A stretch of 32,000 nt of DNA from Methylorubrum extorquens (GCA_900234795.1 LT962688.1:1230001-1262000), one strand, 5' to 3'; shown: positions 1 to 32,000, numbered from the stretch's first letter. The notes: generated from the letters alone by a model not told the origin. Numbers and translations: made by a program.

Positions 1-2800
1 GGATATCGAGGTCATTGAGGATGGTCTGGCCTTCGAGCGTGACGTCGAAGACGCGCTGGCCCGGATTGCTCCACCACAATTCGCCGAAGCGCAGCTCGAC
101 CGTGTAGGCCTGGCTCGCGCTGGCCACGGGGATCGCGTAGCTGAAATTGCCGTAGCGCTCGGTCTGGTAGACGGTGTTGGTGAAGGCCGATTGCAGGCCG
201 TTGCCGCCGGTGCTGTCGATGAAGGTGGCGCCGCCGGTGAAGTACTGGTCGGCCGAGAAGCCGATCCCGTCCTGCGTCAGCGCCCCGCCGCCGGTGTTGA
301 TCGCCGCAACGACCGGGTTCGTGGTGCCCGATTTGGCGGTGGTGGTGATGGTGACCCCATCGAAATCGGCGGTGAAGGCCTCGCCGTCGTTGGAGGTGGC
401 GAGCAGGCCCACCGCCATCCCGCTCGCCTTGCCGCCGACGGTGTAGTCGCCCTGGATCGCCTTCAGCAGCGCGCTGCCGCTCGGCACGCTCAGGCTGGTG
501 CCGGCGGTGAAGGCGGCGTTCGCGTCGGTGGCGGAGGAGACCGCCCCGGTGCCGAAGCGCCAGTACGGCGTCACCGTGTTGGTCTCGAGATTGACCGCGA
601 GGCGCAGCTGCACCCAGCTCGCGCTCGTCGCACTCAGGAGCGCGTTGTTGGTGACCGCGCTGGTTTGGGCGACGCCGAGATTCTCCATCGAGGTCTCGAA
701 GATCGCGCTGGTATACTTGCCCCCCGCACTCTCGCCGCGCCCGCCGAGCACCAGCTTGATGAAGTTGTCCTGGTCGCCCGTGCCGATCTGCAGGCCCGCC
801 GAGGGGAAGCCGCCGTTGCTCGTGGCGTTCGGTATCCAGTTCGCCATCGTCATGGTGACGTTGGCGGTCGCCACGCTGTCATCGAAGGTGACGCCGGCCT
901 GCAACGCGTCCTTGAGGGTGTTGTTGCCTTCCGTGAAGTCGCCCTCCTGCACGTTCTTCAACTGGATGACGCCGCCCGCGCCGCCCGCGATGATGTTGGC
1001 CGAGGTGTAGAGGCCGCCGTCGAGGAACGGGTCGAGCCCGTTGATCATCGCGCCGGTGAGCCCACTGCCGCCGAACGTGCCGGGAAGCGAGCCGGATTCG
1101 AAGTTGAACACGACCGTTTCGCCGCCGGAGATCACGTCGGTGCCCGCGGTGCCGTTGTCGGGGTCGAGGGCAAAGGGGTCGAGCGTGTTGTTGATCCCGT
1201 CGCCGTCGAGATCGAGGTTCTGCGGGTTGGTGGGGCCCGGGGTCAGCACCTTGATGTTGCCGTCGGCCAGCGTGGTGACCCAGACGGTGCCGGCGAACGG
1301 CTTGCCGTCGCCGACCGCATCGATGCCGAGCGGGGCGCCGCCGCCCATCGGCACGACCTGCTTGTCCGCTGCCACGATCTGGCCCGCGGCGCCGACAGCG
1401 GTGTCGACCCCGCCCGAGGCATTGCGCGGGATGATGTGGAGATAGCCCGCCAGATCCGTGACGAGGATGGCGCCCTTGATGCTCGTGGTGCCGCCGTCGG
1501 CCGTCGCCCAGGTGGTCGAGGCGGTGTATTCGGCCAGCCCGTTGAGCGAGCCCTGGCCGGTATCGAGCGCCCCGTCGCTGATGCCGCCCTCGAAGAACAC
1601 GCTCTCGCGCGGGTCGGCGGTGCCGGCCGGGATCACCGAGTCGAAATCGGCGGGCAGGCCGGCGCTGCCATGGGGCAGGAAGGTCGCCCCTGTCACGCCC
1701 GCCCCCGGCGTCAGCAGCCAGCCGGCTTGGCCGCCTACCGCCCGCACGAGGTTGGGGTGGCCGCCGTAATAGCCCTCCCCCGTGATCTCGTGGAGTTGGT
1801 CGTAGTTGAGCCGCTTGGTGCCGCCGTCCTGGTCGGCCGTGTTGAGCGGGATCTGGTTCTGGTTGGTCACGACGTTGCCGGCGGCATCCGACGGGCGCCC
1901 GCCCCAGCCATTGTTGGCGCCGTTGTCGTAGGTGAACATCTTGCCGTCGGAGGTCAGCAGCACGTCGTAGGCGTTGCGGTAGCCGGGCGAGTAGATCTGC
2001 ACCGGGCTGTCGGCGGTGATCTTGGCCATGTTGAACCCGTCGCGCCCGCCGAACGGGCCGCTGACATCCGAGCCGTCCGGGTTCTCGTTGCCGGCCGTCC
2101 CGTTATTGGGGCGGTAGGGATCGTCGAGGGTCGGCAGGTCGTAGAGGTAGGGGTTGAGCCCGTTCGGATTCTTCAGCGTCATGGCGTCGAGCGCCGTGAG
2201 ATCGACCTTGAGCACGGCCGCCGCGTAGGCGAATTCCGGCAGGCCGGCGAAATTGTTGGAGGGCGCGCCGGCATTGGTGTTGCCGCCCACCGCCACGTAG
2301 AGCGTCTTGCCGTCGGGCGAGATCGCCATGCCGTTGGCGGAGTGGTTCTCCTCCGAGCGGGGCAGGCCGCGCACGAGATCGACCTTCTTCCACGTGTCGG
2401 TCGCGGAATCGAAGGTGAGGCGCGAGATGATCGAGGAATTGGTGTCGAGATTGGTGTCCTCGCCGCCATTGCCTGCGCCGATGCGCGGGTCGCTCGAGGT
2501 GACGTAGAGGACGGGGTTGTCGGCCGTGCCGGTGACGAGGATGCCGGTGACCTGCCGCTCCTTCAGGGTCGCATTCAACGTGCCGTCGTCGTTGTGGTTG
2601 GGCAGGTTGAGGATGAGGTCGATCGTTTCCGTGTTGGTGACGACGTAGCCGTTGCCCTGCTGCGCGACGGTCAGGGCCTTGATGCTGCCGAACCGCTCGG
2701 CGACGTAGAGCCGTCCGTCCGGGCCCCACTGCAGAGCCGAGGCCAGCCCCGAGTAACCGGCAAGTGTTGACTGAGAAAACGTGACGTCGGCCATGGTCAT
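1..2800 (-). CDS. Large extracellular-type protein, 3' end cut by the window edge: soluble glucose/sorbosone-dehydrogenase-like beta-propeller, thrombospondin-type-3-like Asp-rich Ca-binding repeats, and a malectin-like carbohydrate-binding domain
   Basis: My own translation of the minus strand is open from ATG 2800 (second ATG at 2794) to position 2. It is absent from the ORF track because it has no stop in the window. GAGGGGG Shine-Dalgarno lies at 2801-2807. N-terminus: MTMADVTFSQSTLAGYSGLASALQWGPDGRLYVAERFGSIKAL. Later NHSANGMAISPDGKTLYVAVGGNTNAG (propeller-like), DLDGDGINNTLDPFALDPDNG (Ca-binding repeat) and, at the window edge, AINTGGGALTQDGIGFSADQYFTGG...YQTERYGNFSYAIP...YTVELRFGELWW...GQRVFDVTLEGQTILNDLDI (malectin signature). 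GC3 is very high in this frame. Confidence 0.8.
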   Translation of the reverse strand, partial: MTMADVTFSQSTLAGYSGLASALQWGPDGRLYVAERFGSIKALTVAQQGNGYVVTNTETIDLILNLPNHNDDGTLNATLKERQVTGILVTGTADNPVLYVTSSDPRIGAGNGGEDTNLDTNSSIISRLTFDSATDTWKKVDLVRGLPRSEENHSANGMAISPDGKTLYVAVGGNTNAGAPSNNFAGLPEFAYAAAVLKVDLTALDAMTLKNPNGLNPYLYDLPTLDDPYRPNNGTAGNENPDGSDVSGPFGGRDGFNMAKITADSPVQIYSPGYRNAYDVLLTSDGKMFTYDNGANNGWGGRPSDAAGNVVTNQNQIPLNTADQDGGTKRLNYDQLHEITGEGYYGGHPNLVRAVGGQAGWLLTPGAGVTGATFLPHGSAGLPADFDSVIPAGTADPRESVFFEGGISDGALDTGQGSLNGLAEYTASTTWATADGGTTSIKGAILVTDLAGYLHIIPRNASGGVDTAVGAAGQIVAADKQVVPMGGGAPLGIDAVGDGKPFAGTVWVTTLADGNIKVLTPGPTNPQNLDLDGDGINNTLDPFALDPDNGTAGTDVISGGETVVFNFESGSLPGTFGGSGLTGAMINGLDPFLDGGLYTSANIIAGGAGGVIQLKNVQEGDFTEGNNTLKDALQAGVTFDDSVATANVTMTMANWIPNATSNGGFPSAGLQIGTGDQDNFIKLVLGGRGESAGGKYTSAIFETSMENLGVAQTSAVTNNALLSATSASWVQLRLAVNLETNTVTPYWRFGTGAVSSATDANAAFTAGTSLSVPSGSALLKAIQGDYTVGGKASGMAVGLLATSNDGEAFTADFDGVTITTTAKSGTTNPVVAAINTGGGALTQDGIGFSADQYFTGGATFIDSTGGNGLQSAFTNTVYQTERYGNFSYAIPVASASQAYTVELRFGELWWSNPGQRVFDVTLEGQTILNDLDI

Positions 2801-2828
2801 CCCCCTCGCGCCAGACTTGAGATCAGGC

Positions 2829-2851
2829 TCAACATCAGAATCAACATCAGA
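2829..2851 (-). promoter_or_regulatory. Tandem 11-bp direct repeat (TCAACATCAGA, 1-nt spacer, TCAACATCAGA), 30-50 nt upstream of the start of the 1-2800 gene
   Basis: Exact repeat read at 2829-2839 and 2841-2851, a 12-bp period. Direct repeats with roughly one helical turn of spacing are typical winged-helix (OmpR/PhoB-type) binding sites. The function is inferred only. Confidence 0.3.
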
Positions 2852-3315
2852 CTTGGGGCCGACCGTATCCGCGCCGGATCCGGGCTTCATGCGCGCAGCG
2901 GTATTCCGCGGCGCTCTTCCGGGCTAGGGCGCTCTCCACCGAAGTGGATACCAGTTCAGCGAAAGAGCAGGCCTCGGAACAAGGAGTAAGAGGCGTTCTC
3001 GATTGCACCATGCCGGGCGCGGAGCATTTGGGCATCGTCTCGCCGAACGGGCTCCGGACGATGCGTGCGGGTTCTCGGGCGCGGCCTCGGATTCAAGGCA
3101 TCTGCCGGGGGGGGGCCGCCCGCGTCGTCCCTGTCGGCATTCCGAGCGGTTCCGGCCCGCTCGATCCGTGGCGCGCACGACGCGGCTTTCGCCTGGGGGA
3201 CCGAGCCATCACCGGCAGAGGATTGCGCGAGCCGGGATCGCCGAGCGCCGGCCGAGCCTCGCGCGCGAGGAGGGCGGGCCGCTTTTTCGCGCGGCCGTCA
3301 GCGGCCGGGATGGGT

Positions 3316-3507
3316 TCAGATGTAGTGGCGGTAGACGATGGAGCGGGTCGTCTCGTCGCCATCGCCATCGCGGTCGGCCTTCGCCGTCCGGTCGGCCGAG
3401 AGGCCGATCACCGATACGAGCGCGAGCGGAATCACCTTGGGCGAGAGGCGGGCAACATGGCGCGCTGCGGATGCAAGGCCACGCGCGAACCGAAGCAGAA
3501 TCGTCAT
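3316..3507 (-). CDS. Small secreted protein (63 aa) with signal-peptide-like N-terminus and an acidic DRDGDGDE motif
   Basis: ORF track: MTILLRFARGLASAARHVARLSPKVIPLALVSVIGLSADRTAKADRDGDGDETTRSIVYRHYI. AAGGGAGA Shine-Dalgarno lies about 7 nt upstream of the ATG on the minus strand (reverse complement of 3508-3525). I recognise no homologue. Confidence 0.4.
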   Translation of the reverse strand: MTILLRFARGLASAARHVARLSPKVIPLALVSVIGLSADRTAKADRDGDGDETTRSIVYRHYI

Positions 3508-3635
3508 GCGCAGGATCTCCCTTCGCCGGCACGCGTGCCACGATGCCCCATCGGTGATGCCGTTTTGTGTCAGAAATCGGCAGGACGTCGCCTCGGAGCG
3601 CCGCCGCCCGCTCGAGCGGGCGGCGATGCCTTGCG

Positions 3636-3734
3636 TCAGGACGCGGAACGAAGACGCCCGAACGCCCAGGCGCCGAACGCAAGAGCCCCCACGGGGGCAA
3701 GAAGAAGAGCCATCACGGTCAGCATGCTCGTCAT
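3636..3734 (-). CDS. Putative 32-aa single-pass membrane peptide
   Basis: Internal ATG at 3734 of track ORF 3636-3986 gives MTSMLTVMALLLAPVGALAFGAWAFGRLRSAS. It is preceded by GAGGGAGG about 10 nt upstream. Same strand as, and just upstream of, the 63-aa ORF. Confidence 0.3.
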   Translation of the reverse strand: MTSMLTVMALLLAPVGALAFGAWAFGRLRSAS

Positions 3735-4090
3735 TAAGGGTCGGCCTCCCTCGCCGAATGGGTTCGCCTCCTGATCACCCAGGATCGTGGAACCGTTGCG
3801 CGCCCCTAACATGAAATATGGTTCAAGACACCGGTGAGACCGATCACTATTGCGCCAGATCGTGCGCCGCCTTGCGGGCCATGCCCGTCGCTCCGTCGCG
3901 ACATCGCGTCTCGGCAGTGATCGAGCGCCCTGGAGCGCTTTTCGACGAAACAGGCGCCGGTTCGGACAAAAGTCGCGTTTCAACAATGGCTTAGAGACGA
4001 AAGCCTGATGCCATCAGGCCGGATACGGCTCTCATCGGGCCAAAGACCTCCCGCTGGAACAGGGCGCGAAATCCGGCCTATGTCCCGATT

Positions 4091-4106
4091 TGGCACAGAG
4101 CACGCT
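4091..4106 (+). promoter_or_regulatory. Sigma-54-like -24/-12 element (TGGCAC-N7-GCT)
   Basis: TGGCACagagcacGCT keeps the GG-N10-GC spacing of the TGGCACG-N4-TTGCW consensus, but the TT before GC is AC. It lies about 50 nt upstream of ATG 4155. Confidence 0.25.
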
Positions 4107-4154
4107 GGCATCCCGCTCGCACCGGGGGGCCGAGTCGTATCGAATGAGCCGTCG

Positions 4155-4433
4155 ATGTTTCCCAAACTCGTCGGAACCGCCGCGCTCCTCGCGGCCGGAT
4201 CCGTGCTTCTTCATAGCTGGAATGCACCGCGCTGGGCGATCACGGCCCTGTGCGTGATCGGCACCCTTGCGGCCGCGCTGTCCCTTGCTCCCATTCTGGA
4301 GCAGCCGATCGCCCCGGCCGCGGTCATGCCGGCCCCCGAGGCGCTGAAAGGCCCGGCTCCGGTCTTCGAGGGAATCTGGGATCCGGTCCATCGCCGGCAG
4401 CTCTTGGGCGAGGCGGACCGAACCGGTCTGTAG
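4155..4433 (+). CDS. Hypothetical small membrane protein (92 aa)
   Basis: Internal ATG of track ORF 4008-4433: MFPKLVGTAALLAAGSVLLHSWNAPRWAITALCVIGTLAAALSLAPIL..., with two hydrophobic segments. GC3 is moderately high. No clear Shine-Dalgarno, so the start is uncertain. Confidence 0.4.
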   Translation: MFPKLVGTAALLAAGSVLLHSWNAPRWAITALCVIGTLAAALSLAPILEQPIAPAAVMPAPEALKGPAPVFEGIWDPVHRRQLLGEADRTGL

Positions 4434-4633
4434 CGCGTCGTCCCGCGACCGTTATCCGAACTGATGTGACCGATGCAGAACCGCAACAGCACAGGAAAAT
4501 ATCAGATAGTAAAAATGGTTGCGCGCAAACAGGATCGAGCGTTCAAGTATTTGTATTTATAACAGTTATAAAACATAGATCTTGCATGCATCATTCGGTG
4601 TTTGTCATACGCAGGCACAACTCGTTGTGTCCT

Positions 4634-4654
4634 CTTAGGTTTTTATAACCTAAG
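4634..4654. promoter_or_regulatory. Perfect 8-bp inverted repeat CTTAGGTT-N5-AACCTAAG, 20 nt upstream of the TonB-dependent receptor start; candidate metal-responsive operator
   Basis: Read directly at 4634-4641 and 4647-4654. It sits in a roughly 185-bp AT-rich island that also contains CACAAC-TC-GTTGTG (4616-4629) and TGCATGCA (4583-4590). Confidence 0.35.
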
Positions 4655-4674
4655 TTAAAAGCGTACCGGAAAAG

Positions 4675-7032
4675 ATGTTCGAAGATCGCGCCGTTTCTGC
4701 TCGGCCGGCTCCGCGTGCGGGCCAAATCGCGCGCCTGCTCGCCTCGACCTTCCTGTCGGGAACGGCCCTGCTCGGCCTCGCCGTGCCGGGCCTCGCACAG
4801 GAGGCGGCCGGCGCCGTCGAACTGTCCGAGTTGAGCGTGACCGGCGAGGGCCGCGGCGCCACGCTCGGCGGCGCGCTATACGGCCCCGGCGGCGCCCAGG
4901 GCGCCGTGCCGGGCTACGTCGCCAGCCGCAGCACCGTCGCGACCAAGACCGACACGCCGATCCTGGAAACGGCCCAGTCGATCTCCGTCATCGGCCGCAA
5001 GCAGATCGAGGACCAGAACGCGCTCAGCATCAACCAGGCCCTGCGCTACACCCCGAGCGTCACCACCGAGCAGCGCGGCGGCGCCGGCTCGACCCGGCTG
5101 GAGCAGTTCCTGATCCGTGGCTTCAACGCGCCGGTCTTCCTCGACGGCATGGCGCTGATCGGCGGGCGCGACGCCAACGCCACGATCGAGCCCTACCGGC
5201 TGGAACGCATCGATGTCATCAAGGGCCCGGCCTCGGTGCTCTACGGGCAGTCGGGCCCAGGCGGCATCGTCAACCTCGTGTCGAAGGTGCCGCAATTCGT
5301 CCGCCACGGCGAAGTCTTCGTCCAGGGCGGCGGCTTCAGCGAGGTGCGCGGCGGCGTCGATGTCGGCGGCCCGATCCAATCGGACGTGCCCTGGCTCGCC
5401 GACCAGTTCGCCTACCGCATCGTCGGCTTCGGCTGGAACGGCGACGGCCCCGTGGACACGACCCGGGTCGAGCGCGCGCTGATCAATCCGAGCCTGTCGT
5501 GGCGTCCCTCCGCCGACACCCAGCTCACGATCATCGGCAACTACCAGCGCGATCCGTTCTCGGGCTTCTACGGCGGCTTCCCGGCGGTGGGCACGGTGTT
5601 CCCGCGCAACTTCGGCAACGGCATCATCGGCCGCCTGCCGGTGAACTTCTACGACGGCGACCGCGGCATCGAGCGCTCGGACCGGACCCAGGCCTCGATC
5701 GAGTACCTGTTCGATCACCGCTTCAGCGAGAACCTGCGCTTCCACTCGGCCGGGCGCTACCTGCGCACGCAGGGCGACTACCGCAGCGTCTACAGCGCCT
5801 TCAATCCCCGCAACGGCCCCTTCGCCAGCGGCCCGCTGATCCCGCGCGCGGTCATCGGCACCAACGTGGCGGCGGAAGCCTACACGATGGACAGCAACTT
5901 CGTCGCCAACTTCGACACTGGCTTCATCGCCCACACCGCGCTGCTCGGCGTCGATCACCGCACCTTCAGCACCCGGACGAGCGGCTCCCCGTTCCCGGAT
6001 GCGCCGGACCTGAACGTGCTGGCGCCGAACTACAACATGAATATCGCGGTCCCGGCCTTCAACACGGTCTCGCGGGTCGATGCGCAGCAGACCGGCGTGT
6101 ACTTCCAGGATCAGGCGAAGTTCGACCGTCTCGTGCTGACGCTGGGCGGGCGCTACGACGTCGCGCGCCAGACCGGGCCGACCCGCTCCTTCGCCGCCGG
6201 CAGACCGAGCACCCTGACGCTCCAGAACGCACCGGCCGACGCCTTCACCGGCCGGGCGAGCCTGCTCTACCTGTTCGATTCGGGCGTGGCGCCGTACGTG
6301 TCCTACAGCCAGGCCTTCGAGCCGATCGTCGCGGGCCGCGTGTTCGACCCGGCCTTCGGCACCGTCGGGCGCGTGCCCGATCCGCAATCGAGCGACCAGT
6401 ACGAGGCCGGCATCAAGTACCAGCCGCCCGGCACCGACATCCTGCTCACCGCAGCCTTCTTCGACATCCGCCAGTCGAACCGCACGACTGCGGACCCGGT
6501 GAACGGCAGCGCCTTCGTCGTCCAGACCGGACAGGTCGGGGTGCAGGGCATGGAGTTCGAGGCGCGGGTGAACCTGACCGAGGGCGTCACCCTGGTCGGC
6601 GGCTTCTCGCTCCTCGACATCCGCAACGTCCGCGACGATGGCCGAACCGCCAACGACCTGACTCCCGGTCAGACGGTGCCGCTCCAGGGCCGCAGCCCGG
6701 TTCTGGTGCCGGATTCCACCGCCTCGCTGCTGGCGACCTACCGCTTCAGCGAAGGGCCGCTCCTCGGCCTCGAAGTCGGCGGCGGCGTGCGCTACCTCGG
6801 GCCGTCCTGGGGCGATGCGGCCAACACCTTCAAGGTGCCGGCCAGCGTGCTCGTCGACGCCACGCTCAACTATGACCTGAAGTACCTCGACGCGACGCTC
6901 CAGGGCTTCTCGATGCAGCTGAACGCCAACAACCTCCTCGACGAGCGCTACGTCAGCGGCTGCAACGGCTACACCAGTTGCTATTACGGCCTGCCGCAGA
7001 CCGTCTATGCAACCCTGCGCTATCGCTGGTAG
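4675..7032 (+). CDS. TonB-dependent siderophore receptor (FhuA/FhuE-like outer membrane transporter)
   Basis: 785 aa. Signal peptide ends ...VPGLAQE. TonB-box-like ELSELSVTG, plug motifs (TPILETAQSISVIGRKQIEDQ, RGF, IDVIKGPASVLYGQSGPGGIVN), long beta-barrel, C-terminal ...YATLRYRW aromatic terminus. Confidence 0.95.
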   Translation: MFEDRAVSARPAPRAGQIARLLASTFLSGTALLGLAVPGLAQEAAGAVELSELSVTGEGRGATLGGALYGPGGAQGAVPGYVASRSTVATKTDTPILETAQSISVIGRKQIEDQNALSINQALRYTPSVTTEQRGGAGSTRLEQFLIRGFNAPVFLDGMALIGGRDANATIEPYRLERIDVIKGPASVLYGQSGPGGIVNLVSKVPQFVRHGEVFVQGGGFSEVRGGVDVGGPIQSDVPWLADQFAYRIVGFGWNGDGPVDTTRVERALINPSLSWRPSADTQLTIIGNYQRDPFSGFYGGFPAVGTVFPRNFGNGIIGRLPVNFYDGDRGIERSDRTQASIEYLFDHRFSENLRFHSAGRYLRTQGDYRSVYSAFNPRNGPFASGPLIPRAVIGTNVAAEAYTMDSNFVANFDTGFIAHTALLGVDHRTFSTRTSGSPFPDAPDLNVLAPNYNMNIAVPAFNTVSRVDAQQTGVYFQDQAKFDRLVLTLGGRYDVARQTGPTRSFAAGRPSTLTLQNAPADAFTGRASLLYLFDSGVAPYVSYSQAFEPIVAGRVFDPAFGTVGRVPDPQSSDQYEAGIKYQPPGTDILLTAAFFDIRQSNRTTADPVNGSAFVVQTGQVGVQGMEFEARVNLTEGVTLVGGFSLLDIRNVRDDGRTANDLTPGQTVPLQGRSPVLVPDSTASLLATYRFSEGPLLGLEVGGGVRYLGPSWGDAANTFKVPASVLVDATLNYDLKYLDATLQGFSMQLNANNLLDERYVSGCNGYTSCYYGLPQTVYATLRYRW

Positions 7033-7041
7033 GAGGCCGGC

Positions 7042-7356
7042 ATGGCTTCGCAAGGCAGTGCGCAAGGCAGGACAACGGCGCTCGATCGGGCCTCCGTGGC
7101 CGGCCGGGTCGTGCTGGCGGCGGGCGGCGGCTACGGGATCGCCGCGCTCGCTACCGCGCTGCTGTCGCTGACCCTGCCGATGGCGCGCTCCGAGGCGGTG
7201 GCGACGGCGACCCTGCTCAGCTTCGCCGTGATGGCGGGCATCGTCGTCTTCGTCTTCGCGACGCGCACGCTGCTGCGGGCGCTGCTCACCGTGGCCGGCA
7301 CGGCCCTGGTGCTCGGCGCCCTCCTCTGGCTGGCGATGGGAGGATCCGCGCCATGA
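7042..7356 (+). CDS. DUF3649-like small membrane protein of iron-uptake clusters
   Basis: 104 aa with three hydrophobic segments. Starts 9 nt after the receptor stop behind AGGAGG (7031-7036). Its stop overlaps the next start (ATGA at 7353-7356). The family assignment is from memory of the typical receptor/DUF3649/PepSY-TM/DUF3325 gene order. Confidence 0.7.
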   Translation: MASQGSAQGRTTALDRASVAGRVVLAAGGGYGIAALATALLSLTLPMARSEAVATATLLSFAVMAGIVVFVFATRTLLRALLTVAGTALVLGALLWLAMGGSAP

Positions 7357-8945
7357 AGGGAAGCTTCCGCCAGTCGATGGCGTGGCTGCACACGTGGTCC
7401 GGCCTGATCGTCGGCTGGGTGCTATTCGCGATCTTCGTCACCGGCACCGCGAGCTATTACCGGCCGGACATCTCCCGCTGGATGCGCCCCGAATTCACGC
7501 GCGTCGAGCCGGTGGAGGCGGCCGCCCTCGGAGCGGCGACCGAGCATGCGGTGGCCTATCTCGGCCAGCACGCGGCCAAGGCCCGGACCTGGTTCGTCGG
7601 CCTGCCGCAGCCCGACAAGCCGGTGCTCGACCTGTTCTGGCGCACCCGGCCGGGCGAGCGTCCGGGCCACGTCCTGCTCGATCCGCGGACCGGGACCGAG
7701 TCCACCGTGCGCGACACGCAAGGAGGCGACTTCCTCTACCGCTTCCATTTCGAGCTGCACATGCCGCCGCTCTGGGGGCGCTGGGTCGTCGGCCTCTGCG
7801 CGATGATCATGCTGGTGGCGCTGATCTCCGGCATCGTCACCCACAAGCGGATCTTTGCCGACTTCTTCACCTTCCGCCGCGACAAGGCGCCCCGGCGCAG
7901 CTGGCTCGACGCCCACAACGTCACCGGCGTGCTAGCGCTGCCGTTCCACGTGATGATCACCTATACCGGGATCGTCACCCTCGCGACGTTCTATATGCCC
8001 TGGGGCGTGAACACCGCCTACAAGGGCAACGCCCAGACCTTCTTCACCGAGGCCAGCTGGATCACGACGCCGCGCCCGCCCGCGAAGCAGGCTGCCGCGC
8101 TCGCTCCGCTCGGGCCGATCGTGGAACGGGCGGTCGCGACCCGGCCGGAGCCGCTGGAGCGGCTCACGATCGTCAATCCGGGCGACGCCAACGCCACCGT
8201 GGTCGCGGTGTTCGAGGAGCCGCACGGCCTCTCGCACGAGCATCCGCAGATCGCCTTCGACGGGGTGAGCGGCGAGATCCTCGAGGTCCGCGACGGCGGC
8301 CTCAAGCCCGCGGCCAAGACCTTCACGGTGATGACCGGCCTGCACGAGGCGCACTTTGCCGGCACCCTGCTGCGGCTGGTGTTCTTCCTGTGCGGAATCA
8401 TGGGCTGCGCCATGGTCGCGACCGGCGTCGTGCTCTGGTCGCTGGCCCGCCTGCCGAAGCCGGGGGAGCGGCCCTTCTTCGGCCTGCGGCTGGTCCAGGC
8501 GCTGAATGTCGGCAGCATCGCCGGCCTGCCGGCGGCCATCGCCTGCTTCTTCATCGCCAACCGACTCCTGCCCGTCGGTCTCGCCGGGCGCGAGGATTGG
8601 GAGATCCGCGTCTTCTTCGGCGCCTGGATCGTCGCGGCCCTGGTGCCGCTCGTCCGCCCGCAGCGCCGGGCGTGGTGCGAGGGTCTGGCCGCCGTGTCGG
8701 TGCTCTGCGTCGCGGTGGTCGCGGCCGACATCCTGACGATCCCCGACCACCCCCTTCGGCTGGGCGGCGGTGACCCGCTCTTCGTCTGGTTCGACGGGGC
8801 GATGCTGCTGCTCGCGGGCCTGTTCGCCGTCGCCGCCCGCAAGATCCTGCGCTACGAGGCACCGAAGCGGGCTGCGAAGCCGGCCGCGGTTCCCGCCTCC
8901 CCCGCCCGCCAGCCCACGCGGCGCCCCGAGCCGACCCACGCATGA
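7353..8945 (+). CDS. PepSY-associated TM-helix protein (PiuB/FoxB-like, putative ferric-siderophore reductase family)
   Basis: Start MKGSFRQSMAWLHTWSGLIVGWVLFAIFVTGTASYYR (characteristic N-terminus), multiple TM segments, 530 aa. Track ORF 6978-8945 extends upstream through the receptor and DUF3649 genes, and I do not believe that extension. Confidence 0.9.
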   Translation: MKGSFRQSMAWLHTWSGLIVGWVLFAIFVTGTASYYRPDISRWMRPEFTRVEPVEAAALGAATEHAVAYLGQHAAKARTWFVGLPQPDKPVLDLFWRTRPGERPGHVLLDPRTGTESTVRDTQGGDFLYRFHFELHMPPLWGRWVVGLCAMIMLVALISGIVTHKRIFADFFTFRRDKAPRRSWLDAHNVTGVLALPFHVMITYTGIVTLATFYMPWGVNTAYKGNAQTFFTEASWITTPRPPAKQAAALAPLGPIVERAVATRPEPLERLTIVNPGDANATVVAVFEEPHGLSHEHPQIAFDGVSGEILEVRDGGLKPAAKTFTVMTGLHEAHFAGTLLRLVFFLCGIMGCAMVATGVVLWSLARLPKPGERPFFGLRLVQALNVGSIAGLPAAIACFFIANRLLPVGLAGREDWEIRVFFGAWIVAALVPLVRPQRRAWCEGLAAVSVLCVAVVAADILTIPDHPLRLGGGDPLFVWFDGAMLLLAGLFAVAARKILRYEAPKRAAKPAAVPASPARQPTRRPEPTHA

Positions 8946-9292
8946 CGCCTCTCGTCCTCGCCGTGAATCTGTCCCTGAGCTTTGCCGCGCTCGCCGCGCT
9001 TTGCCTCAGCCTCAACCGGCACCATGCGGAGGTCTTCGACCGCAAGGCGGAGCGGGCGGCGGTCTTGCGCCTGCGCCTGTTCGGCTGGGGGGCGATCGCC
9101 CTCTCCTTCTTCGTCGCCGGGCTGTGGGAGGGCTGGGCGTTCGCTCCCGTGCAGTGGATCGGCGCACTGACCGGCGCGGCGCTCGCGCTGGTGCTGCTCC
9201 TGTCCTACCGGCCGCGCTACGTCGCCCCCGCTGCGCTCGCTGCCCTCGCCGCTTCGGCCCTGCCGCTGGCGGTCCTGGCCGTCGCGGCCTGA
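8942..9292 (+). CDS. DUF3325-like small membrane protein
   Basis: 116 aa. ATGA overlap with the previous stop. MTPLVLAVNLSLSFAALAALCLSLNRHHAEVF... fits the pattern of the small membrane protein that follows PepSY-TM genes. Confidence 0.7.
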   Translation: MTPLVLAVNLSLSFAALAALCLSLNRHHAEVFDRKAERAAVLRLRLFGWGAIALSFFVAGLWEGWAFAPVQWIGALTGAALALVLLLSYRPRYVAPAALAALAASALPLAVLAVAA

Positions 9293-9585
9293 TGCGCCCG
9301 CTCCCGCCGCTCGAGGCGCTCGCCCATGCGAGCCGCCTGCTCGAAGCGCAGGGCTTCCACGAGACCGCCCGGAACGACCGCGGCGACAGCCGCTACCTCG
9401 CCCGCGGCGAGGGGCCGGAGCGCCTGCGCCTGTCGAACCATGCCCGCACCCCGAAGCAGCGACGGGTCCACCCGGAGGTGATGGCGAGCCTCGTGATCCG
9501 CGCGCCCAAGACCGAGGCGCAGGTCGCCGCCCTGGTCGCAGCGGCCCTGCGCGACTTCGCGGGCGGGCTCGCCCGGCGCGGGTGA
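9292..9585 (+). CDS. Hypothetical protein (97 aa), translationally coupled to the iron-uptake operon
   Basis: ATG 9292 overlaps the preceding TGA (TGATG). MRPLPPLEALAHASRLLEAQGFHETARNDRGDSRYLARGEGPERLRLSNHARTPKQRRVHPEV... GC3 is very high in this frame. I recognise no family. Confidence 0.55.
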   Translation: MRPLPPLEALAHASRLLEAQGFHETARNDRGDSRYLARGEGPERLRLSNHARTPKQRRVHPEVMASLVIRAPKTEAQVAALVAAALRDFAGGLARRG

Positions 9586-9600
9586 CGCCGCAATCACGCC

Positions 9601-10236
9601 TCAGAGCGAGGCGCTGGCGCGGCGCATCCGGCGCCGGTCGGCGGGGATCTCGAACACGCCCGACCACAGCCCGACACGGCGGCCCCAGGCGCGCCGATCC
9701 TGAGCCTCGTAGGCGGCCGGCGCGCTGCGGTCGGCGATGGCATAGCCGTTGGCGACCATCCAGGCGGCGAGGTCCTCGCCGTCGCGACGGCAAAGGGCGG
9801 TCGCGCTGCCATCCGCCTCGCGCAGCTCGCAGGTGACGTTTCCCCCGCCGATCCGCGCCGTCAGGGCCGCGGCGGCGGCGCGGCCGCAGGAATAGTCGCG
9901 CTCGTGCCCGTCGGAACAGGTCTGGTCGAGGTCGGGCGCATCCATGCCGTAGAGCCGCAGGCGCCGGCCGCCGAGATCGAGGGTCGCGCCGTCGATCACC
10001 GTGGCGGGGCCGCTCACGATCCGGGGCGCGGCCTCGCCCGCCCGGGCCGGCGGTGCCTGCAATCCGGCGAGCAGCGCCAGCGCAGGAACGAGGAGCGCGG
10101 CCAGCAGGCGCCGGGCGCCCGGTCCTTCCGAGGCGCGATCATCGTGGGGGTGATCATCTTGGGATCGGGCCGGGCTGGCGATGGTGCCGGCGAGGCAGGC
10201 AGCGTAGATCAGCAGGATGGTGGCGGTGAGCGACAT
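9601..10236 (-). CDS. Thermonuclease (staphylococcal nuclease-like) family protein, secreted or membrane-anchored
   Basis: 211 aa with hydrophobic N-terminal segments, then IDGATLDLGGRRLRLYGMDAPDLDQTC...YSCGRAAAAAL...LAAWMVANGYA...RRAWGRRVGLW, an SNase-like core. Confidence 0.8.
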   Translation of the reverse strand: MSLTATILLIYAACLAGTIASPARSQDDHPHDDRASEGPGARRLLAALLVPALALLAGLQAPPARAGEAAPRIVSGPATVIDGATLDLGGRRLRLYGMDAPDLDQTCSDGHERDYSCGRAAAAALTARIGGGNVTCELREADGSATALCRRDGEDLAAWMVANGYAIADRSAPAAYEAQDRRAWGRRVGLWSGVFEIPADRRRMRRASASL

Positions 10237-10387
10237 CGGAAGGGGTCTCGCGGGAAGAGGGGGTCGGCGCGCCGCTCAGAGCCGCTGCGCCGTCGATGCC
10301 GCCTTCTCGCAGGCCCCGCTTCGCGCGAGCCTGACGCCGCCTGTCAGCCTCGCGTCAGCCGGATTCCGGCATCTTTCGCGTCGCGCC

Positions 10388-10735
10388 ATGGTTCGTGCCC
10401 CGATGTCCCCTTTCCTGCTTCGCTCGCTCCTCCTCGCGCTCGTCGCGCTGATCCCGGCTCTGAGTGCCGTGCCTCTCGGCGCCGTGCCGGCGCGGGCCGA
10501 CGACGACGGCGAGCGGGCGCGGCGGGCATTGGAGCGGGGCGAGATCCGCCCCCTCGACGCCGTGCTCGCCGCCGCCCGCACCGCCGTGCCGGGGGACGTG
10601 GTGGCGCTCGACCTCAAGCGCGACGACGGGCGCTGGCTCTACAAGCTGCGCATCCTCGGCACCGACGGGCGCCGCCGCGACGTGAAGATCGATGCCAGCT
10701 CCCTCAAGCTCCTCGACATGGACGACGATGATTAA
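10388..10735 (+). CDS. PepSY domain-containing periplasmic protein
   Basis: Internal ATG of ORF 10217-10735. Signal peptide MVRAPMSPFLLRSLLLALVALIPALSA, then ...RRALERGEIRPLDAVLAAARTAVPGDVVALDLKRDDGRWLYKLRILGTDGRRRDVKIDASS. The usual position is directly upstream of a two-component pair. Confidence 0.8.
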   Translation: MVRAPMSPFLLRSLLLALVALIPALSAVPLGAVPARADDDGERARRALERGEIRPLDAVLAAARTAVPGDVVALDLKRDDGRWLYKLRILGTDGRRRDVKIDASSLKLLDMDDDD

Positions 10736-10759
10736 GGCCCGCGCGCTTCCGGGGACGAC

Positions 10760-11425
10760 ATGCGCATCCTCGTCGTAGAAGACGAGCCGCGCATCGCGGC
10801 CGATATCAGCGAGGGTCTGGAGCGGGCCGGCTACGTCGCCGAGATCGTCGGCGACGGCGAGGCGGCGTGGTTCCGGGCCGAGACTGAGACCTACGACGCC
10901 ATGGTGCTCGACCTCGGCCTGCCGCGCCTCGACGGGCTGGGCGTGCTGCGCCGCCTGCGCGGGGCCGACGTCGCCCTGCCGGTGCTGATCCTCACCGCCC
11001 GCGACGGCTGGCGCGAGCGGGTCGAGGGGATCGACGCGGGCGCCGACGACTACCTCGTCAAGCCGTTCCGGATGGAGGAGCTGGTGGCACGGCTGCGCGC
11101 CATCCTGCGCCGCACCGCCGGCCACGCCTCCCCCGTCCTGCGGGCCGGCGCGGTCGAACTCGACACCCGCACCCGCGCGGTCTCGGTGGCAGGCCGCGAG
11201 ACCGACCTCACCGCGCTCGAATACCGCCTGCTCGCCTTCCTGCTCCACCGCCAGGGGCAGGTCGTGGCGGCGGGCGAGCTGCTCGACCATCTCCACGGCA
11301 GCGACAGCGACCGCGAGGCCAACGCGCTGGAGGCCCTGCTGACCCGGCTGCGGCGCAAGCTCGGCCCCGGCATCATCGAGACCCGCCGCGGCCACGGCTA
11401 CCTCGTGCCGTCCGATCCGCCGTGA
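10760..11425 (+). CDS. OmpR/PhoB-family response regulator (REC plus winged helix)
   Basis: MRILVVEDEPRIA...DAMVLDLGLPRLDG...DDYLVKPF...GAVELDTRTRAVSVAGRETDLTALEYRLLAFLL...ETRRGHGYLV. Confidence 0.95.
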   Translation: MRILVVEDEPRIAADISEGLERAGYVAEIVGDGEAAWFRAETETYDAMVLDLGLPRLDGLGVLRRLRGADVALPVLILTARDGWRERVEGIDAGADDYLVKPFRMEELVARLRAILRRTAGHASPVLRAGAVELDTRTRAVSVAGRETDLTALEYRLLAFLLHRQGQVVAAGELLDHLHGSDSDREANALEALLTRLRRKLGPGIIETRRGHGYLVPSDPP

Positions 11426-12768
11426 ACAGCGGCTCGCTGCGCCTGCGGCTCGGGCTCGCCGCCGCCGGGCTGATTGCCCTGGCGCTGGTGCTGGCCGGGA
11501 TCGGGCTGACGCTGATCTTCGACCGGGTGCTCGACGCTCGCACCGCCGACGGCCTCGACCGCACCGCCAAGCTCATCGCCGGGCAGGTCGCCCTGGCGCC
11601 GAACGGGGCTCCGACCCTGCCGCGCGAGCCGCCGGATTCACGTTTCTCGACGCCCTATGGCGGCCTCTACTGGCAAGTGGAGCGCGCCGGCGGCACCGCC
11701 CTGCGCTCGCGCTCGCTCTGGGACCGGAGCCTCGGCACGCTGCCCGACACGTCCGAGGAGCCGGCGGTCGGCGACCTCGCCGGACCGGATGGCGGCCGGC
11801 TCATCGCCGTAACCCGGCGGGTCTCGATTCCGGGCAACGGCGGCACGGTGGCGCTCACCGTCACGGTGGCCGAGGACCGCCGCGATCTCGCCCAGAGCCG
11901 CGCGACCTTCCTGCGCCTGCTGGTGCCCTCGCTCGGCGCGCTGTTCGCGGCGCTGACGCTCGCCATGTCGCTGTTCGTGCGCCGGGCGCTGGCGCCCTTC
12001 CGGACCCTGCGGGCGGATCTCGCCGCGATCCATGCCGGGACGCAGGCGCGGTTGCCCGACACCTTTCCCGAGGAGGTGCGCCCGTTGGTGGCCGACCTCA
12101 ACCGCCTGCTCGACGCGCAGGAGCGCGACCTGGAGCGGGCGCGCACGGGGGCGGGCGACATGGCCCACGGCCTCAAGACCCCGCTCGCGGTGCTCGACGC
12201 GCTGGCCCGCCGCACGGAAGCCGCCGACCCTGCGCTCGCGGCGGAGATCGCTGAGCAGGCGCACGCCATGGGCCGGCAGGTCGAGCGCACGCTCGCCCGG
12301 GCGCGGGCGGCCTCGGGGGGCCTGCGGCGGCGCGCCTGCCCGGTCGGACCGGCACTGGCGCGGATCGTCGGTGCACTGAAACGGCTCCCCGAGGGGGAAT
12401 CCCTGCGCTGGGAGATCGCAGTCCCGGAAAACCTCGCCTTTCCCGGCGACGAAGGCGACCTCACCGAGATCCTGGGCAACCTCCTCGACAACGCCCGCAA
12501 ATGGGCCCACCGCCGCATCCGCGTCTCGGGAGGCGCGGAGGGCGGCGAACACCGTCTGGTGCTGGAGGATGACGGCCCCGGCATGAGCGAGGCGGCGATC
12601 GCCGGCATCGCCCGCGGCCGGCGCTGGGACGAGACCCGGCCCGGCACCGGCTTCGGCATCGCCATCGCCCGCGACCTCGCGGAGGCTGTCGGCGCGCGGA
12701 TGCACCTCAGCCGCTCCGAACTCGGTGGCCTGCGGGTGGAGATGCGCTGGCCGGTTCCGGCGGCCTGA
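11422..12768 (+). CDS. Sensor histidine kinase, cognate to the preceding regulator
   Basis: GTG start overlaps the regulator stop (GTGA at 11422-11425). Two TM segments, H-box DMAHGLKTPLAVL, N-box LGNLLDNARKW, G-boxes EDDGPGM and GTGFGIAI. Confidence 0.92.
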   Translation: MNSGSLRLRLGLAAAGLIALALVLAGIGLTLIFDRVLDARTADGLDRTAKLIAGQVALAPNGAPTLPREPPDSRFSTPYGGLYWQVERAGGTALRSRSLWDRSLGTLPDTSEEPAVGDLAGPDGGRLIAVTRRVSIPGNGGTVALTVTVAEDRRDLAQSRATFLRLLVPSLGALFAALTLAMSLFVRRALAPFRTLRADLAAIHAGTQARLPDTFPEEVRPLVADLNRLLDAQERDLERARTGAGDMAHGLKTPLAVLDALARRTEAADPALAAEIAEQAHAMGRQVERTLARARAASGGLRRRACPVGPALARIVGALKRLPEGESLRWEIAVPENLAFPGDEGDLTEILGNLLDNARKWAHRRIRVSGGAEGGEHRLVLEDDGPGMSEAAIAGIARGRRWDETRPGTGFGIAIARDLAEAVGARMHLSRSELGGLRVEMRWPVPAA

Positions 12769-12790
12769 GGCCGGCGCCGGAGCGATGCCG

Positions 12791-13177
12791 TCAGGCGGCC
12801 CGGCCGAGGGCGCCGAGCAGGTCGGAGCGGCCATAGGGCTTCGGCAGGAAGCCCGCATCGGGCAGGTCGTCGGCGCGCGGCCGGACCCGGCCCGAGGTGA
12901 CGACGAGGCGAATATGCGGCCAGCGCGCCCGCACCCGCGCCGCCAGCGTCAGCCCGTCCATCGAGCCCGGCATGTCGATGTCGGTGAACAGGGCGCCGAA
13001 GGCCTGGGCCTTCCCCTCCAGGAGTTGCAGGGCCGCGTCGGCGTCCGGCGCCTCGACCACCGGCAGGCCGGCATCCTCCAGCATGTCGACGGCCACCATG
13101 CGCACGAAACACTCATCCTCGACGACGAGGATGCGGGGGGCGGAGGACGGATCGGTCGGCTCGGACAGACAGGACAT
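12791..13177 (-). CDS. Stand-alone CheY-like receiver domain protein, divergent from kaiC
   Basis: Internal ATG (13177) of ORF 12791-13402: MSCLSEPTDPSSAPRILVVEDECFVRMVAVDMLEDAGLPVVEAPDADAAL...FTDIDMPGSMDG...LVVTSG...LPKPY. No output domain. Confidence 0.85.
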   Translation of the reverse strand: MSCLSEPTDPSSAPRILVVEDECFVRMVAVDMLEDAGLPVVEAPDADAALQLLEGKAQAFGALFTDIDMPGSMDGLTLAARVRARWPHIRLVVTSGRVRPRADDLPDAGFLPKPYGRSDLLGALGRAA

Positions 13178-13290
13178 GGGGGTCAAGCGAGCTGTAGCGG
13201 GTTGATGGGAAGCGGCTTTCCTCAAAGTGTCCGCGCGGCGATTGGTTTCAGCGGAGCCGCAGAAGATTCGAAGAAATATCGAACATAAAT

Positions 13291-13329
13291 CACGGCCCGG
13301 CGGGCCGGCCGGGCGCTCGCCGGGCCGTG
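13291..13329. other. Strong GC hairpin (12-bp perfect stem, 15-nt loop) in the REC/kaiC divergent spacer
   Basis: CACGGCCCGGCG (13291-13302) pairs with CGCCGGGCCGTG (13318-13329). It is flanked on the left by an AT-rich segment, attcgaagaaatatcgaacataaat. Confidence 0.5.
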
Positions 13330-13400
13330 TATTGCCACCCCCTGGCCTTTGCATTACGGGAGCCGGGAATCGGGTGCTCGAGGCCCGCCATGACACCTTC

Positions 13401-13604
13401 ATGACGACGCCCTTGCCTCACGACGCCTCCGCCCCCTCCCGTCGGCGCCTGCGACCGGCGCCGCTGCCGGCGCCCGCCCCCTTCCTCGTGTCCCGGCCGC
13501 AGCGCTCCCCCATGACGATCCTGCGCCTGGACAGCGGACCGGACGGGTTGCCCCCGATGACGGCCGGGGAAGAAATCGTCCTGGAGACCTGCCTTGGCGT
13601 CTGA
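13401..13604 (+). CDS. Possible small Pro-rich protein (up to 67 aa) overlapping the kaiC start by 11 nt
   Basis: Part of track ORF 13227-13604: [69 protein letters not shown]3 is about 90% from 13401 onward, against about 65% further upstream in the same frame. No good Shine-Dalgarno. Alternative ATGs at 13512 and 13557. Confidence 0.3.
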   Translation: MTTPLPHDASAPSRRRLRPAPLPAPAPFLVSRPQRSPMTILRLDSGPDGLPPMTAGEEIVLETCLGV

Positions 13605-15333
13605 ATCCGCGAGCCCGCCCCAAGACACTCCCAAGGGCACTCCCAAGGACGCTTCGAAGAGCGCTCCCGCACTCGCGAAGGTCGCCACCGGCATCGACGG
13701 CTTCGATACCATCACCTTCGGCGGCCTGCCGAAGGGGCGGCCCTCGCTGGTTTGCGGCGCGGCCGGCTGCGGCAAGACGCTGTTCGCCACCACCTTCCTC
13801 GTCAACGGCGCGACCCGCTTCGGCGAGCCCGGCGTGTTCATGAGCTTCGAGGAGCGCGCCGAGGATCTCGTCGCCAACGTCGCCTCCCTCGGCTACGACC
13901 TCGACGGGCTGGTGGCGCAGGGCAAGCTCGCCATCGACCACGTCCGCGTGGAGCGCAGCGAGATCGAGGAGACCGGCGAGTACGACCTCGAAGGGCTGTT
14001 CATCCGCCTCGGCTTCGCGGTGGATTCGATCGGCGCCAAGCGCATCGTGCTCGACACGATCGAGACCCTGTTCGCGGGCTTTTCCGACGAGACGGTGCTG
14101 CGGGCCGAACTCCGCCGCCTGTTCGGCTGGATCAAGGACCGGGGCCTGACCGCGATCATCACCGGCGAGCGCGGCGACGGCCAGCTCACCCGCCAGGGGA
14201 TGGAGGAATACGTCTCCGACTGCGTGGTGCTGCTCGACAACCGCGTCGAGGACCAGATCACGACGCGGCGCCTGCGCGTGGTGAAGTATCGCGGCTCGGC
14301 CCACGGCACCAACGAGTACCCGTTCCTGATCGATGCCGAGGGCATCAGCGTCCTGCCGGTCACCGCGGCCGACCTCGACTACACCATCGCCGAAGGCGTG
14401 GCCTCCACTGGCATCCCCGGCCTCGACGCGATGCTCGAACCCGGCGGCTTCCACCGGGGCACCAGCATCCTCGTGTCGGGCGAGTCCGGCACCGGCAAGA
14501 CCATGATCACGTCGAGCATGATCGCCGCGGCCTGCGCGCGCGGCGAGCGCTGCATGTCCTTCGTGTTCGAGGAGAGCGGCGACCAGATCATCCGCAACGC
14601 CCGCTCGATCGGCCTCGACCTCGCCCGCCATGTCGAGGCGGGCCTGCTGCGCTTCGAGGCGGCGCGTCCGAGCCTCTACGGCCTGGAAATGCACTTGGCA
14701 CGCATGCACCGGGACATCGACCGCTTCGCGCCCACCGTGGTGGTGGTCGATCCGCTCTCGGCCCTGCGCGGCCCGCCGGCCGAGCTTCAGGCGACGATGC
14801 TGCGCATGGTCGACATGCTGAAGAGCCGCGGCATCACCGCGGTGTTCACGAGCCTGCGCGAGGACGGCAGCCTCGACCACGACAGCAATATCGGCGTCTC
14901 CTCGCTGATGGATGCCTGGATCAAGCTCCTCAACATCGAGGCCAACGGCGAGCGCTCGCGCACGCTCTACGTCATCAAGGCCCGCGGCATGCGCCACTCG
15001 AACCAAGTGCGCGAGTTCAGCATGTCGGGCGACGGCATCGCCCTCGTCGAGGCCTATATCGGCCCGGCGGGCGTGCTGACGGGAACCGCCCGCGTCGTGC
15101 AGGAGGCGGAGGAAGCCGCCGCCGTCCTGCGCCGCGAGCAGGAGAGCCGCCGACGGCGGCGCGAGGCGGAACGGCGGCGCCAGTCGCTGGAGCGCCAGAT
15201 CGACGAACTGCGCGCCACCCTGGAAGCCGCGGCAGAGGAAGAGGCGGTGCTGTTGAGCGAGGACGAGATGCGCGAGGCGATGCTGACGAGCGAGCGGCGC
15301 ATCCTCTCCACCCGCCGGGGAGGCACGCGATGA
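13594..15333 (+). CDS. kaiC: Circadian-clock-family ATPase/autokinase KaiC (KaiA-independent type) with C-terminal coiled-coil extension
   Basis: 579 aa. The TTG start is the only start codon between the in-frame TGA (13558-13560) and the conserved N-terminus, with GGAGA about 8 nt upstream. Motifs: [32 protein letters not shown] (CI Walker A), [17 protein letters not shown]...[12 protein letters not shown] (CII Walker A), [19 protein letters not shown] (phospho-site Ser-Ser), [17 protein letters not shown], then about 75 aa of charged heptad-like sequence. Confidence 0.95.
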
Positions 15334-15737
15334 GCGGCTCCGAACCAACCGAGGACGGCCTCGACGCCGAAGCCGCCGGCCAAGTGAACGAGGGTACGGT
15401 GGACGAGGGTACGGTGGACGAGGGCCATTACCACCTGCGCCTCTACGTCGCCGGCCAGACCGCCAAGTCGCTGACGGCGATGGCCAACCTCAAGCGCTTC
15501 TGCGAGGAGCACCTCGCCGGCCATTACGACATCGAGGTCATCGACCTGATGAAGAATCCGCAGCTCGCGGCCGGCGACCAGATCCTGGCGATCCCGACCC
15601 TGGTGCGGCGCCTCCCCGCGCCGCTCAAGCGCATCATCGGCGACCTGTCCAACACCGAGAAGGTGCTGGTCGGCCTCGATATCCGGCCCCAGAGCCTCGC
15701 CGAGAAGAAGCCCACAGCGAAGGTGGACGGCATTTGA
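15330..15737 (+). CDS. kaiB: KaiB (thioredoxin-like fold-switch clock protein), paralogue 1, with acidic N-terminal extension
   Basis: ATGA overlap with the kaiC stop. GGGGAGG Shine-Dalgarno 6 nt upstream. [86 protein letters not shown] aligns by eye almost residue-for-residue with cyanobacterial KaiB. Confidence 0.92.
15388..15425 (+). repeat. In-frame 15-bp tandem repeat (about 2.5 copies of ACGAGGGTACGGTGG) encoding [13 protein letters not shown] in the KaiB1 N-terminal extension
   Basis: Exact copies at 15388-15402 and 15403-15417, with a partial third copy at 15418-15425. Confidence 0.85.
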
Positions 15738-16069
15738 GCGGCGGGGACATCACGGGCCACGGGGAGGCCGGGCACACCCGGCTGCGCCTCTACGTTGCCG
15801 GCACCTCGCCGCGCTCGACCCGCAGCATCGAGAGCGTGCGCCGCCTGTGCGAGCATCGGCTCGGGGGCGCGTGCGACCTCGAAGTGGTCGATATCTACCA
15901 GCAACCGGCGCTCGCGGGCGAAGACGGCGTGGTCGCGGCGCCGACCCTGGTGCGGCTCTCACCCCTTCCCGCCCGGCGCATCACCGGAGATCTGAGCGAC
16001 GAGCGGCATGTCCTCGACGGGCTTGGACTCGGCGGGCTCGGATTCGGCGGGGCCGCCGATGAGCACTGA
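15734..16069 (+). CDS. kaiB: KaiB paralogue 2 (divergent, Gly-rich C-terminal tail)
   Basis: TTG start overlaps the kaiB1 stop (TTGA at 15734-15737). AGGTGGA lies 6 nt upstream. [93 protein letters not shown] keeps the KaiB core motifs LYVAG, PTLV and GDLSD. Confidence 0.8.
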
Positions 16070-17822
16070 GCCCGACGCCACGGCTTTGGACGAGGCGCAA
16101 GCGCGCATCCGCACGCTGGAAGCGCGGCTGGAGGAGGTCGAGGACACCCTGGCGGCGATCCGCCGGGGCGATTTCGATGCGATCGTGGTCGAGGGTCCGA
16201 GCGGCGAGCGGCTGGTCTACACCCTGGAGAATGCCGACCGGCCCTACCGGGTGCTGATCGAGCAGATCCAGGAGGGCGCCTTCACCCTCGGGCCGGATGG
16301 AACGCTGCTCTACTGCAACCGCCGGCTCGCCGAGACCCTGGGCACTCCGCAGGAGCGCCTGATCGGCCAGCCCTTCGCGCGCTTCGCCGCCGGGGGCCAG
16401 GACGCGGCGCTCGCCGCCCTGATCACGCAGGCGGCGCGGATGCCGGCCCGCGGCGAGATCGCCCTGTGCGACGAGGCGGGGGTCGAGCGCCCCGCCTACC
16501 TGTCGCTGAACCGCCTCGACGGCGACGGCGACACCCTGCTCCTTTGCGGCGTGATCACCGACCTCACGGCGGAGCGGCTGCGCCTGCACGAACTCGCCGA
16601 GGCCAACGAGCGCCTGCGCGCCGAGGTGGCCGAGCGCGAGCGGATCGAGGAGGCGCTGCGCCAGAGCCAGAAGATGGAGGCGGTGGGCCAGCTCACCGGC
16701 GGCGTCGCGCACGACTTCAACAACCTGCTCACCGTCATCAAGTCCTCCACCGACCTGCTCAAGCGCCCCGATCTCGCCGAGGAGCGCCGCCGCCGCTATG
16801 TCGATGCCATCTCCGACACGGTGGCACGCGCGGCCAAGCTGACCGGCCAGCTCCTCGCCTTCGCCCGACGCCAAGCCTTGAAGCCCGAGGTGTTCGATGC
16901 CGGCCGCGGCGTCGCGTCGGTGGCCGACATGGTCGGCACGCTCACCGGCGCGCGCATCCAGGTGAAGACCTTGATCGAGCCCTGTTTCGACGCCGCGGGC
17001 GAGCCCTTCGCCTGCCTCGTGGAGGCCGATCCGAGCCAGTTCGACACAGCGCTGGTCAACATGGTCGTCAACGCCCGCGACGCCATGGACGGCGAGGGCA
17101 CGCTCACCATCCGCGTCGCCCATGCCGGGCAGATCCCGGCCCTGCGCACCCATCCGGCCGTGCCCGGCGACTTCGTGGCGGTGGCGATTTCCGACACGGG
17201 GACGGGCATCGCGCCGGCCGACCTGTCGCGGATCTTCGAGCCGTTCTTCACGACGAAGGGCGTCGGCCAGGGCACCGGGCTCGGGCTGTCCCAGGTGTTC
17301 GGCTTCGCCAAGCAGTCGGGCGGCGACATCGCGGTGGAGAGCGTGCTGGGACAGGGCACGACCTTCACCCTGTTCCTGCCGCGGGCCAAGGTCGCCCCGA
17401 CGATGGTCGAGTCCGCCGACGAGCCCGAGCCGCTGGCCCCCGGCCACGGCACCTGCGTGCTTCTCGTCGAGGACAACCGCGAGGTCGGCGCCTTCGCGAC
17501 GCAGGCGCTGGCCGAACTCGGCTACGGCACCGTCTGGGCGATGGATGCGGAGCAGGCGCTGGCCGAACTCGACCGGACGCCGGAGCGCTTCGACGTGGTG
17601 TTCACCGACGTGGTGATGCCCGGCATGAACGGCGTCGAACTCGCCCGCACGATCCTGGGGCGGACGCCCGGCATGCCGATCGTGCTCTCCTCCGGCTACA
17701 GCCACGTGCTGGCCGAGGACGGGCGCCACGGCTTCCCGCTGCTGCACAAGCCCTACTCGGTGGAGGATCTCTCGCGCATCCTGCGCCGGGCGATCCAGCG
17801 GCGCGCCGCGCGGGCGCGGTGA
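16059..17822 (+). CDS. Hybrid sensor histidine kinase (coiled coil, PAS, HisKA, HATPase_c, C-terminal REC) co-oriented with kaiCBB
   Basis: ATG 16059 lies 11 nt inside kaiB2; the longest ORF starts at 16008. PAS-like [34 protein letters not shown]-box [23 protein letters not shown]-box [11 protein letters not shown]-boxes DTGTGI and [21 protein letters not shown]...[12 protein letters not shown]...LLHKPY. Confidence 0.9.
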
Positions 17823-17864
17823 TTGTCCCTTCGCCTGCGGCGGCTTGCGCAGCGGGCAAGGAAA

Positions 17865-17888
17865 AAGGCTCGGATTGCTCCGAGCCTT
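17865..17888 (-). terminator. Rho-independent terminator between the convergent kinase and Sua5 genes, best on the minus strand
   Basis: AAGGCTCGGA-ttgc-TCCGAGCCTT is a perfect 10-bp stem. On the minus strand it is followed by TTTTTCC. A second hairpin, GGCCTTCG (17918-17925) pairing with CGAAGGCC (17942-17949), lies between it and the Sua5 stop. Confidence 0.6.
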
Positions 17889-17991
17889 GAAGGGAAAAGG
17901 CCATTGGGGGCTGAACTGGCCTTCGTGATCGGACAATGCGCCGAAGGCCGTCTGGTTCCGCAAAAAAGTTCAATGAAAAATCGCGCCGGTT

Positions 17992-18981
17992 TCAGCGCGG
18001 CGCCGCAGCCCGGCGCAGGCGGTCGTTGATCGCCTCGCCCAGCCCCTCCTCCGGCACCGGGACGACAGCGATGGTCGGTGCGCCCGAGGCGTCGAGCCGG
18101 CGCAGGGCCCCGAACAGCCGCGCGGCGGCCTCCGCCGGATCGCCGCGCTCGCTTAAGGATTCGACCGCCGCCGCACGGTCCAGCCCAGCGGGGCGGAAGG
18201 CGCCGAACAGCAGAACCGCCTCATTCGGCTCGATGGTCCTGACCTCGAGCCGCACCCCGGCCCGCGGGGCGTAGTGCGAGGCGAGCAGGCCGGGACCCAC
18301 GGGCCGCGAGCCCGGATCGCCGGCCGCTTCGGGAGCAAAGCCCAGCACGGCAGCGAGGGCCTCCCGCGTCACCCCGCCGGGGCGCAGCAGCCGGGGCGGG
18401 CCACCGAGACAGGCGACCACGGTGGATTCGACACCGACCGGGCATTCGCCCCCGTCGAGCACCGCCGCGATGCGCCCGTCGAGATCGGTCAGCACATGGT
18501 CGGCGCTGGTGGGGCTCACCCGTCCGGAACGGTTGGCCGAGGGCGCCGCCACCGGTCGCCCGACCCGTTCCAGCAGCGCGCGGGCGATGTCGTGGGCCGG
18601 CACGCGGAGCGCCACGGAGTCGAGCCCGGCCCGAGCGAGATCGCAGACCGAGCCGCCGGGTGCCGCCGGCACCACCAGGGTCAGCGGCCCCGGCCAGAAT
18701 TTTTTCGCGAGGCGGAGGGCGGCTTCGTCGAACACGCCCTCGGCCAACGCAGCCTCGGGCGTCGCGACATGGGCGATCAGCGGGTTGAAGCGCGGGCGGC
18801 CCTTGGCGGCATAGATCGCGGCCACCGCCTCCGGGTCGGTGGCGTCGGCCCCGAGCCCGTAGACCGTCTCGGTCGGCAGGGCGACGAGGCGCCCCGCCCG
18901 GAGCAGGGCGGCCGCCCGCGCGAGGCCGTCCGCGTCGGCCGCCAGGCGCAGCGTGGGGATGGTTGACGGTACGGCGTCCAT
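17992..18981 (-). CDS. L-threonylcarbamoyladenylate synthase (Sua5/YrdC/TsaC family, with Sua5 C-terminal domain)
   Basis: MDAVPSTIPTLRLAADADGLARAAALLRAGRLVALPTETVYGLGADATDPEAVAAIYAAKGRPRFNPLIAHV.... Start chosen at 18981, 35 aa before PTETVYGL as in known family members. The longest ORF reaches 19092. Confidence 0.85.
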   Translation of the reverse strand: MDAVPSTIPTLRLAADADGLARAAALLRAGRLVALPTETVYGLGADATDPEAVAAIYAAKGRPRFNPLIAHVATPEAALAEGVFDEAALRLAKKFWPGPLTLVVPAAPGGSVCDLARAGLDSVALRVPAHDIARALLERVGRPVAAPSANRSGRVSPTSADHVLTDLDGRIAAVLDGGECPVGVESTVVACLGGPPRLLRPGGVTREALAAVLGFAPEAAGDPGSRPVGPGLLASHYAPRAGVRLEVRTIEPNEAVLLFGAFRPAGLDRAAAVESLSERGDPAEAAARLFGALRRLDASGAPTIAVVPVPEEGLGEAINDRLRRAAAPR

Positions 18982-19090
18982 ATCGGAGTGGATGCGAGGA
19001 AGAACGGCCGGCCGTAGACCCTTCAGCCGCAAGCCGTCAAACGGGATCGCCGCCCCCTCGACGCGCGGCGGGAGGAGCGGTGTACCGGTC

Positions 19091-20488
19091 ATGAGCTATC
19101 GCGCGCCCGTCGAGGAGATGGCCTTCACCCTCCGCCACGTCGCGGGGCTCGACGCCGTGCTGGCGCAGAGCGGGGCCGAGATCGGCCCGGACGATGCGGT
19201 CGCCATCCTCGAAGAGGCGGGCCGGCTCGCCGGCAACGTCATCGCCCCGCTCAACCGGGTCGGCGACCGCCACGGTACGCCGTTCTCGGACGGCCGCGTC
19301 ACCACCGCGCCGGGCTGGGCGTCAGCCTACCGCGCCTTCGTCGAGGGCGGCTGGAACGGCGTGCTCGCCGCGCCCGATTACGGGGGGCAGGGCCTGCCGC
19401 ATCTGATCGCCGCCGCCTGCACCGAGATGTGGAACGGGGCCAACCTCGCCTTCGGCCTGTGCCCGCTGCTGACCGCCGGCGGCGTCGAGGCGCTGGCCGC
19501 CCACGGCTCCGACGAACTGAAGGGCCGCTATCTCGAAAAGCTCGTCTCGGGCGAGTGGACCGCGACCATGAACCTGACCGAGCCGCAGGCGGGCTCGGAC
19601 CTTTCGGCTCTGCGCACCCGCGCCGAGGCCCAGGGCGACGGCAGCTACCGGATCACCGGCGCCAAGATCTACATCACCTATGGCGAGCACGACCTTGCCG
19701 ACAACATCTGCCACCTCGTGCTCGCCCGCCTCAAGGACGCGCCGGCCGGTACCCGCGGCATCTCGCTGTTCCTCGTGCCGAAGGTGCTGCCGGACGGGAG
19801 CCGCAACGACCTGCGGTGTTCGGGCATCGAGCACAAGCTCGGCATCCACGCCTCGCCGACCTGCTCCATGGCCTTCGGCGACGCGGGCGGCGCGACCGGC
19901 TGGCTGATCGGCGAGGAGAACCGGGGGTTGGCCTGCATGTTCACGATGATGAACTCGGCCCGGCTCAATGTCGGGCTGCAGGGCGTGGGCGTGGCGGAAG
20001 CCGCGTATCAGAAGGCCCTCGACTACGCCCGCGAGCGCCGCCAGGGCCGGGCGCCGGGCTCGCCCGAGCCGGTCAGCGCCATCGTGGCGCATGCCGACAT
20101 CCAGCGCACGCTGCTGACCATGAAGGCCTACACGGCGGCGTCCCGCGGCATCTGCTACCTCACCGCCCAAGGTCTCGACGCCGCTGATGGACCCGAGGGA
20201 AAGGCGGCGCATGACCGCGCCTCGCTGCTGACGCCGGTGGCCAAAGCCTTCTCCACCGACATCGCCAACGAGGTGACCTCGCTCGGCGTTCAGGTCCATG
20301 GCGGCATGGGCTTCGTCGAGGAGACGGGGGCGGCCCAGCTCATGCGCGATGCCCGCATCCTCGGTATCTACGAGGGCACCAACGGCATCCAGGCGATCGA
20401 CCTCGTCACCCGCAAGCTGCCGCTGAACGGCGGCGCCACGGTCGGCGCGCAGATCGCGTCGATGCGGCGGGTGGCGGAGGGCTCTTGA
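19091..20488 (+). CDS. Acyl-CoA dehydrogenase (long-form family), N-terminal, middle and catalytic domains; reading frame ends prematurely
   Basis: MSYRAPVEEMAFTLRHV...GGWNGVLAAPDYGGQGLP...TATMNLTEPQAGSDLSALRTRAE...GAKIYITYGEHDL...IHASPTCSMAFG...QVHGGMGFVEETGAAQLMRDARILGIYEGTNGIQAIDLVTRK. The stop at 20486-20488 comes before the expected C-terminal domain. Confidence 0.9.
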   Translation: MSYRAPVEEMAFTLRHVAGLDAVLAQSGAEIGPDDAVAILEEAGRLAGNVIAPLNRVGDRHGTPFSDGRVTTAPGWASAYRAFVEGGWNGVLAAPDYGGQGLPHLIAAACTEMWNGANLAFGLCPLLTAGGVEALAAHGSDELKGRYLEKLVSGEWTATMNLTEPQAGSDLSALRTRAEAQGDGSYRITGAKIYITYGEHDLADNICHLVLARLKDAPAGTRGISLFLVPKVLPDGSRNDLRCSGIEHKLGIHASPTCSMAFGDAGGATGWLIGEENRGLACMFTMMNSARLNVGLQGVGVAEAAYQKALDYARERRQGRAPGSPEPVSAIVAHADIQRTLLTMKAYTAASRGICYLTAQGLDAADGPEGKAAHDRASLLTPVAKAFSTDIANEVTSLGVQVHGGMGFVEETGAAQLMRDARILGIYEGTNGIQAIDLVTRKLPLNGGATVGAQIASMRRVAEGS

Positions 20489-20853
20489 AGGACGGCGCGC
20501 CCGGCTTCGGCCACGCGGCGGCGCGCCTGCGGGACGGCATCGGCAGCCTCGACCGGGCGACGAGTTTCCTGCTCAAGGCGCTGGCCTCGAACCGGCCGCA
20601 GGAGGCTTTGCCCGGTGCGACGCCGTATCTGCGCCTGTTCGGCCTCGTGCAGGGCGCGGCCTGCCTCGCGACGGCGGGGTTGGCTTCGAGCGCGGCCGTG
20701 AAGGCCGGCGAGACCGATCCGGCCCACCCCGCGCGCATCGCGCTCGCCCGCTTCTTCGCCGAGAACCTGCTGCCGGCGGCGGGCGGCCTGGAGCAGTCGA
20801 TTCTCTCGGGCGGCGACTTCGCCGATGATCCCGCCTTCGCGCTTGCGGGGTGA
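20485..20853 (+). pseudogene. C-terminal domain of the same acyl-CoA dehydrogenase, displaced into another frame (frameshifted fragment or sequencing error)
   Basis: LKDGAPGFGHAAARLRDGIGSLDRATSFLL...ATPYLRLFGLVQGAACLA...HPARIALARFFAENLLPAAGGL resembles the C-terminal helical domain of roughly 600-aa acyl-CoA dehydrogenases. This frame is also open upstream of 20485 (…DAAGGGGLLKDG), which is consistent with a 1-nt indel near 20460-20485. Confidence 0.6.
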
Positions 20854-20859
20854 ACCCGC

Positions 20860-21522
20860 TCAGCGCTCCGCGCCGGGGCCATACCCCGCGAAAAACACCC
20901 GCACCGCCTCCACGACCCGGTGCCGGATCTCCGCTTCGTCGGGTGCCTGCCCGACATTGAACAGCAGGCGCGTCAGCATTCCCGCTTGGCAGAGCTGGAG
21001 GAAGTGCTTGGCGGCAAGATCGGTGTCGTCGGCGCGCAGGCGCCCGGCAGCGACCTGGGCGTCGATATAGGCCTTCAGCCGTCCGACCCCGCAGGCCGGG
21101 CCGGCCTCGTAGAAGGCCTGCCCGAACCGGGGGAATTTCTCGCAGGCGCCCATCACCATGCGGATGATCGAGACCTGCTCCGGCCGCGCCATCATCGTGA
21201 GGTAGCTGGTCCCGAGCCGCGTCAGCACGGCGCGGACATCCGGGTCGTCCTCGTCGAGCCGGAACAGGTTCTCGGCCAAACCCGCCTTCGCCTCGGTGGT
21301 CAGGGCCTCGAACAAGGCTTCCTTGCTGTCGAAATAGACGTAGAGCGTGCCCTTCGAGACGTTCGCGGTCTTGGCGATCTCGCCCATGCTGGCCCCGTCG
21401 AAGCCCGACGCCATGAACACCTGACGCGCGCCCTCTAGGATCTGCCGACGCTTGTCGCTCTCGCCCGATAGGGTTGCTTGCGGGGCCGCCGGCCCCCGCT
21501 CCTGTGTCGCCGCACCCACCAT
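20860..21522 (-). CDS. TetR/AcrR-family transcriptional repressor
   Basis: RRQILEGARQVFMASGFDGASMGEIAKTANVSKGTLYVYFDSKEALF is a canonical TetR helix-turn-helix. Divergent from the efflux genes. Confidence 0.92.
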   Translation of the reverse strand: MVGAATQERGPAAPQATLSGESDKRRQILEGARQVFMASGFDGASMGEIAKTANVSKGTLYVYFDSKEALFEALTTEAKAGLAENLFRLDEDDPDVRAVLTRLGTSYLTMMARPEQVSIIRMVMGACEKFPRFGQAFYEAGPACGVGRLKAYIDAQVAAGRLRADDTDLAAKHFLQLCQAGMLTRLLFNVGQAPDEAEIRHRVVEAVRVFFAGYGPGAER

Positions 21523-21554
21523 GGCCTGACCCGCTTACCCCAACTCGCTCGCAT

Positions 21555-21573
21555 TGACCGAACCGTTCAGTCA
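21555..21573. promoter_or_regulatory. TetR operator copy 1 (TGACCGAAC-c-GTTCAGTCA, one mismatch from a perfect palindrome)
   Basis: Read directly. It lies 33 nt upstream of the tetR start and matches the sequence of copy 2. Confidence 0.55.
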
Positions 21574-21621
21574 GTGCTAGCTAGCCCTCGAATGAGGGCG
21601 GCGTCAACTCGGCCCGTCGAA

Positions 21622-21640
21622 TGACCGAACGGTTCGGTCA
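21622..21640. promoter_or_regulatory. TetR operator copy 2 (perfect palindrome TGACCGAAC-g-GTTCGGTCA)
   Basis: Read directly. It overlaps the first codons of the longest emrA-like ORF (ATG 21621). The two operator centres are 67 bp apart. Confidence 0.55.
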
Positions 21641-21644
21641 ATGC

Positions 21645-22868
21645 ATGTCTGGGATGTCAGCGATGTCGCTGCGTGAGGATTCCGGCCGGTCGGAGGCCGC
21701 CCCTGAGACGGCCGAGGAGGCGCGGGCCGAGTCCGGCCGGGCCCCGGCCGGGCGCCCCGCCCCGGTTGCCGAGCCGGTGCCGCCCTCCCCCGCCAAGCCG
21801 CGCCGGCCGCTGCGGCGCGCGGTGCTGGGCCTCGTGCTCTGCGCGGCTTTCGGCGGCGGCGCCTATGCCGGCTGGGACTGGTGGACGGTGGGGCGCTACT
21901 TCGTCAGCACCGACGACGCCTACGTGCAGGCGGATATCTCGGTGCTCGCCGCCAAGGTATCGGGCTATCTGGCGGCGGTGCCCGTGGTGAACGGGCAGGG
22001 GGTGAAGCGGGGCGACGTGATCGCCCGGCTCGACGACGGCGATTACCGCCTCGCCCTGAAGGCCGCCGCGGACAAGCTCGCCACGCAGGAGAGCACCATC
22101 GCCCGCGTCGGCCGGCAAGCCGAGGCCGCGCAGGCGCAAGTGCTGCAGAGTGCGGCGCAGATCGATGCCGCGAAGGCCGACGCCGTGCGGGCCGGGGCCG
22201 ACTACGCCCGCGCCACGGGGATGCAGGCCGATTTCGTCGCGAAATCCCGGCTTGATCAGGCCAAGGCCGATCGCGACCGCACCGAGGCGGCGGTGAAGTC
22301 GGCCGAGGCTGCCCTCGTCGCCGCGCGGGCCAATGTCGAAGTGCTGAAGGCGCAGACACGCGAGGCCCAGAACTTCGCCGCGGAGCTGCGCACCGCCGCC
22401 GACCGCGCGCGGCGCGACCTCGATTTCGCGGTGATCCGCGCGCCCTTCGACGGCGTCGTCGGCAACAAGGCGGTGGAGGCCGGGGCCTATGTCTCGCCGG
22501 GCTCGCGCATCGCCGCCCTGGTGCCGCTGCAGAGCGTGCGGGTCGATGCGAACTTCAAGGAGACGCAGCTCGCCCGCGTCCGGCCCGGCCAGGAGGTCCA
22601 CATCCACGTGGACGCCTATCCCGACCGCGACATCGTCGGCACGGTCGAATCGCTCTCGCCCGCCTCCGGCTCGGTCTTCAGCCTGCTGCCGCCGGACAAC
22701 GCTACCGGCAACTTCACCAAGATCGTGCAGCGCCTGCCCGTGCGCGTCCACGTGCCCGAGGATGTCGCCCGCGAGGGCCTGCTGCGGCCCGGCCTGTCCG
22801 TGGTGGTGAAGGTCGATACCCGCGAGGGCGCCGACGCACCGGTGCAGCGGCTCGCCGCCCGGCCGTGA
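21645..22868 (+). CDS. emrA: HlyD/EmrA-family membrane fusion protein of an MFS efflux pump
   Basis: ...YFVSTDDAYVQADISVLAAKVSGYLAAVPVVNGQGVKRGDVIARLDDGDYRLAL..., long coiled coil, ...VIRAPFDGVVGNKAVEAGAYVSPG...GNFTKIVQRLPVRV. The start is uncertain: the longest ORF starts at 21621 inside the operator, and further ATGs occur at 21645, 21654 and 21663. Confidence 0.88.
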   Translation: MSGMSAMSLREDSGRSEAAPETAEEARAESGRAPAGRPAPVAEPVPPSPAKPRRPLRRAVLGLVLCAAFGGGAYAGWDWWTVGRYFVSTDDAYVQADISVLAAKVSGYLAAVPVVNGQGVKRGDVIARLDDGDYRLALKAAADKLATQESTIARVGRQAEAAQAQVLQSAAQIDAAKADAVRAGADYARATGMQADFVAKSRLDQAKADRDRTEAAVKSAEAALVAARANVEVLKAQTREAQNFAAELRTAADRARRDLDFAVIRAPFDGVVGNKAVEAGAYVSPGSRIAALVPLQSVRVDANFKETQLARVRPGQEVHIHVDAYPDRDIVGTVESLSPASGSVFSLLPPDNATGNFTKIVQRLPVRVHVPEDVAREGLLRPGLSVVVKVDTREGADAPVQRLAARP

Positions 22869-22908
22869 GACTCGGGCCGGCCGGACAAGGTCATCGATCC
22901 TGCCAAAC

Positions 22909-23021
22909 CCCTCATCCTGAGGTGCCCGCGTCAGCGGGCCTCGAAGGATCCTCCAGTTCCCGCACGATCCCTGGAACACCCTTCGAGGCCTCCCCTTCGC
23001 GGAGGCACCTCAGGATGAGGG
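22909..23021. repeat. 113-bp palindromic (REP/MITE-like) element in the emrA-emrB spacer
   Basis: Perfect 18-bp terminal inverted repeat: CCCTCATCCTGAGGTGCC (22909-22926) pairs with GGCACCTCAGGATGAGGG (23004-23021). Inner pairings CGCG (22927-22930) with CGCG (22998-23001) and CCTCGAAGG (22939-22947) with CCTTCGAGG (22980-22988). The CTCATCCTGAGGTGCC core resembles intergenic repeats I recall being widespread in Rhizobiales genomes. Confidence 0.6.
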
Positions 23022-23063
23022 TGAGGAGGGGATCATCGCACTCAAGACTATCCGAGGCGCCCC

Positions 23064-24638
23064 ATGGCCGCCAGCGCGACCCTCGCCGCAAGCCCTGCCG
23101 CCGACCCGCCCCTCGACCGCCGCATGGTGGCGTTCCTGTGCATGGTGTTCGGGATGTTCATGGCGATCCTCGACATCCAGATCGTCTCGGCCTCGCTCAA
23201 CGAGATCCAGGCCGGCCTCTCGGCCTCCGGCGACGAGATCCCCTGGGTGCAGACGAGCTACCTCATCGCCGAGGTCATCTCGATCCCGCTCTCGGGCACC
23301 CTGTCGCGGGTGCTCTCGACGCGCTGGATGTTCTCGATCTCGGCCGCCGGCTTCACGCTGATGAGCCTGATGTGCGCCACCTCCTCGTCGATCGGCGAAA
23401 TGATCGTCTGGCGCGCGCTCCAGGGCTTCATCGGCGGCGGCATGATCCCGACCGTGTTCGCTGCGGCGTTCACGATCTTCCCGCCCTCCAAGCGCTCGAT
23501 CGTCTCGCCGATGATCGGCCTCGTCGCGACGCTGGCGCCGACCATCGGCCCGACCATCGGCGGCTACCTCACCGACCTGTTCTCTTGGCACTGGCTGTTC
23601 CTCATCAACATCGTGCCGGGCATCTTCGTCACGATCTCGACCTTCCTCCTGATCGATTTCGACCGGCCGAACTTTGACCTGCTCAAGTCCTTCGATTGGG
23701 CCGGGCTCGCCTTCATGGCGGGCTTCCTCGGCTGCCTCGAATACGTGCTGGAGGAGGGCCCGAACCACGACTGGCTGCAGGACGAGGCGGTGTTCGTCTG
23801 CGCCCTCGTCTGCGTCGTGTCGGGCTTGGCCTTCTTCGCCCGCGTCTTCACCGCGCGCCAGCCGATCGTCGACCTGCGCGCCTTCTCGGACCGCAACTTC
23901 GCCGCCGGCTGCGTCTTCAGCTTCGTGATGGGCATCGGCCTCTATGGCCTGACCTACCTCTACCCGGTCTATCTCGCCCGCGTGCGCGGCTACTCGGCGC
24001 TGCAGATCGGCGAGACGATGTTCGTCTCAGGCCTGTGCATGTTCGCCACCGCGCCGATCGCCGGAAAGCTCTCCGCCAAGCTCGATCCGCGCATCATGAT
24101 GGCGATGGGCTTCTCCGGCTTTGCGGTCGGCACCTGGATCGTCACCGGACTGACCAAGGACTGGGACTTCTGGGAGCTGCTCTGGCCCCAGGTGCTGCGC
24201 GGCTGCTCGCTGATGCTGTGCATGATCCCGATCAACAACATCGCACTCGGCACCCTGCCGCCGGAGCGGATGAAGAACGCCTCGGGCCTGTTCAACCTCA
24301 CGCGCAACCTCGGCGGCGCGGTCGGCCTCGCCCTCATCAACACGGTGCTGAACGCCCGCTGGGACCTCCATCTCGCGCGGCTGCACGAGCGCTTCACCTG
24401 GGCCAACAGCGCCGCGCTGGAACGGCTCGACGCCATGCGGCGCCAGTTCGAGGTGTTCGGGGGCGATGCCAACGGCATGGCACTGAAGGCGCTCAACAAC
24501 ACCGTGCGGATTCAAGGCTTGGTGATGAGCTTCGAGGACGTGTTCCTCGTCCTCACCGTCCTGTTCCTGGCCATGGCCTGCGGCACGCCCCTGATCCGGC
24601 GTCCGCGCGCGGCGGCGCCGGCCGGTGCGGGGCATTGA
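23064..24638 (+). CDS. emrB: EmrB/QacA-family (DHA2, 14-TMS) MFS drug efflux transporter
   Basis: 524 aa. FLCMVFGMFMAILDIQIVSASL..IQ..L, WVQTSYLIAEVISIPLSG, GGGMIP, many TM segments. Confidence 0.95.
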   Translation: MAASATLAASPAADPPLDRRMVAFLCMVFGMFMAILDIQIVSASLNEIQAGLSASGDEIPWVQTSYLIAEVISIPLSGTLSRVLSTRWMFSISAAGFTLMSLMCATSSSIGEMIVWRALQGFIGGGMIPTVFAAAFTIFPPSKRSIVSPMIGLVATLAPTIGPTIGGYLTDLFSWHWLFLINIVPGIFVTISTFLLIDFDRPNFDLLKSFDWAGLAFMAGFLGCLEYVLEEGPNHDWLQDEAVFVCALVCVVSGLAFFARVFTARQPIVDLRAFSDRNFAAGCVFSFVMGIGLYGLTYLYPVYLARVRGYSALQIGETMFVSGLCMFATAPIAGKLSAKLDPRIMMAMGFSGFAVGTWIVTGLTKDWDFWELLWPQVLRGCSLMLCMIPINNIALGTLPPERMKNASGLFNLTRNLGGAVGLALINTVLNARWDLHLARLHERFTWANSAALERLDAMRRQFEVFGGDANGMALKALNNTVRIQGLVMSFEDVFLVLTVLFLAMACGTPLIRRPRAAAPAGAGH

Positions 24639-24947
24639 GGGGTTTCTTCGGGAAGGCGCACCCGGACGGGTTCGCCGTGCGAAGGAGGGTATTCGGAATG
24701 GCGTCGAAAGGCGCGTATGCGGCCGCTCCACGAACTGAAACGCTTTCGGCCGCAGGAGGAAAGAGTTCGACCGAAGCGATCCGGGACGTTCCGGCCGATT
24801 CTTTCATCGACAATCGTTCTCAATCGCTCGCGCCTGCTGATTGCCGCGCCACGCCCGAAGAATAGATGAGGTGCATTGGCCGTTCGAAACGCCGTCGAAG
24901 CGGGCCGCGGACGGCGAAGCTCTTTCGGAGCGAGGGGATCCGCCTTC

Positions 24948-25688
24948 ATGCACGCCACTTGCGATTGCTGCGCCGAGACACGTCCGCCGCATGCCGGCCG
25001 CCGACGTCTCCTGTTCGGGGCAGCGGGCCTTCTCGCTGCGACCGCTCTGCCGAATGGTGTCGTGCGGGCTGCGACGCCCATGGCGAAGACGTCGCTGTCT
25101 CCGGCCGACGCGCTCCGGCTGATGAAGGAAGGCAACGAGAACTTCAGGAACGAGGCGCCCTCACTGGCCGCCAACGGGCGCGAACGCCGGCTCGAACTCG
25201 CCCGCGGCCAAGCCCCCTTCTGCGTTCTGGTGGGCTGCTCCGACAGCAGGGTCTCGCCGGAGATCCTGTTCGGCCGCGGGCTCGGCGAGCTGTTCATCGT
25301 CCGGAACGCCGGTAACACGGTCGATACGGCGGCTTTGGGCAGCATCGAGTATGCCGTCGGGGTCCTCGGGGTGCCCCTCGTCGTCGTGCTCGGCCATCAG
25401 TCCTGTGGCGCCGTCGCGGCCGCCGTCGATGTCGTCGAGAAGAACGCAACCTTCCCCGGCGTCATCGGGGAGATGGTACAGCCCATCGTGCCGGCGGTGC
25501 TGGAGGCCAGGAGCCAGGGCGGCGACCTCCTCGAAGCGTCCGTGCGGAGCAACGCGCGCCGCGTCGCCAAACGGCTCACGACGCAGAGCTTGGTGATTCA
25601 GGACGCGCTCAAGCAGGGCAAGGTGAAGGTCGTGGGTTCCCGCTACGGCCTCTCCGACGGTCAGGTCGAGTGGATGGAAGATATCTGA
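24948..25688 (+). CDS. Beta-class carbonic anhydrase with twin-arginine (Tat) signal peptide
   Basis: Internal ATG of ORF 24876-25688: MHATCDCCAETRPPHAGRRRLLFGAAGLLAATALPNGVVRA.... Zn ligand motifs CSDSR and HQSCGA. GAGGGGA Shine-Dalgarno upstream. Confidence 0.9.
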   Translation: MHATCDCCAETRPPHAGRRRLLFGAAGLLAATALPNGVVRAATPMAKTSLSPADALRLMKEGNENFRNEAPSLAANGRERRLELARGQAPFCVLVGCSDSRVSPEILFGRGLGELFIVRNAGNTVDTAALGSIEYAVGVLGVPLVVVLGHQSCGAVAAAVDVVEKNATFPGVIGEMVQPIVPAVLEARSQGGDLLEASVRSNARRVAKRLTTQSLVIQDALKQGKVKVVGSRYGLSDGQVEWMEDI

Positions 25689-25752
25689 GACGCCGTCCGC
25701 ACCCGGCATCCCGGAGCGGTGCCCCGCGCCGCGGGTATGAAGACGATCGTCT

Positions 25753-27237
25753 CTAGGCCGCCTTCACGCGCGCGGCGCGATCCGGGATGACGATGCGGAA
25801 GCGGGCACCGCCCGCGGTCTCGTCGAGGCAGAGGGTGCCGCCGTTGAGGCGCACCAGCTCCGAGGCGATGGCGAGGCCCAGCCCGGTGCCGCCGGCCCGG
25901 GTCGAGCCCTGGAAGGCGGCGAACAGGTTGGCCTTGGCCCGCTCGGGCACGCCGGGGCCGTTATCGCTCACGAGGATCGTGACCGAACCCACCCCGGGCG
26001 CCCCGCTGCGGACGCCCTCGATCAGCACGCTGCCCTCCGCGGTCCGAGCCGCCGCATGGGCCTGGACCGCGTTGCGCACGAGGTTGGTCAGCGCCCGCAG
26101 GAGCTGTTCGGGATCGACGTCGATCTCGAGATCCGGCGTCGCGCGCACCTCCACGCGGATGCGGGCGGCCGGCATCAGGTCGGCGAGGTCGGTCAACTCT
26201 TCGAGCAGGGGGCCGAGCGCCACCATCCGCCGCTGCGGGTTCGGCTCCGTGGCGCGGCCATAGGCGAGCGTCGCCTCGCAGAAGCGGATCGCCCGGTCGA
26301 GGGTCTCGACGAGGCGCGGCGCGACGCGCTGCACCAGGGGATCGGAGACGCTTTCCAGACGGTCGCCGAGAAGCTGGGCGGTGGTCAGCAGGTTGCGCAG
26401 TTCGTGGTTGATCTTGCTCACCGAGAGGCCGAGCTCGGCCAGCCGCCGCCGCTGGCGCAGCTCGCCGCCGAGCGCCACCTGCATCCGGGCGAGCGCGTTC
26501 TCCGCCTCCCCGATCTCGTCGGTGCGCGCCGTGCGCCGGGCGACCCGGTCGGTCCGCTCGGGGTCGTCGGCGAAGGCGGCGATATCGCGGGCGAGCCGGA
26601 CCACCGGCCGCACGATCGCCCGCTGGAGCACGAAGAACACGAGCCCGGCGGCCAGGGCCGCGATGATGAGGCAGGCGACGAGCAGCCGGAGCGAGAAATC
26701 GGCCAGGGCCGCCCGCAGGGGCCCCTCGTCGAGCAGAACCTCGACGGCGTCGAAGCCGTCCTGGCCGGGTCCGATCGCCCGGATCGGCGCTTCGGTGGAA
26801 AGGAACAGCGTCCGGAAGGTGCCGCCGACCGAGCCCGTCAGGCGTCGCTCGCGCAGATCGACCGTCTCGGCGACCACCGACGGCACCGGTCCGTCGGTGA
26901 GGTAGCGCCACGTCTCGCCGACCCGCACGGCGATGGCGCGGGCGCCGACCCCCATGAGCAGGCGCCGGGCGGTCTCGTCGGGGACCTGCCCCTCGGGGGC
27001 GGCGTTCAGCACGAGGGCGGCGACCCGCGCCGCCGCGACGCGGTCGGAAAGCCGCGACATCCGGTAGGTCGCCACCGCCGGGACGTAGATCAGGATCTCG
27101 GCCAGGACGACGAAGGCGACCGTCAGCAGGAACAGGCGGCCGGACAGGCCGAGCCGGCCGGGCGACCGCGCGGTCGTAGCCGTTGCCTCGCTGTGCCATG
27201 GCAGGGCGGCGATCGCCGCCAGATCATTCTGCGCCAT
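25753..27237 (-). CDS. Orphan membrane sensor histidine kinase
   Basis: Start chosen at MAQNDLAAI (27237); the longest ORF reaches 27288. TM segments, H-box LSVSKINHELRNLLTTAQLL, N-box LTNLVRNAVQA, G-boxes SDNGPGV and GTGLGLAI. No adjacent response regulator. Confidence 0.85.
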   Translation of the reverse strand: MAQNDLAAIAALPWHSEATATTARSPGRLGLSGRLFLLTVAFVVLAEILIYVPAVATYRMSRLSDRVAAARVAALVLNAAPEGQVPDETARRLLMGVGARAIAVRVGETWRYLTDGPVPSVVAETVDLRERRLTGSVGGTFRTLFLSTEAPIRAIGPGQDGFDAVEVLLDEGPLRAALADFSLRLLVACLIIAALAAGLVFFVLQRAIVRPVVRLARDIAAFADDPERTDRVARRTARTDEIGEAENALARMQVALGGELRQRRRLAELGLSVSKINHELRNLLTTAQLLGDRLESVSDPLVQRVAPRLVETLDRAIRFCEATLAYGRATEPNPQRRMVALGPLLEELTDLADLMPAARIRVEVRATPDLEIDVDPEQLLRALTNLVRNAVQAHAAARTAEGSVLIEGVRSGAPGVGSVTILVSDNGPGVPERAKANLFAAFQGSTRAGGTGLGLAIASELVRLNGGTLCLDETAGGARFRIVIPDRAARVKAA

Positions 27238-27410
27238 GTCCGCCGACTCGGGCTGCCGGCCGGGAAACGGAAGGCGGGGCCGTCTCAAGCATCACCCTTC
27301 GTTGTATCGTCCCATTGCGGTTCGAAGGGCGCGCCTCTGCCATCGGCTTCTCCTGTGTCGCACAAGTTGCACGACGATCCGGCGACGCGCCATTCGCTTG
27401 TGCGCAAGTC

Positions 27411-28259
27411 TTATGCGCGAAGCGTCCGCCGCTCAAGCCATCGACGGAGATAAACTGTCAAAAGAGCAAATCCAGCCAAGGCCGCCAGCGCGGCCACCAT
27501 GCCGGGCGTGACCAGTGCGCGGAGATCGATGCCCTTCGAGCAATCCGCCCCCCCGGCCGCGAGACAGGCCGCCTTCACTTCGTCGCGGGTGGCCAGCAGG
27601 TCTTCGAGGCCGGCCCCGAGACCGGCATAGATGAAGGCCCCCGGCGTCAGGCCGAGCAGGGTGGCGAGCGCGAAGGTGCGCAGCGGCACGCCGAAGGCCG
27701 CCGGGGCGAGGTTGGTGATCCAGTAGGGGAAGATCGGCAGCAGCCGCAGGATCAGGATGTAGCCGAAGCCGTCACGGCGAAACCCGTCGGCGAAGCGGCC
27801 GACCCGCGGGCCGGCCTTGCGCCGGATCAGGTCGCCGGCGGCGTAGCGCCCGACCGAGAACACGATCGCCGCCCCCGTCGTGGACGAGGAGATGGCGATC
27901 AGGGCCCCCGTCACAGGGCCGAACAGCAGCCCGGCCAGCACGGTCAGCACCAGCGTCGCCGGCAGCGAGACCACCACCGAGCCGACATAGGCGAGGCAGG
28001 CCAGCGCGATCGCCCGCACCCGGTCCTCGGCGATGAGCCCCTGGAGCCAGACCCGCGACTCGGAGAGCCGGTCGAGATCGAGGAAGCGGGCCCCGCCCGA
28101 GGCGAGGATGCCGACGGAGAGCAGGGCCAGCACCAAGAGCGGGAGCCAGCGCAGCCAGGGCCGGCGCGGCCCCGGCGGCCCTGCCGCAGGATCCGGCCGG
28201 ATCGCCGCGTCGTCGCGCCGGTCCTTCGGACGATCGCCCTCCCCGCCCCCTGGCGTCAT
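27411..28259 (-). CDS. TVP38/TMEM64 (DedA/SNARE-associated) family membrane protein
   Basis: 282 aa. ...SLPATLVLTVLAGLLFGPVTGALIAISSSTTGAAIVFSVGRY...LLPIFPYWITNLAPAAFGVPLRTFALATLLGLTPG. Confidence 0.85.
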   Translation of the reverse strand: MTPGGGEGDRPKDRRDDAAIRPDPAAGPPGPRRPWLRWLPLLVLALLSVGILASGGARFLDLDRLSESRVWLQGLIAEDRVRAIALACLAYVGSVVVSLPATLVLTVLAGLLFGPVTGALIAISSSTTGAAIVFSVGRYAAGDLIRRKAGPRVGRFADGFRRDGFGYILILRLLPIFPYWITNLAPAAFGVPLRTFALATLLGLTPGAFIYAGLGAGLEDLLATRDEVKAACLAAGGADCSKGIDLRALVTPGMVAALAALAGFALLTVYLRRWLERRTLRA

Positions 28260-28297
28260 CGGCCTGCCTCCGCCGGACGGATGTCGCGTGTCCGTCC

Positions 28298-28954
28298 TCA
28301 GCCGCGCTTGCGCATGCGCAGGATCTTGAAGAAGCCGCCGGGGAAGGTCGGCGCGAGGCCGACGACCTCGACGCCGTTGCGCTGGGCCCAGGCCTCGATC
28401 CGGGTCGCCTTGAAGTCCGAGGACCAGCCGATCTTGGTGCAGAGCGGCGCGACGATCTCCTCAACCCGCGCCACCGGCCCGTTCGACTGGCCGAAATGGT
28501 TGGCGAGCACGATGCCGCCGCCGGGGCGCACCACGCGCAGGAACTCGGAGAGCGCGGCTTCCGGGTTCGGCACCAGGGTGATGAGGAACTGTGCCACCAC
28601 GGCGTCGAAGCTCGCATCGGCGTAGCCGAGGCGGCACACATCCATGACCTGGAGGCCCTTCACATGGGTCAGCCCCTTGCGGCGAACCTTGCCGCGGGCG
28701 CGCTTGAGCATGTCCTCGGAGAGATCGACGCCGCAGACGAAGCTGTCGCGGGGATAATAGCCGAGCGACAGGCCGGTGCCGACGCCGGCCTCCAGAACCC
28801 GGGGCCCGTGGGCGACGGCGGCCTCGACGGCGGCGCGGGCGGCCGGCTCGGTGAGCTTGTCATAAACGACATCGTAGACCGGCGCCCAACGGGCATAGGC
28901 CTTGCGCATCAGCTCGGTGGTGGGCCCGGCCTCGGGCGCCCGCTCGCTCAGCAT
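28298..28954 (-). CDS. Class I SAM-dependent methyltransferase, likely phospholipid (phosphatidylethanolamine) N-methyltransferase PmtA type
   Basis: 218 aa. KAYARWAPVYDVVYD..., SAM motif VLEAGVGTGLSL, DLSEDML, LRVVRPGGGIVL, C-terminal GGFFKILRMRK. Lies 38 nt upstream of the TVP38 gene on the same strand. The PmtA assignment is from remembered similarity to rhizobial PmtA. Confidence 0.8.
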   Translation of the reverse strand: MLSERAPEAGPTTELMRKAYARWAPVYDVVYDKLTEPAARAAVEAAVAHGPRVLEAGVGTGLSLGYYPRDSFVCGVDLSEDMLKRARGKVRRKGLTHVKGLQVMDVCRLGYADASFDAVVAQFLITLVPNPEAALSEFLRVVRPGGGIVLANHFGQSNGPVARVEEIVAPLCTKIGWSSDFKATRIEAWAQRNGVEVVGLAPTFPGGFFKILRMRKRG

Positions 28955-29209
28955 CTCACTGTCACCCTCTCAATTATGTCCGGCCTCAAGCGCCGGCAGC
29001 CGCCTGCGCGGCTTTGGCTCTCGCTATTTCGTTCCGCATCGTCCCTTCCCGAAAGCCTGCAACCACCTTTCGGGACGATGCTTGAGCCCCCTCGGCATGG
29101 CCGAGGCCGCTTCGCGGGCGCTCTTCGTGCCTGTCGAGCGGTGCAACCGCTCGAAGAGCGATCGCGGGGTCTGGGAAAACCGAAATCAGCCCAGCGCGAA
29201 GCAACCCCA

Positions 29210-30367
29210 TCAGGCGGCCTCGGCGGCGCCTGCCTGCAACGCGCCGATGCGCCGGATGGTGCCGCCGCCGAGCACCTGCGCGCGCGGGTCGTCATCGGCG
29301 TAGATCACGCAGGCCTGGCCCGGCGAGACCCCGTCCTCGGGAACGAGCAGTTCGACCTCGGCGCAGGACTCGGCCACGTTCCACGACAGACGCGCGGGCC
29401 GCGGCTCGCGGGTCGAGCGCACGCGCACGGCCACGGGCCGCTCCGCGATGTCCTCTGGCGCGCCGTCGCCGAGCCAGTTGAGATCAGTGAGCCGAATGCG
29501 GCGGGTGGCGAGCGCGGCGCGGGGGCCGACCACGACGCGGGCGGTCTCGGGCTCCAGCCGCACCACGTAGAGCGGTTCGCCGGCCGAGAGCTTGAGGCCG
29601 CGGCGCTGGCCCACCGTGTAATGGATGATTCCCTCGTGCTCGCCGAGGCGCCGGCCGTCGAGATCGACGATCTCGCCGGGGCGGGTCGCCTCCGGCCGGA
29701 GCTTGGCGATCACGTCGGCATAGCCGCCCTGGGGCACGAAGCAGATGTCCTGGCTGTCGGCCTTGTCGGCGACGGCGAGGCCCAGTTCCCGTGCCAGGGC
29801 ACGGGTCTCGTCCTTGGGTCGCTCGCCCAGGGGAAAGCGCAGATAGGCGAGCTGTTCCGGTGTCGTGGCGTAGAGGAAGTAGCTCTGGTCGCGGGCCGGA
29901 TCGAGGGCGCGGTAGAGTGCGCGTCCGCCCTCCGGCCGGGCCCGGCTCGCCACGTAATGGCCGGTCGCCAAAGCCTCCGCCCCGAGCTCGCGGGCGAGGC
30001 CGAGCAGGTCGCGGAATTTCACCGAGCGATTGCACTCGACGCAGGGGATCGGCGTCTCGCCCGAGAGGTAGCTGTCGGCGAAGCGGTCGATCACCGATTC
30101 CCGGAAGCGGTCCTCGTAGTCGAGGACGTAGTGCGGAATACCGAGCGTCTCGGCCACCGCCCGCGCATCATGGATGTCGCGGCCGGCGCAGCAGGCGCCC
30201 TTGCGATGGGTCGCCGCGCCGTGATCGTAGAGTTGGAGCGTGACGCCGACGACGTCGTAGCCCTCGCGCTTCAGCAGGCCGGCCACGACCGACGAATCGA
30301 CGCCGCCCGACATGGCAACGACGACGCGCGTCTCGTGCGGGGGCTTCGGGAGATCCAGCGAGTTCAT
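29210..30367 (-). CDS. mnmA: tRNA 2-thiouridine(34) synthase MnmA
   Basis: Start [33 protein letters not shown] (PP-loop SGGxDS)...[27 protein letters not shown]...[11 protein letters not shown]...ATGHYV. The longest ORF extends to 30442. Confidence 0.93.
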
Positions 30368-30640
30368 GGCCGGTGATGGGGCCGGGTGCCGGCCGTTGGC
30401 GGAGCCTTCGGGCGCGCGCCGGACCGTGGGGTCCGGGCGCATGTCCGGTGTCTATAGCGATCCCGGCCCCGACTTTCCAGGGATGGGGACGACGAGAGCC
30501 GGTTCAAAGCCCGGATCGTGGTCTTGAGCGGCCGGCAAATCCTGCCGAGAGGCCGGCAGATCCCGCCGGGCCGGCGCGAGGCGGCCTTCACCGCCAAAAT
30601 GTTTCTTGTTTTCTATCAGCAATTTGCCCGTCATCGGCAG

Positions 30641-32000
30641 ATGGTGCGCGGTTTGCTCTGGTCTCCTGCGGCTTCGGCGGCGAAGGAGAGGGACGGCATC
30701 GTGGTTTCGCGCGCAGATCTGGCGGAGGCGTTTTTCAGGCAGACCCTGCGGCCCGCCTCGTCCGCGGCGCGGGGGGCCGAGGGCACGGCGCGGTTCAGCC
30801 TGGAAGCCGCGCAGCAGCGGCCGGCGGCACCGGCCCGGCCCGCATCCCGCCGCGACGACACCGCCTCCGCCCGCAGCGATGCCATCAGGGCGGATAGGAT
30901 GGACGCGGCGAGAACAGAGAACGCCAAGATCGGGGCTGCCAGAACGGGGACGGCCAAAAGCGACAGGGCGAAAAGTGACAAGGCCGAGAGCGGGCCGTCC
31001 GGGGCTTTGCAGGAAAGCCGCGCCCAGGCTGCCTCGGCCCGCAGCAAGCCGCTCGCGGCAAGGACGGGACGCGACGGCGCGGAGGCCGCCTCCGCACGAG
31101 GTCCGGGCGCCGCCGCGAAGTCCGCCGCGCAGCGGCCGGAACGCCCGGCCGCCGACGGCGCGGAACCGGCGCAGGAAGCCGCTGCGGAAGAGGTCGCCGC
31201 CAAAGAAGCCGGTGCCGCGGTGGTATCCGAGGACGAGACAGGAGAGCGGGACGAGACCGATCCCGCATCGCCGGAGGCCGCCGCTCCCGCCGCCCTCTTC
31301 GCCCCGCCCCCCGCTCCGGCGCCAGCGCCGACGAATGCGGCGGGTGTGTCCGCGGGCGAGGGCGGGCTCGACGCGAATCAGTCCGTGACGGGCCTGCCCG
31401 GGGAGGCGACGGCAACCGGTCACGCCGCGAAGGCCGGCACGGGGGATGCCCCCGTCTCCGCCGCCGCGGGCACGGCCGGCTTCGAGGCGGCCCTCACCGA
31501 AGCAGGGGCGCCGACCGCCTCCCCCGTTCCGGCTCCCGCCGGTCCCGCAACCGCGCTCACCCCGCCCGGCGGCGTCGGCGCCGCGCAGGGCCCACAGGCA
31601 GCCCAGGCCGCGGACGCCGCGGCGGCGGCACCCCAGCCGGCGACGCCGCCGATCCCGCTGGGCGCCGTGCCGATGACGATCGGGCTGCGCTCGCTCTCAG
31701 GCATGAACCGCTTCGCGATCCGCCTCGACCCGGTCGAGCTCGGCCGCATCGACGTGTCGCTCGATCTCGACAAGGCGGGCGGCAAGGCGCGGGCGCATCT
31801 CGTGGTGGACCGTCCCGAGACCCTGGCCCTGCTCCAGCGCGATGCGGGCTCCCTGCAGCAGGCCCTGGCGCAGGCGGGCTTCGACGTCGGCGCCGAGGCC
31901 GGCGGGGGCGGGATCGATCTGTCCCTGCGCGGCGAGACCGGATCCCAGAGCGGCCGGGACGGCGAATCCGCGTCCCATGACCGCTCCGACGGCGGGCCGG
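30641..32000 (+). CDS. fliK: Flagellar hook-length control protein FliK-like (5' part; 3' end beyond the window)
   Basis: My own translation of the frame with codon starts at 3n+2. It is open from at least 30470 to the window end and is not in the track because it has no stop in the window. Long Ala/Pro/Lys-rich low-complexity region, then LGAVPMTIGLRSLSGMNRFAIRLDPVELGRIDVSLDLDKAGGKARAHLVVDRPETLALLQRDAGSLQQALAQAGFDV, a Flg_hook-type domain. The start is uncertain: ATG 30599, ATG 30641, or GTG 30701 behind AAGGAGAG. Confidence 0.6.
   Translation, partial: MVRGLLWSPAASAAKERDGIVVSRADLAEAFFRQTLRPASSAARGAEGTARFSLEAAQQRPAAPARPASRRDDTASARSDAIRADRMDAARTENAKIGAARTGTAKSDRAKSDKAESGPSGALQESRAQAASARSKPLAARTGRDGAEAASARGPGAAAKSAAQRPERPAADGAEPAQEAAAEEVAAKEAGAAVVSEDETGERDETDPASPEAAAPAALFAPPPAPAPAPTNAAGVSAGEGGLDANQSVTGLPGEATATGHAAKAGTGDAPVSAAAGTAGFEAALTEAGAPTASPVPAPAGPATALTPPGGVGAAQGPQAAQAADAAAAAPQPATPPIPLGAVPMTIGLRSLSGMNRFAIRLDPVELGRIDVSLDLDKAGGKARAHLVVDRPETLALLQRDAGSLQQALAQAGFDVGAEAGGGGIDLSLRGETGSQSGRDGESASHDRSDGGP

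Follow-up and report, generated by a model that had tools for sequence, protein, structure and literature searches.

A KaiA-less kai operon in Methylorubrum extorquens pairs two distinct KaiB paralogues, one of them predicted to be fixed in the KaiC-binding fold

Why would a Kai system that lacks KaiA carry two different genes for KaiB? The question is raised by a locus of Methylorubrum extorquens (GCA_900234795.1 LT962688.1:1230001-1262000; the window, 32,000 nucleotides in full) in which kaiC is followed by two kaiB genes and a PAS hybrid histidine kinase gene. The mechanistic models of KaiA-less Kai timers have all been built on systems with a single kaiB. If the second KaiB is locked in one fold, the operon sets a switching and a nonswitching KaiB side by side on one KaiC, and the contribution of the slow fold switch to timing becomes directly testable, in a tractable methylotroph for which a kaiC1 phenotype is known. 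If the two KaiBs are equivalent, the locus is simply one more ordinary instance of a system already known.

The four genes lie on the plus strand, each running into the next. kaiC (13594-15333, TTG start) has two Pfam KaiC/ATPase domains (PF06745, E 4e-107) and meets kaiB-1 (15330-15737; Pfam KaiB, PF07689, E 1.4e-25) in the motif ATGA at 15330-15333. The junction of kaiB-1 with kaiB-2 (15734-16069, TTG start; PF07689, E 9.1e-22) is TTGA at 15734-15737, and the kinase gene (16059-17822; Pfam PAS_4, HisKA, HATPase_c, and Response_reg) opens with an ATG at 16059, upstream of the kaiB-2 stop codon, TGA at 16067-16069. Read from the sequence, the overlaps are 4, 4, and 11 nt, as they also are in two Methylorubrum/Methylobacterium relatives. 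An alternative in-frame ATG for the kinase at 16008 would widen the last overlap to 62 nt; the NCBI gene call for the identical sequence starts at 16059. The domain E-values exclude chance matches to the Pfam families. Measured against two relatives, dN/dS for these genes and a divergent receiver gene discussed below, five in all, is 0.07-0.50, so all five are under purifying selection. Judged by the overlaps alone, the locus is probably one four-gene operon with a single transcript. The first-pass annotation of this DNA had placed the ORFs and junctions correctly to the nucleotide, and its description of the locus as KaiA-less also holds, as no KaiA-domain gene is found among the called genes between ~9.3 and 21.7 kb of the window. 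The window holds no second kaiC and no additional kaiB.

What kind of KaiC does the operon encode? The protein is a double RecA-like KaiC in which both halves retain a Walker A motif (GAAGCGKT from residue 55, GESGTGKT from 296) and the catalytic Glu-Glu pair (86-87 and 326-327, within FEE motifs from 85 and 325). It scores 743 bits against NCBIfam NF006799 (cutoff 408). Its best PDB match is Rhodobacter sphaeroides KaiC (8dba/8fwi, E 9.5e-203) over residues 26-577, which bears out the suggested kinship to the KaiBC-PAS kinase loci that act as hourglasses in purple bacteria. The CII phosphosite is Ser-Ser rather than Ser-Thr, with Ser436-Ser437 aligned to Ser413-Ser414 of the R. sphaeroides protein, KaiC-RS, and the C-terminal tail (residues 496-579) aligns at the sequence level with 8dba through residue 577. 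In the R. sphaeroides type, an extension of this kind, ~50 amino acids long, builds the coiled-coil bundle of the dodecamer. The gene order is that of a KaiC2-type system, with kaiB directly after kaiC, a PAS histidine kinase downstream, and no kaiA among the called neighbors. By these sequence features, the protein is a KaiC of the KaiC2/R. sphaeroides type, with a coiled-coil tail in place of KaiA.

The closest biochemically studied counterpart is the hourglass of R. sphaeroides KD131 (Pitsawong et al. 2023, PMC10076222; 8dba, 8fwi, 8fwj). Its KaiC belongs to the same subgroup and aligns end to end with that of the window, including the coiled-coil tail of ~50 amino acids and the Ser-Ser sites; its locus likewise lacks KaiA and is ordered kaiC, kaiB, kinase, with a homologous N-terminal helix and PAS domain in the kinase; and its KaiB and KaiB1 belong to one paralogue type. 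It differs in having one kaiB rather than two, in a kinase transmitter of the HWE type where the window has a CckA-like HisKA-HATPase-REC, and in being plasmid-borne, whereas the window lies on a 5.6-Mb record. Rhodopseudomonas palustris, likened here by description, is a phototroph with a KaiA-less kaiC-kaiB-PAS/HK arrangement, an hourglass-type system in which fitness under light/dark cycling depends on kaiC (Ma et al. 2016, PMC4794148), but it too differs in its single kaiB; the published term for R. palustris and R. sphaeroides alike is "kaiC-B-PAS/HK operon," with one kaiB (PMC4794148).

Close as well is the kaiC1-kaiB2-kaiB1-kaiR1 cluster of Methylorubrum extorquens AM1 (Iguchi et al. 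2018, as summarized in PMC8069551), from the same genus group and with the same gene order. The likeness is drawn from that published order and from near-identical relatives, and on these grounds the operon layout is taken as orthologous to the AM1 kaiC1 cluster. The same summary places a Ser-Ser pair of AM1 KaiC1 at 432/433 (436/437 in the window), reports that deletion of kaiC1 makes AM1 UV sensitive, and describes KaiC1 as a positive regulator of temperature-dependent UV resistance; the phenotypes summarized are those of kaiC and labA, and neither KaiB nor kaiR1 is assigned a function there (PMC8069551).

Is the second kaiB a local peculiarity? The annotation had taken two KaiBs in one operon to be unusual, and proposed a survey of KaiC2-type loci for the frequency of tandem kaiB. 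The 80 top-ranking loci out of at least 560 kaiC-related matches represent eight or more phyla and one archaeon, and in 68 of them exactly two kaiB genes precede the PAS kinase (68 of 77 when three loci broken by contig ends are left out). The module occurs in Alpha-, Beta-, and Gammaproteobacteria, Bacteroidota, Acidobacteriota, Planctomycetota, Methylomirabilota, and Methanoperedens. This sampling indicates that two kaiB genes are the majority state among close relatives of this KaiC, and by gene content the layout is the usual form of a widespread system, not a rarity. The supposed rarity thus falls away: tandem kaiB is common and already named in AM1, though not yet characterized. What stands is the contrast with the characterized systems of R. 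sphaeroides and R. palustris, which have one kaiB, so that the second paralogue is uncharacterized biochemically; a search of the available literature for any description of operons of this kind with tandem or paralogous kaiB gave nothing beyond the AM1 cluster name. Several KaiB-KaiB fusions (P0126, P0128-P0131, and P0019), considered as a sign that the two form one functional unit, were set aside as probable sequencing or frameshift artifacts: in the P0128 and P0130 contigs kaiC is fragmented and the kinase genes are truncated, and two further fused sequences have scrambled, frameshift-like junctions.

The KaiBs at positions 1 and 2 (p1 and p2; KaiB1 and KaiB2 in the window) are ancient, distinct paralogues that have been retained together in most relatives. 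Sixty-two of 69 position-2 KaiBs fall in one clade without any position-1 sequence, and mean identity is 66% within p1, 50% within p2, and 46% between them. KaiB1 of the window belongs to the p1 clade and KaiB2 to the separate p2 clade. KaiB1 has 8fwj_M as its best PDB match and shares 93% identity with a Methylorubrum multispecies protein; the closest homologues in general are Methylorubrum/Methylobacterium proteins at 93-96% identity. KaiB of R. sphaeroides is p1-like, both in identity (62% versus 49%) and in profile score (128 versus 116 bits, p1 versus p2). KaiB1 therefore appears, from this orthology with R. sphaeroides KaiB, to be of the fold-switching type. Within p2, distances follow KaiC distances once p1 is controlled for (partial r 0.46).

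Does KaiB2 switch folds as well? Its residues suggest otherwise. The substitution V83D helps flip KaiB-RS into the fold-switched state (PMC10808063). The equivalent position is Val in p1 almost without exception (66 of 69 loci, 113 of 116 homologues), KaiB1 of the window included, whereas in p2 it is Ala, Arg, Lys, Asp, or similar, and Asp95 in the window. At the position equivalent to I68, p1 invariably has a hydrophobic residue, whereas many p2 sequences have Glu or some other polar residue. An AF2 model of KaiB2 from a p2-only alignment (pLDDT 82) has the order b-a-b-a-b-b-a and a thioredoxin-like topology; its top Foldseek matches are Legionella KaiB (4kun), KaiC-bound KaiB, and the SasA N-domain (6x61, 1t4y). 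The corresponding model of KaiB1 from a p1-only alignment shows ground-state topology at low confidence (pLDDT 53), and it matches ground-state KaiB tetramers. Given that low confidence and the shallowness of the p1 alignment (mean column identity 63%), alignment depth may account for part of the contrast between the models. Profile comparisons point the same way: the p2 profile outscores the p1 profile on KaiBs whose free form was solved in the fold-switched state (4kun, 98.6 versus 76.3 bits; 8ubh, 81 versus 65 bits). On this modeling, KaiB2 looks fixed in the thioredoxin-like, KaiC-binding fold, the one shared by the SasA N-domain, Legionella Lpp1115 (4kun), and KaiB-TV4 (8ubh). Unlike all three, it shares its operon with a second, KaiB-RS-type KaiB; unlike the SasA N-domain, which is fused to its kinase, it is free-standing.

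How might the parts work together? The reading we lean towards is that the operon is a KaiA-independent timer or stress switch in which p1 switches folds, p2 is locked, and the N terminus of the kinase reads the state of KaiC and KaiB. By extension from the R. sphaeroides work, the coiled-coil tail would hold KaiC kinase activity constitutive, and a fall in ATP/ADP would let KaiB, bound to the ADP-loaded CI ring, speed ATP hydrolysis and dephosphorylation. KaiB1 would be the slow, fold-switching regulator. KaiB2, if it has no ground state and is permanently thioredoxin-like, would fill CI sites without the hours-long delay of the fold switch and could provide a fast or constitutive arm that competes with p1 or primes it, much as the SasA N-domain does in cyanobacteria. 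The conserved N-terminal helix and PAS domain of the kinase would sense the KaiC/KaiB state and pass the signal to a lineage-variable transmitter, which in the window is the CckA-like HisKA-HATPase-REC.

It could instead be that both KaiBs fold switch and drive KaiC dephosphorylation, differing only in affinity, temperature optimum, or expression, and that the contrast between the AF2 models is an artifact. Both proteins do pass the Pfam KaiB threshold (89.2 and 77.0 bits for KaiB1 and KaiB2, cutoff 27), and they have core residues and three fold-switch prolines in common; neither reaches the NCBIfam equivalog cutoff of 110 bits. Exchange of Gly88 (S. elongatus numbering) for Ala stabilizes the fold-switched state of cyanobacterial KaiB, and 83% of p2 sequences retain the Gly. 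AF2 state calls for KaiB are, moreover, contested, with critiques of memorization and clustering (PMC10836070, PMC11344769). Equivalence nonetheless seems unlikely to us, given that the hydrophobic V83 and I68 equivalents are lost clade-wide in p2 only, that p2 scores higher against the proteins solved fold switched when free, and that the paralogues stay separate across phyla. Far less probable again, and strongly disfavored, is that KaiB2 is a decaying or nonfunctional duplicate carried along in the operon. It evolves faster than KaiB1, as the lower mean identity within p2 indicates, its dN/dS (0.21-0.50) is the highest among the five genes, and its C-terminal tail is variable and repeat encoded. 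That ratio still lies no higher than 0.50, however, an alignment of 117 sequences has 7 invariant and 22 near-invariant columns, the gene holds the same position across phyla in 68 of the 80 surveyed loci, and the model is confident and well folded.

Another possibility, which we also consider improbable, is that KaiB2 is a stand-alone SasA N-domain, an adaptor tethering the PAS kinase to the CI ring of KaiC, with the 11-nt overlap of kaiB-2 and the kinase gene securing 1:1 synthesis. The kinase consists of an N-terminal helix, PAS, HisKA, HATPase, and REC, with its H-box His at residue 218 and the REC Asp present; its N-terminal part lies directly 3' of p2 in all 68 two-kaiB loci among the best 80 of at least 560, and the overlap is kept in relatives. 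Besides the Foldseek matches of the KaiB2 model to N-SasA, the p2 profile alone matches N-SasA, at 33 bits, a sensitivity to which the greater diversity of that profile in itself contributes, and the SasA NCBIfam model gives KaiB2 27.6 bits versus 17.3 for KaiB1. Yet KaiB2 is much closer in sequence to KaiB (81.6 bits against 8fwj_M) than to SasA. In SasA-type proteins, a thioredoxin-like domain homologous to KaiB is joined covalently to a HisKA kinase; kaiB-2 stands as an ORF of its own, and a KaiB2-kinase fusion occurs in none of the 80 loci (again the best of at least 560). Covariation of p2 with the kinase does not exceed their shared history (mirror-tree partial r 0.06, p 0.19, with KaiC controlled for, in what is a weak test). 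In R. sphaeroides, a homologous PAS N terminus (helix and PAS 33% identical to those of the Kai-linked HWE kinase, E 2e-13) is linked to KaiC without p2; systems with a single kaiB retain the same PAS kinase, so p2 is dispensable for kinase coupling; and in KaiB-less Pseudomonas the kinase PAS binds KaiC directly (10.1101/2022.01.26.477890). The transmitter of the window kinase is CckA-like by NCBIfam.

If the switching-plus-locked reading applies here, how far might it extend? Tentatively, and with more doubt than for the operon itself, most non-cyanobacterial KaiC2-type systems might be three-protein machines, in which KaiC is joined by a slow KaiB that switches folds and by a second KaiB, locked in its fold, that binds CI immediately. 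Were this true, the locked KaiB would be a fast and possibly temperature-insensitive arm that could prime its metamorphic partner, with its temperature-sensitive ground state, or compete with it, and the ratio of the two on the KaiC ring would set the timing or temperature response read by the PAS kinase. Such systems would be a free-standing natural counterpart of the cyanobacterial succession of SasA and then KaiB, and could underlie the KaiC1-controlled, temperature-dependent UV resistance of Methylorubrum.

Upstream of kaiC, a stand-alone receiver of 128 amino acids is encoded on the minus strand (12791-13177; Pfam Response_reg, E 8e-15). It had been proposed as a possible output partner of the kinase. 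Its ORF, strand, and domain are as described; a role as a conserved kai partner is not supported, as a stand-alone receiver lies 5' of kaiC in none of the 80 related loci (best of at least 560) and synteny of this one extends only to close Methylorubrum relatives. The protein has the Asp/Asp/Thr/Lys catalytic residues, its dN/dS is 0.21-0.29, and CckA-type receivers and CpdR match it best in NCBIfam; identity to the kinase's own REC is 38%. The gene is equally close to an upstream OmpR/PhoQ-type pair, which makes its role as an output partner speculation, and on sequence grounds it is doubtful whether it belongs with the kai module.

Between the receiver gene and kaiC lies a divergent intergenic region of 416 bp (13178-13593), presumed to hold the kaiC promoter; it has no match to the sigma-70 consensus and no Rfam family. 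A 76-amino-acid ORF called there by NCBI (13374-13604) is probably not a gene, as it belongs to no family, has no homologues 5' of kaiC elsewhere, and has a dN/dS of 0.94. In 11 related loci, a ribbon-helix-helix gene lies 5' of kaiC; it is absent from the window. At the other end of the operon, between the convergent kinase and Sua5/TsaC genes, a GC-rich, terminator-like hairpin (17865-17888) of 10 pairs has its T-run on the minus strand and probably ends the Sua5 transcript.

The kai operon on the forward strand comprises kaiC (13594-15333, TTG start, two Pfam KaiC domains, E 4e-107), a first kaiB encoding KaiB1 (15330-15737, Pfam KaiB, E 1.4e-25), a second kaiB encoding KaiB2 (15734-16069, TTG start, Pfam KaiB, E 9.1e-22), and a kinase gene ending at 17822, for which both ATG 16059 and the in-frame ATG 16008 are candidate starts (Pfam PAS_4, HisKA, HATPase_c, and Response_reg). 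A stand-alone receiver (REC) gene lies on the reverse strand (12791-13177, Pfam Response_reg). Read directly, the sequence joins kaiC to kaiB1 by ATGA (15330-15333), kaiB1 to kaiB2 by TTGA (15734-15737), and kaiB2 to the kinase through 11 shared nt, from ATG 16059 to the kaiB2 stop at 16067-16069; this reading and the ORF listing bear out every ORF coordinate and overlapping junction of the first-pass annotation. An identical region with matching gene calls occurs in NCBI CP021054.1, a 5.6-Mb record in which the kinase start is 16059. Protein identity is highest, at 93-96%, to Methylobacterium sp. Leaf123 and species of Methylorubrum, and two of these close relatives share the synteny and the 4-, 4-, and 11-nt overlaps. 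Measured against these two, dN/dS is 0.13-0.27 (KaiC), 0.12-0.46 (KaiB1), 0.21-0.50 (KaiB2), 0.07-0.14 (kinase), and 0.21-0.29 (REC), which marks all five as coding genes under selection. The public record also calls a 76-amino-acid ORF (13374-13604, +) whose final 11 nt lie within kaiC. This is probably a spurious gene call in GC-rich DNA: neither Pfam nor NCBIfam recognises it, the regions upstream of kaiC in the best 80 of at least 560 relatives contain no homologue, and its dN/dS against Leaf123 is 0.94.

How unusual are two kaiB genes behind one kaiC? A scan at one genome per species yielded at least 560 kaiC relatives, the best 80 of which (54-80% identical to the window KaiC) were translated in all frames and searched with the window proteins. 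Exactly two KaiB ORFs lie directly 3' of kaiC in 68 of these 80 loci, so that the two-kaiB form predominates; 11 have one and 1 has none, with 3 of these 12 cut by a contig end. A kinase follows in almost all the complete loci. Loci with two kaiB genes occur in Methylobacterium, Acetobacteraceae, other Alphaproteobacteria, Beta- and Gammaproteobacteria (including one Pseudomonas), Bacteroidota, Acidobacteriota, Planctomycetota, Methylomirabilota, and one Methanoperedens archaeon. In addition, a review of methylotroph physiology lists the clusters kaiC1-kaiB2-kaiB1-kaiR1 and kaiC2-kaiR2 in M. extorquens AM1 and a reportedly UV-sensitive kaiC1 deletion (PMC8069551). Hence the architecture, flagged earlier as unfamiliar, is common and has already been given a name, and the window locus belongs to a known kind. 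The mechanistically studied systems, in contrast, have one kaiB: R. palustris and R. sphaeroides carry a kaiC-B-PAS/HK operon (Ma et al., PMC4794148), and the annotated R. sphaeroides KD131 plasmid encodes kaiC, a single kaiB (WP_002725098), and an HWE kinase. The predominance of the two-kaiB form over this studied form is undescribed in the literature searched. A Pararhizobium plasmid has the two-kaiB form, annotated as "kaiB," "KaiB family protein," and "response regulator." Pseudomonas sp. 286 (locus L035) carries a complete kaiC-kaiB-kaiB-hybrid kinase operon; a preprint surveying 1255 complete Pseudomonas genomes reported a KaiB homologue to be absent from the genus.

The closest solved structure to the window KaiC is that of R. 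sphaeroides (8dba/8fwi, E 9.5e-203), the alignment spanning residues 26-577 and including the C-terminal extension, while cyanobacterial KaiC matches much more weakly (E about 1e-94). Walker A motifs start at 55 and 296, the catalytic Glu pairs are at 86-87 and 326-327, the phosphorylation site is Ser436-Ser437, and a charged, heptad-like tail covers residues 496-579. The R. sphaeroides tail builds a coiled-coil bundle, which links two hexamers and renders kinase activity independent of KaiA; in that system, fold-switched KaiB binds the ADP-bound CI ring and speeds ATP hydrolysis and dephosphorylation, and the timer is reset by the ATP/ADP ratio (PMC10076222). By homology, the same mechanism may operate at the window locus.

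What, then, distinguishes the two KaiBs? In a tree of 69 position-1 (KaiB1-like) and 69 position-2 (KaiB2-like) sequences, one clade holds 62 of the 69 position-2 proteins and excludes every position-1 protein. Position-1 proteins average 66% identity among themselves and position-2 proteins 50%, against 46% between the two positions (44% for the window pair), and the duplication is therefore older than the operon's dispersal among phyla. KaiB of R. sphaeroides (KaiB-RS) groups with position 1 (62% versus 49% identity; 128 versus 116 bits with the two profiles). Compared column by column, some residues are conserved in one paralogue only, and the most telling columns are the equivalents of KaiB-RS I68 and V83. 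The triple substitution I68R/V83D/N84R raises the fold-switched state of KaiB-RS from 11% to 86%, and V83D alone turns the predicted C-terminal strand into a helix (PMC10808063). Val fills the V83 site of position 1 at 66 of 69 loci and in 113 of 116 homologues from the database; position 2 has Ala, Arg, Lys, Asp, and others at this site, is hydrophobic there in only 13 of 69, and in the window KaiB2 carries Asp95. At the I68 site, every position-1 protein has Leu, Ile, Val, or Met, and 15 of 69 position-2 proteins have Glu. Two apparent KaiB-KaiB fusions (database proteins P0128 and P0130) are most likely frameshift artefacts rather than natural fusions; they come from contigs L085 and L086, where kaiC is in 2-3 pieces and the kinase is truncated. 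The operon also contains two 15-bp tandem repeats. One (15384-15424) codes for 13 residues of the N-terminal tail of KaiB1, and a Methylorubrum protein 93% identical to KaiB1 lacks one of the units; the other (16013-16051) codes for the Gly/Leu-rich C-terminal tail of KaiB2 and, read in a different frame, for the segment that separates the candidate kinase starts at 16008 and 16059. KaiB2 tail length varies among relatives (111 versus 129-134 amino acids), with the 11-nt overlap kept regardless.

The predicted folds differ as well. An AlphaFold2 model of KaiB2 (117 position-2 sequences; mean pLDDT 82, core >90) has the order strand-helix-strand-helix-strand-strand-helix, which is the topology of the thioredoxin-like, fold-switched form. 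Its Foldseek matches include Legionella KaiB (4kun), KaiC-bound KaiB-RS (8fwj), KaiB-TV4 (8ubh), fold-switch-stabilised KaiB (5jyt, 5jwo, 5jwr), and the SasA N-domain (6x61, 1t4y), with no ground-state KaiB among the 50 matches listed. The KaiB1 model (116 position-1 sequences, a shallow alignment; pLDDT 53) has a predicted C-terminal half of helix-helix-strand, ground-state-like, and matches the ground-state tetramers 1wwj, 2qke, 4kso, 1vgl, and 1r5p, whereas its alignment to fold-switched structures is limited to the invariant N-terminal half. In PDB profile searches, Legionella KaiB and KaiB-TV4, both solved fold-switched when free, gain 22 and 16 bits with the position-2 over the position-1 profile, and N-SasA is found by the position-2 profile only, though that profile is more diverse and therefore more sensitive. 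The NCBIfam SasA model scores KaiB2 at 27.6 bits and KaiB1 at 17.3. The reliability of AlphaFold2 for KaiB states is contested in published work (PMC10836070, PMC11344769). The second KaiB is a separate, ancient paralogue predicted to be fold-locked, although most position-2 proteins retain Gly at Gly88, a site used for locking cyanobacterial KaiB; such a paralogue is undescribed in the literature searched.

Downstream, only the N-terminal helix and first PAS domain of the kinase are conserved across the clade. In all 68 two-kaiB loci, a match to the window kinase lies at most 200 nt 3' of the second kaiB, and in all 68 it starts within the first 40 residues of that kinase. The remainder varies, with one to several PAS domains and a transmitter of either the HisKA-HATPase type, with or without REC, or the HWE kinase type. 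The window kinase N terminus is 33% identical to that of R. sphaeroides (E 2e-13), and its transmitter and REC are CckA-like, with catalytic His and acceptor Asp both present. In KaiB-less Pseudomonas systems, the kinase PAS domain was found to bind KaiC directly (10.1101/2022.01.26.477890).

The evidence best fits a standard KaiC2-type timer or stress switch with labour divided between two KaiBs. KaiB1 would be the slow fold-switcher; interconversion of KaiB-RS takes hours, and its ground state is temperature-sensitive (PMC11185700). KaiB2 would provide a permanently binding-competent form. In the R. sphaeroides ring, KaiB touches KaiB over a very small area of about 45 square angstroms (PMC10076222), and mixed occupancy of the CI sites by KaiB1 and KaiB2 is therefore a plausible inference. 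Could KaiB2 instead be an adaptor, one half of a split SasA? The idea is attractive, with the position of the gene and the predicted fold of its product in its favour, but neither fusions nor covariation support it, and single-kaiB systems retain the same kinase. Equivalence of the two KaiBs is a less likely alternative. That KaiB2 is a decaying duplicate is very unlikely, because it is conserved across phyla and its dN/dS is put below 0.5 (range 0.21-0.50).

The stand-alone REC, raised earlier as a possible Kai output, has the full set of catalytic residues and is 38% identical to the kinase's own REC, but it lies upstream of kaiC in 0 of the best 80 of at least 560 relatives and directly adjoins, in convergent orientation, an OmpR/PhoQ-type pair (10760-12768, +); its assignment to Kai is therefore unsupported outside its own narrow lineage. 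The pair consists of an OmpR-type response regulator (10760-11425, +) overlapping by 4 nt a PhoQ/HAMP-type histidine kinase gene (11422-12768, +), whose stop is 22 nt from that of the REC; the REC could be a component of that system rather than of Kai. Public gene calls place a PepSY-domain gene just 5' of the regulator. On the other side, a Sua5/TsaC threonylcarbamoyl-AMP synthase gene (17992-19092, -) is convergent with the kinase gene. The same flank includes 18953-20488 (+) and, beyond Sua5/TsaC, genes for an acyl-CoA dehydrogenase, a TetR regulator, and an RND efflux adaptor; it is syntenic in Methylorubrum relatives and has no obvious connection with Kai. In 11 of the 80 loci (L001, L002, L007, L013, L014, L024, L026, L029, L030, L034, and L036) and on the Pararhizobium plasmid (L088, 4271-4459), a small ribbon-helix-helix (YlcI/YnfO-like) gene, absent from the window, lies directly 5' of kaiC and may encode a transcriptional regulator of the kai operon in those loci.
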